A DNA stretch of 64,000 nt, from sequence record MT129652.1. One strand, written 5' to 3'. Each line of letters begins with the position of its first letter. Within the stretch, counting starts at the first letter, position 1. Origin of the DNA: Escherichia phage MN01. A program made the translations under genes and the position numbers. This document shows, in pieces, positions 1 through 64,000 of this stretch. The notes below the pieces were generated by a model that ran no database searches, had not been told where the DNA came from, and worked only from the letters and a program-made list of their open reading frames with translations.

Positions 1-2
1 AA

Positions 3-194
3 GATACTCGTGGCTATCCATTTGATAAAAAGAATGTACGCGATTGTGCAGCATGGATAACCGGAAACCCTGAAATTGGGGTCATGTTATCTACTGAAGC
101 AAATGACATTCTGGATGCTGGCTGGGTTAAAGCTCAAGAACCGCCTACTGATATTGATGACCAGATTTTTAATGCTTTCATGAAGCGAGGTTAA
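3..194 (+). CDS. 41: C-terminal fragment of replicative DNA helicase gp41 (5' end outside window)
   Basis: Frame-3 reading frame open from window edge to TAA at 192-194; sits immediately upstream of the gene 61 region as in T4. Sequence identity not checked against gp41, assignment by synteny. Confidence 0.4.
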   Translation, partial: DTRGYPFDKKNVRDCAAWITGNPEIGVMLSTEANDILDAGWVKAQEPPTDIDDQIFNAFMKRG

Positions 195-195
195 T

Positions 196-387
196 ATGAC
201 TGCAATGTGTACGGGCTCTAAGATTTCGGTCTTCCAGATTTTTGAAGAATATGAAATCGTGTCGCAAGACCAAGAAGCAATCCATGTTATTGCTGATGAT
301 GGGGTTACCTGGATTATTCCGTTGTATCATGAAGACACTTATGAAGTGACTGATGCAAATGGTGATAAAGCTATCTTCGTTGTATAA
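196..387 (+). CDS. small acidic protein (63 aa) in the slot next to gene 41 where T4 carries dmd (61.5)
   Basis: ORF in track; starts 2 bp after the helicase stop; positional analogy only, sequence not recognised. Confidence 0.3.
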   Translation: MTAMCTGSKISVFQIFEEYEIVSQDQEAIHVIADDGVTWIIPLYHEDTYEVTDANGDKAIFVV

Positions 388-406
388 ATAGCGGAAAGGG
401 GGTGTT

Positions 407-574
407 ATGAAAACATTCAAAGATTTTATCAACGAAGATATGGTTGCCGGTGATGCAGGCGGAAACCCAACTAATATCGCAACAGGTACCACTTCCGGGG
501 CAGTTGTCAATAAAGGCCCTGAACAAATCCCATCAAAAAAGCGTAAGAACAAAGACGATAAACCTACAGTATAA
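407..574 (+). CDS. small hypothetical protein (55 aa, basic C-terminus), probably late-expressed
   Basis: ATG at 407 preceded by GGGGG Shine-Dalgarno and a TATAAATA late-promoter motif at 383-390; not in ORF track (<60 aa). Confidence 0.3.
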   Translation: MKTFKDFINEDMVAGDAGGNPTNIATGTTSGAVVNKGPEQIPSKKRKNKDDKPTV

Positions 575-606
575 TGGTCCTTCGGGGCCATTGAAATGAG
601 GAAACT

Positions 607-1635
607 ATGTCATATATTGATAAAGAATTTGCAGTCAGAGCTTTATCGTATCAACCACGTTATAGAGAAGTCACCGGGAGCACATTTAAGGCAAACTGTC
701 GTTGCAAGGTTTGCGGTGACTCTCAGAAAGATTCACACAAGGCCCGATTCTGGGCGTATACCAATCCGGCTGACGGTGCGGTTTACGTGAAATGTTTTAA
801 CTGTGACTACTCCACGCATATAAGCAAATACATAAAAGAGTTTGAGCCTGATTTACATCGGGAATATATGGTTGAGAAGTATAAGGAGAATGCCTTTGGC
901 AGACAACGTAATGAAGTTGCAGAAACTCCGAAAGAACCAGAAAAAACTCCGGTTATTGAGCAACTTGCTTTTTGCGAAAGAATCGATACTTTACCAGAAG
1001 CGCATCCGATAGTTAAGTATGTAAAAAGTCGGTGTATTCCGAGCAATGTTTGGAACCGGTTATGGTTTACAAACAAATGGCCTGCATTAGTTAACTCCGT
1101 TAATCCTGGGACGTATAAGAATGAAACGAATGAACCACGCTTGGTTATTCCTATCTTCAACGGCAAAAAAGAAATCGAATCTTTCCAAGGACGAGCTCTT
1201 CGCAAAGATGCACCACAAAAATATATCACAATCAAAGCCCACCCAGAAGCTTCCAAAGTCTATGGTGTAGACAAGATTGACGAACGCAAGCGCGTGTGGG
1301 TAATGGAAGGTCCGATTGATAGTTTGTTTATCCCTAACAGCATTGCGATAACCGGTGGAACATTAGCATTGGAAGCCGTTCCTTATGCAGAAACCCGAGT
1401 ATGGGTAATGGACAACGAGCCAAGACATCCTGATACGATTAAACGTATGAAGAAACTTGTTGAAGCCGGTGAAGCCGTTATGTTCTGGGACAATGCACCA
1501 TGGCATACGAAAGACATAAATGAGATGGTTAAATCAGAGGGTGCAACCCCTGAACAAATCGAATCATATATGGCCGATAACGTTACTCAAGGGCTGCTGG
1601 CGAGAATGCGACTTTCGAAGTACGCAAAAGTTTAG
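607..1635 (+). CDS. 61: DNA primase gp61
   Basis: 342 aa, same length as T4 gp61; N-terminal Cys-rich zinc-binding region (CRCKVCGD...CFNCDY) and overall similarity to T4 primase as I remember it. Confidence 0.9.
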   Translation: MSYIDKEFAVRALSYQPRYREVTGSTFKANCRCKVCGDSQKDSHKARFWAYTNPADGAVYVKCFNCDYSTHISKYIKEFEPDLHREYMVEKYKENAFGRQRNEVAETPKEPEKTPVIEQLAFCERIDTLPEAHPIVKYVKSRCIPSNVWNRLWFTNKWPALVNSVNPGTYKNETNEPRLVIPIFNGKKEIESFQGRALRKDAPQKYITIKAHPEASKVYGVDKIDERKRVWVMEGPIDSLFIPNSIAITGGTLALEAVPYAETRVWVMDNEPRHPDTIKRMKKLVEAGEAVMFWDNAPWHTKDINEMVKSEGATPEQIESYMADNVTQGLLARMRLSKYAKV

Positions 1636-1832
1636 GAAGGGATTCCGGTAAAGTAACCGATGATGGAATGGATATGTTCCATTGTGACCTGGGGTAAGTG
1701 TACCCCTTGTGATGCAGCGATAGGCACAACCAGTAAGTTCCACAGAAAAACATCAAGAGCTAAAAAGCCCATGATTAGTTTTTTGTCTTTCTTACTGGTT
1801 AATTTCCAAATCTGATAGAATAATGTTCCCAT
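1632..1832 (-). CDS. small membrane protein (66 aa)
   Basis: Minus-strand ORF with one hydrophobic helix; shares LWNxxVxPxA core with the adjacent minus-strand ORF. Confidence 0.35.
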   Translation of the reverse strand: MGTLFYQIWKLTSKKDKKLIMGFLALDVFLWNLLVVPIAASQGVHLPQVTMEHIHSIIGYFTGIPS

Positions 1833-1840
1833 AGTTCCAC

Positions 1841-2038
1841 CTATACAAGGCCGATTAATGCCAGTGAAACATCTACAACCGATTCGAGCGCGACGACTGG
1901 TAATATAATACCATATGTCAATGCAACAGGAGCAACAATGAAGTTCCAGAGTAGAACTGAACAGAGCACCGAAAGGACCAGAATCGTTCGCTTACGACTG
2001 CCTTTGATGGCTTGAATTAGACTAGATAGTTTTAGCAT
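1841..2038 (-). CDS. small membrane protein (65 aa), paralogue of 1632-1832
   Basis: Internal Met of ORF 1841-2068 preceded by strong AAGGAGGA Shine-Dalgarno and a CATAAATA late-promoter-like motif; two hydrophobic segments. Confidence 0.35.
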   Translation of the reverse strand: MLKLSSLIQAIKGSRKRTILVLSVLCSVLLWNFIVAPVALTYGIILPVVALESVVDVSLALIGLV

Positions 2039-2122
2039 ATATCCTCCTTTCTTGTATTTATGCTTCAAACCAATACGATATAATTAACATACAAATAACA
2101 TGAATTGATAAGGAAAAATATA

Positions 2123-2641
2123 ATGGCTCATTTTAACGAGTGTTCTCAACTGATTGCGGGTGTTGATAAAGCTGAAGAAGCTTATGACAATGCAATTATC
2201 GAAGGTACTGACCCGCTGCAGATTATGCTTGATATGCAGAAATCTTTGCAGGTCCGGTTGGCTACTGAAAAACCAGAATATAACTCACATCCAGATGAAT
2301 TGGCTACTGCAGGTGATGTTGTTACCTGGCTCCGCAACCAGAAAGATTATATTGATGATGAATTCCGCGAACTGATTACTGCATTAGGTGGCATGTCCAA
2401 TGGCGAGAAAGCTGCCTCGGCCGTATGGAAACCATGGAAAGCACAACATGGTGAAATGCAGCAAACCCTGATTAACGATTTGTCTCCTGAAGACCAGCTC
2501 GAAATTAAATTCGAAATGATTGATATCCTGCACTTTGTTCTGAACATGTTCCATGGTCTTGGTCTATCTGCAGAAGAAATCTTTAAACTGTATTACCTGA
2601 AAAACGCTGAGAACTTTGCTCGTCAGGACCGAGGTTATTAA
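2123..2641 (+). CDS. 56: dCTP pyrophosphatase (dCTPase-dUTPase) gp56
   Basis: Translation from MAHFNEC aligns along its length with T4 gp56 as remembered, including the conserved C-terminus EEIFKLYYLKNAENFARQDRGY; start moved to the internal Met matching the T4 N-terminus. Confidence 0.85.
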   Translation: MAHFNECSQLIAGVDKAEEAYDNAIIEGTDPLQIMLDMQKSLQVRLATEKPEYNSHPDELATAGDVVTWLRNQKDYIDDEFRELITALGGMSNGEKAASAVWKPWKAQHGEMQQTLINDLSPEDQLEIKFEMIDILHFVLNMFHGLGLSAEEIFKLYYLKNAENFARQDRGY

Positions 2642-2922
2642 TGGCTCGTTTAAATAAACGTCAGCTTAAGAAAGCTCGTAAGAAGCATATTAATGATATA
2701 ATTGAAAACGCTAATGTTGAAATCTTTGTAGAACTTTTAGCCAATCAACTAAAAAATTTATCTAAACAAGAAATTGCTATGAATACTGAAAATGCTAAAA
2801 ATGTAATCGAAACTCATAATGTTTTTGCCCAAGCTACTGCTGAATACATTGCTAATCCTACTGCTGAAAATCTAGCTAAAATGACCGAAGCCAATAAAGC
2901 AGTCCAAGCCGCCAAATTGTAA
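2641..2922 (+). CDS. hypothetical protein (93 aa)
   Basis: ORF in track, start overlaps gp56 stop (ATGA-type coupling). Confidence 0.4.
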   Translation: MARLNKRQLKKARKKHINDIIENANVEIFVELLANQLKNLSKQEIAMNTENAKNVIETHNVFAQATAEYIANPTAENLAKMTEANKAVQAAKL

Positions 2923-2924
2923 GT

Positions 2925-2932
2925 TATAAATA
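2925..2932 (+). promoter_or_regulatory. T4-type late promoter motif TATAAATA upstream of soc
   Basis: Exact TATAAATA about 30 nt upstream of the soc start, followed by AAAGGAGA Shine-Dalgarno. Confidence 0.6.
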
Positions 2933-2963
2933 CACCTGTAATTAAACATCAAAGGAGATAATT

Positions 2964-3197
2964 ATGGGTGGTTTCGTTAATATCAAAACCTTTACGCATG
3001 CAGCTGGTGAAGGTAAAGAAGTTAAAGGTACTGAGGTTTCAGTTCCATTTGAAATCTATTCTGATGCGCATCGTATTGCTAATGCTCATTATCAGACTTT
3101 CCCTTCGGCCGTTGCAGCCTATTCTACTGTAGTGACTGATGCTGCTGACTGGAAGACCAAGAATGAGGCAATGTTTACGCCGACCGATATTGTTTAA
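2964..3197 (+). CDS. soc: small outer capsid protein Soc
   Basis: 77 aa; motifs VNIKTF, YSDxHxIxxAHYQTFPS and AAYSTV match T4 Soc as remembered; late promoter and strong SD upstream, terminator downstream. Confidence 0.8.
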   Translation: MGGFVNIKTFTHAAGEGKEVKGTEVSVPFEIYSDAHRIANAHYQTFPSAVAAYSTVVTDAADWKTKNEAMFTPTDIV

Positions 3198-3202
3198 TTA
3201 TA

Positions 3203-3228
3203 GGGACTCTTCGGAGTCCCTTTTTGCT
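3203..3228 (+). terminator. rho-independent terminator (UUCG tetraloop hairpin + T-tract) after soc
   Basis: GGGACTC-TTCG-GAGTCCC followed by TTTTT. Confidence 0.6.
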
Positions 3229-3273
3229 TTTAATAGAAGCGGTATAATTATTTCAATTACAGAGGAGAATACT

Positions 3274-3471
3274 ATGTTAAACCGTTGGATTAAACCAAAT
3301 AAAGCTTTAGATGAAATTATTGCTCATGATGTCCATTTTAAGTATGGATTGGGTGTGTTTGATGAGGTTATCGTACATTCATTCATGATGCATGACGATG
3401 ACTCTTTAGAATTCAATATTGAAATCCGATGTGATGATGGTAAAGTTGAATTTAAACGAGGTTTCCTATGA
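3274..3471 (+). CDS. hypothetical protein (65 aa)
   Basis: Internal ATG of track ORF 3139-3471 preceded by AGAGGAGA SD and a TATAAT -10-like element. Confidence 0.35.
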   Translation: MLNRWIKPNKALDEIIAHDVHFKYGLGVFDEVIVHSFMMHDDDSLEFNIEIRCDDGKVEFKRGFL

Positions 3472-3809
3472 TTAGTTGGCTCAAGAATTTATTCAAGACT
3501 AAACCTGGTGAGGGTGTGGTTCCAGTTAACGTGCCAGATGTTAAGCTAAGAGAATATGTTTACATGGGCGACGGCATGATGGAAGAAGTGGTCAAATCGA
3601 AATCAAAAGACCTATATTCTACAATGTCAGAAGAAGACTTACAAAAACGTTTAACTCGACTGCAAGAACAAAGAGCTCAAGCGCAAAGCAGTATCGATAC
3701 TACTTCGATTGTGGTCACCGCTGCTGCAGTCAGTTCGTGGACCGGTGATTCGTCTTATTCCTCCTATGATTCGGGAAGCTGTGATTCGTCTTCCAGCTCG
3801 TGTGATTAA
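3468..3809 (+). CDS. hypothetical protein (113 aa) with Ser-rich C-terminal tail
   Basis: ORF in track; C-terminal 35 residues are mostly Ser/Asp/Tyr/Cys. Confidence 0.4.
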   Translation: MISWLKNLFKTKPGEGVVPVNVPDVKLREYVYMGDGMMEEVVKSKSKDLYSTMSEEDLQKRLTRLQEQRAQAQSSIDTTSIVVTAAAVSSWTGDSSYSSYDSGSCDSSSSSCD

Positions 3810-4004
3810 ATGAGAATTACAAGTTGGCTTAAAGATTGGTTGGTTACTCCAGGGATTGATGATTCCTGGGTGGCCAGAGCCGAGGAAGAAATGCAGCGCG
3901 AAGCCGAAGAATGGGCCGTTAACGGGCTTAAAGCCATGCAGGAAAAGAAGACCGAACGAGCAGCGCTTAAACTGATGCGTGATATCTACGGAGATAAATC
4001 ATGA
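3810..4004 (+). CDS. hypothetical protein (64 aa)
   Basis: ORF in track, abutting the previous stop. Confidence 0.3.
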
Positions 4005-4146
4005 CACAAGAAGACGCTGAACGCCGGGCAAAAGAAGCGCTGGATTTGCTTTTGAAAATTGGCAGTAAAATGATGGAAGAAAACGAAAAGTACATCAAGG
4101 AAAATAAAGTTCCTGATGGTCCATTAGTTGGTAAGAGGAAATCATT

Positions 4147-4635
4147 ATGAAAGTATATGAATTAGAATTCTATGTCCGTGATTCCGCTGGACAGACACGA
4201 CCTTACGATGCTACCGCATGCCTTATCATGGTTTACAATGGCATGGATTCGGTCACTGCATTGGAAACAAAATTAATGAACCTGACGATGCCAGAAAACG
4301 TTATGCTGAAAGTATTTCATAGAAAAAACGTTAATGTGGCCGAAGGGTGCCCGTTTACTGTTTCCGAAGCTCTGCACATCAAAGGCTATCGTTATCCGGA
4401 CCATTATGCAGAAGGAACCGCGGATATTTTCTATAAAGATACTGATAAAAATTCCAATGAACGTCTTCAGGGTCGCACTTATCTGATTTCTGCACCTGAA
4501 GACCTTACTGAAGTCGAACGTCAGATTTGGAAACACTTTGATATCGGCTTGCGCTTTACTTTAACAGAAGAAGCTCTGCGCGATACTAAAATGCGTGCTC
4601 GTATGTATGGTTACGGTCCTATCGGTGGTTACTAA
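4147..4635 (+). CDS. hypothetical protein (162 aa)
   Basis: ORF in track with AGGAAATCATT-ATG start context; lies in the soc-to-mod region (T4 mrh/srd neighbourhood), identity not established. Confidence 0.45.
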
Positions 4636-4789
4636 TGGATTTATTTGAACTTTTTGAAGAGCCTAAAGCTCCTACGGAAGCCCGTGTTGACCTAGTTGAC
4701 GAACTTGATGCGATTATACAGAAGCACGGTTTTAGCCTCCCAATGGAAGTTCTACGCGACCTGGCCTCATATTATGACGACCCACCTCC

Positions 4790-5065
4790 ATGGGCACCAT
4801 GGGTGAAACAATGAACTGGTTAACAAATATTCCCACATCGGCGCTGGATATCGACCGTAAACATGCTCATAAGGAAATCGAGCAACAAAAAATTAATCGG
4901 TTACAAAGGCTTAAGACTGAATCCGAGACAATTAAAGCCGAACGACCGACAGAATCGAAAAGTTCTTACTCATCATATCAATCTCCTAACTCATCATATC
5001 AATCTCCTATTGGCATGGCCGTAGACATTGCAGTCTTTGGCGTTCCACTTGGAGTGTTTAAGTAG
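4790..5065 (+). CDS. hypothetical protein with tandem SSYQSP repeat
   Basis: ORF in track; contains a 2 x 21 nt direct repeat encoding SSYQSP-SSYQSP. Confidence 0.35.
   Translation: MGTMGETMNWLTNIPTSALDIDRKHAHKEIEQQKINRLQRLKTESETIKAERPTESKSSYSSYQSPNSSYQSPIGMAVDIAVFGVPLGVFK
4968..5010 (+). repeat. short tandem direct repeat (2 x about 21 nt) inside coding sequence
   Basis: tcatcatatcaatctcct occurs twice in tandem. Confidence 0.7.
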
Positions 5066-5121
5066 TTTACTTACTCCCCTCCTAATGACATAATGGTCTT
5101 TCTTACAACAGAGAGACCATT

Positions 5122-5682
5122 ATGAACATCATCAAATCTGATACCGAACCCAACCAGTTAAAATTTAGTGAAATGGAGATAGCTTCATTATTTGAATGCC
5201 GCACATCAAAGGTTGATAAGACCTTGCATTCAAATGTCAACTCAATCATCAAGTCAAGGTTGTCTATACCCGATACAGTCTTGTGGCGCGGAGTAACCCA
5301 GCAAGAGATTGATTTGTTAGATGAAGCAAAAGAATCAATGCAACCTTTTGAATTTGGACGGGTAACCTCCTTTACAGAAGACTATGGTATTGCCAGGGAT
5401 TTTGCTGCAATGGAATATGTGACTAGGACTATCGTCAGATTGAATCAGACCAAAGCTTTTTGTTACCATGATGCGATGCGCAAAATCGCGCTTGACGTTC
5501 CACTGGAATTCTTCAATACAGCTTCTGGTTCCGCCCGGGCAGCTACATTAAGGCGCGAAGAATACATGGACATGATTGATTCTGAGCTTGAATGGTTTGT
5601 TCCAGTTGACCAGAAATTCGTGGTAGTTGACGCTGGATTTGTTGGTGATTATTATGTTCTTGACTGTGTACAAGAGCAATAA
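5122..5682 (+). CDS. ADP-ribosyltransferase, ModB-like
   Basis: 186 aa; R-S-E class ART triad in order: LWRG (Arg), TSFT (STS-like), ELEWF (E-x-E); sits in the modB slot upstream of dda. Confidence 0.5.
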   Translation: MNIIKSDTEPNQLKFSEMEIASLFECRTSKVDKTLHSNVNSIIKSRLSIPDTVLWRGVTQQEIDLLDEAKESMQPFEFGRVTSFTEDYGIARDFAAMEYVTRTIVRLNQTKAFCYHDAMRKIALDVPLEFFNTASGSARAATLRREEYMDMIDSELEWFVPVDQKFVVVDAGFVGDYYVLDCVQEQ

Positions 5683-5726
5683 GACACGTTAAGATGTTCC
5701 TATCAACTACTGATGAGGATAATAAA

Positions 5727-6341
5727 ATGCTGTACACTGATGACGTTTTGAATGGAATTATTGACACTGCCGCTTCTAGCGAGTCTTTTCGTGACCAATG
5801 TCAAGCTGAGATTGATGCTCTTTATACAGATAATGAGCAATCAGTACTCTGGCAGTGTATGGAAAATAAACCCGACCTGATTCAAGAAGACTTGTCCAGG
5901 ATTATCCGCAACAATCTGAATACTGCACCGCCGGCAGCATTGTTCCGTGGTATATCAAAGAAAACCATGGAATACCTGGAAGATTTAAGATATGTTGGTG
6001 CAATAATTGAGTTCAACCGTGTGATGAGTTTTTCCAGAGACTGGCAGGTTGCAAGAAATTTTGCATCATACAGTTTCTATGGCACAAGGAACATTTTCTG
6101 TATAAACAATGCACCATATGCGTATAACTATCAGGAAGCAATCTTCAAAATGATTTGCGGTGCTCCTCCCGAAGAGTTCAATGGTGCATATCCAGAAGCA
6201 ACCAGGAAGTCAAACCTACACCTGGTTAATGATGAGGATGAGTTTATGTTTCCCGCTGGGACTACGCTTCGCGTAGACTTGATTGAAACTCACCCATTGA
6301 ATAACCTTTATACTGTTTGGCATTTGACTGTTTTGAACTAA
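5727..6341 (+). CDS. ADP-ribosyltransferase, ModA-like
   Basis: About 204 aa from internal ATG with GAGGA SD; FRG, MSFS and EDEFMF motifs in ART order; paralogous to the preceding ORF. Confidence 0.5.
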   Translation: MLYTDDVLNGIIDTAASSESFRDQCQAEIDALYTDNEQSVLWQCMENKPDLIQEDLSRIIRNNLNTAPPAALFRGISKKTMEYLEDLRYVGAIIEFNRVMSFSRDWQVARNFASYSFYGTRNIFCINNAPYAYNYQEAIFKMICGAPPEEFNGAYPEATRKSNLHLVNDEDEFMFPAGTTLRVDLIETHPLNNLYTVWHLTVLN

Positions 6342-6400
6342 CCAAAGACCTTAGAACCATTATACGCAGTAAAAATAAAAGCGTTAAAGGTGAAAAAGTA

Positions 6401-6430
6401 GTGTACATGAAAGATGAACAGTGTATAATA
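6401..6430 (+). promoter_or_regulatory. early-type promoter (GTGTACA -35, 17 nt spacer, TATAAT -10)
   Basis: Member of a repeated promoter cassette family; followed by conserved leader CATACTGAGTTACC. Confidence 0.55.
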
Positions 6431-6476
6431 ATTTCATACTGAGTTACCAAATCGTCCGTAAGATGAGAAAAATAAC

Positions 6477-7220
6477 ATGAATATGTCAAAAGAAGAGTTT
6501 GAATTAAAAGTTTACAAACGTCGCGAGCATACCAAAACGTCTGCAAAACGTCGTAACAAGGATTTCAATCTGTCTAGTAAGTATATTGCTAATCTTTTGA
6601 AACAAGAATTCTGTGCGTATTCTGGTGAACGTTTTGATGAAAATTCAACTCAAGATAAAGTTTCCTTTGAACGCTTTAACAATGATATAGGTTATATTGA
6701 AGGCAATGTTATCCCTGTCAAAACTAAGTACAACGGTTTACGTGCTGATTTATCTCTTGATGAACTTAAACGTGCACAGACTCGTTTGGCGGTGCGTATT
6801 AATGGCGGTTCTAAGATGCCCAATAGTTTTAAAGTAACTCCTGATGGCTATTATAAAATTCGCAAAATTGTTAAAAATATTAAAGATACTGAACGTGGAA
6901 TCAAGAAGCGTCAAAAACATTTAAAAGAGCTTTATAAAAGTGGCGCTAAAGATACCACCCCTTCTGTGATTGCAGTCAAGGCTCGTATACATGGACAAAT
7001 GGCTTCCATTGGAACTAGTCAACGTGGACTGAAAATGGTTATGGGTGGTCCTGACTGGCGTCTGAAAATGAAATCATCTGACGCTGAAACGCGTTACGAT
7101 ATGTATGATAAAATTATTCAAGGTCTGGAGCGTTTAGATAAGTTGTCATTCATTGACCGTCTTAAACTGAAACGTGGCCTGCCTTTGAACGCGTCAATTT
7201 TTAAACTGATTAGAGGTTAA
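6477..7220 (+). CDS. basic protein (247 aa), possible degenerate HNH-type (Mob-like) endonuclease
   Basis: Very Lys/Arg-rich; region SFERFNNDIGYIEGNV resembles the DRxDN..GY..N core of phage HNH_3-type nucleases. Assignment tentative. Confidence 0.35.
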   Translation: MNMSKEEFELKVYKRREHTKTSAKRRNKDFNLSSKYIANLLKQEFCAYSGERFDENSTQDKVSFERFNNDIGYIEGNVIPVKTKYNGLRADLSLDELKRAQTRLAVRINGGSKMPNSFKVTPDGYYKIRKIVKNIKDTERGIKKRQKHLKELYKSGAKDTTPSVIAVKARIHGQMASIGTSQRGLKMVMGGPDWRLKMKSSDAETRYDMYDKIIQGLERLDKLSFIDRLKLKRGLPLNASIFKLIRG

Positions 7221-7221
7221 T

Positions 7222-7521
7222 GTGATGTACTACGCATATGTGCTGGTCCACAAAGATAAAGATGGTTTTGAACACCCATTGGAGTATAATGGAAAGGTTA
7301 CCTTATACACCACAAAAGCGGGCGCAGAATATGAACTTGCCAACTATTCATATACTACAAACCGATATTTAAGTATGGGACGTATTGAAACCAGTTACAT
7401 TCCCAGGAAGTGGTGGTTTGATAAACGGGAAACAAAAACAGTTTTTCCTACTGAAGAACACGCACGAGAATTGAAACAGGTTTTATATACTTTATATGTT
7501 AAGCGAGTAAAATTGGCATGA
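7222..7521 (+). CDS. hypothetical protein (99 aa)
   Basis: ORF in track; stop overlaps dda start. Confidence 0.4.
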   Translation: MMYYAYVLVHKDKDGFEHPLEYNGKVTLYTTKAGAEYELANYSYTTNRYLSMGRIETSYIPRKWWFDKRETKTVFPTEEHARELKQVLYTLYVKRVKLA

Positions 7522-8846
7522 TTAAATTTGAAGACTTGAACACAGGACAAAAAGAAGCTTTTGATTATATCACTGAAGCTATTCAGCGACGTTCAGGGGA
7601 ATGTATCACTCTGAATGGTCCAGCTGGCACAGGTAAGACCACTCTGACAAAATTTGTCATTGACCACTTAGTGCGTAATGGAGTTATGGGAATTGTGCTC
7701 GCTGCACCAACTCACCAGGCGAAAAAAGTTTTATCTAAATTGTCTGGTCAAACAGCGAATACAATCCATAGTATCTTGAAGATTAACCCGACCACATATG
7801 AAGACCAAAACGTTTTTGAACAGCGCGAAATGCCTGACATGTCAAAATGTAATGTTCTGGTTTGCGATGAAGCAAGTATGTATGACGGGTCTCTGTTTAA
7901 GATTATTCTTAACTCTGTTCCTGAATGGTGTACTATTCTTGGGATTGGTGATATGCACCAGCTGCAGCCGGTTGACCCAGGAAGTACACAACAAAAGATA
8001 AGTCCATTCTTTACGCATCCTAAGTTCAAACAGATTCATTTGACTGAGGTCATGCGAAGCAATGCTCCTATCATTGAAGTGGCGACAGAAATTCGCAATG
8101 GTGGTTGGTTCCGCGACTGTATGTATGAAGGTCATGGCGTGCAAGGTTTCACCTCACAAACTGCTTTAAAGGATTTCATGGTAAACTATTTCAGTATTGT
8201 AAAAGATGCTGATATGTTGATGGAAAACAGGATGTATGCATACACGAATAAATCAGTTGAAAAACTGAACAATATTATTCGTCGCAAGCTATATGAAACG
8301 GATAAAGCATTTTTACCGTATGAAGTCCTGGTTATGCAAGAGCCGCACATGAAAGAGCTGGAATTTGAAGGTAAGAAATTCAGCGAAACCATTTTTAATA
8401 ATGGTCAGTTGGTTCGCATCAAGGATTGCAAATACACTTCCACCATTCTCCGTTGTAAAGGCGAATCGCACCAGTTAGTGATTAATTACTGGGACCTGGA
8501 AGTTGAGTCAATTGATGAAGATGAAGAATATCAGGTTGACCGCATTAAAGTTTTACCAGAAGACCAGCAACCAAAATTCCAGGCATATCTGGCGAAAGTT
8601 GCTGACACATACAAACAGATGAAAGCCGCTGGTAAACGTCCAGAGTGGAAAGACTTCTGGAAAGCGCGCAGGACCTTTTTGAAAGTTCGTGCTCTTCCGG
8701 TCAGTACAATCCACAAGGCCCAGGGCGTTTCAGTGGACAAAGCATTCATCTATACTCCATGCATCCATATGGCCGAAGCTTCATTAGCGAGCCAGTTGGC
8801 TTATGTTGGAATCACACGAGCGAGGTACGACGCATATTATGTATAA
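7518..8846 (+). CDS. dda: Dda DNA helicase (SF1B)
   Basis: 442 aa; Walker A GPAGTGKTT, Walker B VLVCDEASM; length and position as in T4 Dda (439 aa). Confidence 0.9.
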   Translation: MIKFEDLNTGQKEAFDYITEAIQRRSGECITLNGPAGTGKTTLTKFVIDHLVRNGVMGIVLAAPTHQAKKVLSKLSGQTANTIHSILKINPTTYEDQNVFEQREMPDMSKCNVLVCDEASMYDGSLFKIILNSVPEWCTILGIGDMHQLQPVDPGSTQQKISPFFTHPKFKQIHLTEVMRSNAPIIEVATEIRNGGWFRDCMYEGHGVQGFTSQTALKDFMVNYFSIVKDADMLMENRMYAYTNKSVEKLNNIIRRKLYETDKAFLPYEVLVMQEPHMKELEFEGKKFSETIFNNGQLVRIKDCKYTSTILRCKGESHQLVINYWDLEVESIDEDEEYQVDRIKVLPEDQQPKFQAYLAKVADTYKQMKAAGKRPEWKDFWKARRTFLKVRALPVSTIHKAQGVSVDKAFIYTPCIHMAEASLASQLAYVGITRARYDAYYV

Positions 8847-9084
8847 AGTACATAAAGAAGATTTAGATAATCTTATCTATGGTATTCAGGACGCGGTTGA
8901 ATTTTTCGAAGATAATCCGACTATCGTCGTGCAGGGTAATTACGTTTTGCTGGAACTGAATCTTATTCGGAAACGTATGGCCGCGATTGAATATTTTAAC
9001 AATGAAGAGCCAGGGATTTTTATCTCCGACTATGTTGCTGGTGAAATTCAGAAATTAAAAGAGATGTGCGATGGTTGCTGGTGA
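8839..9084 (+). CDS. hypothetical protein (81 aa)
   Basis: Internal ATG overlapping the dda stop (ATGTATAA); C-terminus altered by the tandem duplication at 9034-9113. Confidence 0.4.
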   Translation: MYKVHKEDLDNLIYGIQDAVEFFEDNPTIVVQGNYVLLELNLIRKRMAAIEYFNNEEPGIFISDYVAGEIQKLKEMCDGCW

Positions 9085-9113
9085 AATTCAAAAATTAAAA
9101 GAGATGTGCGATG
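9034..9113 (+). repeat. perfect-but-one tandem duplication, 2 x 40 bp, spanning the dexA translation start
   Basis: gttgctggtgaaattca[g/a]aaattaaaagagatgtgcgatg occurs twice head-to-tail (9034-9073, 9074-9113). Confidence 0.85.
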
Positions 9114-9794
9114 ATTGATGCTATTATTGACTTTGAAACTCTGGGAAACGGCTCGAAGGGAGCCGTTATTGACCTGGCTCTGATTACATTCGAATCTGAC
9201 CCTGCTATTGTGGAATCATTCGAAACCCTGGTTAATCGCGGCAAACGTATTAAGTTCAGTCTCGAATACCAAAAAGGTAAGCGGTTGTTCGACACAACAA
9301 CCATGGGTTGGTGGAAAAAGCAATCAGCGGAAGCCCGTGTTAACTTGGCTCCTTCTGCACAAGATGTTGATACTCTGACCGGTATCCAACAAGCAATTGA
9401 TTATCTGAATGGTAATGGAATTAACAAATACGAAAGCCTTATGTGGTGTCGTGGAATGTCTTTTGACTTCCCGTTGTTTGTTGACCTTATCCGCGACCTG
9501 CAACGCAATGAGGGGATTCCTGAGCGCGAATTGAATACCTATGACCTGGAGCCGGTTGTATTCTGGAACCAGCGAGATATCAGGACAGCCATCGAAGCCC
9601 TATCACTCGTCCGTAAGATGTGTGAAACTCCATTACCGAAGGGGACTTTAGATGGATTTGTGGCGCATGATTCGGTGCATGACTGCGCGAAAGATATTTT
9701 GATGTTGAAGTATGCCCAGCGCTATGCTCTTGGTTTAGATGAAGTTCCTTCCGAAGAAGATGCAGACCCATTATCTTTACCGAAAAAACGATAA
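9111..9794 (+). CDS. dexA: exonuclease A (DexA), DEDD-type 3'-5' exonuclease
   Basis: 227 aa, identical in length to T4 DexA; N-terminal IIDFETLG matches the DEDD exo I motif. Confidence 0.85.
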   Translation: MIDAIIDFETLGNGSKGAVIDLALITFESDPAIVESFETLVNRGKRIKFSLEYQKGKRLFDTTTMGWWKKQSAEARVNLAPSAQDVDTLTGIQQAIDYLNGNGINKYESLMWCRGMSFDFPLFVDLIRDLQRNEGIPERELNTYDLEPVVFWNQRDIRTAIEALSLVRKMCETPLPKGTLDGFVAHDSVHDCAKDILMLKYAQRYALGLDEVPSEEDADPLSLPKKR

Positions 9795-9800
9795 AAAGTA

Positions 9801-9830
9801 GTGTACAAGGCCAATGGAAAGAGACATAAT
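9801..9830 (+). promoter_or_regulatory. early-type promoter (GTGTACA -35, CATAAT -10)
   Basis: Cassette family member; followed by stem-loop CATCAACTACTGATG and SD AGGA. Confidence 0.55.
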
Positions 9831-9861
9831 TATCTCATCAACTACTGATGAGGATAACAAA

Positions 9862-10119
9862 ATGATTACTTCTTTTGAAATTGGCCAACAATATGAAATG
9901 TCTGCTCTTCAAGCTGCTGAAGCAGGTCTGACTAAAGCGTTTGAATGTGCATTTACAAATATTCGTGGTAAAATCTTTACTGTCAATAAAATTGCGGTAT
10001 ATGATAAAGAAACAGACATGAACAAAGGCATCTACTTGAACGTGTCAAACGCAAAAGGTCGTCGTGAAATTATGGTTGTACAACCTAACCAACTGGCGAT
10101 GTTCAATAAGGTTGCATAA
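9862..10119 (+). CDS. hypothetical protein (85 aa)
   Basis: Internal ATG of track ORF 9814-10119 placed right after the leader stem-loop and SD. Confidence 0.4.
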   Translation: MITSFEIGQQYEMSALQAAEAGLTKAFECAFTNIRGKIFTVNKIAVYDKETDMNKGIYLNVSNAKGRREIMVVQPNQLAMFNKVA

Positions 10120-10874
10120 TGAAACCAGAATTTATTGACTTTGATGTTGTAAGCATGTATGTTCGCCCAATTAAACCATTAAAACTTGAGAAACAAAATA
10201 TGACTATTGAAATTAACAAAACTTATCAACTGATTGAACCTATTATTCAAAACGCAGCTATGGTTTCTGGGTATAATACTCTGACTGATGCTTTAGGCGA
10301 AGGTGAATTTATTGTTGAAACTTTTGTAAAAAGTAACTGGTTTGATAAAGCATATATTCTACATGCACGTCGCCTTGATACAAATGAAGTAGAAAAAATT
10401 ACGGTTTATGAAGCTGAGATTGAACTCTTCAAAGAAGTTGAAGAAACTCCTATCAAAGTTGGTAAAACCTATCAGCTTATTGAAGATGCTAGTCAGTTTG
10501 GAAAGACCGTTGCAATGCATGCTGGTTGGCGCGTACTGAAAGGTATTTTTGGATTTGCTCCATTTACCGTTAAAACAGTTAAGTACCACAATCACCAAAG
10601 CATCTTTGAATTTACTGCGGTCAATGAATCAGGTGACAATCTTGAAGCTATCCTTTATCCGCGTGAATCTGTACTGCTGGAAGAAGTTAGCGAACTGGGT
10701 GACCCTATTGACTTGCTGTGTAAACCAGTTCAAATCAAACGCCCATTTAACAGTTCCATTTGTGGTTGGGTAACAGACCAGTGGATTGAAGAGGGTGTTG
10801 AACTCCTGAACGTTGTTCATGCTGGTGAATTTACTGTTGTACCACGTTCCATGGTTGTTGAAATTTTTAATTAA
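10119..10874 (+). CDS. hypothetical protein (251 aa) with internal repeat
   Basis: ORF in track; internal repeat KTYQLIE(x2); C-terminus paralogous to ORF 10954-11514. Confidence 0.5.
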   Translation: MKPEFIDFDVVSMYVRPIKPLKLEKQNMTIEINKTYQLIEPIIQNAAMVSGYNTLTDALGEGEFIVETFVKSNWFDKAYILHARRLDTNEVEKITVYEAEIELFKEVEETPIKVGKTYQLIEDASQFGKTVAMHAGWRVLKGIFGFAPFTVKTVKYHNHQSIFEFTAVNESGDNLEAILYPRESVLLEEVSELGDPIDLLCKPVQIKRPFNSSICGWVTDQWIEEGVELLNVVHAGEFTVVPRSMVVEIFN

Positions 10875-10882
10875 ATTTAAAG

Positions 10883-10911
10883 TGTACAAACTCTTGGGGT
10901 CGGAGTATAAT
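10883..10911 (+). promoter_or_regulatory. early-type promoter (GTGTACA -35, TATAAT -10 inside GGGGTC/GACCCC inverted repeat)
   Basis: Cassette family member. Confidence 0.55.
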
Positions 10912-10953
10912 GACCCCACTGGAGAATAAACTTATTAACCAAGAGAGAAAATT

Positions 10954-11514
10954 ATGAAAGTTGAAGCTGGCGAAATCGTTCGCGTATCCAAAAAATCTCG
11001 TTCAAGAGCTGCTGGACGTTTTGTTGAGGTTGTCAGTATTCGTGCTGATATTTTTGTTGACCATCCTGATAATGAAGTAAAGGTGCGTATCATTCCCAAA
11101 AATGGTCAGACTGAAACTCAATTCGCTTATGTACGTGCTAAATTCCTGGAATCAACTGCTATCACTGCCACCAACCTCCCTGTGGTTGAAGAAGTTGAAT
11201 CCCATGATGGATATGTGTGCGAAAGCAATGATATTCGTGGCGTAATTGCTCAAGACGTTGAAACCATTGACCAGTCTCATGTTGGGGTTGATTTTAAATG
11301 GAAATTGGGCAAAGGTGTCTTTTTTGTTTCACCTAAACCGTTTGAATATGTTGACGAACCTTTTGGTACTTATGAAACCACTAGCATGTCTGGTTACATC
11401 ACAGACCAGTGGGTTGAAGAAGGCGTTAAGCTCTATAACATCGTGTTCCTTGGAACCTTTAAGGTGGTTCCTGAAAGCTTTATCGTTGAGTATGCTGATA
11501 TTCATCGTGCCTAA
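10954..11514 (+). CDS. hypothetical protein (186 aa), paralogue of 10119-10874
   Basis: Shared C-terminal block ITDQWVEEGVxLxNxVxxGxFxVVP. Confidence 0.5.
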   Translation: MKVEAGEIVRVSKKSRSRAAGRFVEVVSIRADIFVDHPDNEVKVRIIPKNGQTETQFAYVRAKFLESTAITATNLPVVEEVESHDGYVCESNDIRGVIAQDVETIDQSHVGVDFKWKLGKGVFFVSPKPFEYVDEPFGTYETTSMSGYITDQWVEEGVKLYNIVFLGTFKVVPESFIVEYADIHRA

Positions 11515-11562
11515 ATTATAAAAATGATAGGGTAATTTTGCCCTATCAATGAGGAGAATATT

Positions 11563-11787
11563 ATGTTTAATGAAGATTGTGTAACCACTTCCCTGACCGC
11601 TGAAGAGTTTTGGGATACTGCTGAAAGTGATAAAGTGATTGTGAAGAAAAACATCAATGAATTTCTTTGCACCACTGATATCATTTATGTGTATGCAGAC
11701 AAAGACGCAGAACTACCTAGCTATGCACTGTTCCGCGAAGAATCAGAAAATGGTACAGATTTTTGGAAGGAGATTTATAATGTCTAA
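11563..11787 (+). CDS. hypothetical protein (74 aa)
   Basis: ORF in track with GAGGAGA SD; overlaps next start. Confidence 0.35.
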   Translation: MFNEDCVTTSLTAEEFWDTAESDKVIVKKNINEFLCTTDIIYVYADKDAELPSYALFREESENGTDFWKEIYNV

Positions 11788-12151
11788 ATTTGAAACTGAT
11801 AAGTGGTATTATTTTAAAGATAATGTTGCTGAAAGCAGATTCCGTTTGTTATGCTCTGATAATGATAATATAGCCAATGCTATAATCAATGGCGAGGGAT
11901 TTAGACCAGTCAGAATTGAAGATGGTGATGTGTATAAAATGGAATTATCAACTGGTGAATTTGTGAGCCTATTCATAAAGGAAGATGAATTCCGTTTCTT
12001 TGAAGAAGAAAAAGATGACGATACTGAAGATGAATGCGAAGACGCAGCTCCATCTGAGCCAAGCGAATTCCCTTTGACTAAAATCACCATCTCTAATAAC
12101 TCCGAAGCCTGGACCGTTTACCAGATGTTGAAAGCACACTTTAAGGAATAA
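11780..12151 (+). CDS. hypothetical acidic protein (123 aa)
   Basis: Internal ATG of track ORF 11657-12151 preceded by GGAAGGAGA SD; Asp/Glu-rich segment. Confidence 0.4.
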   Translation: MSKFETDKWYYFKDNVAESRFRLLCSDNDNIANAIINGEGFRPVRIEDGDVYKMELSTGEFVSLFIKEDEFRFFEEEKDDDTEDECEDAAPSEPSEFPLTKITISNNSEAWTVYQMLKAHFKE

Positions 12152-12152
12152 C

Positions 12153-12329
12153 ATGCCACTTTATGATTACAAATGTCAATCTGATGACTGCGCGAAAGAA
12201 TACGAAAAAATCAAGAAAATCTCTGAAAGAGATAATGATGTTTGTCCTGATTGCCATCGGCTGGCTGTTCGGTTAGTCTCGGCTCCTAAACATGTTAATG
12301 GCGGTTTTTACGACCTGCTGACTAAGTGA
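12153..12329 (+). CDS. small zinc-ribbon protein (58 aa, CxxC...CxxC, FmdB-like)
   Basis: Self-translated; not in ORF track (<60 aa); YKC..C...CPDC pattern. Confidence 0.45.
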   Translation: MPLYDYKCQSDDCAKEYEKIKKISERDNDVCPDCHRLAVRLVSAPKHVNGGFYDLLTK

Positions 12330-12335
12330 GAAATT

Positions 12336-12596
12336 ATGAAATACATTAATCGTTCTATTGCCGCGCTGGTGCTGGCGGTTTCATTGGCTGGTTGTACTGA
12401 TGCAGATAACGCCATTCGTGTATTAGATGCAAACGGCTATGAGCAAATCCAAATCACCGGTTATAACTGGTTGGGTTGCTCTGAAGATGATTTTCAGCAT
12501 ACTGGTTTTACAGCCGTAGGCCCAACTGGTAAGAAAGTTAAAGGAACTGTTTGTTCTGGTTTGCTGTTTAAGAATTCAACCATCCGATTTGAATGA
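12336..12596 (+). CDS. small lipoprotein (86 aa)
   Basis: Signal peptide with lipobox LAGC. Confidence 0.5.
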   Translation: MKYINRSIAALVLAVSLAGCTDADNAIRVLDANGYEQIQITGYNWLGCSEDDFQHTGFTAVGPTGKKVKGTVCSGLLFKNSTIRFE

Positions 12597-12603
12597 GGCT
12601 ATT

Positions 12604-13008
12604 ATGTTTAAAATTGGAAAGAGTTATTGCATTAAAGATTTAGATGGCTTCCTTAAACATGTCGGTATGCCCGGTAGCATTTTGAACCAACAAGGAACCT
12701 CTATTATTGATTTGGTTACTACCAAAGAGTTTTCAGTCACTAAGATGGAAGCAAATGTTGTTACGGAATTTAGTACTATCGATGGAACTGGATTTTCTTT
12801 CCATAGTCGTAATGGAACCGGTCTTATTTTTGGTGATGAATTTAAATATTTTGAAGAAACCCCGATAAAGGAATGTGATTCTGAAATAACCGAACAGGAA
12901 TCAAAAGAGGATATCGTTGTTACCGGTGGCGATGTTATTATTACGGTTAAAACTGAAGTCGGACGCCTACAAGCTATTAAAATGTTAGAGCAGCTTCGAT
13001 TCAAATAA
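12604..13008 (+). CDS. hypothetical protein (134 aa)
   Basis: First ATG in frame after a GAGG SD; the track's upstream start is a TTG. Confidence 0.4.
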   Translation: MFKIGKSYCIKDLDGFLKHVGMPGSILNQQGTSIIDLVTTKEFSVTKMEANVVTEFSTIDGTGFSFHSRNGTGLIFGDEFKYFEETPIKECDSEITEQESKEDIVVTGGDVIITVKTEVGRLQAIKMLEQLRFK

Positions 13009-13029
13009 AAGGCCTTCGGGCCTTTTTGC
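13009..13029 (+). terminator. rho-independent terminator (GGCC-TTCG-GGCC + T-tract)
   Basis: UUCG tetraloop hairpin followed by TTTTT. Confidence 0.55.
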
Positions 13030-13073
13030 TTTAAAATATGTGACTTATAATACCTCCATACACAAGAGGAAAG

Positions 13074-14906
13074 ATGATGATTAATAATGAAATTAAAGTA
13101 CTCTCGGACGTTGAGCATATCAAAAAACGTTCCGGGATGTATATTGGTTCCAGTTCAAATGAAGCGCATGAGCGATTCTTGTTTGGTGAATATAAGTCCG
13201 TAAGCTATGTTCCTGGTATTGTAAAACTGATTGATGAAATTATCGATAACTCTGTTGATGAAGCAATTCGCACCAGTTTTAAATTTGCCAATAAAATTGA
13301 TGTCCAAATTAAAGATAATCAGATTTCGGTTTCCGATAATGGCCGTGGTATTCCACAGGCAATGGTTACAGACCAAAACGGTGAACAAATCCCTGGCCCT
13401 GTTGCAGCATGGACTATTCCAAAAGCTGGTGGTAACTTCGGCGATGATGCTGAACGTAAAACTGGCGGGATGAACGGCGTCGGGTCTTCTCTGACCAATA
13501 TTTTCTCTGTATTGTTTACCGGGATTACCGCTGATGGTGCAAATGAAATCACCGTTAACTGCTCCAATGGTATGGAAAACAAATGTTGGTCGACTAAGAA
13601 ATCAAAAGGTAAAGGTACGACTGTTATATTTATTCCAGACTTTAGTCACTTTGAAGAAAATAGTCTGTCCCAGATTTATCTGGATATTACATTGGACCGT
13701 CTGCAGACTCTTGCGGTTGTTTATCCGGATATTCAGTTTACCTTTAATGGTAAAAAGGTTGATGGTAATTTCAAAAAGTTTGCCAAGCAATTCGGAACCG
13801 AAGTTGTTATCCAGGAAACTGATACAGTATCGATGGCCTTTACGACTAGTCCGGATGGTTTCCGTCAGTTGACTTATGTCAACAACATTCATACAAAGAA
13901 TGGTGGGCACCACGTTGAATGTGTTATGGATGATATCTGTGAACATCTTCAACCAGCCATTAAACGCAAATATAAAGGCATTGAGGTGACCAAGGCACGA
14001 GTTAAAGAATGTCTCACCATGCTTATGTTCATCCGCGATATGAGCAACATGCGATTTGATTCCCAGACTAAGGAGCGATTGACTTCTCCGGCTGGTGAAA
14101 TTCGAAATCACATTAAGATTGATGCCAAGAAAATCGCGCAAGCTATTCTGAAAAATGAACCGCTGATTATGCCGATTGTTGAAGCTGCATTAGCCCGTAA
14201 ATTGGCAGCAGAGAAAGCAGCAGAGACAAAGGCGAATAAGAAAGCTTCGAAGGCCAAGGTGCAGAAACATATCAAGGCAAACGAATGGGGTAATGATAAA
14301 CTGGAAACGACTCTGTTCCTGACCGAAGGTGATTCCGCAACCGGTCCATTTATCAAGGTTCGCGACCGTGAATTGCAAGGTGCTTATCCGTTACGCGGTA
14401 AGTTCAAAAACACATGGGGTCTGAAAGCTGTTGACGTTATGAAGAACGCCGAAGCCTTTGATGTGTGTGCGATTACTGGTTTAACGATTGGACAACCGGC
14501 CGAGAATATGAATTACCGAAACATTGCTATCATGACAGATGCGGATGTGGATGGTGTCGGTAGTATCTATCCATCGTTATTGGCGTTTTTCAGTAACTGG
14601 CCAGAGTTGTTCCATGAAGGACGAATTCGCTTTGTGAAAACTCCTGTTATTATTGCGCAGCTCAAAGATAAACAAGAATGGTTCTATTCTCTTCCTGACT
14701 ATGAAGAAGCTAAGGATAAACTTCCGAAGCACACCATCCGATATATCAAGGGGCTTGGTTCTCTGGAAGATGCCGAGTACAAACGCGTATTGCTCGAACC
14801 GGTATTCGAAGTTGTTGAATTACCTGACAACTGGAAAGAACTGTTCGAAATGCTCTTCGGTAAAGATTCCCAGCAGCGTAAAGATTGGATGAATGCGACA
14901 CTATAA
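13074..14906 (+). CDS. 39: DNA topoisomerase II large (ATPase, GyrB-like) subunit; single ORF equivalent to T4 gp39 fused to gp60
   Basis: 610 aa; GHKL ATPase N-terminus; C-terminal 150 aa carry the gp60-type block IAIMTDAD.DG.GSIYPSLL.FFSNWPELF..GRIRFVKTPVIIAQ in one uninterrupted frame. Confidence 0.9.
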   Translation: MMINNEIKVLSDVEHIKKRSGMYIGSSSNEAHERFLFGEYKSVSYVPGIVKLIDEIIDNSVDEAIRTSFKFANKIDVQIKDNQISVSDNGRGIPQAMVTDQNGEQIPGPVAAWTIPKAGGNFGDDAERKTGGMNGVGSSLTNIFSVLFTGITADGANEITVNCSNGMENKCWSTKKSKGKGTTVIFIPDFSHFEENSLSQIYLDITLDRLQTLAVVYPDIQFTFNGKKVDGNFKKFAKQFGTEVVIQETDTVSMAFTTSPDGFRQLTYVNNIHTKNGGHHVECVMDDICEHLQPAIKRKYKGIEVTKARVKECLTMLMFIRDMSNMRFDSQTKERLTSPAGEIRNHIKIDAKKIAQAILKNEPLIMPIVEAALARKLAAEKAAETKANKKASKAKVQKHIKANEWGNDKLETTLFLTEGDSATGPFIKVRDRELQGAYPLRGKFKNTWGLKAVDVMKNAEAFDVCAITGLTIGQPAENMNYRNIAIMTDADVDGVGSIYPSLLAFFSNWPELFHEGRIRFVKTPVIIAQLKDKQEWFYSLPDYEEAKDKLPKHTIRYIKGLGSLEDAEYKRVLLEPVFEVVELPDNWKELFEMLFGKDSQQRKDWMNATL

Positions 14907-14911
14907 ATAGA

Positions 14912-14919
14912 TACGGGAG
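14912..14919 (+). promoter_or_regulatory. late promoter motif TATAAATA
   Basis: Exact motif followed by AGGAGA SD and a 50-aa ORF (14949-15101). Confidence 0.5.
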
Positions 14920-14948
14920 AATATTCTCCCGTCTTATAGGAGAAGTCC

Positions 14949-15101
14949 ATGAAAAAGTGGTGGGTTACGTTGTCAAATGGCGAATACGGTTATCTGTGGG
15001 CCGATACTAAACCTCTGTTTGCATCCTTTGTCACCATTATGTGCGAGACTTGGGATGGCGAATACTATACCGCATATGGGCAAGTCTATAAAGTTGAGTA
15101 G
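14949..15101 (+). CDS. small hypothetical protein (50 aa), Trp/Tyr-rich
   Basis: Self-translated; late promoter and SD upstream, terminator downstream. Confidence 0.35.
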   Translation: MKKWWVTLSNGEYGYLWADTKPLFASFVTIMCETWDGEYYTAYGQVYKVE

Positions 15102-15104
15102 CCA

Positions 15105-15130
15105 AAAGGACCTTCGGGTCCTTTTTTATT
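15105..15130 (+). terminator. rho-independent terminator (AGGACC-TTCG-GGTCCT + T-tract)
   Basis: UUCG tetraloop hairpin followed by TTTTTT. Confidence 0.6.
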
Positions 15131-15177
15131 ATGTACAAGCCACAAAAATTACGTTAAGATATCCTTGAGGTGAACAT

Positions 15178-15477
15178 ATGATTATGTCTGACGGAAGTTT
15201 AGTTAATCTGCAGAATGTTGCACGTTGTATTATGGAAGCTGGTCTGAGGAAGGTACAGGAGCTCCCAGATAGCGACAGGAAGCGAAGTTACTTGTTGGCT
15301 GTAAGAGCATCAGCCATGAGCATTAAGGCTGGCCAGAAGGTTCCTGAGGAGCGAATTGAAGCACTCCTTGCATTGATATACCATGGCCAAGAACATAAAG
15401 CTACCATGCGTAGTATGAGAAAAATATTGCAGGAGATTGGAAATGACAAACTTCAAAGTGAATATGGAACTGTTTGA
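15178..15477 (+). CDS. hypothetical protein (99 aa)
   Basis: ORF in track with GAGGTGAACAT-ATG context. Confidence 0.35.
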   Translation: MIMSDGSLVNLQNVARCIMEAGLRKVQELPDSDRKRSYLLAVRASAMSIKAGQKVPEERIEALLALIYHGQEHKATMRSMRKILQEIGNDKLQSEYGTV

Positions 15478-15646
15478 TAAGGCTATCCATAAAGAATACC
15501 GTGTTATCCAACGATTTTTTGATATAAGAGAAGCTGAAGAGTTTAAAGAACGCTTCAAAGAAATCCGTATTAAAATAGCTTCAGACACCGCAACAAAGGA
15601 TGAACTTCTTGAAGTTGCAGAATTAATCAAACGTAACATAAAGTGA
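15437..15646 (+). CDS. hypothetical protein (69 aa)
   Basis: ORF in track, overlapping the previous ORF in another frame. Confidence 0.3.
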   Translation: MEMTNFKVNMELFDKAIHKEYRVIQRFFDIREAEEFKERFKEIRIKIASDTATKDELLEVAELIKRNIK

Positions 15647-15653
15647 GAAAAAC

Positions 15654-17888
15654 ATGATTTTAGAAACTGAAAAGGAAACAATCCTTGGTAATGGTGCCAA
15701 GGCATCAGCATTCACAATCCAGGCATCTCCAAAGGTGTTTAAGATTCTGACCAGCGACCTTTACACAAATAAGGTGCGTGCAGTTGTTCGTGAGCTGATT
15801 ACCAATATGATTGATGCTCATATGCTCAATGGCTGTCAGGATAAATTCATTGTCCAAGCTCCTGGTGAACTGGACCCACGTTTTGTGTGTCGTGACTTTG
15901 GTCCGGGTATGAGTGATTTCCAGATTCGTGGTGATGAAAATACTCCAGGTCTGTATAACAGTTTCTTTGCATCATCCAAGGCTGAATCCAATGATTTTAT
16001 TGGTGGCTTTGGTCTGGGTTCTAAATCTCCGTTCAGTTATACAGAGACGTTTAGCCTGATTTCGTATCATGATGGCCAAGTTAATGGTTATGTCGCTTAT
16101 ATGGATGGCGATGGTCCACAGATTAAGCCGACCTTTAGCGAACCAATGAAACCCGGTGACCGTACGGGGATTGAAGTTGTTGTCCCGGTTGATAGTAATG
16201 ATTTTGGTAAGTTCCGCCACGAGATTTCATATATCATGCGCCCATTTGCTGGACTGGCTGAAGTACAAGGCGTAGGCGAAATTAATTACTTCCCGGAATT
16301 TGATGATTATTATGCTCCAGAGCGTATTGATTATAGCAGCCCAGAACGTTATGGTCTTTATGCAATTTACGGTGGAATTGTTTATCCAATTGCCGACGGT
16401 TATACAAAGAAAACCTGGATGACCGCCAAAAATGATGTTGTCTTTATTAAGTTCCCGATGGGTTCGTTGGATATTGCACCTTCTCGCGAAGCATTATCAC
16501 TGGATAAACGTACGGTCGCAAATATCGTTGAACGTATTGAATCCCTTGATAAGAAAGTCATGGAAGATGATTGTAAGAAATGGCAGGAATCAGAATGTAT
16601 CCGCCACACGTATCGCGAATTACAGAGTCTGAGTTATGAAGCTCGTAATTTTCTGAAAGCTCGTAATGCTGAAACGAAATTTACGAAATCGCAATTGACC
16701 TTTAACCAGATGTATGAAATGTTCGAGCTGGACAAAGACCTTATTAATGCCGGGGTTGTCTATGATATCTATAGCACTACCCGTCTGAAACGTCTGCGTA
16801 ACTCAAGCTCGAACACGAATACTGCAAGCCTGACGAGCATGTTTGGTATTCAGAATAATACCTTGAACATTGTTATTGACGATGCTAAAGGGCGAATTGC
16901 GATGATTCGGGGCATCAGTTCAATGCTGTATGACACCAGCGCGAAAGCCAAAAAGCTCAAAGCATCTGGTAAAGTCCCGACTGTACAAGGTAGTAGTCTA
17001 TTGTTCGTTGACCCAACCAGCGAAATTCAAACACGTCTGATGGTTCAACTTCAAGAACGATTTAAAGGCGATACAGTTAATATCTATCGTACGTCTGAAC
17101 TGACCGCCCTTGTAAAAGACTGGATTCCGGTTGCTGACCCGAAAGCGCGCGTTAAGTCAAAGACTCCATCATTGATTCGTTGGACTAAAACTAATGGCAA
17201 ATGGCAGTCTGTTGAAGAATTTACATGTGCAGCTGATGCAGAGGAAATCGATGGTTATGCTGTATTCATTAACCGCAGTAGCATTTCCCCGTTGAATCAA
17301 GAATATGGCACCACGACCTTCGGGACCCAGACATTGTGTAAACTGGCAAACCTGTTGGAAATCAATGAATTCTGTGTTATTCGTCCACAGCTTCAGAAAA
17401 AGGTTACCAAGCTGGCGCAGTGTGATTGTTTGATTGAAGCTGCAGTCAATCGTTATGTGGAATTGATTGATTCAGTTGATGCGGACCAGTACATTGCCGC
17501 TTCAAGCCGTTCGCGTTATTATATTCCTATCCTGTCTGAATATGCGGAACTGAATTTTATGTTCAAGTATTTTTATGCAAAAGATGTTCAGAAAGATGTG
17601 AATACTGACTATGCCGAACTAATGCAGTTCAATAAGTTCTTTGCTTATAACGCATATAACAGTGGAACGGTTGATAAGACCATGCAGGAAACTCTGGTCC
17701 TTTGTAATAAGATTTATGACGACCTGACCAAAAACGCTTCGGTAACAAGTGATAAAATGGTTTTTGAATTTGAAAAGAATCACCCGATTGTTTCACACTT
17801 TTTATATAACCGTAACGCCATGTCAACTGAACAAGTACAGAACGTTGCTCAAATCATGAAGGCCGTGGAAGCGGCCAATAAGGAATAA
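15654..17888 (+). CDS. rIIA: rIIA (rapid-lysis / RexAB-exclusion protein, GHKL ATPase-like N-terminus)
   Basis: 744 aa (T4 725 aa); directly precedes rIIB; N-terminal ATPase-like motifs. Confidence 0.85.
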   Translation: MILETEKETILGNGAKASAFTIQASPKVFKILTSDLYTNKVRAVVRELITNMIDAHMLNGCQDKFIVQAPGELDPRFVCRDFGPGMSDFQIRGDENTPGLYNSFFASSKAESNDFIGGFGLGSKSPFSYTETFSLISYHDGQVNGYVAYMDGDGPQIKPTFSEPMKPGDRTGIEVVVPVDSNDFGKFRHEISYIMRPFAGLAEVQGVGEINYFPEFDDYYAPERIDYSSPERYGLYAIYGGIVYPIADGYTKKTWMTAKNDVVFIKFPMGSLDIAPSREALSLDKRTVANIVERIESLDKKVMEDDCKKWQESECIRHTYRELQSLSYEARNFLKARNAETKFTKSQLTFNQMYEMFELDKDLINAGVVYDIYSTTRLKRLRNSSSNTNTASLTSMFGIQNNTLNIVIDDAKGRIAMIRGISSMLYDTSAKAKKLKASGKVPTVQGSSLLFVDPTSEIQTRLMVQLQERFKGDTVNIYRTSELTALVKDWIPVADPKARVKSKTPSLIRWTKTNGKWQSVEEFTCAADAEEIDGYAVFINRSSISPLNQEYGTTTFGTQTLCKLANLLEINEFCVIRPQLQKKVTKLAQCDCLIEAAVNRYVELIDSVDADQYIAASSRSRYYIPILSEYAELNFMFKYFYAKDVQKDVNTDYAELMQFNKFFAYNAYNSGTVDKTMQETLVLCNKIYDDLTKNASVTSDKMVFEFEKNHPIVSHFLYNRNAMSTEQVQNVAQIMKAVEAANKE

Positions 17889-17889
17889 T

Positions 17890-18867
17890 ATGTTTAATAT
17901 CAAATGTATGTCTAAAGCCGAACAAGCTGATGTGGTCCAGATGTATTCAACGGGCAATTATACCCAGCCTGAATTGGCAGAATATTTTGCTGTGTCCGTT
18001 GACACCATTCGCCGCGTTTTGAAAAATGATAAAGAATCAAAATTAGCTAGAACCATTTCCGCATCACTGAAAGCAGCTGTTGGTGTGGCGATTAATGCTC
18101 CGGTGACAGTAACGGTTGAAGTCCCGGTTGCTGATACAATCGGCGGTAGCCGCCCGGAAATCGTATGGAACGCATCAAGCAAATTCGTTTCCATCACCGA
18201 AGGCCGCACGGTCTGGAACGCAACAAAAGACCATAAACACTTTGATGATATTATTCAGGCATTGATTGAATTCCGGTATGAAGATGCTATCGAGTTTATC
18301 TCTATCAAAGCTGCAGTGCAAAAATATGTGAAAGGTGATGTGCGTATTGAAGGTGGTAGCCTGTTCTATCAGGGAATTGAACTGCGCTCTGGTTTGGTTA
18401 CTCGTATCATCGATTCAATGCAAAATGGCGAAGACTTTGAATTCTATCTGCCATTCCTTGAAAATCTCCTTGAGAACCCGAGTGAGAAAGCTGTACAGCG
18501 TTTGTTTGACTTCTTGGTTGCTAACGATATCGAAATCACCGAAGATGGCCATTTCATCGCCTGGAAAATGGTTCGTTCAACCTACAAAGATTGCCACTCA
18601 AATACATTCGACAACAGCCCTGGTCAATATGTTAAAATGCCGCGCTCTCGTGTGAATGACAATGACGAACAGACCTGTTCAACTGGGCTGCACGTTTGTT
18701 CTAAAGGTTATATCGGAAGTGGCTTTGGTCATGGTGATGGGCGCATCGTATCCTGTAAAGTTCACCCGCGCGATGTTGTAAGCATCCCGGTGGATTATTC
18801 CGATAGTAAGATGAGGGTTTGCGGTTACCTGGTTCTTGAAGATGTGACCGAACGTTTCAATGATTAA
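17890..18867 (+). CDS. rIIB: rIIB
   Basis: 325 aa (T4 312 aa); immediately follows rIIA with a 1-nt gap. Confidence 0.85.
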   Translation: MFNIKCMSKAEQADVVQMYSTGNYTQPELAEYFAVSVDTIRRVLKNDKESKLARTISASLKAAVGVAINAPVTVTVEVPVADTIGGSRPEIVWNASSKFVSITEGRTVWNATKDHKHFDDIIQALIEFRYEDAIEFISIKAAVQKYVKGDVRIEGGSLFYQGIELRSGLVTRIIDSMQNGEDFEFYLPFLENLLENPSEKAVQRLFDFLVANDIEITEDGHFIAWKMVRSTYKDCHSNTFDNSPGQYVKMPRSRVNDNDEQTCSTGLHVCSKGYIGSGFGHGDGRIVSCKVHPRDVVSIPVDYSDSKMRVCGYLVLEDVTERFND

Positions 18868-19351
18868 ACAAACAATTGCTAAAGATGGCTCGGCTCGTGG
18901 TATTGTCCACGGGCTAGGTCACACGCCTGAATACATTGTATGGATTGGCATGAAAGCTCGGTGTTGCAATCCAACACATATTAGTTATTCTCGATATGGC
19001 GGTCGGGGTATCACTGTTTGCGATGAATGGCTGCATGATTTTGAAAGATTTTATACAGATATGGGGCCACGACCCACTGACAAACATCAACTTGACCGAA
19101 CAGATAACGATAAAGGGTACTCTCCCGATAACTGCAGATGGGTTAGTCCAGGCGAGAATGCTTTAAATAAGCGCCCGTATAATAACAACAAGTCTGGATT
19201 TAAAGGAGTCTCGTTTGATAAACGAGCTTTGAATAAACCATGGCGAGCCACTATTATGCGAAATAAAAAACAAATTCAAGTCGGAGCTTTTGCAACTCCA
19301 GAAGAAGCAAATGAAGCTCGATTAAAATATATGGAAGAACACAATGTCTAA
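18860..19351 (+). CDS. HNH-family (HNH_3-like) endonuclease with C-terminal AP2 DNA-binding domain
   Basis: 163 aa; EYIVWIGMKARCCNP...GGRGI.VCDEW N-terminal block, LDRTDNDKGYSPDNCRWVSPGENALNKR HNH-like core, GFKGVSFDKRALNKPWRATIMRNKKQIQVGAFATPEEA AP2 motif; start overlaps the rIIB stop. Confidence 0.7.
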   Translation: MIKQTIAKDGSARGIVHGLGHTPEYIVWIGMKARCCNPTHISYSRYGGRGITVCDEWLHDFERFYTDMGPRPTDKHQLDRTDNDKGYSPDNCRWVSPGENALNKRPYNNNKSGFKGVSFDKRALNKPWRATIMRNKKQIQVGAFATPEEANEARLKYMEEHNV

Positions 19352-19553
19352 AGAAATGTTAGGTTTCCAAGCACGTGTAGTTGAAGAATATGACCAGCTG
19401 GTTTTGAAAATCAATGCTCTTGAAGAGTTTATCAAGGGTGGAGTTTTTGAAACTCTTGATATCCGTCAACAAGGTCTTTTGATTGCCCAACTGGATGCGA
19501 TGGGCGCATATGCTCATGTACTGGCAATCCGTATCTCTTATTTTGGTGAATAA
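19344..19553 (+). CDS. hypothetical protein (69 aa)
   Basis: ORF in track, start overlaps previous stop. Confidence 0.35.
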   Translation: MSKEMLGFQARVVEEYDQLVLKINALEEFIKGGVFETLDIRQQGLLIAQLDAMGAYAHVLAIRISYFGE

Positions 19554-19556
19554 ATT

Positions 19557-19826
19557 ATGATTAAGCATTTCAATGTGTCAGACCGTGACATCAAAGTTTC
19601 AAATCTCCGGGGTCACCATTATGCAGGAATAGTTTACTGTGGTAAGCTCATCAAGCATGAAGGTGATGTTCACTATGGCTGGTTGGAATGTGATGAAGTA
19701 GTTGTTGGGGAATTCCCTGACCCGGATTCTGATACATTTGATGCTAATGACCGTTTGTACTATGGCGAGCTTCATATCCGGGGAATCGTCGGTATCGATG
19801 AGGTAAAAGATGATTCAGAAGAGTAA
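19557..19826 (+). CDS. hypothetical protein (89 aa)
   Basis: ORF in track. Confidence 0.35.
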   Translation: MIKHFNVSDRDIKVSNLRGHHYAGIVYCGKLIKHEGDVHYGWLECDEVVVGEFPDPDSDTFDANDRLYYGELHIRGIVGIDEVKDDSEE

Positions 19827-20403
19827 AACATGGGAGCATCTGAAAAAGATGCCCTCCTTTCTTTATACAAAAGAAGACTTAACCCCTGAATCTCTACAAA
19901 AGATTGTAGACACAGCCAGGTATTCATTGCGTAAAGACCCAGGTCAAGACCGTGAGCAAGTCATGCAAAGATGTATGGTGGCTACAATGGCCGAACAAGC
20001 TATTGCTAAATGGACCTCCGGCTTTTTATGTGGCGGCGATGAAGATTACGATAATCCTTATTCCTTTGCATTTGATGTAGTTTCGAAGGAAGGAGTAAGA
20101 ATCGAAGTCAAGACCCATCAGTCTGGTTCCAAATGGATATCCGTGCATACTGGCCACCAGGGTGATTATCCACATGGTTACGGGATTAATCTTGGTCCTT
20201 TTATGCAGCACAAGCTTGCCGACCTTATGATTATGCTCGATGTAAAAGAGACTCTCAAAGGTTATAGATTTAAACCAAAATTCCTTGCTGGACCTGGTGC
20301 TTTCGTTCCTGAGTCTGGTCTTGTGCAGAAGTCACAAGGGGATGGCTGGTACCTCCGTTCTTGTTCAGAAGAAAAATTTCCCTATCACCGGTTTACAAGC
20401 TGA
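19810..20403 (+). CDS. putative PD-(D/E)xK nuclease in the slot of T4 denB (endonuclease IV)
   Basis: 197 aa (T4 DenB 185 aa); candidate catalytic signature FDVV...RIEVK; position downstream of rIIB as for denB. Confidence 0.45.
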   Translation: MIQKSKTWEHLKKMPSFLYTKEDLTPESLQKIVDTARYSLRKDPGQDREQVMQRCMVATMAEQAIAKWTSGFLCGGDEDYDNPYSFAFDVVSKEGVRIEVKTHQSGSKWISVHTGHQGDYPHGYGINLGPFMQHKLADLMIMLDVKETLKGYRFKPKFLAGPGAFVPESGLVQKSQGDGWYLRSCSEEKFPYHRFTS

Positions 20404-20448
20404 ACCAACCATGTAATAATGTCCTCACACCAACAAATGAGGACATTA

Positions 20449-20726
20449 TCATGGAACAAGTTACTACTCAAAACATCAAACAAATTCTTATTCAAGCACT
20501 CAAAAACAACAACATCAATTTTCCAACCCATGAAATTTTTGATGTGGTATTCAACGAAGTCCAGGGTCAAGTTGCATATTATGACGTTATCATTTATCTT
20601 TCAGAATTTGAAGTCTACCACCTGACTGAAATCGCTTTCTATCTCTATCGTGGGACTGCAGATTTTACCGGGGTCGTGAATGCAGTTGGTGCATATAAAG
20701 AAGTTAAAGAACAAATGCACAATTAA
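20449..20726 (+). CDS. hypothetical protein (92 aa)
   Basis: Internal ATG of track ORF 20361-20726 preceded by GAGGA SD. Confidence 0.35.
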
Positions 20727-20736
20727 TTAAAAAGTA

Positions 20737-20766
20737 GTGTACATCAGTATGGAGTCTATGTATAAT
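20737..20766 (+). promoter_or_regulatory. early-type promoter (GTGTACA -35, TATAAT -10 inside CAGTATGG/CCATACTG inverted repeat)
   Basis: Cassette family member. Confidence 0.55.
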
Positions 20767-20802
20767 GATTCCATACTGAGTTACCAAATACTGGAGAATA
20801 AA

Positions 20803-20958
20803 ATGAAACCTGCTCAATATGCAATGACTTTATACCTTGAAGTTAATGGCGATATTACTGAATTTTTTAAATTAATGCAACAGCGCGGAAAAAGTTTTGC
20901 AGTTACTGAGCGTCAATTTTACGCGTGTCGCAAAAATACATACAATCGTTATGCATGA
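20803..20958 (+). CDS. hypothetical protein (51 aa)
   Basis: ATG after CTGGAGAATAAA leader. Confidence 0.3.
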   Translation: MKPAQYAMTLYLEVNGDITEFFKLMQQRGKSFAVTERQFYACRKNTYNRYA

Positions 20959-20968
20959 GGAAAATAAA

Positions 20969-21229
20969 ATGGATATCAAATTATATTACGCTAAACACAA
21001 AGTTACAGGTAAAGTTGTTGCTGCTATGTACGATGCATCAGGTGAAGATGTTACTACGGAATTATCCCTTTCTAATTGTAGATTTCTTCGTCCTTTGCTA
21101 GCGTCAAAAAAAGATTTACAAAAACTTATCGACGGTAAATTAGATAATGTCGATGGTATAGATATTCATTATGAACTCCGCCATGCACTGACTGATGGGT
21201 TTATGGAAATAAAAGAGATAGTATTATGA
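20969..21229 (+). CDS. hypothetical protein (86 aa)
   Basis: Internal ATG of track ORF 20897-21229 after GAGGAAAATAAA. Confidence 0.35.
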   Translation: MDIKLYYAKHKVTGKVVAAMYDASGEDVTTELSLSNCRFLRPLLASKKDLQKLIDGKLDNVDGIDIHYELRHALTDGFMEIKEIVL

Positions 21230-21319
21230 GTAGCAAAACTTGGTGCCTTATCTGGATATTGTGTATCCCAGTAATTTGCGTTTGTTTTAGTTTATTATTA
21301 ATGAAACTTGCATAAAAGA

Positions 21320-21349
21320 GTATACATCTCCAGTGGTTGTAGTATAATG
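21320..21349 (+). promoter_or_regulatory. early-type promoter (GTATACA -35, TATAAT -10)
   Basis: Cassette variant, followed by TATCAACTACTGGAGATGATT-ATG. Confidence 0.45.
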
Positions 21350-21501
21350 AACCTATCAACTACTGGAGATGATTATGAAAAAGTTACTTAAAGCCATTTG
21401 GAACATGTTTGTACTGTTTGTTGTCCTGAGCATTTTCCCAATTGTTTTTATGATTGACCATGTACGTGTTTACTTTAACTATTTCTTTTGAGGATAATAT
21501 T

Positions 21502-21648
21502 ATGATAGTTATGAAAAAGTTTAAAGAATATCATTGCTATGAATGTGGCAAAAAGATTGATTCTATTCATTCATTAAGCGTCTTTTCTTTTGATAATTTA
21601 AACTATGCACACATTTGGTGCCTTCGTGGAATGACTAAATTTAACTGA
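21502..21648 (+). CDS. small Cys/His protein (48 aa, CYECGK...HIWC)
   Basis: Internal ATG of track ORF 21454-21648 after GAGGA. Confidence 0.3.
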   Translation: MIVMKKFKEYHCYECGKKIDSIHSLSVFSFDNLNYAHIWCLRGMTKFN

Positions 21649-21658
21649 GGATAATATT

Positions 21659-21865
21659 ATGAATTACAATTCACAATTTCAGAAATCCAATCGTCGCTTT
21701 GACTTTATGTTCAAGTTTATCATGGCGATGATTATCCTGATTTTCATTGGTGCCATTGCAATGATTGGTTTCCAGCTCTGGATTGCTGCTGAAGTGTTCA
21801 CACAAATCCAGGATAATGGTTTGAAGTCTGTTGTTGATGTAATTTGGAATGGAGCTAAGCAATGA
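21659..21865 (+). CDS. small membrane protein (68 aa)
   Basis: ORF in track; long hydrophobic helix. Confidence 0.35.
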   Translation: MNYNSQFQKSNRRFDFMFKFIMAMIILIFIGAIAMIGFQLWIAAEVFTQIQDNGLKSVVDVIWNGAKQ

Positions 21866-22107
21866 AACTTTTTAAAGACATTGCAGTTGGTGAAAAATTT
21901 GTCCTGGGTAATGGTCAACAACTGATTCGCATTTCGCCTTTGATGGATAACAGCGAGCGCCCTGTGCGCACTGAAAACTGTTTGGATTATCCTTTTTATC
22001 AGAAGCGTTTTGCAATTGAAAATAATACTGAGTGCTTCACAGTTGATGAACTGATGGAATCATCAGAAGAAGTTGACTTGTGGGATGGCGCAGTTGATGT
22101 AGAATAG
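21862..22107 (+). CDS. hypothetical protein (81 aa)
   Basis: ORF in track; ATGA-coupled to previous. Confidence 0.35.
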   Translation: MKLFKDIAVGEKFVLGNGQQLIRISPLMDNSERPVRTENCLDYPFYQKRFAIENNTECFTVDELMESSEEVDLWDGAVDVE

Positions 22108-22136
22108 TGTACAAACTTTTGGGAGCAGAGTATAAT
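22107..22136 (+). promoter_or_regulatory. early-type promoter (GTGTACA -35, TATAAT -10 inside GGGAGC/GTTCCC inverted repeat)
   Basis: Cassette family member. Confidence 0.55.
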
Positions 22137-22175
22137 GTTCCCAGTGGATAATAAAATTTAGCTGAGGAAATCATT

Positions 22176-22520
22176 ATGTCTAAAGTATTTTTTGGTAATC
22201 GCAACATTATGTTCTTTAAACAGATTAGCGTATCAGAAGCATTTGATTTAAGTTATTCAGGCGGTACAAAAGCTGTTAACCTTAAAAATTTGATGTCTGC
22301 AGAATTTGCATTCTATCAGGACCCTGAAACTGGTTTCTACAAATTTATTAAGTTCCGCATGACTATGGACCGCGATTATCGTGATGTTTATTATACAAGT
22401 TATGAAAGTGTTATCAATGCAATTCGTGAAGCTTATGGATTGGATTCGTTGTCGCTTGACCGCCTGTATAATGCAAGCCTTTACACCAGTGGATTTATTT
22501 TAGAACAGCTTCAAAAATAG
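22176..22520 (+). CDS. hypothetical protein (114 aa)
   Basis: ORF in track with GAGGAAATCATT-ATG context. Confidence 0.4.
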   Translation: MSKVFFGNRNIMFFKQISVSEAFDLSYSGGTKAVNLKNLMSAEFAFYQDPETGFYKFIKFRMTMDRDYRDVYYTSYESVINAIREAYGLDSLSLDRLYNASLYTSGFILEQLQK

Positions 22521-22549
22521 TGTACAAACTCTTGGGGTCTGAGTATAAT
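22520..22549 (+). promoter_or_regulatory. early-type promoter (GTGTACA -35, TATAAT -10 inside GGGGTC/GACCCC inverted repeat)
   Basis: Cassette family member. Confidence 0.55.
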
Positions 22550-22593
22550 GACCCCACTGGAGCACAAAACTTTAACTTACTGAGGAAATTAAT

Positions 22594-23043
22594 ATGAATA
22601 CTTACATGACCCGTCGTGACGTACTGAATGCTGGCGCTACTACTGTTGCTTATATCCATAATGGTAATTATGTTGCAGGTCGCCCGACTAAAGAAGCTAT
22701 CACTCAACCAGGTTTTTATTTCGTGGTTAAAGGTGAAGGTGAATCACGTATTGTTGCCGCACGTTTTTATGTTGGTAACCAACGTTCACAACAAGGGTTT
22801 GACACTGTATTAAGTCACATCCGCAAACAGCGTTCGCAACTGTCTCGCACAATGGCGAACAATGGGGTTATCTATGAAGTCCTGTTTGTCCCAGTTTCTA
22901 AAATGAAACCTCTGACAACTGGTTATGGTAAAGGTCAAATTGCGATGGCGTTCACTCGCTCACATAGTTCTGATTGCCAGACCCTTTCAGAAATGAATCG
23001 CATGCTTGCTGATAACTTTAAATTCATTCTGCAGAGTTATTAA
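22594..23043 (+). CDS. ndd: Ndd (nucleoid disruption protein)
   Basis: 149 aa; close match to T4 Ndd as remembered: [53 protein letters not shown]. Confidence 0.8.
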
Positions 23044-23044
23044 T

Positions 23045-23125
23045 ATGAGTAATTTCCATAATGAACACGTGATGCAATGGCATCGTCATAATCTGAAATT
23101 AACTGGCGTCTTTGGACGCCCTTGA
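23045..23125 (+). CDS. stp: Stp (suppressor of three-prime phosphatase; 26-aa peptide)
   Basis: Self-translated [26 protein letters not shown], near-identical to T4 Stp as remembered; not in ORF track. Confidence 0.8.
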
Positions 23126-23132
23126 GGAAAAT

Positions 23133-23285
23133 ATGAAATTTGTTCATGGCGTAGCTTTTTTCTGTTGGTCATTTTTATTTGTTGGAACATTAATAACTGG
23201 AGAAACTTCAGTATTTCTGCAGTCAACAGCTCAAGGTGTATTAGCGACTTTAACACTATTTAAATTATTGGATAAAAATGATTAA
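23133..23285 (+). CDS. ac: small membrane protein in the position of T4 ac (acridine sensitivity)
   Basis: 50 aa hydrophobic ORF immediately after stp; T4 ac is 51 aa in the same position. Confidence 0.45.
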   Translation: MKFVHGVAFFCWSFLFVGTLITGETSVFLQSTAQGVLATLTLFKLLDKND

Positions 23286-23418
23286 GAAAATCCTGGGCTA
23301 CTCGTTAGCCCTTGCTGCCTTATTGGTGGCACTGTATTATGGAGTTGTGTTTGCATTAGTGCAGGTTGTGCTTTTTATTTCTGATGCTATAATGGCAGTA
23401 CATTCGTTAATCTGGTAA
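23278..23418 (+). CDS. small membrane protein (46 aa)
   Basis: Self-translated hydrophobic ORF between ac and gene 52. Confidence 0.3.
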   Translation: MIKKILGYSLALAALLVALYYGVVFALVQVVLFISDAIMAVHSLIW

Positions 23419-23426
23419 GGTGATAT

Positions 23427-24806
23427 ATGTCTGACGTTTTAAGTATGATGTCCAAACAGTTCAGTGATTCTATGGGGACCCTTAACCCACGCAGTTTAAA
23501 AGACATTATTGATGTGGAAGCATTGTCATATGCTATCTACACTGTGGAAGGTCGTGCCATCCCAAACATGATTGATGGTTTTAAACCAGTTCACAGATTT
23601 GTTATGGCGAGAGCATTAGACCTGGCTCGCGGTGATAAGAATAAATTCCATAAGGTTGCATCCATCGCAGGGGGCGTAGCTGATTATGGTTATCACCATG
23701 GCGAAGCATCAGCGGAAGAAGCAACTTCTGGTCTGGTCGCAACATATAAAAATGAATATCCTATGTTTGATGGGCAAGGTAACTTTGGTTCCAGAATGGT
23801 TCCAGAAGCATCATCAGCTCGTTATGTATTCGCAAGGGTTTCAAAGAACTTTTACAACCTGTTTAAGGATACAGAATATGCTCCGGTCCATCCTGATGAA
23901 GAACATAAGCCTCCTGCTTTTTATCTTCCTGTTATTCCTACTGTATTACTTAACGCCACTTCTGGGATTGCTGTTGGCTTTGCTACTGATATCCTTCCTC
24001 ATTCGTTCCAGGACGTCAAGGAAGCTGTTAAAGCTATCGTGGAAGGTCGTGAGCCGGTTGCTCCGAAAGTAAAATATCCAGAATTCCGTGGTAAAGTTGT
24101 TGAGCTGGAAGAGCCCGGTAAGTATGAACTTCATGGCACGTACAAAATGACCTCCAGGACTCAAATGGAAATTACTGAAATCCCAGTTCAATGGAACCTG
24201 GAAAAGTATACAAGTAAAATCCTGGACCCGCTGGAAGAGAAAGGTTTTATCACCTGGAAAGATAACTGCGGCGAGCATGGTTTTGGGTTTAAGATTAAAT
24301 TCCGCAAAGAATACAAGTTGGATGGCACTGAAGAAGAGAATCATGAGAAAATCATGAAAGACTTTGGTCTGATTGAGAAGCTCTCCCAGAACTTAACTGT
24401 GCTTAACCACAAAGGCAAATTGGCTGAATATACCAACACGCTTGACCTGATTCGCGATTTCGTTGATGTCCGTAAGACTTATGTTCAAGTGCGAATTGAC
24501 AGTAAGATTAAAGAAACTGAAGCGGCATTTAAACTGGCCCGGGCAAAAGTCTTCTTTATTAAAGAAGTGATTGATGGTAAGGTTGTTATCCAGGGGAAAC
24601 CTCGTAAGAAGTTGATTGAGGAGCTCCAGGCGAGTGAAATATATGGCGATTATGCAGAGAAGTTAGTGGCGATGAACATCTACCATATGACCTCTGATGA
24701 AGCTAAGAAGCTTGCGGATGAAGCTAAGGCTAAGAAAGCTGAGCATGAGTACTGGAAGACAACTGACGTTAAAACTGAATACCTTAATGATTTGGAGGCT
24801 CTATGA
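23427..24806 (+). CDS. 52: DNA topoisomerase II medium (GyrA-like, DNA-cleaving) subunit gp52
   Basis: 459 aa (T4 442 aa); N-terminal winged-helix/catalytic region DGFKPVHRF...ASIAGGVADYGYHHGEAS similar to T4 gp52. Confidence 0.9.
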   Translation: MSDVLSMMSKQFSDSMGTLNPRSLKDIIDVEALSYAIYTVEGRAIPNMIDGFKPVHRFVMARALDLARGDKNKFHKVASIAGGVADYGYHHGEASAEEATSGLVATYKNEYPMFDGQGNFGSRMVPEASSARYVFARVSKNFYNLFKDTEYAPVHPDEEHKPPAFYLPVIPTVLLNATSGIAVGFATDILPHSFQDVKEAVKAIVEGREPVAPKVKYPEFRGKVVELEEPGKYELHGTYKMTSRTQMEITEIPVQWNLEKYTSKILDPLEEKGFITWKDNCGEHGFGFKIKFRKEYKLDGTEEENHEKIMKDFGLIEKLSQNLTVLNHKGKLAEYTNTLDLIRDFVDVRKTYVQVRIDSKIKETEAAFKLARAKVFFIKEVIDGKVVIQGKPRKKLIEELQASEIYGDYAEKLVAMNIYHMTSDEAKKLADEAKAKKAEHEYWKTTDVKTEYLNDLEAL

Positions 24807-24897
24807 GTTTTGGAGTTGAGTTTGCATTGCTTTGTATTTTCGCGGCAATCGCAGGTGTGATTGTTGGTATGTTTATTGGTAATAAGATAGATAAAGA

Positions 24898-24925
24898 CTA
24901 GGACCCTTCGGGGTCCTTTTTTATT
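24898..24925 (+). terminator. rho-independent terminator (AGGACCC-TTCG-GGGTCCT + T-tract)
   Basis: UUCG tetraloop hairpin followed by TTTTTT. Confidence 0.6.
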
Positions 24926-24946
24926 TTAAAATATTTTAAAAAAGTA

Positions 24947-24976
24947 GTGTACATGACCCTTGACCTGATGCATAAT
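24947..24976 (+). promoter_or_regulatory. early-type promoter (GTGTACA -35, CATAAT -10)
   Basis: Cassette family member with CATACTGAGTTACAC leader. Confidence 0.55.
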
Positions 24977-25025
24977 GATTCCATACTGAGTTACACAATG
25001 AATCACAAAAACTTTGGAGAATAAA

Positions 25026-25241
25026 ATGTTTACTGCACAACAGAATGAAGGTCAAGAATACATTAACGCTAAATTCAAATCCAATAAAGAAGCTTGCTAT
25101 TACTACTTTGACATGTTCAAACTGGCGAATTCTAAAGAAGAACGTAAACAAGCGATTGATGTTATTGTTTCCACTTCCCATATGAAACGTACTGTGGTAC
25201 AATCATATGCATCAAATTACATGAAATCTATTAAGGGATAA
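25026..25241 (+). CDS. hypothetical protein (71 aa)
   Basis: ATG after CTTTGGAGAATAAA leader; internal start of track ORF 25014-25241. Confidence 0.4.
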   Translation: MFTAQQNEGQEYINAKFKSNKEACYYYFDMFKLANSKEERKQAIDVIVSTSHMKRTVVQSYASNYMKSIKG

Positions 25242-25243
25242 TT

Positions 25244-25852
25244 ATGAACAAGCTAAATTATATCGTTAAATGCTCCCAGAACGCTCTACATGAGACTGAT
25301 GTTAATGCTCTGGTGTTTGTATACAAAAACAACTTCGTGAGTCCAGAGGTTGTTTTAGGCCAGCAGAACACGTCAATTGATAGCGTACAGACATTGTTGA
25401 ATAACAACTATGTTGAAGCTTCTGGTGATGGTTTGATGATTACAGAAAAAGGTGTTGACCTTATTCTGGATGCAGCAGAACTGTGGGCGAATGAAAATAA
25501 TCCTGACCTTCTGGAAGTGAAGAAGACAAGAACAAAACGCGGTGTGACTGATGAAATGGAAGCGACTGCAGAATATATCAAAGAGCAATTGTTGTCTATT
25601 GGTATTGACTTTAAGAGCATTTCAGAAGACCGCAGCAATCTGATTGTGAAGTTCAAACGTGTCAAGACACTAAAACAGATTGATGTGCGTCGTGATGGTC
25701 AGATTCGTGTGCATGCGTATAATACTGAACAAAAGATAGTAAAACAGTTTACAGACGTGGGATTTAGCGTTAAAGTAGGTGGATTGAATACCTACATTGA
25801 CAATCATATGTCAACTGAAAACATTCAACATGTTATTAACATCTTAAAGTGA
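25244..25852 (+). CDS. motA: MotA, activator of middle-period transcription
   Basis: 202 aa (T4 211 aa); SGDGLMITEKGVDLILDAAELWANENNPDLL parallels T4 MotA SGDGLIITGEAQDIISNAATLYAQENAPELL. Confidence 0.8.
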   Translation: MNKLNYIVKCSQNALHETDVNALVFVYKNNFVSPEVVLGQQNTSIDSVQTLLNNNYVEASGDGLMITEKGVDLILDAAELWANENNPDLLEVKKTRTKRGVTDEMEATAEYIKEQLLSIGIDFKSISEDRSNLIVKFKRVKTLKQIDVRRDGQIRVHAYNTEQKIVKQFTDVGFSVKVGGLNTYIDNHMSTENIQHVINILK

Positions 25853-25862
25853 GGAAATTATT

Positions 25863-26039
25863 ATGAACATCTATCTGATTAAGTACTTAAAAGATGGTAA
25901 AGAACGTGATTACCAAATCCCCGCAAAAAATGAATATGATGCGTGCGTTCGCCTTGGTCAGATTCATGGCGATGACCGTGAATATCGCGATGATGTTGAA
26001 ATTGAAATCCAATCTGTAACTTTGAAAGTGAGAGGCTAA
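25863..26039 (+). CDS. small hypothetical protein (58 aa)
   Basis: Self-translated ORF with GAGGAAATTATT-ATG context; not in track. Confidence 0.3.
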   Translation: MNIYLIKYLKDGKERDYQIPAKNEYDACVRLGQIHGDDREYRDDVEIEIQSVTLKVRG

Positions 26040-26041
26040 TT

Positions 26042-26374
26042 ATGAATAAGCTGAATATTGTTAATGAATTGCGTGCTTGCGTAGAACCTACTCAAGAGGG
26101 TTGGGATGTTTGGTATCATGGCGCTTACCTTGGAACTATTGTCAAGGTCAAAGCTGGTCAGTATCTTATTCATCGTCAGGATGATGCAGTAGCTCCGTTT
26201 GGTGCACGCAAGAACTTCATGGCGGCGATTGGTGCCTTTGTCCCAGCAGCATATGAAGTATATAAAGCTGACTACAAAGAATACCAGGAATCACAACCAG
26301 TTATTCGCTCAATTGGTGTTAATAAAGCTCAACAGAAAAGTCTGTGGCAACGTGTTAAAGGTTGGTTCAAATGA
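26042..26374 (+). CDS. hypothetical protein (110 aa)
   Basis: ORF in track. Confidence 0.4.
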
Positions 26375-26859
26375 ATCCATTAAAAGGTAAAGAATTATCC
26401 TTTAAAGACCGTATGGCTTTATTAGATAAAGCTCTTTCTCGTGAAACTCCTGAAAGTCTCGCTGCTAAATTACAGGCATATGGTGATTACGCTGAATATA
26501 CAGAAGAGGATGTTTTAGAAGAAGTCCCGGAAATCTGTTGGCAGATTGCTCATTGGAATAACAATGAAAAATATCAGCGACGGATTGTATGCGCAGCCAA
26601 CCGCTTTAAGTTAAAAGATGGTGGGACTCTGGTTATTCCTGGTGCCAGACATTATTCAAAAGATATGGCAGAAGTGCTTGACCAGGTAAGTGATAAACTT
26701 GTGTCAGACCATGTTTGTGGTGACGACCAAGGGTTCATTGACCAATACAGCAATTACTGGACCCGTGAAGAAGCGATGATTATTGCGACTTATGCAAATC
26801 AGGTGCGTATTGAACGTGGTGGTAGTGAAAAAGAACTTTATTCAGAGGACCTTTATTAA
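26371..26859 (+). CDS. hypothetical protein (162 aa)
   Basis: ATG overlapping previous stop; blocks [15 protein letters not shown] and [10 protein letters not shown] suggest an enzyme, family not recognised. Confidence 0.45.
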
Positions 26860-27137
26860 TGAACCTTAAACAACTCCAGATTGATGCAATCGAAAACCAT
26901 ATCAATCATATCAAACGTCTGAACACCATGATGGAAGACAATTGGGGAACTTATGTTAACCAGCCGGCTTGGGATGCTTTAGACCATGAATATATAAAGG
27001 ATATTAGTGATAACACGTATAGAGTTAGAGAAGGTCTGAAACCCTTCCTGCGTGATATGTATATTGCAACTAATAAAGAAATTATCAGTTCTCTTGAATA
27101 TCAATTAAGGAAATTGCATGAACAACCTGGTAGCTAA
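26859..27137 (+). CDS. hypothetical protein (92 aa) in the slot of T4 arn
   Basis: Length equals T4 Arn as remembered (92 aa) and it lies between motA and asiA; sequence identity not established. Confidence 0.35.
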   Translation: MNLKQLQIDAIENHINHIKRLNTMMEDNWGTYVNQPAWDALDHEYIKDISDNTYRVREGLKPFLRDMYIATNKEIISSLEYQLRKLHEQPGS

Positions 27138-27370
27138 GCACGATTTCAATAAGGCGTCTGTCCATAAGGATAAGAAGAAAACTGAAATGCAGTCCAAACG
27201 TAAGCAGAAGCACAAGGGGAATCATTATGAGTCATAACTTAGAGAACACCATTACTGGCCAGCGTACACGCGAACAGTCTTGCTTTGAGGAATTCCTTGG
27301 AGCAGATTTTAAGTTCCAGGAACCAGTTGAACAGATGTATCAGGAATATGTTGTACAGATGGAAAATCAT

Positions 27371-27400
27371 GTGTACAACCCAGAGGAATAATAGTATAAT
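27371..27400 (+). promoter_or_regulatory. early-type promoter (GTGTACA -35, TATAAT -10) upstream of asiA
   Basis: Cassette -35/-10 with 17-nt spacer. Confidence 0.5.
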
Positions 27401-27449
27401 ATCCTTACTGAATAATTGAATGTCTTATTGAATACTTGAGTAAATTAAA

Positions 27450-27725
27450 ATGACTAAATTTGAAATCGTTTCTGAAATTGTTACTGTAACTTCAATTTTG
27501 ATTAAAACCGACCGGGAAGATATTACGATGAAGCGTGATGTATTTATCGCGTTTTTGAATGAGTTGGGATTGAGAAATGAGAATGGGAATGAGTTAAACA
27601 ATGTATCGTTTAACAAGTTGTTTAAAAGTTTATCTGAAGATGAAATTGAACAAATTATTGAACAATTTAACGAAGGATTCGAAGATATACACCGTTATCT
27701 TATGATGTATACCTCCGGATTCTAA
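27450..27725 (+). CDS. asiA: AsiA anti-sigma-70 factor
   Basis: 91 aa; VTVTSILIK, FIAFLNELG and EQFNEGFEDIHRYLMMYT align with T4 AsiA as remembered. Confidence 0.85.
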   Translation: MTKFEIVSEIVTVTSILIKTDREDITMKRDVFIAFLNELGLRNENGNELNNVSFNKLFKSLSEDEIEQIIEQFNEGFEDIHRYLMMYTSGF

Positions 27726-28375
27726 CGTGTACGCCCAAGCGTACGACCTGCTTGTCCACACATAGCAGAAAGCCTATCAAAACCAAGGTTAGGTTTTTGC
27801 TTATACCAGTACAGTGAGACTGTGCCTGCATAAACGTTTTCCAAATTAAAGAACGGGCAGCTGAACATATATGCGAAGCTGCTTTTTTTCTTTGTTGGTA
27901 AGAATACAGATTCCGTACTGGATTCAAAATAATTACCATTAACCCCCGCCAAATATTCCGCCGAAGTTTTATCTATTGGAAACCCACCTAAATTTTTTTC
28001 GTCGACTGTATCAGGCAATATCCCCTCGTATCCCACCATATCCACAAAGTAGTTAAGGTTAGTTGGTCTAAAAGAATATATTGCTGTAAAGTCTGCCCCA
28101 CTTGACGAGTGGACTATCTGGATTTGCTCGATAGCTGCAATTTTAAATCTGTTATCCTGGTCTTGCCTTATCATTTCAGTGTATGAGGCATATGAAGCAT
28201 CCCTGTACGCATCTAAAAGTGCATCACCTTTATACCAGATTACCGCCATTAAAAATAATAGAACAATAACTAGTACCCGGGAAAAAACAACTTTCCCGGT
28301 CGCATTATCTTTAAAAATTCTATCAAGAAGTCCAAAAAGTAGGTCGGGTATTGATATTCCTACTTTTGGTTCCAT
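27722..28375 (-). CDS. t: holin T
   Basis: 217 aa (T4 218 aa); single N-terminal transmembrane segment with large C-terminal domain; late promoter upstream on the minus strand. Confidence 0.85.
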   Translation of the reverse strand: MEPKVGISIPDLLFGLLDRIFKDNATGKVVFSRVLVIVLLFLMAVIWYKGDALLDAYRDASYASYTEMIRQDQDNRFKIAAIEQIQIVHSSSGADFTAIYSFRPTNLNYFVDMVGYEGILPDTVDEKNLGGFPIDKTSAEYLAGVNGNYFESSTESVFLPTKKKSSFAYMFSCPFFNLENVYAGTVSLYWYKQKPNLGFDRLSAMCGQAGRTLGRTR

Positions 28376-28392
28376 ACTTTTCTCCTTTAAAG

Positions 28393-28400
28393 ATATTTAT
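28393..28400 (-). promoter_or_regulatory. late promoter motif (TATAAATA on minus strand) for t
   Basis: TATTTATA on plus strand, 18 nt upstream of the t start codon. Confidence 0.55.
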
Positions 28401-28412
28401 AGCGCTTATGTA

Positions 28413-29195
28413 CTATAGCCAGGAGCCGTAGATAGTGCCTGTAGCGCCCCATGAAGGAGAACTTCCGAATACAGCTCGTCCAGCTCCGCCTTGTGAGCCG
28501 TATGTAACGCTTCGTCCGTAAGCACCGCCACCAGCCCCGCCCGCATCGCCACCATTACCACCACCCCACTGTCCGCCAAAGCTACCACCGCCACCTGGGC
28601 CTGTATAACTAGCGTTGCCACCTGGGTTTACGGCACCATTAGTACCACCTAATCCATATGGTCTACCGCCACCGCCACCGGCAGTACCAGCTTCAAGCCA
28701 AGAGTTATTTGAAGCGCATCCGGCACCACCGCCACCACCTGAAGCTATAACGCCATAGTTCCAGATACGGAGTCTGCCTCCAATGTCGTTTTGAATTACA
28801 TCACCGCCATTTGTACCTGCTATCCAAACACGGGTCCCACCATTACCACCGCGTCCCCACATATGAACCCCACCATGAATATTCAAAGTAACATATTCAT
28901 TAGGAGTATCACCGTACATAAAGAACAATGGAACATCTTTAGTATAAGATACTAAATCACCTGTGATATTAAACACAATAGGGGCAGCACCGGCTTCAAA
29001 ACAACGGTCTCTAAACCATTGCCCGTTAAAGTTATGGTCGGCTCCAAGCGTGTGAATTACTTCAACAGATCGACCTATCATATTACTCATCCAAAATGGA
29101 ACACCCATTCTTAATCTTACGGCTGCTCCTGCCATCCAAGGGTCTCCAGTTTGTACCCTTGCAGACCATCCTACCCACGGTCCTTCAACTGCCAT
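28413..29195 (-). CDS. 38: long-tail-fibre tip adhesin gp38 (T2 type, glycine-rich motifs)
   Basis: N-terminal domain close to T2 gp38 as remembered ([50 protein letters not shown]); C-terminal half has poly-Gly motifs separated by variable segments; start set at MAVEGPW with GGAGG SD. Confidence 0.85.
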
Positions 29196-29207
29196 ATAAA
29201 CCTCCAA

Positions 29208-29221
29208 GGGGCCGAAGCCCC
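29208..29221 (-). other. stem-loop (GGGGC-UUCG-GCCCC) in the 37-38 intergenic spacer
   Basis: Perfect 5-bp stem with UUCG tetraloop on the minus-strand transcript, just upstream of the gp38 SD. Confidence 0.5.
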
Positions 29222-29226
29222 TCTTA

Positions 29227-32200
29227 TTATTTTAACAATGATTTAACTAAAGATTTAAGTTCTTCAATCTCTGATTTCAATTCTGCTATTTCAGCAGTAT
29301 GCTCATTGATTGCAGCTGTATTTAAACCAATTACACCGTTATAGTTCAAACGAAGTAAAGCTTCACCATCAGGGTCACCTTCAACCAATTCAGGTAAAAT
29401 AGCTTGAACTTCTTGGGCAATTAAACCAGCATTAGGTTCCCATTTCTGATTACCTTCCTCATCTAGGCCTCGCTTCTGCATATAAGTGTAACCGTTAATT
29501 TTAGAAAGCTTCTGAGAAGCATTTTCAAATTTAACAAGGTCCTTTTTAACACGAATATCAGAGCGGACATAAACATCTCGAACATATGTAGAATAGGCAT
29601 CACTTTGTTGGACTAAATGACCGAAAGAAATAATAGCTCGTCCTGTTTCGGTCCACAAAGCACCGGTGGTATCCCAAAGACCTTCATGGATATGGTAAGA
29701 GCTAGACCATGAAGCAATATGAACACCATTGGCAACCATATTGATTCGGCCGTCACCACCATGAACTAATCCGGTATCATTATCACCAATAACAAGACAC
29801 GGGCCTGTCCATACAGGGTCACCACCACCAGCTGATAATCTTGCTCCAGTTTGAACCATGTTAGGAACATACAAAACTCCGTTATGATGGAATTCATATA
29901 TAGCTTGTGGGTCGGAACCGTTTTCCTGGTTACCTACACGAATAATACCTTGCGCCCAGTTATTAGTAATGCGTCGCATACCAAAATCAACACCTGATAT
30001 GAATCCTTCACCAGTAATACCTGATTTTCCTTTGATAATAGGATAATAACTATCATTACCAACATTACCAAAATCCACAAATACCGGTGCTTCTTGCTTC
30101 CATTGATTACCAAAACCACCACCTTGGTGAGCCGTCCAGACAGAGCCATTAATAAAAAGCCGGTCCCTATTAAAATTAAAAGTGGCTGAACCTTGTGGGT
30201 TTAAAGCAATATCACCACCTGCATTAATATTAACACCCGAATTAGTTTGAAAACTATAAAATGATATAGCATTATCAGCACCACCGTTACCTACATACCA
30301 GTTATCAATACCAGCTTTTTGTCCTTTCAAATAACCAGATTCGGTTGCAGCACTGTTAATAACAATAGCATCCGAGTTTACATTCAGAGTTAAACGGCCG
30401 GTCATTGTATCGCCGCCTTTACCAACACGAGTATTCACCGCCGCGTCAAGGTTAGTAGCACCGCTATACTTGTTCCAAATAGAACCTGCAATATTACCAT
30501 CAGTATTCATGAAAGCTGTACCGGCATATAAGCGGTTCTGAGCCATGAAGTTACCTTCTTTGGTAAAGCGCCAATATTTTAATCCTGTAGCATCACCATC
30601 ACCAAGCAAATCACCTTGAGCAACAATTCGGTATTCGCTCGTAGCTCGGTCCATACCTTGAGTAACGGTTATATTCGAATCGATATTTTTCTGCTTAGTA
30701 ATAGGATAAAATGCTTGAGTTGCAGCATCGAGCGTTTGATACACCAGAGCTTTAGTCGTGTTCTGGTTGGCATAAGATGCACCGTTACTATTAGGGAATT
30801 CCAATGCACCATTACCCCTAAAATAAACCTGGTCTGCTTCTAAGTTAGGGATTTTAACACGACCAGTGTCTAACATAATACTTAATGGGCGTAATGGGCC
30901 TAATCCGCCACTTTCGCCGGCATTAACATTGGTCGGGATAATATGCAGCTGGTCTTCCGAATTTCGAAAAATAACACCGTACTTGTCGTTCCAAATACGA
31001 AGTCCACTAGCAGCGCGAACTTTAATTTCATTGGAAACATACAGATTGCGTTTTAAGGATGTATCTTGATTGACAGTCAATCCTTCAATTACATTCATGG
31101 TACCATTTAAATAGGATTCGACTTTACCTGCTGTAGTTCGTTGAATATAATGCATCCAGCCGGTAGCATCAGATGTTTCCATTACGTTTTTACGGTCGCC
31201 ATCGACACTAGTAAAGGTATTACCCCAAACGCTGATAGTCATATTATCAACTGAACTACTTCCTGTTGTATTTCCTTTAAAAAGCACTGTCGAAGCAGTA
31301 CTGAGACCATCAATATTAACCGAACCACCACGGACTTCAACGTTACCAGGAGTAACCAACAACCCACCATCGGTGTTAACGTTTGTTACACCTTTGCCAC
31401 GAAAATAATGGTGATATTTGCCGCTTTGGTGATAACCTAAAAGAGTTTGACCGTCGCCGAAGCCGTTTTTATCATTAGTAGTATTAACAATAACTAATGG
31501 ATAGTTTTGAGTTGTAGGAAGAATTAAATCAGAACCGTTGGTTGAATAACCCGCAACTAACTGTTTAAGGCTTGTAACTTCAGTTGGAGTTGTAAGTAAA
31601 GTATAAGCTCCATTATTAACTGTATGGAACTGGCCATCTTGCTTCCATTTCAAACCTGTGTTATTGTCGCCAAGTGCGATAGCAGACGGACCTAATGTTG
31701 AGTATCCTGAGCTATCCCCAGGTAGGCCAACGGAAAGAGAATTTGATGTTTTGACATCGCCATCTGCATTAAATGACCAAAGATACTTAGCTGTTCCGGC
31801 TGTAGAAATAGAATGCCATGAAATACCATTTACATTATTAAGTTCACGATACCTAATTCCATCGACAGCGTGTCTACTTATTCTAAGATAGTTAATAGCT
31901 GTTGCGCTTGAACTTGCAGGATTATTATTTGCTAATGAAGATATATCATAATCAAGAGCTGATTTATTACCAGTATCAACGGTATTAGTATAAATTACTG
32001 GAGATTTCACCGATGTTCCGCTGGAAATAGACGGAGCATAAAATAAACCGTCACCGTTGAATGCAAAAATATTAGATGTTGAATTAGTATAATCCTGGAC
32101 ACGAACGTTCAAGATTTGCTTGGTAGTTCCTGGGCGTGATTGTGAATAAATTATGCCTCTTTCACGTGCATCAGCCAAATCCTGGAATCGAACGTGGGTG

Positions 32201-32553
32201 GTTCCTGTACCCCGTACAAGAACTTCACCGTTATCTGTCATTAGGCGAGATTTTGCTGTGATATCACCATTTGCTGTTACACTTCCGGATGTCGCATAAC
32301 TACCTGTTTGGGTAAAAGTACCATTCAGGGCATAATCACCGGTCTGATTGTAATTTCCTTTATGAATAACATTACCATCGATATTACCACCTTTAGCAAA
32401 GCCAAGGTCGATAATAGCTCCAGTGTCGTCTTTAGTAAAAAGTAAGCGGTCTTTCAGGTTGATAGCCAGTTCACCTTCAGCAAGAACTGTTGGCGCCGGA
32501 CGAACGCCGGCAACCTTACTTCTTTTAAATTGTATTTGTTTTAAAGTAGCCAT
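29227..32553 (-). CDS. 37: long tail fibre distal subunit gp37 with C-terminal intramolecular-chaperone-like domain
   Basis: 1108 aa; N-terminal 60 aa nearly identical to T4 gp37 as remembered; C-terminal about 110 aa ([15 protein letters not shown]...coiled coil) resembles tail-spike auto-processing chaperone domains. Confidence 0.9.
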
Positions 32554-32561
32554 AATGCCTC

Positions 32562-33209
32562 TTAATAATATCCAAAATCTTGTACGGAGTCTTTAAGAAC
32601 GATTTGGTCAAAACGAGGCACATGGGCCGGGTCTGATGCTGGGTTCCTAGAGAAGAAATTAGGTGCTGACAAGTTACCTGTCATTGTTTGCAATGTACTA
32701 TTATTTAGTTCCACTTGTTGTTGGTTGGTTACATTACCAAGACCGACTTGAGCTTTTGATGGAGTGTTCCCTGGAGAAAATACACGACCTGTTTCATCAT
32801 AAATGTGACGAGCTAACGTATCACCCATAACAGTAAGACGTTTTGCTCCTGTCGTAGTGTCAGGGTCAAAAATAACAAATGGTGTTCCTGTTTCAGTCTC
32901 AAATCCAAACGGTCCTTTAATACGGAAAGATGCTGTAAATGGTGCTCCACCTGTTCTCGCTCCCAACTTAATCCCGTAACCATTTGAATCGTTAAATGTC
33001 AGGCCTTGTTCGAAATACACATTTGCTTTATAATTACCACCCAGAGCTTTAGAAACAAAATCGTTATCGACTGCTTGTGGCTTGTTATATTCGGAATAAA
33101 TTTTATAAGTTTTGAAATATAAGTCATTGCTGACTGGTGTTAATGGGAAATTACCCTGGTGCCAGAGGACCGAACCTCCGGCTGTTGAGCCTAGTTTTAA
33201 ATCTGCCAT
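32562..33209 (-). CDS. 36: long tail fibre hinge subunit gp36
   Basis: 215 aa (T4 221 aa); between gp35 and gp37 as in T4. Confidence 0.8.
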   Translation of the reverse strand: MADLKLGSTAGGSVLWHQGNFPLTPVSNDLYFKTYKIYSEYNKPQAVDNDFVSKALGGNYKANVYFEQGLTFNDSNGYGIKLGARTGGAPFTASFRIKGPFGFETETGTPFVIFDPDTTTGAKRLTVMGDTLARHIYDETGRVFSPGNTPSKAQVGLGNVTNQQQVELNNSTLQTMTGNLSAPNFFSRNPASDPAHVPRFDQIVLKDSVQDFGYY

Positions 33210-33244
33210 TTATAAGTCCTCTTCAACCGGCATATGATATTTTG

Positions 33245-33252
33245 TATTTATA
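33245..33252 (-). promoter_or_regulatory. late promoter motif for gene 36
   Basis: TATTTATA on plus strand, upstream of the gp36 start on the minus strand. Confidence 0.5.
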
Positions 33253-33258
33253 ACGAAA

Positions 33259-33280
33259 AAAGGACTCCGAAGAGTCCTAT
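33259..33280 (-). terminator. probable terminator after gene 35
   Basis: Hairpin AGGACTC-UUCG-GAGUCCU followed by a U-tract on the minus-strand transcript. Confidence 0.45.
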
Positions 33281-34407
33281 TGTTTTTCTCGTAGTTCGGC
33301 TGCGTATATCTTGCCGGCTCTCGGAGCTTGTGCATCTGGGAATGTTACAATTGTATTACCTGTATTTGTTGCATCGTTTGCATATGACATCCTTATGCCG
33401 TTGACACCAAATTCAGCTGGTTTGAATGCCGAGTCGCCTCTGGTTATCTCACCAATAACAATATTACGTATTGACCCTGTTCCAGTAGCTACAGTTCTTG
33501 ATGTTACTACCGTAAAGCCATCAGCTCCCGCTGGAATCTCGACATATCTTTCGAAACTCGCCCAAGCCCCGGCTGGAACGTTTGCTGCAATATCGATGTT
33601 TGTATTTGATATTGGAGCAGTGCTAGGGCTTTTAAAGAATCGAACCGAAGTCCTTACAGTTCCGGCGGCTTTCAGTTCTGCGTCAAATGACATCTGAAAC
33701 TTCAAGTAAAGCACATCCAAAGGTAAAAGGTTATAGGTATCCATAGGAGTCACCAGGTCCTCTGTGGGAAACCTTTTAATTGTGGTTGGTGTTCCATCAC
33801 CTGTTGATGAATACGTGCTCTCGTCTTCCGTTATGCGCACAGGATAGCCTGTTGCCCCTATATCACTAAAGGTATCATAAACGACTTCAAGCGGAGTCGA
33901 AACATCCTCAACTAACTTCCCGTCATTATACTTAACATGCTCCGAAACAATTACGTTCCTGCCGGTTATGTAAAAAGCCGAGTACGATGTATCAACTTTA
34001 TCAATCAACCATTTCTCTGGGAATGCTCTTGAACCACATTTACGGAACCAGTCAATTAATGTCTGTGATGCATTTAGTTTCCCAGAAGAAATAAAAGCAA
34101 TCAATCTTCCAGCTGGTACAGATTCCACAAAGGTGATTAATGCCTGACTGATTACATCGTGTGAGCTAGTTAATGAATAGTTTTTTGTGTTAACAATTTT
34201 ATTCGTAGTTGTATCAATTTCTAATAGAGTCAAACCATTACCAAAAGTAGTTGGTCCGATTCGTTCATCCTGGAATTTGATATACGATTTCACCGTGGAA
34301 AGAGTACAGCTCCCTGCTATACTCATTTTAAATTTAACGGCATTATTTTCTGATATAACTGGCGTTTGGACATATCCTTGTCCAAACTCTGCCATAAATT
34401 TTTCCAT
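33277..34407 (-). CDS. 35: long tail fibre hinge connector gp35
   Basis: 376 aa (T4 372 aa); syntenic between 34 and 36. Start may be the fifth codon (MAEFG). Confidence 0.75.
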   Translation of the reverse strand: MEKFMAEFGQGYVQTPVISENNAVKFKMSIAGSCTLSTVKSYIKFQDERIGPTTFGNGLTLLEIDTTTNKIVNTKNYSLTSSHDVISQALITFVESVPAGRLIAFISSGKLNASQTLIDWFRKCGSRAFPEKWLIDKVDTSYSAFYITGRNVIVSEHVKYNDGKLVEDVSTPLEVVYDTFSDIGATGYPVRITEDESTYSSTGDGTPTTIKRFPTEDLVTPMDTYNLLPLDVLYLKFQMSFDAELKAAGTVRTSVRFFKSPSTAPISNTNIDIAANVPAGAWASFERYVEIPAGADGFTVVTSRTVATGTGSIRNIVIGEITRGDSAFKPAEFGVNGIRMSYANDATNTGNTIVTFPDAQAPRAGKIYAAELREKQ

Positions 34408-34415
34408 ATTACCTC

Positions 34416-37400
34416 TTATTCAATCCATTCAAACTTAACGGATTTAGTGGTCGGGTCTGGGATGATACGTACGTTACCGATACGTAACCAATCGAGAATG
34501 GTTAAGTTCCCCATCGTTGTGTTGTCAGCCGGTAATGCACCAACATCCTCTGCAGACGGAGGGTTATCCGCGGTGTAAACCATTGCGAAAGTCGTCCATG
34601 CGGATTTATTTTTCTGCCATGTACGAGTATAACGAATAGTACCACCGTTCAATCCAGTTGGATAGCAAACCCAATCTTGATAACATGAATCCAGCGTATT
34701 ACCAAACTGAGTCAATGTACCAGGATATTTAATTTGTTTGTCACGAACTGAATAGTCAAACCATGTTCCGCGTAGTTTCTGTCCAGAGCTACCTAATACT
34801 TCATCACCAAGTGTACCATCATCATTACGATAACGAATAGCAGGCGAGGCGAAAGTTCCGTTTTCAGTTAACCAACCAGAAGCATTCCAAACTTCATCAG
34901 TTACCCCAGCAGGTTTAGTTTGAACCGTATCAATGTTTACTTGACGTTTTAACTTCATTGTCCAATAACCAGGGAACTGGCTATAAGTCGCTTCATCATT
35001 GATATCGACAGACCAGAAGCCAACAGTATCAGCAGTCGGAGCTTGTGCAATAAGACTCGGTTTCGTACCAAATACACGGACCGGAGCATTCACACGGAGT
35101 ACACCAGACATTGTATCACCAGCCTGGTTAACAAAGTTTCTATCAACAATTTCTACTGCGTTTTTCTCGGTCAGAACTTTAAATGCACCGCCACCATTTG
35201 CTATGATATTGCCAGCATCAAGAGTTTTGAGCACTAAATTCTGTGAGTTATCACCCAGAGACAAAGTTGCGCCAGAAGCTTCACCTGTTGTGGTTGCAAT
35301 AGTACGACCATTTAGAACGTAATTATTTTTGGCTTGAACATCGTTTCCGGCGCTGAGGTTGTTCAATACAGCAACATTACCCGAGGCGGTGTTTAATGTC
35401 AATACGTTAGTCGTATCGCCGATAGTCATTGTCGTTCCAGTGGAAGGAGCAGTGATTTTCCACTTGTTAGTTCCGTTAACAACATTCACAGTCCCGAACG
35501 TCGAAGTGCCAGCCGTTACATCAGTAAACACTGCAGTGCTCGTCGATACAACCGGAGCAGAGATATTTGTCTGTTTAGTGAGAGTTAATGCACCTTCAAC
35601 AGTCTGGGCAATATCACGACGAATAAATTGGGTCGAATCGAGACTATCAAGTTTTTCAGCATTAACAGCCATCGCATTTATCGGTAAGAAGTTTTGCAAT
35701 ACGCGGTTTAATTCGTAAGGCGAAACTGCATATCCAGATTTTGCATAGCTAACCAGTTTACTTGGGTCCGGAGTATACACACCATTTGCATATGTAAATC
35801 CTGCACCTGTCGTTGTAGTTGCGGCCGAAGTAGCTGCACCAGAAGATAAACGAACAAATCCTCGCAGTGTTTCAGATGATTCCCAGGTGGTTTCCGTTTG
35901 TGCAATATATTTCAGCGCAGACGGACTAATGGCCAAGACTTTTGATGTACCAGCGGTTGCTTCGGCGTTTGTCGCAATGCGAACAATACCTTCGGCATTT
36001 TCAGTAGCTTTTTTCGACATCAATTTAAGCGGGGTAACGATTGTTTTATCGTCAGTGCCGGTATTGACTTCGCCCTGAGTTGCTAATCTTGCTGTACCAC
36101 GTTGAGTCTCATTTGCTTCAAGAATATTCAGGCTATAATGGTCCCAGAGCGTCCCTGTTTCTACTAAACCACTTAATGCATTAACAGAAGTACGAGCAGT
36201 ATTATTAAATCTATTTTTAATTTTTAATGGAGTTGAGATACGAGTATCATCAGTTCCAGTATCAAATTCTGATTGCGTAGCAATCTCGGCTATGCCGGAT
36301 AATGTTTCTGATGCTTTACGGTCATTTAACGTTTTAGGAGTTACAGCTCTGGTATAATCAGTTCCTGCATTTGTTTCCGCCTGAGTAGCAATCTCGATTA
36401 AACCAATACGGGAATCAAGAGCAGTTTTGCGATGCAACATTTCTGGAGTAACGACTGCGTTTGCCCAGTCAGATTGAGAAGTACCGGCGATTACTTCACT
36501 TTCAACCGCAAGAATAACCGCGCCTTGCTGAGTGTAAGTAGCTTTGTACTGGTCAAGAGCTTTCGGAGAAACAACCAGATTAACCGTATTTTTATTATAA
36601 ACGTTTGTACCATTTAATTCACGCGAAGCAGCAGGAGTTGCACCAGTCGTTGAAACGTAAGTTACAATGCCGGATAGCGATTCTGAACCCTGACGAGCTT
36701 GCAGTTTCTTTGGAGTTATAATTGTGGTATCATCTACACCTGCATCAGTTTCTTGCTGTGTGGCGAGTTCTGCGAGCCCACGTCTCGTTTCTGTTGCCGT
36801 ACGTTCATTGAGTTTTTTCGGAGAAATAATTACATCATCAACAAATGCAAAATCACTGTTCTGATTTACTTGGGCAGTCGTTGCGATTCTGGCAATGCCT
36901 CGTTGGTTCTCTTTAGCAACACGGTTGGCTAAAGTCTGAGGGGTAATTGCGAGTTCTTTCTCTGGGTTATTTTCATGGTCAACGTTTGCCTGAGTCTGGT
37001 TTGCCAGAGCAATAACACCAAGACGTGCACGCGTGGAATCATTTAATGAGTCAACTCGTTCGACAGTCGGAACGTTCTGAGCGACAACCCAATAACTTTT
37101 TCCAGATACTTTATCTTCTGCATATGACAATTCAATAACCGGAGTATAACTGATATTACCGTTAAAGGTCAATGAATCAACCAACACCCAAGTTGTATCC
37201 GGTGGATACTCGGAACGTTTAGGGAATTGCAGTAATTTAATGTCAGATGCAATCTTATCGCCAACAGCAGCTCTTATATTAACAGTCTGTGATTTACGGA
37301 GATAGTTCAGTGCAATCTTAACGATGTCACCTTGTAAAACATCAGTTGGTAAATCGATATTAATCGTTGCCGGAGTTGAGTTATCTTCGCCAAATACAAT

Positions 37401-38372
37401 GATGCTTTCGTTTGGTAAAAGTTTAACACTATCGCGAATAATACGCAGACGAGTTTTATTATCACCGTCCCAGACATGCCAGAGTTTTTCTGCAGCATTA
37501 TAAACGAAGAAACCATCACCTGTGGTACGGAATTCCATTTGATGCTGACCAGCTTTACCAAGACTGGAACTGGTGTCAAAGGTTTCAACCATCAGGTGGA
37601 ACGTTGGCCCCATGCCATCGATATCAACAGATTTGACAATATCACCCTGGTTTGCATACTTAGGAAGAATGAAAGTAATCGGTGCACCAGTTGTATAACG
37701 ACGCATAATAAAGTCGCCAGCTTGTGCATGGAAACGTCCGGTCGACGGTTCTATTCTGATACCACGTTCTTCGTTACCTGCTTCCCAAAATTGCCATAAG
37801 CGGTTTGAAAAGATAAGCATGTTATAAGAGAACGGTTTGGTAATTAAAACTTCTGAATACTGATTACCAAAGCGAACAATCTTTTGGTTACCTGCCCCTG
37901 GTACGTTGCTTGACTGGATTTTAATTTCATTATAACCAACGTTCCCACCAATATCTTTAATAACGATGGTATCGCCGTCAACCGGGTTTGCAGGCAATGT
38001 AAATGTGGTAAAGCTTGCAGCTGAGTCGACTGCGATAAATTCCCCCGAGTTAAGCTGACGGGTTGGAGATGCAACAGTTTCCCATTTAGGGTCAGTACGA
38101 GTTGCCAACCAATACTGAGGCGTAAATGCTCCAGCAGGGGCCGGAATATCACGTTGAGCAACCCAAATACGGTTATCATTAATAACTGCAAAGTTCTTTT
38201 TGTATCCGCGTGTTGCATCATATTGTTGAACTGTGTTTTCTTCTATAAAGAAACCTACGTTAACGCCGTCTGATAAAACTGAGTAATCAGCTTTTGCGAC
38301 ATTAATGACTTTCTCACCAGCAGCATCGAGACCGGATGTTGCTCTGAATGCTGGTTTTAAAATATCGGCCAT
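34416..38372 (-). CDS. 34: long tail fibre proximal subunit gp34
   Basis: 1318 aa (T4 1289 aa); long stretches near-identical to T4 gp34 as remembered (e.g. NTVQQYD.TRGY, LLQFPKRSEYPP, PTVERVDSLNDSTRARLGVIALA, NLTI.DWLRIGNVRI.PDP..K.VKFEW.E). Confidence 0.9.
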   Translation of the reverse strand: MADILKPAFRATSGLDAAGEKVINVAKADYSVLSDGVNVGFFIEENTVQQYDATRGYKKNFAVINDNRIWVAQRDIPAPAGAFTPQYWLATRTDPKWETVASPTRQLNSGEFIAVDSAASFTTFTLPANPVDGDTIVIKDIGGNVGYNEIKIQSSNVPGAGNQKIVRFGNQYSEVLITKPFSYNMLIFSNRLWQFWEAGNEERGIRIEPSTGRFHAQAGDFIMRRYTTGAPITFILPKYANQGDIVKSVDIDGMGPTFHLMVETFDTSSSLGKAGQHQMEFRTTGDGFFVYNAAEKLWHVWDGDNKTRLRIIRDSVKLLPNESIIVFGEDNSTPATINIDLPTDVLQGDIVKIALNYLRKSQTVNIRAAVGDKIASDIKLLQFPKRSEYPPDTTWVLVDSLTFNGNISYTPVIELSYAEDKVSGKSYWVVAQNVPTVERVDSLNDSTRARLGVIALANQTQANVDHENNPEKELAITPQTLANRVAKENQRGIARIATTAQVNQNSDFAFVDDVIISPKKLNERTATETRRGLAELATQQETDAGVDDTTIITPKKLQARQGSESLSGIVTYVSTTGATPAASRELNGTNVYNKNTVNLVVSPKALDQYKATYTQQGAVILAVESEVIAGTSQSDWANAVVTPEMLHRKTALDSRIGLIEIATQAETNAGTDYTRAVTPKTLNDRKASETLSGIAEIATQSEFDTGTDDTRISTPLKIKNRFNNTARTSVNALSGLVETGTLWDHYSLNILEANETQRGTARLATQGEVNTGTDDKTIVTPLKLMSKKATENAEGIVRIATNAEATAGTSKVLAISPSALKYIAQTETTWESSETLRGFVRLSSGAATSAATTTTGAGFTYANGVYTPDPSKLVSYAKSGYAVSPYELNRVLQNFLPINAMAVNAEKLDSLDSTQFIRRDIAQTVEGALTLTKQTNISAPVVSTSTAVFTDVTAGTSTFGTVNVVNGTNKWKITAPSTGTTMTIGDTTNVLTLNTASGNVAVLNNLSAGNDVQAKNNYVLNGRTIATTTGEASGATLSLGDNSQNLVLKTLDAGNIIANGGGAFKVLTEKNAVEIVDRNFVNQAGDTMSGVLRVNAPVRVFGTKPSLIAQAPTADTVGFWSVDINDEATYSQFPGYWTMKLKRQVNIDTVQTKPAGVTDEVWNASGWLTENGTFASPAIRYRNDDGTLGDEVLGSSGQKLRGTWFDYSVRDKQIKYPGTLTQFGNTLDSCYQDWVCYPTGLNGGTIRYTRTWQKNKSAWTTFAMVYTADNPPSAEDVGALPADNTTMGNLTILDWLRIGNVRIIPDPTTKSVKFEWIE

Positions 38373-38403
38373 GTGCTTTATCCTTATTGATTTGGTATAT
38401 GTG

Positions 38404-38411
38404 TATTTATA
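38404..38411 (-). promoter_or_regulatory. late promoter motif for gene 34
   Basis: TATTTATA on plus strand about 30 nt upstream of the gp34 start on the minus strand. Confidence 0.55.
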
Positions 38412-38468
38412 TTGCTTTAAAAATTTTATGCTAATATAATCGAGTCAACTAATTGAACAGAGGTTCAT

Positions 38469-39413
38469 ATGAATTTAGATTTTTTACTCCCTGAAGAAGA
38501 CCGTCAAAAAGATGGTTTTCAGTTACTCGATTTTAGTCAGCTCATCATGGCTGCCGCCTTCCAGGAATTCGGCAAAGACGCAGGCTTTCCGAAAGTAACA
38601 ACTGCAATGACCAGACACCTGGTTCTGAACTCCATCCGAAAAAATATTGTGCAGTTCAAAAAGCTCGGTTATACGATTCCGATTATTTGTGTTGATAACT
38701 CGAAGAACGGTTATTGGCGCCGGACGAAATCTTATTATTATAAGAAAAACCGTGCGAAAGCTCGTGAAGAGTCTCAATTCGATTGGGAAGGTCTACATGC
38801 TGCCATGCACATCATCATCGATGAAATGGAAAAATACATGCCTTACATCGTGATGAATATGGATAAAGTTGAGGCTGATGACCATATTGCAGTATTAACG
38901 AAGTTGCTCACTGGTCTAGGACATCCGGTTATGATTGTTTCTTCGGATGGTGACTTTACGCAGTTGCATAAATTCCCTGGGGTGAAACAATGGTCCCCGA
39001 TGCAGAAAAAATATGTCAAAACTAAATCAGGCGATGCCCTTATGGATTGCGTGACAAAGGTTGTTAAAGGTGACAAAAAAGATAACGTGTCAAGCATCAA
39101 AGTTCGTGGCGATTTTTATTACACTCATGAAGAAGGTGAACGTACTCCGGCGACCCGTGCTGCTGAGCTTGAACAAATTGCGCTCAATTATTACGACCAT
39201 GACGTTTTGAAAACGCTTTTAACAGAAGAGCAATATAATAGATTCTGTGAAAACCAATTACTGATTGATATGGACTTTATCCCAACGGAAATATCCGCTT
39301 CAATCTTAGAACGATATAATAACTACGTTATCCCAGCCAAAAGTAAAGTTTATCCTTACTTTGTTAAGTCTGGTCTGTCTAAACTAACTGCAAATATTGC
39401 TGAATTTTATTAA
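38469..39413 (+). CDS. rnh: RNase H (5'-3' exonuclease, FEN-1 family)
   Basis: 314 aa (T4 305 aa); strong similarity to T4 RNase H as remembered (GYWRR..YYYKKNR.KAREES.WDWEG, YMPYIVM..DK.EADDHIAVL, SSDGDFTQLHK.P.VKQWSPM.KK). Confidence 0.9.
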   Translation: MNLDFLLPEEDRQKDGFQLLDFSQLIMAAAFQEFGKDAGFPKVTTAMTRHLVLNSIRKNIVQFKKLGYTIPIICVDNSKNGYWRRTKSYYYKKNRAKAREESQFDWEGLHAAMHIIIDEMEKYMPYIVMNMDKVEADDHIAVLTKLLTGLGHPVMIVSSDGDFTQLHKFPGVKQWSPMQKKYVKTKSGDALMDCVTKVVKGDKKDNVSSIKVRGDFYYTHEEGERTPATRAAELEQIALNYYDHDVLKTLLTEEQYNRFCENQLLIDMDFIPTEISASILERYNNYVIPAKSKVYPYFVKSGLSKLTANIAEFY

Positions 39414-39421
39414 GGTATATT

Positions 39422-39691
39422 ATGAAAGAGAAAAAAGTGAAAGTTGAATTTTGTCCTGATACTCATGGCGCTGAACTGGCCAAGCTGATTAAAGCTGCTT
39501 CCGATACCAAATTAAAAATGGAAGCATATGCAGACGAAATTAAAGACCTTAAAGATAAGGCAAAAACTGAATTAGGCGTTGACGGTAAGATGTTCAATAC
39601 ACAGCTCGGGCTGTATCATAAAGGCACTCGTGAACGTTTTGAAGATGAAAAAACCGAAGCTGTGGAGCTCTATGATGTCCTCTTTAGTTAA
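39422..39691 (+). CDS. dsbA: DsbA (dsDNA-binding late-transcription protein)
   Basis: 89 aa, same length and position as T4 DsbA. Confidence 0.75.
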   Translation: MKEKKVKVEFCPDTHGAELAKLIKAASDTKLKMEAYADEIKDLKDKAKTELGVDGKMFNTQLGLYHKGTRERFEDEKTEAVELYDVLFS

Positions 39692-39965
39692 TTTCGATAC
39701 ACAGAAAACTGAATCGCCTTCCGGGGCGATTAGTAAGCAGCAAAACGGGCTTGATATTGAAGCCATGGTTGAGTCAACTGAAATGTCTTATCTGGAAGCT
39801 GCGACTGCCTGGTTGGAAGAACGTGGAATTCCTGAAGGTAATTTTGCGCGATACATTCCCGCGGGAATTGTTGATAAGATTATGAATGAAGCATATGATG
39901 ATAACCTGCTTCGCCCAAGTATGTCTCGTACACAGAAAACTAATACGCTGGACTTTTTGTTATGA
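39672..39965 (+). CDS. 33: late transcription co-activator gp33
   Basis: Internal ATG (MMSSLVNF...) of track ORF 39579-39965; acidic protein immediately upstream of gene 59 as in T4; start overlaps the dsbA 3' end. Confidence 0.65.
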   Translation: MMSSLVNFDTQKTESPSGAISKQQNGLDIEAMVESTEMSYLEAATAWLEERGIPEGNFARYIPAGIVDKIMNEAYDDNLLRPSMSRTQKTNTLDFLL

Positions 39966-40630
39966 TTACGATTCGCATGCCTCCAAATAACAACCGATAC
40001 ATAAATGGTAAATCAGTATATCAACTGTACTTATCCATCAAACAGCATTTTTCGGGTCGTTATGATATTATCAAATATAACTGGACCATGCGAATCTCCG
40101 ATAGTGCTTATCAAAAACGTCGCGATAAGTATTTTTTCGAAAAGCTTAGCGATAAGTACACTCTCAAAGAATTAACATTAATATTCATGTCAAACCTGGT
40201 CGCGAACCAGGATGCATGGATAGGTGATATAAGTGATGCTGATGCTCTGATATTTTATCGAGAATACATTGGCAGACTTAAAAGAATTAAACAAGTATAC
40301 GAAGATGATATAAAGAATATCTATTACTTCAGTAAGAAAGTCGAAGTCAAATCGCTTCAAGAGATTTTCGAGTATAATACTAAAGTAAACACAAGTTATA
40401 TTTTCAAACTTCTCCAATCGAATGTTATCTCATTTGAAACGTTTTGTTTGCTTGATTCATTTTTAGGTATTATAAATAAACATGATGAACAGACCAACGA
40501 CTTGGTTTGGGAAAAGTATTCAACCAAACTAAATGCCTATAAGAAAATCTTAAATATCGATTCTCTTGAAGCTCGTAAATTGTTCATCGAGACCGTTAAA
40601 AACTGTCAAATAACGCTTCAAGCACTTTGA
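39962..40630 (+). CDS. 59: helicase loader gp59
   Basis: 222 aa (T4 217 aa); near-identical blocks to T4 gp59 as remembered (DGKSVY.LYL.IKQH, KYNW.MR.SD.AYQKRRDKYFF.KLS, SNLVANQDAWIGDISDADAL.FYREYIGRLK, YYFSKKVEV). Confidence 0.9.
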   Translation: MITIRMPPNNNRYINGKSVYQLYLSIKQHFSGRYDIIKYNWTMRISDSAYQKRRDKYFFEKLSDKYTLKELTLIFMSNLVANQDAWIGDISDADALIFYREYIGRLKRIKQVYEDDIKNIYYFSKKVEVKSLQEIFEYNTKVNTSYIFKLLQSNVISFETFCLLDSFLGIINKHDEQTNDLVWEKYSTKLNAYKKILNIDSLEARKLFIETVKNCQITLQAL

Positions 40631-40690
40631 AGTATAATTAATACGTAATCAAAACAACTGCTAAAAATCAAATAATCTAAGGAAAATCAT

Positions 40691-41602
40691 ATGTCTATGT
40701 TTAAACGTAAAAACCCTGCTGACCTGGCCGCTTCCCTTAACGCTCTGAAAGGCGGTTCTGGTTTCTCTTCTGACGATAAAAAAGAATGGAAACTGAAAGA
40801 TACTGATGGCGTCGGCTCTGCGGTTATTCGTTTCCTGCCTTCCAAGAATGAAGAAAATCCATCTCCGTTCATCAAGCTCGTTAACCATGGCTTTAAAAAT
40901 GCTGGTCAATGGTATATTGAAAACTGTACTTCTACTCACGGCGATTATGAAAACTGCCCTGTGTGTGCGTACATGAATAAGAATGACCTGTACAACACAA
41001 ACGAATCCGAATATCGTAAACTGAAGCGTAATACTTCTTACTGGGCTAACATCCTGGTCATTAAAGACCCTGCTGTTCCGTCTAACGAAGGTCAAGTATT
41101 CAAATATCGCTTCGGCAAGAAAATCATGGACAAAATTAACCAGATGGTTGAAGTCGATGTTGACATGGGCGAAACAGCTATTGATGTAACTTGTCCTTTT
41201 GAAGGTGCAAACTTTGTACTGAAATCTAAACTGGTTTCCGGTTATAAAAACTACGATGATTCCAAATTCATGAACCAGTCTGAAATCGCTGGTATCAATG
41301 ATGAAGCATTCCAGAAAAAACTTTGGGACGAAATGTCTGACCTGAATGAATTGCTGGTGTTTAAATCCCTTGAAGAGAATCAGAAGAAATTCTCTAAAGT
41401 AATGGGTACAGCTGCTCTCGGTGGTGCTGCTTCTAAAGCCGCTGCACAAGCTGATAAACTGGGCGCTGACCTGGACGATTTCGATAAAGATATGGAAGAC
41501 TTCACTTCCAGCAAACCTGCTAAGTCTGAACGCACTGCGACTGCTCCAAGCACTCCAGAGCCTTCCGATGATGGTCTTGACGACCTGCTGGCTGGCCTTT
41601 AA
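40691..41602 (+). CDS. 32: single-stranded DNA-binding protein gp32
   Basis: 303 aa (T4 301 aa); long identical stretches to T4 gp32 as remembered ([60 protein letters not shown]), acidic C-terminal tail. True start may be the second ATG (MFKRK). Confidence 0.9.
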
Positions 41603-41605
41603 TAT

Positions 41606-41634
41606 AAGGGGACCTTCGGGTCCCTTTTTTATTT
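41606..41634 (+). terminator. rho-independent terminator after gene 32 (GGGACC-TTCG-GGTCCC + T-tract)
   Basis: UUCG tetraloop hairpin followed by TTTTTT. Confidence 0.65.
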
Positions 41635-41644
41635 TCAAAAAGTA

Positions 41645-41674
41645 GTGTACAAGTCCTTTGAGCTAAGGCATAAT
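41645..41674 (+). promoter_or_regulatory. early-type promoter (GTGTACA -35, CATAAT -10)
   Basis: Cassette family member followed by CATCAACTACTGATA stem-loop and GAGGA SD. Confidence 0.55.
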
Positions 41675-41712
41675 GATTCCATCAACTACTGATAACAACT
41701 GAGGAAATAAAA

Positions 41713-42075
41713 ATGGAAATCGGCAAAAAATATGAGTTCAATCCACATCGTATTAAATCTTTCATTGATATTAGTTCATCGAATGCCAGTATGGTTGACA
41801 TCATCCAAGAAAATGGCGGTTGGTTTGAAGTTAAATCAATATCAAGTGCAGACGGATATGATTATGTAACCGAAATCATTTGTGCTAATGGTGCAATCTA
41901 TAATGATGATGGCATGGGTGATGATTATTTTGAACTTAGTGAAGAAGAGTTTTATTGCTTCCGCGAATACTCTAATTATGCAAAAACACCTTCAGGGGCG
42001 GTTTCTATTAATTGTGTTGTGGATGCTAATAACGTTGACCAAATCATTGAACTTTTGCAAAAAGCTTTCAAATAG
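41713..42075 (+). CDS. hypothetical protein (120 aa), member of a three-copy paralogue family
   Basis: Shares GK.Y...P..K..FI N-terminus and D.YFEL.E.EF core with ORFs 42426-42788 and 55416-55958. Confidence 0.45.
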   Translation: MEIGKKYEFNPHRIKSFIDISSSNASMVDIIQENGGWFEVKSISSADGYDYVTEIICANGAIYNDDGMGDDYFELSEEEFYCFREYSNYAKTPSGAVSINCVVDANNVDQIIELLQKAFK

Positions 42076-42137
42076 CAGTTTACAACGGGTCTATGGTTGA
42101 GATACTATAGACCTATCAACTACATGAGGAAAATAAA

Positions 42138-42365
42138 ATGGCTAAGGTTAATATTGATATCGTTGATTTTGAATACACTTACGAAGTTATTCGTAATCGG
42201 TATCCTTCTTTGTGTATGACTTACATTAAAGATACTGAAGTCTTTGGTATTCAAATTGAAGTCCAAGGTCCTCTTGAAGATATTACCCGCTTTATGCAAA
42301 ATGAATATTGTGACGGTATGTATCCAGAAGACACTAAATTTTATATGAATTTGATTGAAGCTTAA
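42138..42365 (+). CDS. hypothetical protein (75 aa)
   Basis: ORF in track preceded by promoter-like GTTTACA...TATAG and stem-loop/SD. Confidence 0.4.
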
Positions 42366-42393
42366 GTATACAAACAAACGGGAACATGATAAT
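42366..42393 (+). promoter_or_regulatory. early-type promoter variant (GTATACA -35, GATAAT -10 inside GGAACAT/ATGTTCC inverted repeat)
   Basis: Cassette-like architecture. Confidence 0.45.
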
Positions 42394-42425
42394 ATGTTCC
42401 CTCAATTGAATATGAGGAAATTAAA

Positions 42426-42788
42426 ATGGAAACTGGTAAATTTTACGTATTAGACCCTGCTGCCAAAAAACAATTCATCGCTGGTAGTCCTGATGATAAT
42501 TCGTGCATCGTCAAGTTGATGGAACAACACGGTAATTCCTTCAAAGTCCTGGATATGTGTTATATTGAAGGTGATTATTTTGTTGAAAAAGTTGAAATGA
42601 AAGATGGTACCATTCTGAATAGTATGGGTGATTCTGATGAGTACTTTGAACTTGGTGAATGGGAATTCCAACATTTCATGGAAGTTGATGGCGATGCACC
42701 TGTTGATACCCAAACCATTCATGTGCAGGTAAATCACAAAAATGCGGCAGAAGTTGTTGCCTTGATTAAAGCAACTTTTGGAATTTAA
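42426..42788 (+). CDS. hypothetical protein (120 aa), paralogue of 41713-42075
   Basis: See paralogue family above. Confidence 0.45.
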   Translation: METGKFYVLDPAAKKQFIAGSPDDNSCIVKLMEQHGNSFKVLDMCYIEGDYFVEKVEMKDGTILNSMGDSDEYFELGEWEFQHFMEVDGDAPVDTQTIHVQVNHKNAAEVVALIKATFGI

Positions 42789-42789
42789 C

Positions 42790-43044
42790 ATGACTAAAGA
42801 TGATTTCCTGGATGCAGTGGAAAAAGCCAGTGAACAATTTGAAGTGATGGGTGTGCGTTTGCATAAAGACAGAAATTATGGTCTGGATGTTCAAACCTAC
42901 TCATTATGGCTTGTGGGTGAGCACAGTCTTGCAACCAATCTTGTTATGGGTGTAGATACATATCCTTTATTAGTTAAGTTCAGAAGTATGGAAAAAGCCA
43001 ACAAGGAAATGATTAAACTTGGCAAATGGCTTGATAAAATTTAA
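42790..43044 (+). CDS. hypothetical protein (84 aa)
   Basis: Internal ATG of track ORF 42778-43044. Confidence 0.35.
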   Translation: MTKDDFLDAVEKASEQFEVMGVRLHKDRNYGLDVQTYSLWLVGEHSLATNLVMGVDTYPLLVKFRSMEKANKEMIKLGKWLDKI

Positions 43045-43050
43045 AAAGTA

Positions 43051-43080
43051 GTGTACAACCAAATGGGGCTATGACATAAT
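43051..43080 (+). promoter_or_regulatory. early-type promoter (GTGTACA -35, CATAAT -10 inside ATGGG/CCCAT inverted repeat)
   Basis: Cassette family member. Confidence 0.55.
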
Positions 43081-43121
43081 GGTCCCATACTGAGTTAACA
43101 ACTAAAACACTGGAGAATAAA

Positions 43122-43361
43122 ATGAAATTACAACGTGAGAGCATCAAAGATTCAGAAGTTAAAGGCAAATGGTACTTCACAATCCAAGGTAACAATCCAG
43201 AAGCTCTGGAAAAAGCTGAACAAGCTTTGTGTGAAATGGGTTGGAAAGATGAGTGTGATGGTTGCCCTCTTTATGAAGATGGTAGCTCATCCGGTTTCTG
43301 GATTTACCACTCTGACGTTGACCAATTTAAAGCTGACTGGAAAGTTGCCAAGAAAGCGTGA
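43122..43361 (+). CDS. hypothetical protein (79 aa)
   Basis: ORF in track after CTGGAGAATAAA leader. Confidence 0.4.
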   Translation: MKLQRESIKDSEVKGKWYFTIQGNNPEALEKAEQALCEMGWKDECDGCPLYEDGSSSGFWIYHSDVDQFKADWKVAKKA

Positions 43362-43371
43362 GGAAAATATA

Positions 43372-45147
<1,776 letters not shown>

Positions 45148-45148
<1 letters not shown>

Positions 45149-45345
45149 TGAATATTCGTATAGTAAACAATAGATACGGCACCAATGAGGTGCTGTTTGA
45201 AAAAATGAATATAAGTCTCGATGAACTGCCTAAAGAGAAAACAACTATTTTTGTTCAGGGCAAAGAACTTTATGTTATGCGCGTGATTAAATCGTATGAA
45301 TATGATGATTTCAATCGGTCTATCTGGTTTATTGTCGAGGTCTAA
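45148..45345 (+). CDS. hypothetical protein (65 aa)
   Basis: ORF in track, ATGA-coupled to td. Confidence 0.35.
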
Positions 45346-45406
45346 TGAAAATTCAAATTGCTGGTATTTTGTTTTTGGTCGTAATGGTCGGGCTTAACTT
45401 CCTACT

Positions 45407-45706
45407 ATGAAAGCCTGTCGGGTTGTTAACAAATATCAATCCGACTTTGATGTGAATATTCAACGGGGTACCATGTGGGGAAATCCATATAAAGATGGTA
45501 CCCGAGAAGAAAACATAAAGAACTTTAAAGAATATTTCATAGCAAAGATTAAATCGGGTGAAATCAAAAGAGAACACCTTGAAACCCTTCGCGGAATGCG
45601 ATTAGCGTGTACATGCAAACCGAAAGCATGTCATGGCGATGTTATCGCTCTGGTCGTTAACAAACTTTTCAAAGACACCTTTTCGCTCGAGGATTTGGGT
45701 GCATAA
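45407..45706 (+). CDS. hypothetical protein (99 aa) with CTCKPKACHGD motif
   Basis: ORF in track; the Cys/His motif recalls an uncharacterised phage domain family (possibly DUF4326-like, not verified). Confidence 0.4.
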   Translation: MKACRVVNKYQSDFDVNIQRGTMWGNPYKDGTREENIKNFKEYFIAKIKSGEIKREHLETLRGMRLACTCKPKACHGDVIALVVNKLFKDTFSLEDLGA

Positions 45707-45765
45707 ATACGATTCCGCTTCAGGGCACCGTGATATAATTATTTAAAATTTAATGAGAGGAAATT

Positions 45766-46011
45766 ATGAATTTACGATTTAAACGCCAGTCAGGTGAAGT
45801 CATTTTTGAAATGCCACAATTTACCGAACAGGATTTACCTGCCCCAAATTCTTATATCACTATTGACGGAATCAAATTTCTGGCCAAACGACATGAACGT
45901 GTCTACTGTCATGATTCAGCCGGTGATGTCCAGTCATATTTTGACATCACTGTTCAGTCAGAAGAAGAATATAATGATGAAATGACTTCGGAACTACCAG
46001 AGACAATTTAA
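45766..46011 (+). CDS. hypothetical protein (81 aa)
   Basis: ORF in track with GAGAGGAAATT-ATG context. Confidence 0.35.
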   Translation: MNLRFKRQSGEVIFEMPQFTEQDLPAPNSYITIDGIKFLAKRHERVYCHDSAGDVQSYFDITVQSEEEYNDEMTSELPETI

Positions 46012-46044
46012 GGTTCCCAACCCTTTTGAACTATAGAGGAAAAC

Positions 46045-48300
46045 ATGCAAGTACAAAAAAGTAGTGGTGTATCTCAAGATTTTGATGGCCAAAAAATTAT
46101 TAAAGTTCTTTCCTGGTCATGTGAAGGAACTAATATCGACCCATACGAATTATACGAAACAATTAAACCACATCTGCGCGATGGTATGACTACTCGCGAT
46201 ATTCAGACGGTTATCATCAAAGTATCTGCTGGGCTTATCTCGGTTGAAGAACCAGATTACCAATATGTTGCAGCGAAGGCTACGATGTTTGCTCTGCGTA
46301 AAGATGTTTATGGACAATTTGAGCCACGTTCTTTTATTGACCAGATTTCTTATTGTGTTAATGAAGGTAAATATGACCCAGAGCTATTATCAAGCTACTC
46401 GGCTGAAGAGATTACTTACCTGGAATCTCGTATTAAGCACGAACGCGATTTTGACCTGACTTATGCAGGCGCGATGCAGCTTAAAGAGAAATACCTGGTT
46501 AAAGATAAAACCACTGGGAAAATCTATGAGACTCCGCAATTCGCTATCATGGCTATCGGCATGGCACTGCACCAGGATGAACCAACGGACCGCCTGAAGC
46601 ATGTTTGCCGTTTTTATGATGCAGTATCCACGCGACAGGTTTCGTTGCCCACACCTATCATGGCGGGCGCCAGAACACCTACCAGGCAGTTCAGTTCCTG
46701 TGTGGTTATCGAAGCTGCTGACTCCCTGAAGTCAATCAATAAGACTGCTAACTCAATCATCGAATATATCAGTAAGCGTGCAGGTATCGGCATCAACGTT
46801 GGCATGATTCGTGCCGAGGGTTCGAAAATCGGTATGGGCGAAGTCAAGCATACTGGTGTTATTCCGTTCTGGAAACATTTCCAAACGGCTGTTAAATCAT
46901 GTTCACAAGGTGGAATCCGTGGCGGCGCTGCTACTGCTTATTATCCTATTTGGCATTTGGAAGTTGAAAATTTACTCGTTCTGAAGAACAACAAGGGCGT
47001 TGAAGAAAACCGCATCAGACATATGGACTATGGTGTCCAGCTGAATAACCTGATGATGGAACGACTGGCTAAGAATGATTACATCACTCTGTTTAGTCCG
47101 CACGAAGCTGGCGGTGAATTGTATTATTCATATTTTGATAACCCGGATAAATTCCGCGAGTTATATGAAGCCTTAGAAAAAGACCCGACAGTTCGTAAGA
47201 AGCGCATCAAAGCAAAAGATGTATTTGAATTATTCATGACCGAACGTTCCGGGACAGCCAGGGTTTATCCACAGTTCGTTGATAACGTGAATGACTACAC
47301 CCCGTTCATCCGTGATAAGGCTCCAATTCGTCAATCAAACCTTTGCTGCGAAATTGCAATCCCGACCACTGATGTAAACAGCGAAGATGCTGAAATCGGA
47401 TTGTGCACATTGTCTGCATTTGTTCTGGATAGTTTTGACTGGCAGGACCAAGATAAAATTAACGAGCTGGCCGAAGTACAAGTTCGTGCTCTTGATAACC
47501 TGTTGGACTACCAGGGGTATCCGGTTAAAGAAGCTCTGAAAGCCAAAAAACGGCGCAACCTGGGTGTTGGGGTTACTAACTATGCTGCATGGCTGGCAAG
47601 TAATTTCGCTTCATACGCTGATGCAAATGATTTAACACACGAACTATTTGAGAGATTACAATATGGCCTTATCCGTGCATCAATCAAGCTCGCCAAAGAA
47701 AAAGGACCTTGCGAATATTATTCAGACACTCGTTGGGCTCGAGGCGAATTACCTATCGACTGGTACAATAAAAAGATTGACCAAATCGCAGCTCCAAACT
47801 ACGTTTGCGACTGGGCGTTGCTGCGGGAAGACCTGGTTGCACACGGCATCCGTAATAGCACCTTATCTGCGCTCATGCCTTGCGAGTCGAGCAGCCAAGT
47901 TTCCAACTCTACAAACGGTATCGAACCTCCGCGCGGTCCAGTAAGTATCAAGGAAAGTAAAGAAGGTTCCTTTAATCAGGTTGTTCCAAATATCGAGCAC
48001 AATAAAGGATTGTATGATTACGCATGGGTGCTGGCTAAGCAAGGCAACAAACCTTATCTGACTCAAGTCGCGATTATGTTGAAATGGATTTGTCAGTCAG
48101 CATCGGCAAATACGTATTATGACCCGCAGAATTATCCGAAAGGAAAAGTTCCGATGTCAGTTATGCTTGACGACTTGATGTACTTCTGGTATTTTGGTGG
48201 TAAAAACCTTTATTATCATAACACTAGAGATGGTTCCGGTACAGACGATTACGAAATCGAAGCTCCTAAAGCAGAAGACTGCTCCGCCTGTAAACTTTGA
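46045..48300 (+). CDS. nrdA: aerobic ribonucleotide reductase large subunit
   Basis: 751 aa (T4 754 aa); class Ia RNR features including ATP-cone N-terminus and C-terminal tail Cys pair (CSACKL). Confidence 0.9.
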   Translation: MQVQKSSGVSQDFDGQKIIKVLSWSCEGTNIDPYELYETIKPHLRDGMTTRDIQTVIIKVSAGLISVEEPDYQYVAAKATMFALRKDVYGQFEPRSFIDQISYCVNEGKYDPELLSSYSAEEITYLESRIKHERDFDLTYAGAMQLKEKYLVKDKTTGKIYETPQFAIMAIGMALHQDEPTDRLKHVCRFYDAVSTRQVSLPTPIMAGARTPTRQFSSCVVIEAADSLKSINKTANSIIEYISKRAGIGINVGMIRAEGSKIGMGEVKHTGVIPFWKHFQTAVKSCSQGGIRGGAATAYYPIWHLEVENLLVLKNNKGVEENRIRHMDYGVQLNNLMMERLAKNDYITLFSPHEAGGELYYSYFDNPDKFRELYEALEKDPTVRKKRIKAKDVFELFMTERSGTARVYPQFVDNVNDYTPFIRDKAPIRQSNLCCEIAIPTTDVNSEDAEIGLCTLSAFVLDSFDWQDQDKINELAEVQVRALDNLLDYQGYPVKEALKAKKRRNLGVGVTNYAAWLASNFASYADANDLTHELFERLQYGLIRASIKLAKEKGPCEYYSDTRWARGELPIDWYNKKIDQIAAPNYVCDWALLREDLVAHGIRNSTLSALMPCESSSQVSNSTNGIEPPRGPVSIKESKEGSFNQVVPNIEHNKGLYDYAWVLAKQGNKPYLTQVAIMLKWICQSASANTYYDPQNYPKGKVPMSVMLDDLMYFWYFGGKNLYYHNTRDGSGTDDYEIEAPKAEDCSACKL

Positions 48301-48338
48301 TATAATTATGCTCATGGATGAGCTATTGAGGAAATAAA

Positions 48339-49517
48339 ATGAGTACAGTTTTTAATACCACTCCGGTGGATGTTTTAGCCGAGCCAATGTTCTTCGGTTC
48401 AGGATTGGGAATTGCCCGTTATGATATCCAGCGTCATAAAGTTTTCGAAGAATTAACAGAAAAGCAATTATCATTCTTCTGGCGTCCAGAGGAAGTAAAC
48501 CTGATGATGGACGGAGCCCAATTTAATAAGCTTCCTGAACATCAACAAAATATTTTTACCAACAACCTGAAGTACCAATCACTCCTGGATAGTATCCAGG
48601 GTCGTGCTCCAGCTGCAGCATTAGCCGCATTAGTTTCTGACCCAAGTCTTGATACATGGATTCAGACCTGGACATTCAGCGAGACAATTCACTCTCGTTC
48701 TTATACGCACATCATGCGAAATCTCTATACGGACCCGGCGAAGGTATTCGACGAAATCCTATTAGATGATGCAATCATGAAGCGAGCAGAATCCATTGGC
48801 CATTACTATGATGATGTTCTGAATAAAACTCGTCAATGGCAAAACCAGATTGCTTTTGTTGAACTGGCCAAAGAAACTCCCGAAGCGGACGAACGTTTGG
48901 AACGAGCTATCAAACAAGAAGCTATCGCCAAACGAGCATTGATGAAGTCTCTTTATCTCTGCCTGCATGTCATTAATGCCCTGGAAGCCATTCGTTTTTA
49001 TGTATCTTTTGCCTGTACTTTCAACTTCCATAAGAACATGGAAATCATGGAAGGCAATGCGAAGATAATGAAGTTCATCGCCCGTGATGAACAGCTCCAC
49101 CTTAAGGGGACCCAATATATTCTTCGTCAGCTGCAGACTGGTGTTGACGGTGACGAATGGGTTAAAATCGCTCACGAATGTGAAGCAGAAGCCGCAGCCA
49201 TTTTCATGGAAGTTAATCGCCAGGAAAAAGAATGGGCCGTGCATCTGTTTAAAGATGGTGGACTCCCTGGGTTGAGCGTCGAGATTCTTAACCGGTTCAT
49301 CGATTACCTTACGGTTTCTCGTATGAAGCAATGCGGCCTCCCGTGTGAAATCGTGTTAGAATCTACTAAGCACCCGATTCCATGGATTCGCGAATATCTT
49401 AACTCTGACAATGTGCAATCAGCACCACAAGAAGTTGAGTTGTCTGCTTACCTGGTAGCCCAGATTGACAATGACGTCGATGAGAACGTTCTTGCTGGTT
49501 TCCGTAAATATCTATAA
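48339..49517 (+). CDS. nrdB: ribonucleotide reductase small subunit, uninterrupted (no intron)
   Basis: 392 aa (T4 388 aa); di-iron ligand motifs (E..H pairs); continuous frame. Confidence 0.9.
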   Translation: MSTVFNTTPVDVLAEPMFFGSGLGIARYDIQRHKVFEELTEKQLSFFWRPEEVNLMMDGAQFNKLPEHQQNIFTNNLKYQSLLDSIQGRAPAAALAALVSDPSLDTWIQTWTFSETIHSRSYTHIMRNLYTDPAKVFDEILLDDAIMKRAESIGHYYDDVLNKTRQWQNQIAFVELAKETPEADERLERAIKQEAIAKRALMKSLYLCLHVINALEAIRFYVSFACTFNFHKNMEIMEGNAKIMKFIARDEQLHLKGTQYILRQLQTGVDGDEWVKIAHECEAEAAAIFMEVNRQEKEWAVHLFKDGGLPGLSVEILNRFIDYLTVSRMKQCGLPCEIVLESTKHPIPWIREYLNSDNVQSAPQEVELSAYLVAQIDNDVDENVLAGFRKYL

Positions 49518-49519
49518 GG

Positions 49520-49541
49520 AAAGGGCTTCGGCCCTTTTTGT
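49520..49541 (+). terminator. rho-independent terminator after nrdB (GGGC-TTCG-GCCC + T-tract)
   Basis: UUCG tetraloop hairpin followed by TTTTT. Confidence 0.55.
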
Positions 49542-49954
49542 CTATGAAACAAATCGCTGACGAATACAGTTTTATAAAATACGCGGAGTTAGAGTTAGTC
49601 GATGGTAAAATCCCTATCCTTACTCTCGCAAACAAGAAAAATGTTATCTATGCTATTTCAGTTGATGATGAACTAGTGTATATTGGTAAGACGAACAACC
49701 TTAAGAAGCGTATCAACTATTACCGGACTGCAATTAACCGAATCGAACAGACGAGTGATTCAAACAAATCCCGGATGATACATGAAGCTTTACAAGAAGG
49801 CAAAAAGGTGGTATTCTATGCACGACAATGTTTCAATCTGTCAATGACCAATGAACTTGGTACGATGTCAGTCGAAACGATGTCTCTGGAAGAGCCGATG
49901 TTCATCAAGCTTTTTAATCCCCCGTGGAATTACCAACATAAGGTGAAGAAATGA
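49538..49954 (+). CDS. denA: endonuclease II (GIY-YIG family)
   Basis: 138 aa (T4 136 aa); GIY-YIG-like VIYAISVDDELVYIGKT...R, position between nrdB and rnlA as in T4. Confidence 0.7.
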   Translation: MSMKQIADEYSFIKYAELELVDGKIPILTLANKKNVIYAISVDDELVYIGKTNNLKKRINYYRTAINRIEQTSDSNKSRMIHEALQEGKKVVFYARQCFNLSMTNELGTMSVETMSLEEPMFIKLFNPPWNYQHKVKK

Positions 49955-51087
49955 TTGAATTATATGATAACTTAATGAAGCTTTGCGCCGAATCTGATAA
50001 AGGTAAGTTTTTCTATACGGATTTTGTTTCTCCATTTGAAACTAAGTTCCGCATCTTTAGCTATAACTATGCTTCCTATAGTGATTGGCTCCTTGATGAT
50101 GCGCTGGAGTGCCGTGGCATTATGTTTGAAATGGGTGACAATGGTCCAGTTCGCATTGCTGCTCGTCCTATGGAAAAATTCTTTAATCTGGGTGAGAATC
50201 CAATGACCATGGACCTTAACCTTGATGAGGTTGTCCTGGTTACTGCAAAAGCTGATGGTAGCTTGGTTTCTACTTATATGGACCAGACTAATATCGCCTT
50301 TAAATCTAAAGGGTCAATCAAAAGTTCCCAAGCTGCTGAATCCTTGCAGGTGTTTAAACAAGAGCATCGCAGTGCATTCAGGGCTCGCGTAACTGAAATT
50401 ACTGAAGCTGGTTATACATGCAATATGGAATATGTTGCACCGACCAACCGCATTGTTTTGCCTTACCAGGAACGTGACCTGATTTTGCTGAACGTTCGTC
50501 ATAATGAAACGGGTGAATATATCCCCTATCAGGAACTGTTCAAAGATGCTGCACTCCGTCCTTTCCTGGTTGAAGCATATGACCCGGCAACCATTGAGAA
50601 TGTTCGCGGTATGAAAGAGATTGAAGGCTTCGTCTATGAGATGGCTAACGGTCAGAAGTTCAAGATGAAAACAGAATGGTATTGTGCTCTGCATCATACT
50701 AAAGACTCCATTAATAATAATGAGCGACTGTTTGAAGTTGTTGTTGCTGGCGGGGCAGATGATGTTATTGCCATGTTTACTGGCGATACTTATGCTCGTG
50801 AAAAAGTTACTGCCTTTACTGTAACGCATCTGGATTATCTGTCCAATACACTGGGATTGTTGCTTGATGCTCAGAAACAATTGGCAGGAAAAGACCGACG
50901 CGAGTTTGCGATTAAAGGTCAAGAGTTATGCAAACCATACCCGGGATTGTTCTCCGTATTAATGAACACCTATCAACGCCCACAGGAAACTGAACAAACG
51001 ATTGCTCAAATCAATAAAGTTTTCCTTAAAAATCATAAACTTTACATTCCGTTGGACTACCAAGCGGAAGTAATCCTTCCTGAATAA
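49951..51087 (+). CDS. rnlA: RNA ligase 1
   Basis: 378 aa (T4 374 aa); strong similarity to T4 Rnl1 as remembered (RIFSYNYASYSDWLL.DALECRGIMFEM, KADGSLVSTY nucleotidyltransferase lysine motif, APTNRIVL.YQE). Confidence 0.85.
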   Translation: MIELYDNLMKLCAESDKGKFFYTDFVSPFETKFRIFSYNYASYSDWLLDDALECRGIMFEMGDNGPVRIAARPMEKFFNLGENPMTMDLNLDEVVLVTAKADGSLVSTYMDQTNIAFKSKGSIKSSQAAESLQVFKQEHRSAFRARVTEITEAGYTCNMEYVAPTNRIVLPYQERDLILLNVRHNETGEYIPYQELFKDAALRPFLVEAYDPATIENVRGMKEIEGFVYEMANGQKFKMKTEWYCALHHTKDSINNNERLFEVVVAGGADDVIAMFTGDTYAREKVTAFTVTHLDYLSNTLGLLLDAQKQLAGKDRREFAIKGQELCKPYPGLFSVLMNTYQRPQETEQTIAQINKVFLKNHKLYIPLDYQAEVILPE

Positions 51088-51097
51088 TAAAAAAGGG

Positions 51098-51127
51098 GTG
51101 TACAAGCCCCTTCTTTCTATACATAAT
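51098..51127 (+). promoter_or_regulatory. early-type promoter (GTGTACA -35, CATAAT -10)
   Basis: Cassette family member followed by CATCAACTACTGATG stem-loop. Confidence 0.55.
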
Positions 51128-51158
51128 GGTTCCATCAACTACTGATGAGGACCAAAAC

Positions 51159-51392
51159 ATGTTAAACTTAATTACAAATGACAGAGTTACACAGGCATAT
51201 GGTGACAGAAATGATGGAATCTATGTCTACAAGGGAGACCGCCGGATTGGTTTCATTACTGACCTGAAGGCCAAATTGTTAAAAGAATTGAAAGCTCAAA
51301 CAAGTGATTCTGGGTTTAGAGCAAGAGCCAAAAAGAAAGATGAGCGCCTGGGTGCCAACTCTTTTGGTCCCCGGGGTTACAACCGCTACTAA
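51159..51392 (+). CDS. hypothetical protein (77 aa), paralogous to the N-terminus of the next ORF
   Basis: YGDRNDGIYVYKGDRRIGFITDLKAKL versus YGDRHDGIYVYKGTKKIGLMTDLRKKL in the next gene. Confidence 0.4.
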   Translation: MLNLITNDRVTQAYGDRNDGIYVYKGDRRIGFITDLKAKLLKELKAQTSDSGFRARAKKKDERLGANSFGPRGYNRY

Positions 51393-51405
51393 TGAGGAAA
51401 ATATT

Positions 51406-51909
51406 ATGGATATGCAACTGATTTCAAATGAAATGATTGTCAATGAATATGGTGACCGTCATGACGGAATTTATGTCTATAAAGGGACCAAGAAAATTGG
51501 TCTCATGACTGACCTGCGGAAAAAACTCGCCTCCAATAAAAAGTTGAAGGCGAAACAAAAAGAATATCGTGATAAAAAATCAGAAGAGCGGAAAGAAGCA
51601 CTGCATGAATCTGTTCCTGAAATGGTTGACTTCTTAAAGAACCATTTGGTTAAATATGATGCAGAAGTGTTCATTAACCAGACCCAACCTAATGTACATA
51701 TCAATGGATGTGTTTGTTATGTTGTGGTTGAACCCCTGACACTTCAACACCGCCTGGGAATTAAACACCCAGTGTTAACCCAGGATGATATGGCGGATGA
51801 AGTTGGTAATCAGTTCCGTATTTCAGCGTCTGACAGTACAAATCACATCCTCCTGAATGGTTTATCCCAGGATGATATTGTTGAGGTAATCATCAAGTTA
51901 TGCAAATAA
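51406..51909 (+). CDS. Alc-like protein (167 aa) in the position of T4 alc
   Basis: Length equals T4 Alc as remembered (167 aa); position between rnlA and the spanin pair; sequence identity not verified. Confidence 0.45.
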   Translation: MDMQLISNEMIVNEYGDRHDGIYVYKGTKKIGLMTDLRKKLASNKKLKAKQKEYRDKKSEERKEALHESVPEMVDFLKNHLVKYDAEVFINQTQPNVHINGCVCYVVVEPLTLQHRLGIKHPVLTQDDMADEVGNQFRISASDSTNHILLNGLSQDDIVEVIIKLCK

Positions 51910-52253
51910 GTAATCTCACTGCAGGGCTTATGCTCGCCCTGGTAGTAACCGCTGGTAGTGGTTTCTATCTAAAAGCAAAAGTAGATAATCTCAAGACAGA
52001 GGTTGCTGCGGTCACCAAAGTTGCAGAAGATAACGCGAAAAATCTGCAATCAGTAAAAGACCAGATTAATCAAATTAATCTCCTTGACCAGCAACGCCAG
52101 GAATATGTTGAACTTCTGCAGAAGGAAAATGATAAACTCCGTGCAGATGCAAAACGTACTAAGGTTGTGGCAGCAAAGCCTAAATTAGTTGAAAAACAGA
52201 TTAATCAGTCTTTTGATAAGTTCGCCCAGGACTTCCAGGAGCTCACCAAATGA
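51900..52253 (+). CDS. putative i-spanin (Rz-like; T4 pseT.3 equivalent)
   Basis: 117 aa; N-terminal transmembrane helix followed by a charged coiled-coil-like periplasmic domain; followed by an overlapping lipoprotein gene. Confidence 0.5.
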   Translation: MQISNLTAGLMLALVVTAGSGFYLKAKVDNLKTEVAAVTKVAEDNAKNLQSVKDQINQINLLDQQRQEYVELLQKENDKLRADAKRTKVVAAKPKLVEKQINQSFDKFAQDFQELTK

Positions 52254-52540
52254 TGAAATCTATCATGGCAGTATGTTTGGCTATTGGACTTGTTTCATGC
52301 GCCCAGAAGCCCGTTGTGGAGCCCACAATCCAAGTTCATCCTAATTGGCCAGTTGCATTGGCTGATTACAAACAACAATGGGAAGTGAAGGTAATTGAGG
52401 GTCAAGCCTGGGTTGGTATGCCTTTTGAAGCATCGCAAGAATTCAGGATTTGGATGAATGATGTAAAAAGGTATGTACATGACCAAAAAGGTATGTTATG
52501 TTATTATCGTTCTGAACTAAAAGAGGAACGTTGCAAATGA
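52250..52540 (+). CDS. putative o-spanin lipoprotein (Rz1-like; T4 pseT.2 equivalent)
   Basis: 96 aa; signal peptide with lipobox LVSC; ATGA overlap with the preceding i-spanin candidate. Confidence 0.5.
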   Translation: MMKSIMAVCLAIGLVSCAQKPVVEPTIQVHPNWPVALADYKQQWEVKVIEGQAWVGMPFEASQEFRIWMNDVKRYVHDQKGMLCYYRSELKEERCK

Positions 52541-52643
52541 TAGAGACCTGTAGCCTTGGTTGGGATATTGTTAGATTTGGTGCATTCTGTTTTTGTTTTG
52601 GAATTGCGGCCACTTTATGTATTCAAGGTCTTTTTGGAAAGTA

Positions 52644-52673
52644 GTGTACAAACTTATGGGAGCAGAGTATAAT
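52644..52673 (+). promoter_or_regulatory. early-type promoter (GTGTACA -35, TATAAT -10 inside GGGAGC/GCTCCC inverted repeat)
   Basis: Cassette family member. Confidence 0.55.
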
Positions 52674-52707
52674 GCTCCCACGGATTATAAAATTTGAGGA
52701 AATGACT

Positions 52708-53186
52708 ATGACTTTACGTGACAATTCTTTTGTATCTAATCCTGAATACATTTCAGGTGTCAAGTCTCCTGCATTACAAAAGCTCTTAAAATTAGGGTCC
52801 TGTGCAAGTACACCAATTGAAAAGAAGGCAACTTTTGATTTTGCTTGGGCTATGGTGGACGGTATTGATGTAGTAAGACAGGTAACTTTTTATGCTCCTG
52901 GGGCTATTAAGCCTTCGCAAATTATTAATCTGGATGGAAGTAATTATATTACTATTCAGCATTGGTATCGTATGATGCGACCTGTTTGGGAATACCCAGA
53001 ATTCATTGAAGAATACAATGAAAAAGAACGTATTCGTGAGCTAGTAAAAAGTTTTGAATATGCGGCTAAACGCCATGGTCAAATGCAAGCTGCTGCTACG
53101 CTTGGTGATGTTTCTGAAAGCGCAGCTTATGAAACTGGTAAAATCCTTAAAACTTGTCGCGGAGAACTTTATAAGGAGCTTGGTGT

Positions 53187-53190
<4 letters not shown>
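52708..53190 (+). CDS. hypothetical protein (160 aa)
   Basis: Internal ATG of track ORF 52672-53190, 7 nt after a GAGGA SD. Confidence 0.4.
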
Positions 53191-54408
<1,218 letters not shown>

Positions 54409-54409
<1 letters not shown>

Positions 54410-54606
54410 TGGCATGGCATCATGAAACCTGGGCAGTCGTTCATGTGGATGGTGGCCTAGTTGGAACTAACAATGGACAGTTCTGTGTATTCACTAGTGA
54501 ATCTAAAGCCTGGGAAGAATGTCTTAAATTAAGAGACAAAAACCCAGGTATTGAATTGACAGTAAAGCAAACTAAAATCCCATTACCATGGAAAACCTAT
54601 GAATAA
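54409..54606 (+). CDS. hypothetical protein (65 aa)
   Basis: ORF in track; ATGG start overlapping pseT stop. Confidence 0.3.
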
Positions 54607-54796
54607 TATCGAAAAGATTCTTCGTACAATCGAAGAGATTGAAAAACGTTACGAATACTTTTTCAGTGTATGGCCTTTAACCGATGGACGTATTGGCCTG
54701 GATGTAATGGACTATAAAGATGAAGACAAAGTCGATGGCGGTATCTTTAAATCCGCTCCAGAACTCTTGGCCTTCTTGGAAGAACATTATGTATAA
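54599..54796 (+). CDS. hypothetical protein (65 aa)
   Basis: ORF in track. Confidence 0.3.
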   Translation: MNNIEKILRTIEEIEKRYEYFFSVWPLTDGRIGLDVMDYKDEDKVDGGIFKSAPELLAFLEEHYV

Positions 54797-55076
54797 TAAA
54801 CATCATGAAATTGAAGAAGAAGCTTATAAAGAGCTTCAGAAACTGGTAGGGCAGAATATGTCTCCTGCTCTTATCAATAACCTGGCTGCACTGCGTAATG
54901 ACATCAACGAACGGTACAAGGGCGAATATTATGTTGAATTCGTTCCGCTGACTGAAGTCATTGACCGATTTATCGTTAATGTCAAGGTGCATACCGTCCA
55001 TTAACGCTTTAAAAATTTTATGGTATAATGGGGTCTAGGTCCTTTGGATAGCCCCAATAACTAAGCGAGAAAAGAA

Positions 55077-55355
55077 ATGTTTCCTACATATTCTGAAATT
55101 GTTAAAGTAGTTTTTAGTCAGATTTTATCTGATTATCTATACGAAAGCGTCGACACGTCGACTGAACTAAAAGTACACGGTCGTTTGTCTGCTATTCTGG
55201 AAATCATGTTCCCGGATGCAGTTGATGCAATCACTGTCAAACTCACGTCTGGTGCAGCATTCGCAATTGTTCCGTTTAAAATTGATGGAGCCACTTTGAC
55301 CGTTTCGTGCAAGGTTGACTTCCAGAATCAAACTGCAATTGCAGAAGCAATTTAA
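55077..55355 (+). CDS. hypothetical protein (92 aa)
   Basis: ORF in track with upstream TGGTATAAT extended -10 element. Confidence 0.35.
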   Translation: MFPTYSEIVKVVFSQILSDYLYESVDTSTELKVHGRLSAILEIMFPDAVDAITVKLTSGAAFAIVPFKIDGATLTVSCKVDFQNQTAIAEAI

Positions 55356-55386
55356 GTGTTTACTTTCACCACGGATGGTGTATAAT
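55356..55386 (+). promoter_or_regulatory. early-type promoter (GTGTTTAC -35, TATAAT -10)
   Basis: Sigma-70-like elements with 17-nt spacing upstream of ORF 55416. Confidence 0.45.
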
Positions 55387-55415
55387 GAATTTCATCAACA
55401 CATGAGGAAAACAAA

Positions 55416-55958
55416 ATGAGTAATTTCTTTGAAGAAGGCAAGTTTTACAAGTTCGCATCTGAAAATGCCAAAAAACAGTTTGTCTCCGGTGGTTGGGCAG
55501 CTAATTACCAAATTGCTGGATACATCGGTATGACTCCGTTTGAAGTGAAAATTGTACCTGATACTACGAGCGGTGGAAGAAAAGTTTGTGAGATTCGTTT
55601 GATTGATGAAAATGATTTTGTGGATTTGGCAAAAATATCTGGCGCGCAGAACAGGCATCATGGAGCAATGTTTGTTTCTGCTGGTCCATTGTCTGACGAA
55701 TTTGATTATTTCATCCAGGCGGAAGTTGGTGTTAAGCCAGAAGTTGAACCTGTGCCAGTAAAACTTGCATCAGTTTGGAAATTGCTTGTGGTTAAAAATG
55801 GCAAGATTGAGATTAACTCTCGTCATACGTCAAAAGAATATGCGGAAGGCGAAGCAGAGCGTCTGTTAAACCGTGGTACTGCAGAAGATTGCTATATTAT
55901 CAAAGGCGATATCGCAAAAGTTTCTATCGTTAAACAAGTTAAACAGGAGACAATCTGA
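55416..55958 (+). CDS. hypothetical protein (180 aa), third member of the GKFY...KKQF paralogue family
   Basis: N-terminus GKFYKFASENAKKQFVSG parallels ORFs 41713 and 42426. Confidence 0.45.
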   Translation: MSNFFEEGKFYKFASENAKKQFVSGGWAANYQIAGYIGMTPFEVKIVPDTTSGGRKVCEIRLIDENDFVDLAKISGAQNRHHGAMFVSAGPLSDEFDYFIQAEVGVKPEVEPVPVKLASVWKLLVVKNGKIEINSRHTSKEYAEGEAERLLNRGTAEDCYIIKGDIAKVSIVKQVKQETI

Positions 55959-56203
55959 TGCTTAGCGAAACCCCAATTACTGTTGAAGAGTTTCACGAAA
56001 AAGTGAAGGCATTTGCTCAAGAGATGATTAACCGCATATCACAGCGATTCCCTGCCGCGACTTTGCAAGTTATTCAGGAATCTGCACGCAGTTTTATGAT
56101 TGTCATTAATCCGAAAATTACTTTAAAAGGTGGTGACCAGTTGACCCAACTGAAATTGGGTTCTGATGGTCTGGTTGAAGCGCAGCGAGTGTATATTCAA
56201 TGA
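55958..56203 (+). CDS. hypothetical protein (81 aa)
   Basis: ORF in track; ATGA-coupled. Confidence 0.35.
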   Translation: MLSETPITVEEFHEKVKAFAQEMINRISQRFPAATLQVIQESARSFMIVINPKITLKGGDQLTQLKLGSDGLVEAQRVYIQ

Positions 56204-56535
56204 TGAATTTAATGGATATTTTCCAGGAAGCACTTAAAAATGATTTGGGTGACCATCGTAAGTTGGACCCGGAGACAGCTGCATTTATCAAAGTAACGCT
56301 TGCGAATGATGCTCTGTTTAAAAGTATCCACCCAAGCAATTATGATGCGGTTGTTATCACAGAAGCTCCTGTAGAAATTGGTGAGCGAATGTTTGGGGTG
56401 ATTTTTGACGATAAGAAAAAACGCTTCAGCGACGGTGATAGTATAATTACAACACATGTTAAGAGCATTACTAAATTGCGACATGAATTATATCGTGTTG
56501 AAACTATTAAAACCAATTATCTCGTGGTGATGTAA
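56200..56535 (+). CDS. hypothetical protein (111 aa)
   Basis: ORF in track; ATGA-coupled. Confidence 0.4.
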   Translation: MMNLMDIFQEALKNDLGDHRKLDPETAAFIKVTLANDALFKSIHPSNYDAVVITEAPVEIGERMFGVIFDDKKKRFSDGDSIITTHVKSITKLRHELYRVETIKTNYLVVM

Positions 56536-57117
56536 ATGAAACCAACTACTGTTCTGCAAATCGCATACCTTGTATCTCAAGAATCCAAATGTTGCTCCTG
56601 GAAAGTGGGAGCTGTTATTGAAAAGAATGGACGCATTATTTCTACAGGGTATAATGGTTCCCCTGCAGGTGGGGTCAACTGTTGCGAGCATGCGGAAGAG
56701 CAAGGTTGGTTACTGAATAAACCCAAACCTGTTCTCGTCCCTGGTCATAAGCCAGAATGCGTGAGATTCAGTAAGGTTGACCGTTTTGTATTGGCGAAAG
56801 CCCATCGCGAAGCCCATTCCGCATGGTCAAAGAACAACGAAATCCATGCTGAGCTTAATGCAATTCTGTTTGCAGCAAGAATGGGTTCGTCAATTGAAGG
56901 CGCTACTATGTATGTGACGCTTTCCCCTTGCCCTGACTGTGCAAAGGCAATTTCTCAATCAGGAATCAAGAAATTGGTTTACTGTGAAACGTATGACAAG
57001 AATATTCCTGGCTGGGATGATATCCTGAAGAATGCAGGAATTGAGGTGTTCAATGTGCCTAAGCGCAGTTTAGACAAATTGAACTGGGAAAACATTAACG
57101 AATTTTGTGGTGAATAA
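56536..57117 (+). CDS. cd: dCMP deaminase
   Basis: 193 aa, same length as T4 Cd; cytidine/dCMP deaminase zinc motifs CEHAE and SPCPDC. Confidence 0.85.
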   Translation: MKPTTVLQIAYLVSQESKCCSWKVGAVIEKNGRIISTGYNGSPAGGVNCCEHAEEQGWLLNKPKPVLVPGHKPECVRFSKVDRFVLAKAHREAHSAWSKNNEIHAELNAILFAARMGSSIEGATMYVTLSPCPDCAKAISQSGIKKLVYCETYDKNIPGWDDILKNAGIEVFNVPKRSLDKLNWENINEFCGE

Positions 57118-57350
57118 TGAAATTTCGTATGGTTAAAATAACCAGTCTTAGTCCTCGAGGGACGGGTATAATCTCTTTTTCGGTGGAATACAAAAAGTAT
57201 TTCTTCTCTCGCTGGAAGTCTTACTATAAATCCGAATGGATTGACGAAAGCATCCGGTATAAAACGGACCCGGTTTTTGAAAAATGTAAATCCCTGCTGA
57301 GTGCTCTAAAAGAGCGTAATGCAACCACTATTAAAACTGTTTTGGAATAA
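57117..57350 (+). CDS. hypothetical protein (77 aa)
   Basis: ORF in track. Confidence 0.35.
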   Translation: MKFRMVKITSLSPRGTGIISFSVEYKKYFFSRWKSYYKSEWIDESIRYKTDPVFEKCKSLLSALKERNATTIKTVLE

Positions 57351-57352
57351 TT

Positions 57353-57652
57353 ATGATTTTAACTGAACAAGAAACAATTCGTCTTCGTGAAAAAGTCAAG
57401 ACTATCTTGTCTGTCGGCTTTCATGAAGTTCTGTTTGAAAAAGCAGATGGTAGCATCCGTCGTATGACTTGTACTCGCGACCTGGACCTGCTTCCATATA
57501 AAGAAATCCAGGCCCCTGGGCCAGAAGTCAATAAAGAACCAGTTAGCTATATCCGGGTATTTGATACCAAGCTTAATGAATGGCGTTCATTCTGTTTCAA
57601 TAAATTGATTTCCGTGAATGGACTGCAGACCGAGACTCTGCTCGTTCTTTAA
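57353..57652 (+). CDS. hypothetical protein (99 aa)
   Basis: ORF in track. Confidence 0.4.
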   Translation: MILTEQETIRLREKVKTILSVGFHEVLFEKADGSIRRMTCTRDLDLLPYKEIQAPGPEVNKEPVSYIRVFDTKLNEWRSFCFNKLISVNGLQTETLLVL

Positions 57653-57683
57653 TGCTTCAAACAATGCATGCTATTATTAATAC

Positions 57684-58031
57684 ATGACCAAACAACATGG
57701 ATTAAATATGGAATTACCAATTAAAGCAGTAGGTGAATATATTATTTTGGTTTCTGAGCCAAAGCAAGCTGGTGATGAAGAAACTACAGCATCAGGTATC
57801 GTTATCGGAAAACTCCATCAGGGCGAAATCCCAGAGATGTGTGAAGTATTTTCGGTTGGTCCGGATGTTCCTGAAGGCTTCTGCGAAGTAGGTGATTTGA
57901 CTCCTCTTCCGGTTGGCAAGATTGCAAACGTTCCACATCCTCTGGTTGCACTGGGACTTAAGCAGGCTAAAGAAGTTAAGCAGAAATTTGTGACCTGTCA
58001 TTATAAAGCTGTTCCTTGTCTTTATAAGTAA
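57684..58031 (+). CDS. 31: co-chaperonin gp31 (GroES analogue)
   Basis: C-terminal 100 aa closely match T4 gp31 as remembered ([67 protein letters not shown]); start may be the internal ATG at 57708. Confidence 0.85.
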
Positions 58032-58040
58032 AATTAGCGT

Positions 58041-58048
58041 TATAAATA
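58041..58048 (+). promoter_or_regulatory. late promoter motif TATAAATA upstream of rIII
   Basis: Exact motif about 140 nt upstream of the rIII start. Confidence 0.45.
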
Positions 58049-58188
58049 ATAATATGGATTGGCTGCCGGACCAGTTAGTTAACCGGAGAATCCTAAACGG
58101 TGGACTACAACTGAGAGACTTGCCGAAAGGAAGTGAAATTCAGAAGAACGTGTCCACCAAATATTCACCTCATATTGAGGCTTCTAAA

Positions 58189-58443
58189 ATGTCTTTAAAC
58201 AAACAATTACAACACGCTCTCGAACTGCAACGCACTGCATGGAATAACGGTCACGAAAACTACGGCGCATCTATTGATGTTGAAGCCGAAGCACTGGAAA
58301 TTCTGCAGTATTTCAAACATCTTAACCCGGTTCAAACCGACCTTCGCGCAGTGCTCGAAGCAAAAGATGAACTGAAATTTGCTAAGCCGCTGGCATCTGC
58401 TGCCCGTAAAGCTGTTCGTCATTTTGTCGTAACCCTGAAGTAA
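58189..58443 (+). CDS. rIII: rIII (lysis-inhibition accessory protein)
   Basis: 84 aa from internal ATG (T4 RIII 82 aa); position directly after gene 31. Confidence 0.7.
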   Translation: MSLNKQLQHALELQRTAWNNGHENYGASIDVEAEALEILQYFKHLNPVQTDLRAVLEAKDELKFAKPLASAARKAVRHFVVTLK

Positions 58444-58841
58444 GCTGTAGGTGATTCGCTACCTTAGTGCGGCTAGAAAATCGAGGAGCCGTCGAACCGT
58501 CTGATTAATGATTTGCGAATCATTATAGTTTTAAGACCCCGGCAGTTTTACGGTGTACCTCTTGAATGTTATTCTTATAGCGGCAAGTGCATGCTACCCC
58601 GAGGTGATGGCCAATCGGGAGTACGCCTCAAGGCCTATATATCCATCAGTATATATCTTATCCTCGAGAAATCGAACCCGGAACCTTTAAGCTAACGGTG
58701 TGCAACAGATAAGAGCTATAAGGTATGATGACGAGGTTTATGGTTATCCTGTCGTTAAATATCCGAAACCTAATGTTCCCTTCGAGGGCTTGCGCAGGCA
58801 ATGTCAATAAGTCCTGCATTCTATTTTAAAGAGAATTTAAT
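58444..58841 (+). other. ORF-free, hairpin-rich intergenic region (candidate structured non-coding RNA or regulatory/origin region)
   Basis: About 400 bp with stop codons in all six frames (longest listed ORF 60 aa of implausible composition) in an otherwise densely coded genome; several local inverted repeats. Confidence 0.4.
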
Positions 58842-59003
58842 ATGGCTAAGAAAGAAGTTAAAGTTGTTGATGGCTCCTCCAAACGCGCTGGTTACAAGCG
58901 TGCGTCCAACAAGCGAATCAATCAGGTGACTGATAAACTTCAGGCTCGTGCTCGTGCGGTATTGCGTGCCGATGCAGCTTGCTTTGGTAAGCCGAAAGCA
59001 TAA
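58842..59003 (+). CDS. small basic protein (53 aa)
   Basis: Self-translated MAKKEVKVVDGSSKRAGYKRASNKR...; terminator immediately downstream; not in ORF track. Confidence 0.4.
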   Translation: MAKKEVKVVDGSSKRAGYKRASNKRINQVTDKLQARARAVLRADAACFGKPKA

Positions 59004-59006
59004 GTT

Positions 59007-59034
59007 CAGGGACTCTTCGGAGTCCCTTTTTTAT
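59007..59034 (+). terminator. rho-independent terminator (GGGACTC-TTCG-GAGTCCC + T-tract)
   Basis: UUCG tetraloop hairpin followed by TTTTTT. Confidence 0.6.
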
Positions 59035-59046
59035 TTTCATAAAGGG

Positions 59047-59076
59047 GTGTACAACAGGATTTACCCAGTGCATAAT
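59047..59076 (+). promoter_or_regulatory. early-type promoter (GTGTACA -35, CATAAT -10)
   Basis: Cassette family member with CATACTGAGTTACAC leader. Confidence 0.55.
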
Positions 59077-59117
59077 GATTCCATACTGAGTTACACAATA
59101 AAACACTGGAGAATAAA

Positions 59118-59486
59118 ATGAAAATCAATCTTAACTCATACATCAAAGGTAAAGACCACGACGGTTACAAAGCCATTGAAACTAAAGAAATGCAATGGCA
59201 CTTGTATAAAGAACAGTTTGAATTTGTTGGTTGTATGACTCCTGAAGGTCCTTCTGATGACTTCTCCTGGAAAATTATGGTAACAAACTTTTTTACTGGT
59301 GATACCTACGAACTGAAAACTTTGATTTTGGGTAAGATTCGTTGTAAGACCTATGAAGATGAAGAAACTGGTTATTCTGAAGATGTTACATGGTATCAAA
59401 ATGGTCGCACCACTGCAGACCTTCTGATTGAAAAAATGAAAGCTAAGGGTGAATTAAATTTAGATAATTGGATTAAAGTCGCATAA
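59118..59486 (+). CDS. hypothetical protein (122 aa)
   Basis: ORF in track after CTGGAGAATAAA leader. Confidence 0.4.
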   Translation: MKINLNSYIKGKDHDGYKAIETKEMQWHLYKEQFEFVGCMTPEGPSDDFSWKIMVTNFFTGDTYELKTLILGKIRCKTYEDEETGYSEDVTWYQNGRTTADLLIEKMKAKGELNLDNWIKVA

Positions 59487-59557
59487 AACAGTTTACTTTG
59501 GTACAGGTTATGATATTATAGACCTGTACCAACAAATGAAAACAACTGGAGAATAAA

Positions 59558-59923
59558 ATGAACTACATCAACTTTGAACGCAAATATGTTTCTAACTGCA
59601 TCCCAGGTTCTTCTGAAGTTATTTGCTTGTGGAAACACCAAAACGGTTCAGTTTGTGAAATTGAACAATATATGACTCCTAACTACGTTTATATGCGATT
59701 TGAAAATGGTATCACTCTTTCAATCACGATGGAAGGTTCGGTATTCAAAATCGCGTTAGATGATGATTTCCGTGAACGTGATTTAGGGACTCATCCTTGT
59801 TGGAATGGCGTTAATCGCAAGCTTCTGGTTAAAACTTGGATTCGTCACATCCTGAGCAACAAAGCAAAACCTGAACACCTGGAAGCAATCTTTGATGTAG
59901 TTCTTAATGAATTTGATATCTAA
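59558..59923 (+). CDS. hypothetical protein (121 aa)
   Basis: ORF in track after promoter-like GTTTAC...TATGATATTAT and CTGGAGAATAAA. Confidence 0.4.
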   Translation: MNYINFERKYVSNCIPGSSEVICLWKHQNGSVCEIEQYMTPNYVYMRFENGITLSITMEGSVFKIALDDDFRERDLGTHPCWNGVNRKLLVKTWIRHILSNKAKPEHLEAIFDVVLNEFDI

Positions 59924-59961
59924 TCTTAAATGGGGGCGAAAGCCCCCTTGAGGAAAATACT

Positions 59962-60249
59962 ATGTTTATGACTACTTACTTTGATACACGTAAAAATTTC
60001 TGTGAAGTTGTTTTCTCTAAAAAAGGTCCTAATGTTCCTGCTGGGTGTGAACCAACACGCGATTCCATTAAGAACTATGTTGATGTAGTTTGTCCACTAG
60101 AATTCAGGACTGTTAATGGACGTGATACGCTGGCAATCGCTAAGCTTAGACGCGACATTGATATTGACCCAATTGCAGCACGTGAAATTAATTCGTCTGA
60201 TATTAATGGCGGTAATGTTAAATCACACGGTTTCCAGATGAGGTTCTAA
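59962..60249 (+). CDS. hypothetical protein (95 aa)
   Basis: ORF in track with GAGGAAAATACT-ATG context. Confidence 0.35.
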   Translation: MFMTTYFDTRKNFCEVVFSKKGPNVPAGCEPTRDSIKNYVDVVCPLEFRTVNGRDTLAIAKLRRDIDIDPIAAREINSSDINGGNVKSHGFQMRF

Positions 60250-60443
60250 TGAAATTATTCTTATCACAAACTGTCCAGTTAAAAGGCGTAGGTATTCCTG
60301 GAATGATTTCTAAGGTATTGCCTGCTTTTCAATTAGGCAATACCCAAATTAAAGAAGCATATGCAGTCTTGTGGGTTGATGGAACTGAAGACGTTCGCAT
60401 GGGTGGTGAGTTGTCTGTAATCAAATGTTTAAAGCGAGGATAA
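60249..60443 (+). CDS. hypothetical protein (64 aa)
   Basis: ORF in track; ATGA-coupled. Confidence 0.3.
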   Translation: MKLFLSQTVQLKGVGIPGMISKVLPAFQLGNTQIKEAYAVLWVDGTEDVRMGGELSVIKCLKRG

Positions 60444-60444
60444 T

Positions 60445-60657
60445 ATGTTTAAGAAACTGATTCAGAAAATTTTGGGAACAGAAATGGTTGAAGTTACTTA
60501 TCGCGTGACTGACGTAAGTCCATGGACCCGAAATGTTGAACCATATACTAAAACAATTAAAATGCTGAAATCTGACGGCGGATTATCTATTAAAGACCGT
60601 CTACCTGGTTATGGTCATTGGGCTGATGTAGAGATTATCAGTGTCAAAGATGTCTGA
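60445..60657 (+). CDS. hypothetical protein (70 aa)
   Basis: ORF in track. Confidence 0.3.
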   Translation: MFKKLIQKILGTEMVEVTYRVTDVSPWTRNVEPYTKTIKMLKSDGGLSIKDRLPGYGHWADVEIISVKDV

Positions 60658-61108
60658 GTTAGAAATCAGAAGCAATTTTCCGTGGCCATCATGTGCATTA
60701 AGTAACTTTGCCAAATGGCCTTTTGTTATGGAGGGTATCCAGTTTGGAGGTCTCGAAGGCTTCCTACAAGGGTGCAAGGTGAGAAATCATGAACAACAAA
60801 AACGTATATTTGGGATGTCCGGATTGGCCGCACAGCAAAGTGGAAGAGCTTATGCAAGAGCTGCGGACCGTGGGACGCTTTTCTGGCTTGGAATTCCCTT
60901 TTCAAGATACTCTACAGCATGGAAAGAGTTGTATACAAATGCATATTTTGAAGCAGCACTCCAAAACGGGGGGTTTCGCGATGCGTTACAATCCACAAAA
61001 GGCAAAGTTTTAAAGCATTCGATGGCGAGTCACCTTACTGTTCATGATACAATATTGACTGAACAAGAATTTATTGACATACTTAACCAATTGAGAGATG
61101 CATTATGA
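60641..61108 (+). CDS. NADAR/YbiA-like (DUF1768) domain protein, T4 30.3-like
   Basis: 155 aa; FPWPSCALSNF...GIQFGGLEGFLQGCK...GFRDAL pattern recalls the NADAR fold; position upstream of ligase as for T4 30.x genes. Not verified by search. Confidence 0.5.
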   Translation: MSKMSELEIRSNFPWPSCALSNFAKWPFVMEGIQFGGLEGFLQGCKVRNHEQQKRIFGMSGLAAQQSGRAYARAADRGTLFWLGIPFSRYSTAWKELYTNAYFEAALQNGGFRDALQSTKGKVLKHSMASHLTVHDTILTEQEFIDILNQLRDAL

Positions 61109-61920
61109 AACCCGTTATTTTAACAGATATTGATGGCGTATGTTTGTCATGGCAGTCTGGCTTGCCTTATTTCGCTCAAAAATATAATTTACCCTTGGAA
61201 CACATCCTTAAGATGATTCAGGATGAAAAATTTGTGACGCCCGGGAAACTGTTCAATTGTGATGAAGAGTTAGGCGCACAGTTAATTGAAAAATATAACT
61301 GTTCGGACTTTATTCGCTATTTGTCTCCTTATGCGGATGCATTAAGGGTTATTAATAACATCAAAGAGCAATATGATTTTGTGGCTGTTACAGCCCTGGG
61401 TGATTCTATTGATGCTCGCCTGAATCGTCAATTCAACCTGAATGCTTTGTTCCCTGGTGCGTTTAAAGAAGTGATGATGTGCGGTCATACGGCATCGAAA
61501 GAAGAATTGTTTCAGAAGGCAAAAGACAAATATAATGTAGTTTGTTATATTGATGACCTTGCACACCATTGCGACCATGCGAGTGAAATCCTTGGGGTTC
61601 CGGTATATTGGATGGCCCGTGGCGAACGTGATGCTATTCCTAAAACAGCTTCCAAAGTTTTTAATTGGGACGATGTTGCTGGACAGCTTAAACTGAAACA
61701 CAAAGATGAACCAGTCAAACCAGAATACACCCCTGACGAACTCCGTAAACTGGGCGAGCTGTTTCGTGAAACTCGTCGTCTTCTGCAACAAGGCTGGCGT
61801 CCTGGACAACCATGGACTCCAGGATATAATCCAGCATATCCATATCAATATGGTCAACGCGTAGGTACGGGTATTGAATACTGGTACAATCAACCGACCG
61901 GTGGCCAAGGGGGTAATTGA
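61105..61920 (+). CDS. HAD-superfamily hydrolase-like protein with Pro/Tyr/Gly/Gln-rich C-terminal tail
   Basis: 271 aa; N-terminal ILTDIDGV matches the HAD motif I (DxDG); C-terminal about 45 aa low-complexity (GWRPGQPWTPGYNPAYPYQYGQ...GGQGGN). Confidence 0.5.
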   Translation: MKPVILTDIDGVCLSWQSGLPYFAQKYNLPLEHILKMIQDEKFVTPGKLFNCDEELGAQLIEKYNCSDFIRYLSPYADALRVINNIKEQYDFVAVTALGDSIDARLNRQFNLNALFPGAFKEVMMCGHTASKEELFQKAKDKYNVVCYIDDLAHHCDHASEILGVPVYWMARGERDAIPKTASKVFNWDDVAGQLKLKHKDEPVKPEYTPDELRKLGELFRETRRLLQQGWRPGQPWTPGYNPAYPYQYGQRVGTGIEYWYNQPTGGQGGN

Positions 61921-62198
61921 TGTTTGTCGTTCATACTATTTCAGACCGTGGTCCTGTCACCACAATGGATTACGGTCATGTTAACCAGTTTATTCGTCAT
62001 GTGAATCATAATTACTCGTTTGATATTAATCCGGCAAAAGATAATCCCGTTTGGCGTGAATGTGTTGAGCAAGGATTTATCTATGTTCACTTCATGACTA
62101 AAATGAAACCGGATGGTGCCACGAAATTTGTGTTCACTTATCATAAGCGGTTGGATTTGCTTTTGGAAGATGTGGCATATAATAGAGCCAACGACTAA
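61917..62198 (+). CDS. hypothetical protein (93 aa)
   Basis: ORF in track; ATGA-coupled. Confidence 0.35.
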   Translation: MMFVVHTISDRGPVTTMDYGHVNQFIRHVNHNYSFDINPAKDNPVWRECVEQGFIYVHFMTKMKPDGATKFVFTYHKRLDLLLEDVAYNRAND

Positions 62199-62207
62199 GA
62201 GGTGATT

Positions 62208-63740
62208 ATGATTTTAGATATTTTAAATGAAATTGCTGCAACCGATTCCACTAAAGAGAAACAAGCTATCCTGGAATCGTATTCTGATAATGAAACCCTT
62301 AAACGCGTGTATCGTTTGACATATTCCAAAGGCATCCAGTTCTATATCAAGAAATGGCCAAGCGCTGGGTTAACTACTCAAAGTTTTGGAATGCTGAATA
62401 TCGATGATATGCTTGACTTTATCGAATTCACATTAGCCACTCGTAAATTAACAGGTAATGCTGCAATTGAGGAATTATCTGGTTATATTGCAGATGGTAA
62501 AAAGGCTGATGTTGAAGTTCTTCGCCGTGTGATGATGCGTGACCTGGAATGTGGGGCATCCGTATCGATTGCGAATAAGGTTTGGAAAGGTTTAATTCCT
62601 GAACAACCACAGATGCTTGCTTCTTCTTATGATGAAGCAGGCATTGCTAAGAACATTAAGTTCCCGGCCTTTGCACAATTGAAAGCCGATGGCGCCCGGT
62701 GTTTTGCTGAAGTTCGTGGTGATGAGTTGGATGATGTTCGATTGTTATCCCGAGCTGGAAACGAGTATCTTAAGCTTGACCTCCTTAAAAAGGAATTGAT
62801 TGAAGCTACCCGTGAAGCGCGTGAGAGGCATCCTGAGGGCGTTTTAATTGATGGCGAGTTAGTATACCATGAGCAGAAAGTAGCTCCCCAGAATGATGGT
62901 TTGGGCTTCCTTTTTGACGATTCAGATGAGATTGCTCCTGCACAAGAAACTGCGGAATCAAGAACCTTTTCAAATGGTCTGGCAAACAAATCATTGAAAG
63001 GAACTATTTCTGCAGCAGAAGCTTCTTGTATGAAATTCCAGGTTTGGGATTATGTTCCACTGATTGAAGTCTATTCTGATGTTAAGATTCTCAATCCGTT
63101 GAAATACGATGTGCGTTTTGCTGTTCTGGAAAAGATGATTGCAGATAACGTGGTGCTGCATGGTTTTGACCGCATGATTCTGATTGAAAACCATGTTGTT
63201 AACAATCTCGATGAAGCGAAGGTTATCTATAAGAAATATGTAGATGAAGGCCTTGAAGGGATTATCCTTAAAAACATGGCATCGATTTGGGAAAACAAGC
63301 GCTCAAAGAACCTGTATAAGTTCAAAGAAGTAATTGACATTGCAATGGAAATCATTGGATATTACGAGCACGATAAAGACCCGAATAAGATTGGCGGTGT
63401 GGTGCTTCGTTCTTCTTGTGGTAAGATTACGAATAACTGTGGTTCTGGTTTTAAAGACACAACTCAAGTCAAAGATAAGAAAACCAAAAAATGGGTTACT
63501 ATTCCGATTGAGGAGCGTCATGAAATGGACCGTGAAGCCTTGATGGTTAAAGCCCGTAAAGGTGAATTGGTTGGAATGATTGCCGACTGTGAATGTAATG
63601 GTTGGTTGACTTCCGAGACTCGTAAAGATAATACGGTTGCATTGTTCCTGCCGATTATCAAAGGGTTCCGTTTCGATAAAGACCATGCAGACACATTCGA
63701 AGATGTATTTGGCGACTGGTCAAAGACTGGATTAAAATAA
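62208..63740 (+). CDS. 30: ATP-dependent DNA ligase gp30
   Basis: About 510 aa (T4 487 aa); extensive identity to T4 ligase as remembered (LNEIA...STKEKQAILE, KRVYRLTYS, adenylation lysine motif AQLKADGARCFAEVRGDELDDVRLLSRAGNEY, EGIILKN, SKNLYKFKEVID); start set at ATG 62208 rather than the track's GTG. Confidence 0.9.
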   Translation: MILDILNEIAATDSTKEKQAILESYSDNETLKRVYRLTYSKGIQFYIKKWPSAGLTTQSFGMLNIDDMLDFIEFTLATRKLTGNAAIEELSGYIADGKKADVEVLRRVMMRDLECGASVSIANKVWKGLIPEQPQMLASSYDEAGIAKNIKFPAFAQLKADGARCFAEVRGDELDDVRLLSRAGNEYLKLDLLKKELIEATREARERHPEGVLIDGELVYHEQKVAPQNDGLGFLFDDSDEIAPAQETAESRTFSNGLANKSLKGTISAAEASCMKFQVWDYVPLIEVYSDVKILNPLKYDVRFAVLEKMIADNVVLHGFDRMILIENHVVNNLDEAKVIYKKYVDEGLEGIILKNMASIWENKRSKNLYKFKEVIDIAMEIIGYYEHDKDPNKIGGVVLRSSCGKITNNCGSGFKDTTQVKDKKTKKWVTIPIEERHEMDREALMVKARKGELVGMIADCECNGWLTSETRKDNTVALFLPIIKGFRFDKDHADTFEDVFGDWSKTGLK

Positions 63741-63742
63741 CA

Positions 63743-63765
63743 AAGGGGCTTCGGCCCTTTTTTAG
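63743..63765 (+). terminator. rho-independent terminator after ligase (GGGC-TTCG-GCCC + T-tract)
   Basis: UUCG tetraloop hairpin followed by TTTTT. Confidence 0.55.
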
Positions 63766-63773
63766 TATAAATA
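63766..63773 (+). promoter_or_regulatory. late promoter motif TATAAATA
   Basis: Exact motif upstream of the partial ORF starting at 63799. Confidence 0.45.
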
Positions 63774-63798
63774 CATCATATTTTATAAGGAACCTATT

Positions 63799-64000
63799 AT
63801 GTCTGAACAATTAAATGAAATCTTTGACACCGATACAGAAGGTCTGAACTATCCTGTCATTGATATGAACCCGAAATACAAGGTCCCACAGGTTTGGCAA
63901 TTCGGTGTTCCTGGGACCAATTCTCTTATGGCTCGTTTGATGCAATTCACGGGCAAAGAAACAGTTAAACAATATAAACGCGGTGATGCAATTGCCGAGG
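63799..64000 (+). CDS. hypothetical protein, 5' fragment (continues beyond window)
   Basis: ATG with AGGAACCTATT-ATG context; open to the window end. Confidence 0.35.
   Translation, partial: MSEQLNEIFDTDTEGLNYPVIDMNPKYKVPQVWQFGVPGTNSLMARLMQFTGKETVKQYKRGDAIAE

Follow-up and report, generated by a model that had tools for sequence, protein, structure and literature searches.

The window, by which we mean the whole 64,000-nucleotide stretch of Escherichia phage MN01 (MT129652.1) that was analysed, belongs to a T4-like phage from Gaprivervirus, the VR7/SP18 group. Within it, the genes ndd, stp, ac, 52.1 and 52 follow one another on one strand in the same order as in T4, and stp, an 81-nt gene, lies between ndd and the ac-like reading frame. 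The features of the locus are as follows:

22521..22549, plus strand: promoter-like sequence TGTACA-N17-TATAAT, 45 nt upstream of ndd (consensus scan, 10/12)
22594..23043, plus strand: ndd, encoding the nucleoid disruption protein, directly upstream of stp (Pfam PF06591, Phage_T4_Ndd, 230 bits)
23033..23044, plus strand: weak ribosome-binding stretch with AGAG 8 nt ahead of the stp ATG, read from the sequence
23045..23125, plus strand: stp gene, "WH" allele, 26 codons and a stop (translation and Pfam/PHROG profile matches)
23105..23120, plus strand: RNA hairpin GGCGUC-UUUG-GACGCC with a 6-bp stem, in stp codons 21-26
23133..23285, plus strand: ac-like small membrane ORF of 50 aa, the downstream neighbour of stp (PHROG 2501, E=2e-23)
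23278..23418, plus strand: 52.1, predicted membrane protein of 46 aa (Pfam DUF7396, 71.8 bits; 87% identity to T4 gp52.1)
23427..24806, plus strand: gene 52, DNA topoisomerase II medium subunit (99.3% identity to VR7 gp52 over 444 aa)
24900..24917, plus strand: terminator-like hairpin followed by a T-run, strong and bidirectional, downstream of gene 52

The stp reading frame is free-standing, with its own start (ATG at 23045) and stop (TGA at 23123-23125). The encoded peptide matches the anticodon nuclease activator family PF08133 (Nuclease_act) at 55.3 bits (cut-off 25, E=4e-15, residues 1-25 of 26), and PHROG 6763 with E=2e-19 over residues 1-26 of 26; both scores are far beyond chance. Together with the T4 gene order, these matches bear out the first-pass annotation, which had recognised the ORF as the gene for the T4 Stp peptide, and the small cluster of stp, ac and a short membrane ORF that it had placed upstream of gene 52 is indeed present, arranged as in T4. 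The whole window was scanned for a second stp copy of the kind found in phage JS98, and only the one copy was found. The weak ribosome-binding stretch overlaps the ndd stop codon (TAA, 23041-23043), and the stp ATG lies one base past that stop. The equivalent junction of T4 is a TAATG overlap, with AGG at a similar distance. This arrangement of the ndd stop and the stp start suggests that translation of stp may be coupled to that of ndd. Two minus-strand ORFs overlapping stp (23024..23089 and 23040..23147) were rejected as non-coding, as relatives differ here only by changes that are silent in the plus frame.

Ndd is 98.7% identical to its VR7 counterpart and 61% identical to T4 Ndd, and the best DNA match to the stretch from ndd to gene 52 is Escherichia phage pEC-M719-6WT.2 (98%). 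The ac-like ORF shares 39% identity over 44 aa with T4 Ac (E=7e-6) and is annotated as acridine resistance in the closest relatives. The slot that it fills is a variable cassette: VR7 carries an unrelated 55-aa membrane ORF there (L062 40770-40937), and EAWsc9 an extra 52-aa membrane ORF (L059 1332-1750), together with a duplication of the point where the 3' end of stp meets the 5' end of 52.1. On the other side of stp, an extra ORF of ~57 aa, absent from the window, separates it from ndd in TH41 (L060), JS98 (L019) and ESCO10 (L064); this ORF ends in ..VYAKCVV[SYC] and overlaps the stp start. Gene 52 may start at 23472, as VR7 annotates it. From its consensus match, the sequence at 22521..22549 is a candidate early promoter for an ndd-stp-ac-52.1-52 unit, and the hairpin at 24900..24917 is a candidate end of that unit. 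The motif TGTACA-N17-[TC]ATAAT is repeated on the plus strand at 20738, 22108, 22521 and 24948, ahead of several genes of the ndd region. An Rfam search of 20000..26000 gave no matches, and no tRNA genes were found in the window.

For comparison with T4, we translated the stp gene of NC_000866 (165505-165585, product NP_049878). The T4 sequence that the first-pass annotation gave agrees with this translation exactly, and the substitutions that it listed are real on alignment of the two peptides. T4 Stp and the Stp of the window have the same length of 26 residues and are identical at residues 1-11, 14, 16-18 and 21-25; they differ at six positions, F12W, Y13H, N15H, T19L, K20T and Q26P. At the codon level there are 6 non-synonymous and 4 synonymous changes, and several of the replacements need two or three base changes. 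The likeness extends beyond the peptide, as T4 also has stp between ndd and ac, a hairpin at the 3' end of stp and the repair genes pseT and rnlA.

T4 Stp is necessary and sufficient for activating the latent PrrC anticodon nuclease, and it protects against restriction by EcoprrI and EcoR124I, which are type IC enzymes, whereas type IA enzymes are not inhibited (PMC3014915). The N-proximal 18 residues carry both activities, suppressor mutations abolishing nuclease activation cluster at residues 4-14, and removal of the last eight codons has a moderate effect only (PMC3014915). In a small early sample of nine T-even-type phages, these 18 residues hardly varied (PMC3014915). The inhibitory mechanism was still called unknown in a 2025 review (PMC12707154), and T4 Stp, used as a query against solved structures, returned no match. 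A 2026 preprint on Druantia was set aside, as its subject is the host protein StpA and not Stp.

Measured against this map, 15 of the N-proximal 18 residues of the window Stp are identical to T4. The replacements T19L, K20T and Q26P fall in the C-terminal tail that is reported as largely dispensable in T4. The other three, F12W, Y13H and N15H, lie in or beside the residue 4-14 cluster and depart from the sequence that the nine T-even-type phages keep almost without exception over residues 1-18. Because positions 12, 13 and 15 are in or next to this cluster, full functional equivalence to T4 Stp should not be assumed.

The wider Stp family provides a second measure of these positions. Viral contigs were scanned with a degenerate DNA pattern encoding the HNEHVM core, and 52 of them yielded Stp-like ORFs, belonging to T4-like phages, Kagunavirus, Tlsvirus, Henuseptimavirus and Webervirus. 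The peptide of Kagunavirus RP180 is almost identical to that of T4. The Tlsvirus peptides read MSSWHNEHVMQFYR[HQY]RIKK..., a Henuseptimavirus peptide is seen in phage N5822, and the Webervirus peptides contain ...SNYHNEHVMRWHWQKLK... and carry a 9-residue N-terminal extension. Stp-like peptides of T1-like phages were noted previously (PMC4319613). Across 18 distinct family peptides, S2, N6, E7, H8, V9, M10 and K18 are invariant, position 12 is either F or W (9 each), and positions 13, 15, 16 and all those past 18 vary freely. The T1-like siphoviruses (TLS, Stevie; Tlsvirus, Henuseptimavirus, Webervirus) and RP180 share with the window Stp the core [FWY]HNEHVM[QR][FW] and K18, and W12 and H15 also occur among them, but the tails of these peptides are unrelated, the genomic context differs and the phage DNA carries no modification. 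A Kagunavirus stp copy keeps the residues GVFGK without any hairpin. A full-text literature search for the motif HNEHVM found no paper that prints it.

The window Stp retains all of the family-invariant residues as well as the aromatic residues at positions 4 and 12, and its six changes fall at variable positions, including 12, 13 and 15 in the N-proximal part. Retained activity is the default expectation because the changes are confined to positions that vary in the family while the invariant residues are all kept. We consider it probable that the ORF is a functional orthologue of T4 stp, acting as in T4, in the standard allele of VR7/SP18-like phages. By analogy with T4, stp would belong to an early transcript shared with ndd, ac, 52.1 and gene 52, and its translation would probably be coupled to the ndd stop. 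Its 26-residue product would then bind a type IC restriction-modification complex of the host, one like EcoprrI or EcoR124I, and stop DNA cleavage. In hosts that carry prrC in the type IC locus, the same binding would release the latent tRNA-Lys anticodon nuclease. Any departure from T4 Stp would be one of partner preference or affinity, and not of kind.

The damage inflicted by PrrC would be repaired by phage PseT and RNA ligase 1. In T4, PseT heals the PrrC damage and RnlA seals it. The window encodes both enzymes, as the first-pass annotation had said of pnk and rnl:

49951..51087, plus strand: rnlA (RNA ligase 1) (tblastn with VR7 RnlA, 92% identity over 378 aa)
53504..54409, plus strand: pseT (polynucleotide kinase/phosphatase) (tblastn with VR7 PseT, 78% identity over 302 aa)

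The presence of pseT and rnlA fits PrrC activation by the window Stp but is not diagnostic of it. PseT is only 78% identical to its VR7 counterpart, against 92-99% for Ndd, gp52 and RnlA, and this lower identity suggests a mosaic exchange at the pseT locus.

The WH peptide is not peculiar to MN01. Using tblastn against 50,697 phage records, we found the identical peptide in 39 of them, while the T4-type (FY) peptide is present in about 440. Within Gaprivervirus the WH peptide occurs in VR7, VR20, VR25, VR26, SP18, RZ, several TH isolates, UPEC01 and UPEC07, and within Dhakavirus in JS98, IME281, EcWhh-1 and Esco_phi_B-01. RefSeq already names it as Stp: in VR25 (NC_028925) and JS98 (NC_010105) the product is given as "activator of host PrrC lysyl-tRNA endonuclease", although many deposited genomes leave the 81-nt gene without annotation. 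Because the identical peptide is found in 39 records, WH is the normal allele of the genus and no feature of this phage alone; it is known and annotated as the standard allele of VR7/SP18-like Gaprivervirus and of part of the JS98 group (Dhakavirus). The Stp of VR25 is identical in amino-acid sequence to that of the window and has the same flanks. JS98 encodes the identical peptide too, but there the ~57-aa ORF stands between ndd and stp, and a start-less T4-type stp remnant lies downstream; the window has neither.

Eleven copies of the WH allele resolve into six nucleotide haplotypes with eight variable sites, and all eight are synonymous third-codon positions. This pattern indicates purifying selection on the Stp peptide in the plus frame: stp is a real coding gene that is maintained at the protein level.

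The alternative that survives best, which takes up a suggestion of the first-pass annotation, holds that W12-H13-H15-L19-T20 is an adaptive haplotype, by which Stp was retargeted to another type I enzyme variant or kept its anti-restriction activity while giving a weaker signal for unleashing PrrC. Such a shift is possible because positions 12, 13 and 15 lie in the functional region, because there is a mild excess of replacements between the alleles, and because some Dhakavirus phages carry start-less T4-type remnants; on balance we think it unlikely. Half of the six changes (12, 13 and 15) are within the functionally mapped N-proximal 18 residues. They are, however, accompanied by C-terminal changes in the largely dispensable tail and by full retention of the invariant residues, and F-to-W and Y-to-H conservatively exchange one ring for another at family-variable positions. 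A McDonald–Kreitman-type count gives 8 replacement and 2 silent fixed differences against 6 replacement and 13 silent within alleles (Fisher p=0.02), a mild excess that is fragile, the gene being tiny and the count drawing on no population sample, and the within-allele replacement polymorphism comes mostly from one divergent tail of the fFiEco06 type. The FY and WH alleles are discrete, with few intermediates (P8 with H15Y, ESCO10 with N15 and I19), and in JS98, IME281 and NC-G an intact WH gene sits next to a decaying, start-less T4-type copy, which fits allele replacement. Yet the listed hosts are the same for both alleles (E. coli, Shigella and Yersinia), and WH-allele phages still have pseT and rnlA. 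If the peptide were helical, positions 12, 15 and 19 would align with F4 and H8 on one face, with 13 and 20 on an adjacent stripe.

A broader version of this proposal is that FY and WH are co-adapted specificity alleles, exchanged as small cassettes between T4-like genera and each tuned to a different type I variant or to the avoidance of PrrC; we hold this to be doubtful, slightly more so than the shift itself. If it were true, positions 12, 13, 15, 19 and 20 would represent a natural specificity code of a 26-residue inhibitor.

Another explanation is that stp is conserved for its RNA, namely for the 3' hairpin and for translational coupling from ndd to ac, with the peptide as a by-product. 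The hairpin has a predicted folding energy of -10.8 kcal/mol (z=-3.2) and ends 3 nt upstream of the ac Shine-Dalgarno sequence GAGGA (23124-23128), just before the ac ribosome-binding site. The stem is shared with T4 stp, where a C(UUCG)G tetraloop replaces the UUUG loop of the window, and two stem polymorphisms in other WH haplotypes retain pairing as G.U. But the hairpin spans the last 6 codons only, whereas conservation peaks over codons 1-11, a part without any structure, and is there one of amino acids with third positions free. Siphoviruses that lack the hairpin and have other flanks also retain the peptide core, and in T4 genetics the peptide is active from a plasmid (PMC3014915). We regard a primary role as RNA as very improbable.

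Least credible of all is a chance ORF or decaying pseudogene that is unexpressed in this phage: the gene is only 81 nt long, has a weak ribosome-binding stretch, is left unannotated in many genomes and has start-less remnants in related phages, but its start and stop are intact, it is full-length, identical in 39 records and varies only synonymously, and true remnants look unlike it, having lost the ATG and gained extra replacements such as V9A and N15I.

The preferred reading remains a functional T4-like Stp in its standard genus allele. Taken alone, the stp of the window matters little, being an orthologue of a classic T4 gene whose exact peptide is already public under that name. Stp itself is among the smallest known anti-restriction factors and a textbook trigger of a guard-type abortive-infection nuclease. 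The phage and plasmid anti-restriction proteins Ocr, ArdA and ArdB resemble it in their general role, in that they block type I restriction enzymes, but they have no sequence relationship to it; Ocr and ArdA mimic DNA, are acidic and larger, and act broadly on type I enzymes, whereas the short Stp peptide is basic and type IC-specific. The two natural alleles, with three differences in the mapped region, together with the siphovirus variants constitute a natural experiment on which residues govern target choice and which govern PrrC triggering.

Several relatives of the window phage carry stp copies in other states. In JS98 (L019 3875), IME281 (L016 6470) and NC-G (L065 877), an intact WH stp is accompanied by a second, T4-type stp that has no start codon. 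The start-less copy lies ~265-295 bp downstream of the WH gene, past an ac-like ORF and a 52.1 fragment, and the one in NC-G has the further replacements V9A and N15I. These Dhakavirus double copies look like the scar of a cassette replacement of one stp allele by the other. The intact stp genes of NC-G (L065 601-678) and ESCO10 (L064 601-675) have the replacement H5Y at a residue that is otherwise constant family-wide; it falls within the stretch in which suppressor mutations of T4 stp prevent activation of the nuclease, and these copies could be natural attenuated alleles.

Outside the T4-like phages, the Stp-like ORF of Tempevirinae (contigs L022, L025, L027-L029, L036, L046, L050, L054 and L055) lies 0.5-1.3 kb upstream of a gene for a 178-aa protein annotated as "polynucleotide kinase". 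This protein matches only the phosphatase half (~158-301) of T4-type PseT. PHROG 28068, listed as of unknown function, corresponds to the Webervirus Stp-like peptides.

Follow-up and report, generated by a model that had tools for sequence, protein, structure and literature searches.

In phages T2 and T6, the distal long-tail-fibre subunit gp37 undergoes C-terminal cleavage before gp38 caps it (Trojet 2011), and the same study described covariation of the gp37 tip with the attachment domain of gp38. The gp37 of phage S16 has an autoproteolytic intramolecular chaperone, according to the literature, and Trp-7, Trp-20 and Trp-36 of S16 gp38 insert into pockets of gp37 (Protein Data Bank entry 6F45; Dunne et al. 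2018). “Folding sensor” residues, Arg and Asp, lying upstream have been described for T5 pb1 and endoNF, and Ser-587 and Lys-592 of MyRF have been equated by its authors with Ser-911 and Lys-916 of endoNF. Here we report the follow-up of a first-pass annotation of a 64,000-nt stretch of Escherichia phage MN01 (sequence record MT129652.1; hereafter the window). We conclude with high confidence that the region under study is the distal long-tail-fibre tip module of a T-even phage of the JS98 group (Dhakavirus), built on the plan of T2, T6 and S16 and not on that of T4. The tip module is of an ordinary, well-understood kind.

As listed in Table 1, both tail-fibre ORFs were found on the minus strand, at the positions that the first-pass annotation had given them, and the window as a whole is 94–96% identical to Dhakavirus genomes. 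The gene order 34-35-36-37-38-t-asiA is the same as in JS98 and T4; gene 38 directly follows gene 37 and precedes the holin gene t, an order also seen in JS98, T2, IME281 and RB51. Over its full length gp37 matches PHROG 1699 (“long tail fiber protein distal subunit”; E = 0). For gp38, the TTG at 29207 chosen by the ORF lister was rejected, and the ATG at 29195 (MAVEGPW...), which has a GGAGG five bases upstream, was preferred as the true start; the stop codon occupies 28413–28415. The hairpin in the spacer between the two genes has a folding energy of −14.1 kcal/mol, with a z-score of only −1.3 against shuffled sequences, and is possibly an RNA-stability or translational-coupling element. Further, the late-promoter consensus TATAAATA has 9 matches in the window (4.6 expected), three of which closely precede genes 34, 36 and t, and the copy upstream of gene 36 is likely the promoter of a 36-37-38 late transcript.

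Table 1. Features of the MN01 tail-fibre tip region, in window coordinates
Feature	Position	Strand	Basis or remark
T4-type late-promoter consensus TATAAATA	33245..33252	(-)	upstream of gene 36
Gene 37, distal long-tail-fibre subunit precursor	29227..32553	(-)	ORF, 1108 aa + stop codon
gp37 N-terminal 60 aa, T4-like conserved end	32374..32553	(-)	ungapped identity to T4 gp37
gp37 aa 918-997, end of predicted mature fibre, gp38 docking stretch	29563..29802	(-)	aligns to 6F45_A
gp37 aa 998-1108, intramolecular chaperone domain	29230..29562	(-)	Peptidase_S74 core aa 998-1057, then heptad-like tail
SDIRVK, predicted catalytic dyad Ser998/Lys1003	29545..29562	(-)	translation + MyRF ICA (7DC3) alignment
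GGGGC-UUCG-GCCCC tetraloop hairpin	29208..29221	(-)	within 31-nt gp37-gp38 spacer
GGAGG ribosome-binding site	29201..29205	(-)	5 nt upstream of gp38 ATG
Gene 38, tail-fibre tip adhesin	28413..29195	(-)	ORF, 260 aa + stop codon; Pfam, PHROG, PDB, AlphaFold
gp38 aa 1-40, gp37-attachment domain, Trp7, Trp20, Trp35	29076..29195	(-)	Gp38_N PF21721
gp38 aa 41-118, linker + N-terminal part of central beta-helix, conserved	28842..29075	(-)	identity
gp38 aa 119-243, specificity domain	28467..28841	(-)	glycine-rich motifs interleaved with hypervariable segments
Predicted receptor loop A, aa 120-125 (GTRVWI)	28821..28838	(-)	alignment with PP01 loop A (W119-I124)
Predicted receptor loop B, aa 162-171	28683..28712	(-)	alignment with PP01 loop B
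Predicted receptor loop C, aa 185-190 (TNGAVN)	28626..28643	(-)	alignment with PP01 loop C
Predicted receptor loop D, aa 206-210 (FGGQW)	28566..28580	(-)	alignment
Predicted receptor loop E, aa 226-232 (YGRSVTY)	28500..28520	(-)	alignment with PP01 loop E
gp38 aa 244-260, C-terminal strands closing beta-helix, conserved	28416..28466	(-)	identity

The proposal that gp38 is of the adhesin type and not of the T4 chaperone type is borne out by profile, structure and model comparisons. We found that gp38 aligns with PF05268 (GP38) over residues 45–260 and profile positions 1–218 of 218 (E = 6.7e-80, 268.4 bits) and with PF21721 (Gp38_N) over residues 1–40 and profile positions 1–40 of 40 (E = 3.2e-19, 69.1 bits), the curated Pfam cut-off being 25 bits for each. 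It also matches PHROG 2056 (“tail fiber protein; host specificity”; E = 4e-103) and is homologous over its full length to the gp38 proteins of PP01 (9V85; E = 4e-75) and S16 (6F45_D; E = 5e-48). The AlphaFold model of gp38 (mean pLDDT 83.5) fits 9V85 with a TM score of 0.92 and an rmsd of 1.5 Å, and 9V85 and 6F45 are its only significant matches in the PDB. The pLDDT is 86–96 over most of residues 50–260, drops to 65 at residues 161–170 and is below 50 at residues 1–15 and 30–42, so the fold of the attachment domain is of low confidence, as might be expected of a domain that folds against gp37. The three Trp residues of this domain, Trp-7, Trp-20 and Trp-35, align with Trp-7, Trp-20 and Trp-36 of S16.

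The N terminus of gp37 is T4-like, as had been claimed: 50 of the 60 leading residues (83%) are identical to those of T4, and residues 1–690 align with T4 gp37 residues 1–790 at 33% identity (E = 1e-93). By analogy with T4, we infer that these 60 residues form the gp36-proximal joint. As a whole, gp37 is 89% identical to that of IME281, 84% to that of YenM_P8 and 58% to that of JS98. Residues 918–997 are a homologue of the tip of S16 gp37 seen in the co-crystal with gp38 (6F45_A) and are 90% identical to IME281, 86% to RB51, 34% to JS98 and 8–21% to T6 and T2. Across the phages compared, the identity of this tip follows the subtype of the gp38 attachment domain, which is 100% identical to IME281, 48% to JS98 and 43% to T2 over residues 1–40. 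This suggests that gp37 tip and gp38 attachment domain are paired as lock and key. Residues 41–118 of gp38 are 97–99% identical to JS98, IME281, RB51 and YenM_P8, 87–91% to T6, IME340 and PP01, and 40% to T2, and the closest full-length gp38 is that of vB_YenM_P8 (97.7%).

These alignments show the module to be a recombinational patchwork in which an IME281-like attachment half is joined to a specificity half like those of JS98 and vB_YenM_P8 (98–99%). A scan of a collection of 50,697 phage records found the JS98-type specificity domain, largely intact, in only seven phage genomes (one of them frameshifted in the record) and one metagenomic cluster. In JS98, vB_YenM_P8, TH40, TH44, EAWsc9 and the metagenomic cluster P0001, phages of the same genus-level group, this domain is 98–99% identical. 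However, JS98 and P0001 have a T6-like attachment domain (48% over residues 1–40) with a matching, different gp37 tip (34%), whereas MN01 pairs the JS98-type specificity domain with an attachment domain and tip of the IME281 type. The attachment and specificity halves of gp38 are thus separable cassettes that have been recombined in nature, with IME281-type and T6-type attachment.

The C-terminal half of gp38 had been described as glycine-rich with variable segments between the glycine runs, and glycine indeed makes up 38% of residues 119–243 against 14% of residues 1–118, with runs of three to five glycines at residues 153–157, 173–177, 201–204, 211–213 and 222–224. The glycine-rich motifs align column by column with those of S16, PP01, T2 and T6, and according to the model they form a polyglycine-II sandwich on the beta-helix. 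The existence of a variable region is upheld, but its proposed boundaries (residues 125–255) have to be shifted by ~6–12 residues, to 119–243 (with loops at 120–232); it ends at about residue 243, and the last 17 residues (244–260) are 100% identical to JS98, IME281 and YenM_P8. Identity over residues 119–243 is 98–99% to JS98, YenM_P8 and cluster P0001, 63–66% to adhesins of the OmpF type and 43–49% to those of the Tsx, OmpA, FadL and OmpC types; at non-glycine positions the values are 53–55% for the OmpF type and 27–38% for the other four. We predict that residues 119–243 of gp38, and not gp37, determine host range.

We found no published receptor, in the literature searched, for any phage with the JS98-type specificity domain; phages sharing this domain have E. 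coli K-12 and Yersinia enterocolitica as plating hosts. Our best guess is a porin-class beta-barrel protein. The suggestion that alignment with characterised adhesins would predict the receptor holds as far as a nearest type, OmpF, at an identity of only 63–66%, and not as far as a confident receptor. That gp38 binds another of the known gp38 targets (OmpC, OmpA, Tsx, FadL, OmpW or LamB) has, over all of these together, a little less than an even chance. An 11-residue segment is common to MN01 gp38 and the PSD2001-type adhesins, whose hypervariable segments HVS1 and HVS2 resemble those of the OmpC-binding PP01, and Dhakaviruses with OmpA (LHE83), FadL (IME341) and OmpF (IME281) specificity exist, but the low specificity-region identity to those other types given above argues against it. 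OmpF, the receptor of IME281, RB51 and FL31/FL33, is the single likeliest candidate because OmpF-type adhesins are the closest characterised, yet we put it forward only tentatively. Further to the identity values, Gln-209 in predicted loop D aligns with Gln-206 of RB51, the residue required for recognition of OmpF over OmpW, and vB_YenM_P8, with a domain 99% identical, infects Y. enterocolitica, its authors raising OmpF as a possibility. On the other hand, all five loops and every hypervariable segment differ in sequence from the OmpF type, one substitution switches an RB51-type gp38 from OmpF to OmpW, and Bp7, whose HVS1–3 are OmpF-like, is reported to use LamB and OmpC. Because the hypervariable segments of IME281 are all different, its OmpF specificity cannot be transferred to MN01 gp38. 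Finally, the scarcity of the JS98-type domain and its presence in phages of both E. coli K-12 and Y. enterocolitica raise the idea that it recognises an outer-membrane protein beyond Tsx, OmpA, OmpF, OmpC, FadL, OmpW and LamB, which we consider unlikely; if it did, T-even adhesins would have gained a new class of receptor, with a specificity cassette already placed by recombination on two attachment domains.

The first-pass annotation had read the C terminus of gp37 as a self-cleaving chaperone from a short motif, which is present near the C terminus and is followed by a heptad-like tail, conserved with S16 and, on inspection of the sequence, a candidate for the trimeric coiled coil of such domains. 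The profile check agrees: Peptidase_S74 (PF13884) matches residues 998–1057 on profile positions 1–57 of 58 (E = 2e-12) with 47.6 bits against a Pfam gathering score of 22 bits, and the residues of autoproteolysis, Ser-998 and Lys-1003, are intact. These two residues align onto Ser-587 and Lys-592 of MyRF (7DC3; Ser-587 is Ala in the crystallised mutant), and their i/i+5 spacing is that of endoNF Ser-911/Lys-916, T5 pb1 Ser-1264/Lys-1269 and the MyRF pair. We predict Ser-998 to be the scissile and catalytic residue and Lys-1003 the general base of the dyad, with cleavage between Arg-997 and Ser-998 and release of a 111-residue chaperone fragment after trimerisation. The dyad is also kept in gp37 of T2, JS98, IME281, RB51, YenM_P8 and S16. 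In an old T6 record (AF052605), Asn stands at the position of the dyad Lys, and variation at this site may exist. The chaperone domain is 97–98% identical to those of IME281 (97%), RB51 and YenM_P8 and 56% identical to that of S16, whose gp37 carries the same domain, and residues 919–1108 show homology to the fragment of S16 gp37 present in the co-crystal with gp38 (E = 2e-43). It is very improbable that the S74-like domain is a degenerate relic kept on the fibre, either uncleaved or with gp38 docking elsewhere. Cleavage in MN01 is extrapolated from homologues, and the T6 Asn would fit such a relic; however, SDIRVK retains the Ser and Lys of the dyad as well as the Arg between them, the domain scores well over the Pfam cut-off, its S16 counterpart is described as autoproteolytic, and in 6F45 a gp38 of the same attachment subtype sits on the cleaved end.

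We hold a removable chaperone followed by an adhesin cap to be the plan of this tip, and the contrast with T4 that had been drawn also stands: the S74 domain lies at residues 1243–1300 of 1341 in T2 gp37, 881–939 in T6 and 976–1032 in JS98, and a Pfam domain search found none in T4 gp37, which has Collar and Phage_fiber domains instead, both absent from MN01 gp37. The reading of gp38 as a T4-type assembly chaperone outside the virion, with the receptor-binding site in gp37, is refuted at the sequence level and we give it practically no weight, even though several GenBank records of close relatives bear the legacy T4 name “distal long tail fiber assembly catalyst”: T4 gp38 shows no similarity to MN01 gp38 (BLASTP, best E = 1.3 over 9 residues) and nothing significant in the whole window (tblastn, best E = 0.46), adhesin profiles and two adhesin crystal structures are matched over full length, the T4 gp37 receptor-binding tip (residues 785–1026) has no tblastn match in the window at E ≤ 10, and gp37 ends in an S74 domain. 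This label is wrong for gene 38.

Overall, we propose the following scheme, in which cleavage, a 3:1 stoichiometry and loop-mediated binding are carried over from homologues. Gene 37 encodes a 1108-residue precursor, whose 111-residue S74 chaperone (residues 998–1108) would nucleate trimer formation in the beta-helical shaft, starting at the C-terminal end, and, after correct folding of the trimer, cleave itself off at Arg-997/Ser-998 via Ser-998 and Lys-1003. A single gp38 molecule would then cap the exposed tip of the gp37 trimer (residues ~918–997), and its N-terminal helical bundle (residues 1–40, with Trp-7, Trp-20 and Trp-35) would plug three equivalent gp37 pockets. The remainder of gp38 is, as modelled, a beta-helix with a polyglycine-II sandwich (residues ~119–243), and its five distal loops (residues 120–125, 162–171, 185–190, 206–210 and 226–232) would contact the host outer-membrane protein and so set the host range. 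The practical value of these results is modest, mainly for annotators and phage engineers.

Among known systems, vB_EcoM_IME281 (Dhakavirus) is alike in gp37 (89%; tip 90%, chaperone 97%) and in residues 1–118 of gp38 (99–100%), but residues 119–243 are only 66% identical, all hypervariable segments being different. S16, which binds Salmonella OmpC, has the same architecture, the SD(R/I)R(I/V)K motif, a gp38 that aligns end to end, the same attachment subtype (MAV.GPWVG...) and the three conserved Trp residues, but differs in the specificity region and the beta-helix part (43% each) and has shorter loops B and E. T2, which binds FadL and OmpF, shares a processed gp37 with a C-terminal S74 domain, the processing claimed for it by the first-pass annotation being in agreement with the literature (Trojet 2011), and an adhesin with glycine-rich motifs and hypervariable segments; its identity is low in the attachment domain (43%), beta-helix (40%), specificity region (46%), gp37 tip (20%) and chaperone (29%), and its gp37 is 233 residues longer. 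The label “T2-type” given to the MN01 tip is thus apt for the architecture and not for the sequence subtype, to which IME281, RB51 and S16 are much closer; by subtype, the joint between gp37 and gp38 is of the IME281/RB51/S16 kind and not T2's own. T4 shares the gene order and a homologous N-terminal two thirds of gp37, but Collar and Phage_fiber domains make up the end of its gp37, and its gp38 is unrelated. More distantly, K1F endosialidase, T5 pb1 and MyRF share the C-terminal S74 domain after a trimeric beta-helix, the Ser-x4-Lys dyad and the G(L/V)IAQE motif, but resemble MN01 gp37 only remotely in sequence (phmmer E = 0.03 to MyRF); their cleaved end itself serves as the functional tip, whereas in MN01 gp37 it would be the docking site for a separate adhesin.

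The first 60 residues of gp37 are T4-like, with 50 identical to T4 gp37, and aa 1-690 align with aa 1-790 of the T4 protein at 33% identity (E 1e-93). At the other end, Pfam places a Peptidase_S74 (S74) intramolecular chaperone domain at aa 998-1057 (E 2e-12; 47.6 bits vs a cut-off of 22). T4 gp37, which has Collar and Phage_fiber domains, lacks S74, whereas the gp37 proteins of T2 (S74 at aa 1243-1300 of 1341), T6, and the Dhakavirus JS98 carry it, as does gp37 here. A T4-type receptor-binding tip was rejected, as the T4 tip (aa 785-1026) gave no tblastn match across the whole window and gp37 has the S74 C-terminus instead.

The S74 domain starts with SDIRVK (aa 998-1003), and, in a phmmer alignment to the autocleavage domain of MyRF, S998 and K1003 fall on MyRF S587 and K592, both of which the authors of that structure show to be indispensable and equate with the endosialidase Ser/Lys dyad S911/K916. 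The T5 pb1 dyad (S1264/K1269) has the same spacing, and the motif at this position is kept in gp37 of T2, JS98, IME281, RB51, vB_YenM_P8, and S16. Further, the S16 gp37 fragment crystallised with gp38 is a homologue of gp37 aa 919-1108 here (E 2e-43); S16 gp37 is cited as carrying an autoproteolytic intramolecular chaperone. For T2 and T6, Trojet et al. state that gp37 loses its C-terminal end by cleavage before gp38 caps it. We predict cleavage at R997/S998, which would free a 111-aa chaperone fragment. We also note that the 1998 T6 record AF052605 reads SDSRLN at gp37 ~aa 881-886, with Asn at the catalytic-Lys position and an X nearby, unlike all other gp37 proteins, which have the Lys; the T6-like phage IME340 has SDRRLK. 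The Asn is either an old-sequence error or a natural dyad variant.

The partner protein, gp38, comprises Gp38_N (aa 1-40; E 3e-19) and the GP38 adhesin domain (aa 45-260; E 7e-80) in Pfam and matches the PHROGs entry 'tail fiber protein; host specificity'. It aligns with the receptor-binding domain of PP01 gp38 (PDB 9V85; E 4e-75) and, along its whole length, with S16 gp38 (6F45_D; E 5e-48). An AlphaFold2 model built from an alignment of 52 sequences had a mean pLDDT of 83.5 (86-96 over most of aa 50-260, dipping to 65 at aa 161-170) and superposed on 9V85 with a TM score of 0.92 and an rmsd of 1.5 Å; its only significant PDB structure matches were the gp38 structures 9V85 and 6F45. Trp7, Trp20, and Trp35 are the counterparts of the three S16 Trp residues that insert into gp37. 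We rejected a T4-type chaperone because this gp38 has no similarity to T4 gp38. The first-pass annotation had described a T2-type tip, distinct from that of T4, in which gp37 has a T4-like start and a chaperone-like end and gp38 is an adhesin; this interpretation is correct, as gp38 is of the adhesin type and gp37 has the autoproteolysis residues. In a separate observation, a 303-aa database protein labelled E. coli (P0088) has S74 (PF13884) fused ahead of PF21721 and PF05268; this is a gp37 end that runs on into gp38 on a 25.7-kb contig, and it probably arose as an artefact of gene calling or assembly.

The variable Gly-rich stretch of gp38 had been placed at aa 125-255. The stretch exists, but, because aa 244-260 are conserved, its bounds are ~119-243; its Gly content is 38%. 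The PP01 receptor loops A-E map onto predicted loops at aa 120-125, 162-171, 185-190, 206-210, and 226-232.

The two halves of gp38 have different closest relatives. Residues 1-118 are closest to IME281 (99-100%), with JS98 at just 48% over the attachment domain (aa 1-40), and the specificity half (aa 119-243) is closest to JS98, vB_YenM_P8, and a metagenomic cluster (98-99%), with IME281 at 66%. The gp37 tip (aa 918-997) is closest to IME281 (90%) and RB51 (86%), compared with 34% for JS98 and 8-21% for T2 and T6. The gp37 tip tracks the gp38 attachment subtype, in the lock-and-key pairing that Trojet et al. described. In a sliding-window comparison, the best DNA match alternates between vB_YenM_P8, IME281, and JS98 along 4.1 kb, a mosaic that the literature regards as typical of this locus. 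The closest full-length gp38 is that of vB_YenM_P8 (97.7%); over most of the gp37-gp38 region, every record in the phage collection stays at or below 93% DNA identity. We conclude that the fibre tip follows the textbook T2/T6/S16 plan in a new recombinant allele combination.

Only six phages (eight records) in the phage collection match the whole specificity half by tblastn: EAWsc9, vB_YenM_P8, TH44, TH40, and JS98 at 98-99% and PhAPEC2 at 90%. vB_EcoM_RZ has the same specificity type in a record frameshifted after ~aa 211. The deposited gp38 of vB_EcoM_RZ and that of Bp7 resemble their relatives until the last hypervariable segments (HVSs) and then run into unrelated sequence, after ~aa 211 and ~aa 224, respectively; both records appear to be frameshifted, whether by sequencing error or by genuine truncation. 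Literature full texts and the supplementary tables of a 255-phage receptor screen, covering JS98, PhAPEC2, TH40, TH44, EAWsc9, vB_EcoM_RZ, vB_YenM_P8, and Dhakavirus, yielded no experimental receptor for any phage with this specificity domain. LHE83, a Dhakavirus using OmpA, was dropped as a guide, being absent from the eight records.

Alignment with characterised adhesins had been proposed as a route to the receptor. Over aa 119-243, the OmpF type (IME281, RB51) is the closest, at 63-66% identity (53-55% at non-Gly positions), compared with the OmpA type (IME340, AV119; 44-49%; FL08 and M1, also in that set, were not among the best 45 matches listed), the OmpC type (PP01, S16; 43-49%), the FadL type (T2, IME341; 46-47%), and the Tsx type (T6, IME339; 43-45%). 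The OmpF type is nevertheless different in every loop, and we rejected transferring its receptor by similarity. The receptor could well be another known gp38 target, at a little under an even chance. OmpF itself is a rather doubtful candidate because the loops are unlike those of the OmpF type, a single Q206L substitution switches RB51-type gp38 from OmpF to OmpW, and Bp7, with HVS1-3 close to the OmpF type, has LamB and OmpC as its reported receptors. A receptor outside the known gp38 targets is unlikely.

Features of the long-tail-fibre locus (window positions)
Feature	Position	Strand	Detail
gene 34	34416-38372	minus	1318 aa
gene 35	33277-34407	minus	376 aa
gene 36	32562-33209	minus	215 aa
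gene 37	29227-32553	minus	1108 aa
gene 38	28413-29195	minus	260 aa
holin t	27722-28375	minus	217 aa
asiA	27450-27725	plus	converges on tail-fibre genes
TATAAATA late-promoter match	38404-38411	minus	just upstream of gene 34
TATAAATA late-promoter match	33245-33252	minus	just upstream of gene 36
TATAAATA late-promoter match	28394-28401	minus	just upstream of t
tetraloop hairpin	29208-29221	minus	in 31-nt gene 37-gene 38 spacer

gp38 begins at ATG 29195, which has GGAGG 5 bases upstream, and not at the TTG (29207) chosen by the ORF lister. A perfect GGGGC-UUCG-GCCCC hairpin (-14.1 kcal/mol) separates the gene 37 double stop codon from the ribosome-binding site of gene 38. We make no functional claim for it because its stability does not significantly exceed that of shuffled sequence (z only -1.3); lacking a T-run, it is unlikely to be a terminator. 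Residues 57-128 of gp35 match Pfam PF15711 ('ILEI, interleukin-like EMT inducer', a FAM3/PANDER-like fold) with a score of 29.4 bits (E 1.2e-6), barely over the 27-bit gathering cut-off, an unexpected assignment for a tail-fibre hinge protein. The 3' ends of asiA and t overlap by 4 bases, as in JS98.

Several Dhakavirus genomes, including EAWsc9, pEC-M719-6WT.2, and vB_YenM_P8, match the first 25 kb of the window at 94-96% identity; none is identical over this stretch. The order 34-35-36-37-38-t is the canonical T-even long-tail-fibre locus, shared with JS98, T2, T4, IME281, and RB51. The window has nine matches to the T4-type late-promoter consensus, of which three sit a short way upstream of t, gene 36, and gene 34, respectively; genes 36-37-38 therefore probably form a single late transcript, and this placement parallels how late transcription is organised into units in T4.

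Follow-up and report, generated by a model that had tools for sequence, protein, structure and literature searches.

A chain of conserved RNA modules, one of them an optional 149-nt junction domain, fills the rIII-30.9 spacer of a T4-type phage

The window analysed here, a stretch of 64,000 nucleotides from Escherichia phage MN01 (MT129652.1), belongs to a Gaprivervirus-like T4-type phage whose relatives VR26, SP18 and RZ are 97-98% identical. The gene order at the locus under study is gp31-rIII-gap-30.9-terminator. The gap (58444-58841) separates the stop codon of rIII (58441-58443) from the ATG of gp30.9 (58842), and the features of the locus are as follows:

58189-58443, plus strand: rIII, lysis-inhibition accessory protein of 84 aa (end-to-end alignment with T4, PEi20, Cronus and other rIII proteins; phrog_1457)
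58449-58481, plus strand: module Y, AGGTGATTCGC-TACCTTAGT-GCGG-CTAGAAAAT, a covarying hairpin motif
58482-58565, plus strand: module A, a closed domain common to T4, Kha5h and VR25
58574-58722, plus strand: module B, a 149-nt RNA domain (covariation, covariance model, single-sequence fold)
58723-58770, plus strand: module X, an H-type pseudoknot whose helices S1 and S2 covary over 27 loci
58775-58792, plus strand: module H, GTTCCCTTCGAGGGCTTG, an invariant block in all aligned phages, with hairpin CCCT (58778-81)/AGGG (58785-88)
58794-58841, plus strand: proximal 30.9 leader with two hairpins, read straight from the sequence
58842-59003, plus strand: gp30.9 homologue, a 53-aa basic protein (phrog_1427, E = 2.9e-26)
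59008-59027, plus strand: intrinsic terminator closing the rIII/30.9 transcription unit (8-bp stem, UUCG loop, T-run)

The first-pass annotation of this DNA had described a gene-free stretch bounded by rIII upstream and by a 53-aa basic ORF with its own terminator downstream, and both descriptions were borne out, this ORF being the gp30.9 homologue. The name 30.9 is annotated in SP18, VR7, PEi20 and T4; the homologue has no Pfam match. A 129-aa ORF starting at 58054 was discarded as a mechanical over-extension of rIII. Within the gap, all six frames contain at least seven stops and the longest open run is 72 codons, while the ORFs that can be drawn are mechanical only, reach 60 aa at most and show no conservation in relatives. 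One of 34 codons (58725-58829, AUGAUG start) was rejected as a gene, being missing or truncated in other genera; its length is kept in T4 through two compensating indels, which are also structure-compensating. Comparison with T4-like relatives revealed no homologous protein gene at the site, and conservation and covariation in abundance. The gap is an untranslated rIII-30.9 spacer of a plus-strand polycistronic transcript.

The gap had also been called hairpin-rich. Its inverted repeats are real, but the fold energy of the whole gap is at chance level (z = -0.16 for the plus strand, +0.12 for the minus strand); taken alone, the sub-domains B and A reach z = -1.96 and -1.87. The structural signal above chance thus lies in the covariation among relatives, not in the fold energy. 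Alignments A1, A2 and A3, together with a survey of 48 loci, resolved the gap into serial, independently folding and conserved RNA modules, namely Y, A, B, X and H, plus the two proximal hairpins. A structured non-coding RNA, one of the explanations first put forward, is strongly supported, albeit as several modules in a chain rather than as a single RNA.

Module Y is made of a 4-bp stem (58456-59/58469-72) closing a conserved 9-nt loop, then a CUAGAAA tail, and its stem covaries (CGC/GCG, CAC/GUG, UGC/GCA, AGC/GCU). A CGGCT/AGCCG repeat reported earlier does exist, its coordinates being corrected to 58470-74 and 58487-91. Near-identical Y motifs were found in unrelated phages, i.e., 7-11-like Grimontviridae and the IMG/VR contigs L098, L099/101/106/107 and L105, with two tandem copies downstream of a TTGACA-17-TATAAT promoter in L098. 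When Y is set in register with the type I-F CRISPR repeat, GTTCACTGCCGTACAGGCAGCTTAGAAA, about 70% of positions agree. The hairpin of that repeat, CUGCC...GGCAG, which the Cas6-family nuclease recognises, is retained in no Y variant inspected, and the stem of Y itself is shifted relative to it and covaries independently. No Rfam model matched Y, CRISPR-DR included, in scans of the gap and of the Y-tandem locus at E<=10. Like Racr and solitary CRISPR repeat units (PMC10651486), Y is a short hairpin, single or in tandem, that occurs in unrelated phages and sometimes after a promoter; unlike them, it has neither the I-F hairpin nor a CRISPR-DR match. The resemblance to the type I-F repeat is kept as a lead only.

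Module A is closed by the outer helices GAGG (58483-86)/CCTC (58558-61) and GCCGT (58488-92)/ACGGT (58550-54), which enclose the inner helix ACCGTC (58496-501)/GGCAGT (58541-46). An ACCGT..ACGGT pairing proposed at first was mis-assigned, since comparative data favour these last two helices. Compensatory changes lead from ACUGUC/GACAGU to ACUGUU/AACAGU and AUUGUC/GACAAU. The repeat noticed as AATGAT..ATCATT is present as the hairpin TAATGATT/AATCATTA with a UGCG loop, located at 58506-13 and 58518-25 after correction, and its compensatory variant is UAUCGAUU/AAUCGGUA with a UACG loop. The helices of A were recovered by the minimum free energy fold (z = -1.87).

On the 30.9 side of the gap, module X opens with the lead-in GUAUGAUG and holds two helices, S1 (GAC(G)AGG, 58730-36, with CCTGTC, 58748-53) and S2 (GGTT, 58742-45, with AACC, 58767-70), together with the A-rich linker GTTAAATATCCGAA. 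The loop of the first helix pairs downstream and both helices covary, as in an H-type pseudoknot: S1 occurs as GUCGUGG/CCAGAC, GUGGA/UCCAC or GUU..GGUU/AACC..AAC, and S2 as UUGUGAG/CUCACAA, UUAGUAGUU/AACUACUAA, GAUGG/CCAUC or CAAGGUU/AAUCUUG. In a swap control over 27 loci, the loop-tail helix had a mean of 6.0 with its own partner versus 4.7 with swapped partners. The hairpin of module H carries a G-C swap in Cronus (GCCU/AGGC), and in other phages H lies directly 3' of the rIII stop. The inverted repeat CCCTTCGAGGG pointed out earlier exists and lies at 58778-58788, ten positions away from the 58768-78 given before. The proximal leader then has the putative hairpins GCAGG (58794-98)/CCTGC (58813-17) and ATTCT (58818-22)/AGAAT (58832-36), the latter overlapping a weak Shine-Dalgarno sequence, AAAGAG. 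The corresponding hairpin reads AUUUUC/GAGAAU in T4, and hairpins of the form CUCC...GGAAG occur in other genera.

Several T4 messages hold their Shine-Dalgarno sequence in a hairpin, as 30.9 does. X resembles the T4 gene 32 leader pseudoknot and the regA/gp43 operators in that it folds as an H-type pseudoknot, has an A-rich linker and belongs to the leader of a gene for a small basic protein. However, these translational operators and leader pseudoknots are unrelated to X in sequence, and the position of X varies, Klebsiella-type phages having it far upstream of 30.9, ahead of Y and B. As judged from sequence, the constant elements beside 30.9, namely X, H and the hairpin over the Shine-Dalgarno sequence, most likely determine how the 30.9 message is translated or how stable it is.

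The largest and best-supported module is B. It consists of an 8-bp closing helix P1 (58574-81/58715-22); P2 (58582-84/58633-35 and 58593-604/58611-26); P3 (58636-42/58649-55); P4 (58656-62/58708-14); P5 (58664-67/58672-75), with a GAAA loop; and P6 (58676-80/58696-701). The loops L2 and L3 kiss through 6 bp, UGAUGG (58605-10) with CCAUCA (58643-48), and two joints, AAGNGCAU (58585-92) and GCAACA (58702-07), are invariant. The architecture is that of a closing helix leading to a four-way junction in which two neighbouring arms kiss and the fourth arm extends to a three-way junction with a GNRA loop. An ATATAT/ATATAT repeat recorded in the first-pass annotation is real and was moved to 58637-42 and 58651-56.

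This fold was supported by several measures. Compensatory pairs numbered 19/44, with 98.6% of cells paired, in a MAFFT alignment of 27 sequences (A6), and 26/44, with 99.0% of cells paired, in a second alignment (A7) of 31 distinct sequences, which comprise about eight divergent lineages, a modest phylogenetic depth, so that the counts include shared ancestry. None of 500 shuffles reached any of the measures, and slid partners were paired in 25-42%. The kissing loop forms six Watson-Crick pairs in all 31 sequences, through five different sequence pairings. The arms of P1 differ by lineage and yet remain complementary (UAGC/GCUA, AAAC/GUUU, ACAC/GUGU, CAGC/GCUG and others), and the seven internal helices and the kissing loop are kept across 24-30% divergence. 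B is invariant at 56 columns, 31 of which are unpaired. The centroid fold of the single sequence equals the consensus (z = -1.96), and the covariance model (R1) scored 185.5 bits at the window copy. Across genera, nucleotide identity to the window is 76-93% for B versus 61-82% for gp31, rIII and 30.9. An exhaustive column-pair covariation analysis of B detected no tertiary pairing beyond the kissing loop, other signals looking phylogenetic, and a J1/2-to-L6 'AAG/CUU' pairing suggested by eye was unsupported by covariation.

The same alignments bear on whether the gap could act otherwise than as RNA. A long non-coding stretch within a gene-dense genome, whose shuffled modules imply frequent recombination, may suggest a role as DNA, i.e., a replication origin, a recombination hotspot or a packaging site, the first two of which had been proposed earlier. 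Yet the pairing of B is strand-asymmetric: with 69 G-U cells, tolerated on the plus strand only, 99.0% of cells are paired on this strand versus 94.0% on the minus strand. Besides, the tetraloops are of RNA type, reading as GNRA and UNCG on the plus strand, covariation of a pseudoknot and a kissing loop has no rationale in DNA, and neither direct repeats nor iterons occur in the gap, repeats internal to the window being seen only downstream of it (59008-59100). A DNA-level role is thus barely plausible. Still less credence is given to a small or degenerate protein gene hidden in the gap. Mechanical ORFs of 34-60 codons exist, several GenBank records place 'hypothetical proteins' over B, and records of Klebsiella phages annotate ORFs there. 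However, besides the stops in every frame, these ORFs are not alike between relatives, B lineages (150, 152, 153, 154 and 162 nt) differ in length by as little as one or two bases, and substitutions show no codon periodicity (25/31/26, p = 0.69). Instead, variation is concentrated in paired columns (odds ratio 2.6, p = 0.005) and is compensatory. Many of the GenBank 'hypothetical proteins' over B are probably mis-annotations.

B was compared with catalogued RNAs. Five stretches were scanned at E<=10 against the 4227 models of Rfam 15, with a score near the gathering threshold as criterion. As in the first reading by eye, no known family was found: nothing matched inside the gap in the scan of 57900-59300, B alone (176-nt input) returned only an 8-bit snoRNA fragment (C-box-like AUGAUGA), and the gaps of VR25 and L069 and the Y-tandem locus yielded nothing better than fragments of 9.8-10.9 bits, well short of the threshold. 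The covariance models of Rfam 15 for known ribozyme classes gave no match for B. The tRNA, tmRNA and intron checks were likewise negative, ARAGORN predicting 0 genes in the whole window and Rfam yielding no intron match; a group I or II intron was rejected, B being intergenic and the flanking ORFs complete. The RNA family to which B belongs is absent from Rfam. In the searchable literature, no expression or end-mapping data were found for any phage carrying B. No description of an RNA at the rIII-30.9 locus was found there either; PMC9409239 cites a study of the expression of rIII and 30.9 published in Biologija in 2003. B may already stand unnamed within large candidate lists such as that of PMC10690425, compared here through its main text, which reports more than 10,000 viral motifs and mentions no T4-type phage.

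B is present in 407 phage records, versus 998 with the gap locus (about 40%). It sits at a single place per record in 407/408 and gives exactly one covariance-model match per genome or locus that carries it. Carriers include phages of E. coli, Klebsiella, Enterobacter, Shigella, Yersinia and Citrobacter, and hundreds of them are therapeutic candidates. T4 and Kha5h have nothing at this site and VR25 has a different module (W) there. As T4 itself lacks B, a T4-type life cycle can be completed without the domain. Outside the T4-type phages, in PKM.Lu.22.1 (Grimontviridae), B is precisely inserted between the stop codon of an SSB-like gene and Y, starting 9 nt past that stop, whereas B is missing from its sibling PKM.Hi.22.6, which is 98.5% identical, and from phage 7-11. 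Among the further segments that only one of the two PKM genomes has, the larger ones consist of homing-type genes (HNH and endonuclease VII) and the remaining ones are small ORF swaps; in this whole-genome comparison, no co-acquired protein gene adjoins B. A host origin was rejected, with no blastn match in 5,426 E. coli genomes and two pattern scans over 185,579 species genomes yielding 0 and 1 chance match, the latter discarded by the covariance model. Metagenome and viral scans added only T4-type contigs, with little new diversity. As judged from these genomes, B is an optional cassette of variable position among the modules, with at least one precise insertion into an unrelated phage family.

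Precise insertion, and a presence that differs between almost identical genomes, could also be produced by a selfish, MITE-like DNA element, its remnant or its scar, the RNA fold being incidental and of no benefit to the phage. The ends of B do form an inverted repeat (P1), and homing-endonuclease genes are the larger ones among the other differences of the PKM pair. This reading is nonetheless highly unlikely: there is one copy per genome, the PKM junction has no target-site duplication, and P1 arms that vary by lineage while still pairing are the mark of pairing in RNA rather than of sites for a transposase. Moreover, a DNA element would not be expected to show the G-U tolerance recorded above, nor does it fit with helices and a kissing loop maintained over such divergence and with 31 invariant unpaired positions. 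From the earlier suggestion of a lost mobile element, it can be retained that B comes and goes as a cassette between families; the scar cannot, for the RNA fold is intact and selected.

A comparable mobility is known for other non-coding units. PeSL, reportedly described by Arbiol and colleagues in 2010, are said to combine an early promoter with a stem-loop and to act as mobile regulatory cassettes of T4-type phages. The modules of the gap are likewise non-coding units shuffled between T4-type genomes through recombination. Unlike PeSL, however, B, X, Y and A each occur once in the window, lack promoters and have much more intricate folds. Terminator-promoter cassettes are repeated at 59008-59100 and at least six other sites of the window.

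Regarding function, a riboswitch-type aptamer sensing a metabolite or signal and controlling gp30.9 in cis was considered. Like the purine, lysine and cobalamin aptamers, B is closed by a P1 helix, has invariant joints in a multi-helix junction and brings neighbouring arms together through a loop-loop contact, its helices covarying while the junction nucleotides are fixed; the junction and kissing loop recall in particular the purine and lysine aptamers. In T4-type phages B always lies upstream of 30.9, and in PKM.Lu.22.1 it precedes an intrinsic terminator and an ECF-sigma-like gene. Nevertheless, none of the junction riboswitch aptamers matches B by covariance model, and B has neither a conserved expression platform, be it a terminator or a P1-competing helix over the Shine-Dalgarno sequence, nor a conserved downstream gene, being instead an optional cassette within a longer structured spacer. 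It is separated from the 30.9 start by 45 to ~300 nt of variable modules whose order is permuted between genera, the downstream genes (30.9 or the sigma-factor gene) are unrelated, and many phages, T4 and VR25 among them, express 30.9 although they lack B. The terminator and Y of Grimontviridae occur with or without B and are hence not its platform. Such a riboswitch acting on gp30.9 is distinctly unlikely.

A small self-cleaving ribozyme, or another cis-acting processing or stability element, is unlikely too, if less so. Such an element would keep the rIII and 30.9 messages apart or shield them, for instance by blocking 3' exonucleases on rIII mRNA or by offering a defined site for processing. 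Indeed, B resembles the hammerhead, twister, twister-sister, pistol and hatchet ribozymes in its compact conserved core, with invariant junction nucleotides and covarying helices, in its place between genes of one transcript, and in its patchy occurrence across families, as generally known for phage hammerhead, twister and pistol ribozymes. It starts 3-20 nt past the rIII stop in several phages and 9 nt past the SSB-like stop in PKM.Lu.22.1. But the small self-cleaving ribozymes of phages are smaller than B, 149 nt being large for a self-cleaver, no ribozyme family of Rfam 15 matches it, and a plain nuclease barrier needs neither invariant unpaired nucleotides nor a kissing loop.

The best overall explanation, to which a probability of about one half is assigned, is a conserved modular RNA spacer in which B would be an autonomous partner-binding RNA domain. 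B is most likely a self-contained domain of this kind rather than a gene-specific switch, a view drawn from architecture and distribution, since B folds on its own, retains invariant nucleotides that are unpaired, is tied to no particular neighbour gene or expression platform, and behaves as a horizontally moving accessory element. The putative partner would be a protein or a small molecule, from host or phage. Transcription reading through from the rIII promoters would produce B, which might then be freed as a stable fragment. In T4-type phages, a consensus scan of the window (sigma-70 and T4 motifs) detected no promoter just upstream of B, where the sequence differs between lineages and nothing is conserved; because T4-like phages have no promoter or terminator dedicated to B, a discrete B RNA species is hypothetical. 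A role in host takeover or counter-defence is our leading guess. More tentatively, B could be the founder of a new functional class of phage RNA, either a new ribozyme or an accessory RNA that binds a protein or ligand and serves host takeover or counter-defence, carried by a cassette crossing unrelated families. The rIII-30.9 spacer would then be a 'landing strip' on which T4-type phages gather RNA modules (B, W, Y, A, X), much as they gather accessory protein genes.

T4-type phages are among the best-studied viruses, and yet B is unannotated and outside Rfam. The accessory distribution of B and its transfer to Grimontviridae follow the usual pattern of host-range or counter-defence determinants, among which an RNA would be a new sort of player. 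Natural isogenic-like pairs for B exist, VR26 versus VR25 and PKM.Lu.22.1 versus PKM.Hi.22.6, so that its function is directly testable.

The rIII-30.9 spacer of phage MN01, hereafter the gap, is made of discrete RNA blocks (modules) that are present, absent or re-ordered between phages, and one of them, module B, behaves as a mobile cassette that is optional. With 97-98% identity to the Gaprivervirus phages VR26, SP18 and RZ, the window comes from a T4-type phage genome. Its relevant features are the following.

Features around the gap (window positions)
upstream of gp31, + strand: dCMP deaminase and neighbours
57684-58031, + strand: gp31, as ORF
58189-58443, + strand: rIII
58444-58841, + strand: gap
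58449-58481: module Y, small hairpin motif with a covarying stem
58482-58565: module A, closed domain that T4 also has; it shows several compensatory changes, and one hairpin carries a UNCG loop
58574-58722, + strand: module B, comparative RNA fold
58723-58770: module X, H-type pseudoknot, both stems covarying (27 loci)
58842-59003, + strand: gp30.9 homologue
59008-59027, + strand: intrinsic terminator, directly after the gp30.9 homologue

The first-pass annotation described the gap as ORF-free and, indeed, each of the six frames over 58444-58841 contains at least seven stops, the longest open run being 72 codons. Whole-gap folding was no better than that of shuffled sequence (z = -0.16 for the + and +0.12 for the - strand), so that hairpin richness by itself is no evidence; folded alone, modules B and A scored lower (z = -1.96 and -1.87, respectively), with single-sequence folds that match the comparative structures. 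The inverted repeats listed in the annotation do exist, with some positions and pairings corrected: CCCTTCGAGGG lies at 58778-58788, 10 bases further downstream, and for the ACCGT..ACGGT pairing two other helices are the better assignment.

The proposed comparison with the rIII-to-30 interval of T4-like relatives covered the spacers of T4, Kha5h, VR25, Klebsiella phage phi1_146043, Edwardsiella phage PEi20, Enterobacter phage EnA02, Aeromonas phage PS49, Erwinia phage Cronus and Citrobacter phage CF1, together with 48 IMG/VR loci recovered via rIII. The alignments revealed shuffled blocks.

Module order in the rIII-30.9 spacer
Window: Y-A-B-X-H
T4: Y-A-X-H (gap of 244 nt)
VR25: Y-A-W-X-H
Klebsiella phages: X-Y-B-H
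L073, one IMG/VR phage: H-B-X-...

Between the conserved flanks CTCTTGAATGT and (G)TATGATGACG, the same site is empty in T4, occupied by the alternative block W in VR25 and by B in the window, while the more distant T4-type loci L081-L086 and L089-L091 have no rIII-30.9 spacer at all. Module W, CTATCACGCGTCAGAAAAAGGTTATCTGTCTAAGCCGTGG, lies at about 1885-1930 of the VR25 locus (L046) and also in L047, L051, L054 and L061. A short related form, GGCTCTATGCAGGGAAACCGTAAGACTTAGAGCT, in L069, L073 and L087 looks like a small pseudoknot (ACGG...CCGU; CUCUA...UAGAG).

RNAalifold analysis of 27 distinct B copies aligned with MAFFT gave 44 pairs, arranged as a closing helix, a four-way junction and a distal three-way junction. 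Pair counting showed 98.6% of the cells to be paired, with compensatory double changes in 19 of the 44 pairs. None of 500 column shuffles reached any of five measures, and sliding the 3' partners left 26-42% of the cells paired, with 2-7 compensatory pairs. R1, a covariance model derived from these aligned copies, matched each B-carrying locus exactly once, in every case downstream of rIII and on the same strand as the genes; its sole match in the 64 kb of the window reaches 185.5 bits, and divergent members were also recovered (107-158 bits). In an enlarged set of 31 distinct sequences, whose alignment was fitted to R1 and is hence biased to structure, 99.0% of cells are paired and 26/44 pairs are compensatory; the independent MAFFT alignment of 27 copies agrees. 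Moreover, the apical loop of helix P2 (58605-58610, UGAUGG) and the P3 loop (58643-58648, CCAUCA) form a kissing loop of six Watson-Crick pairs in 31/31 sequences. Within the limited diversity of available B sequences, five pairings occur: CGAUGG/CCAUCG, UGAUGG/CCAUCA, CUAUGG/CCAUAG, CAAUGA/UCAUUG and, in L073, CAAUGAU/GUCAUUG, i.e., the fourth plus one base. Swapping partners between types yielded a mean of 4.7 pairs, and six were reached in just 3.6% of swaps. Once the pseudoknot is counted, compensatory changes are seen in 22 of 49 pairs. In most copies, a GNRA tetraloop (GAAA or GUAA) closes helix P5.

The 69 G-U cells, with pairing of 99.0% on the + strand vs 94.0% on the - strand, place the B fold on the + strand; a DNA-level function is a very improbable alternative. 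B is also non-coding, since its substitutions lack three-base periodicity (p = 0.69) and are enriched in helices (odds ratio 2.6, p = 0.005), and its lengths differ between lineages by single bases. A hidden protein gene is the least credible of the alternatives: the "hypothetical protein" CDSs that GenBank places over Y, B and H (L001 1383-1745, L010 1483-1587 and other Klebsiella phage records) are probably mis-annotations, given the covariation and the missing codon signal.

The Rfam scan suggested in the annotation was also run: Rfam 15 contained no match for B, even with a 176-nt query at E<=10, nor for modules X, H, A and Y, W or the short GGCTCTATGCAGGGAAACCGTAAGACTTAGAGCT form, and ARAGORN found no gene. 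No RNA at the rIII-30.9 locus is described in the literature searched, where the sole locus-specific reference found was a 2003 paper on rIII/30.9 protein expression. Conserved, structured RNA motifs in phage untranslated regions are a familiar kind of object. The B family, its kissing-loop four-way-junction architecture and its family-crossing cassette behaviour appear to be new, and the motif may already be present, unnamed, in large automated candidate lists.

Searched alone by blastn, B was found in 407 phage records, one copy each at 80-100% identity, with at least 80% of B spanned in all but ten; the whole gap was matched in about 1000 records. The carriers belong to Tequatrovirus, Gaprivervirus, Dhakavirus, Moonvirus, Karamvirus, Kanagawavirus, Roskildevirus and Klebsiella T4-type phages. 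Identity to the window copy across genera is 76-93% for B, vs 61-82% for the coding sequences on either side (gp31, rIII and 30.9). B was absent from the E. coli genomes searched and from 185,579 bacteria and archaea (one genome per species), where a single chance pattern match was rejected by the covariance model. One copy lies outside T4-type phages, in PKM.Lu.22.1 (Grimontviridae, 76 kb), in the order SSB-like gene stop codon, B, Y hairpin, intrinsic terminator, ECF-sigma-like gene. Its sibling PKM.Hi.22.6, with flanks 98.5% identical, and the remoter relative phage 7-11 have the same junction, with Y and the terminator kept and no B. Between the whole genomes of the two siblings (L109-L112), the segments specific to either one are HNH / endonuclease VII homing-type genes, B and a few small ORF swaps; in PKM.Hi.22.6, an intron- or intein-like insertion splits the DNA polymerase gene. 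That this moving cassette is a selfish MITE-like element or scar is improbable, and ranks third among the alternatives. In PKM.Lu.22.1 (L007), a sigma-70-like TTGACG-18-TAAATT at 1474-1503, a consensus match only, overlaps the SSB-like gene end just upstream of B's helix P1; together with a strong terminator at 1690-1709, it could delimit an independent sRNA (B+Y) some 200 nt long.

Beyond its observed fold, strand, conservation, cassette behaviour and absence from catalogues, B would be a self-contained folded domain, insulated by P1 and made on read-through transcripts from the rIII promoters, which in T4 are early, middle and late (PMC9409239). It would bind a conserved partner rather than switch one particular gene, because neither its neighbours nor its distance from 30.9 are constant, 30.9 is expressed without B in many relatives, and B works, or at least persists, in an unrelated genome beside unrelated genes and is distributed like an accessory determinant. 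A probability of about 0.5 is given to the structural and family claim jointly with this autonomous mechanism; taken separately, the structure and family status are highly probable and partner binding is tentative. Among the alternatives, a new self-cleaving or processing/stability element comes first, as an unlikely one, followed at a lower level by a cis riboswitch for 30.9, a gene for whose translation or message-stability control the constant modules beside it (X, H and a Shine-Dalgarno-overlapping hairpin) are better candidates than B.

In module X, stem S1 and the loop-to-downstream stem S2 alter their sequence yet stay complementary in 27 loci, own partners averaging 6.0 vs 4.7 when swapped. 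The conserved GUAUGAUG(A) lead-in (58723-58730 and homologues) reads like a box C / kink-turn half-site; Rfam returned just an 8-bit snoRNA fragment match. Module H is a short, invariant hairpin block. A 34-codon ORF with an AUGAUG start (58725-58829) runs across both modules, X and H, to a point 12 nt short of the 30.9 start. T4 retains a 34-codon version via two single-base indels, which compensate each other in the ORF and also within S1; in other genera the ORF lacks conservation.

The Y motif AGGTGATTTGCTACCTTAAGTGCAGCTAGAAAT is almost letter-identical in unrelated phage contigs (L098, L099/L101/L106/L107, L105 and L093, the latter being phage 7-11). Two tandem copies at 1865-1960 of L098 lie in a 5' UTR directly after a consensus sigma-70 promoter (TTGACA-17-TATAAT), and in 7-11-like phages Y lies between a stop codon and a terminator. 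In register, Y presumably resembles a type I-F CRISPR repeat; the hairpin of that repeat is not retained, hence the likeness is treated as a lead only.

A second non-coding spacer of 157 nt separates gp31 from rIII (58032-58188) and contains a T4 late-promoter-like TATAAATA at 58041-58048; a mechanical ORF call over-extends rIII across it, back to 58054. Downstream of gp30.9, the terminator and early-promoter-like stretch 59008-59100 has copies of 75-90% identity at at least six other window sites (24901-24999, 41609-41682, 3202-3246, 20731-20790, 6419-6447 and 43075-43101). These repeats look like the mobile terminator/promoter cassettes known from T4-type genomes, and they account for the several match places per record in the similarity search.
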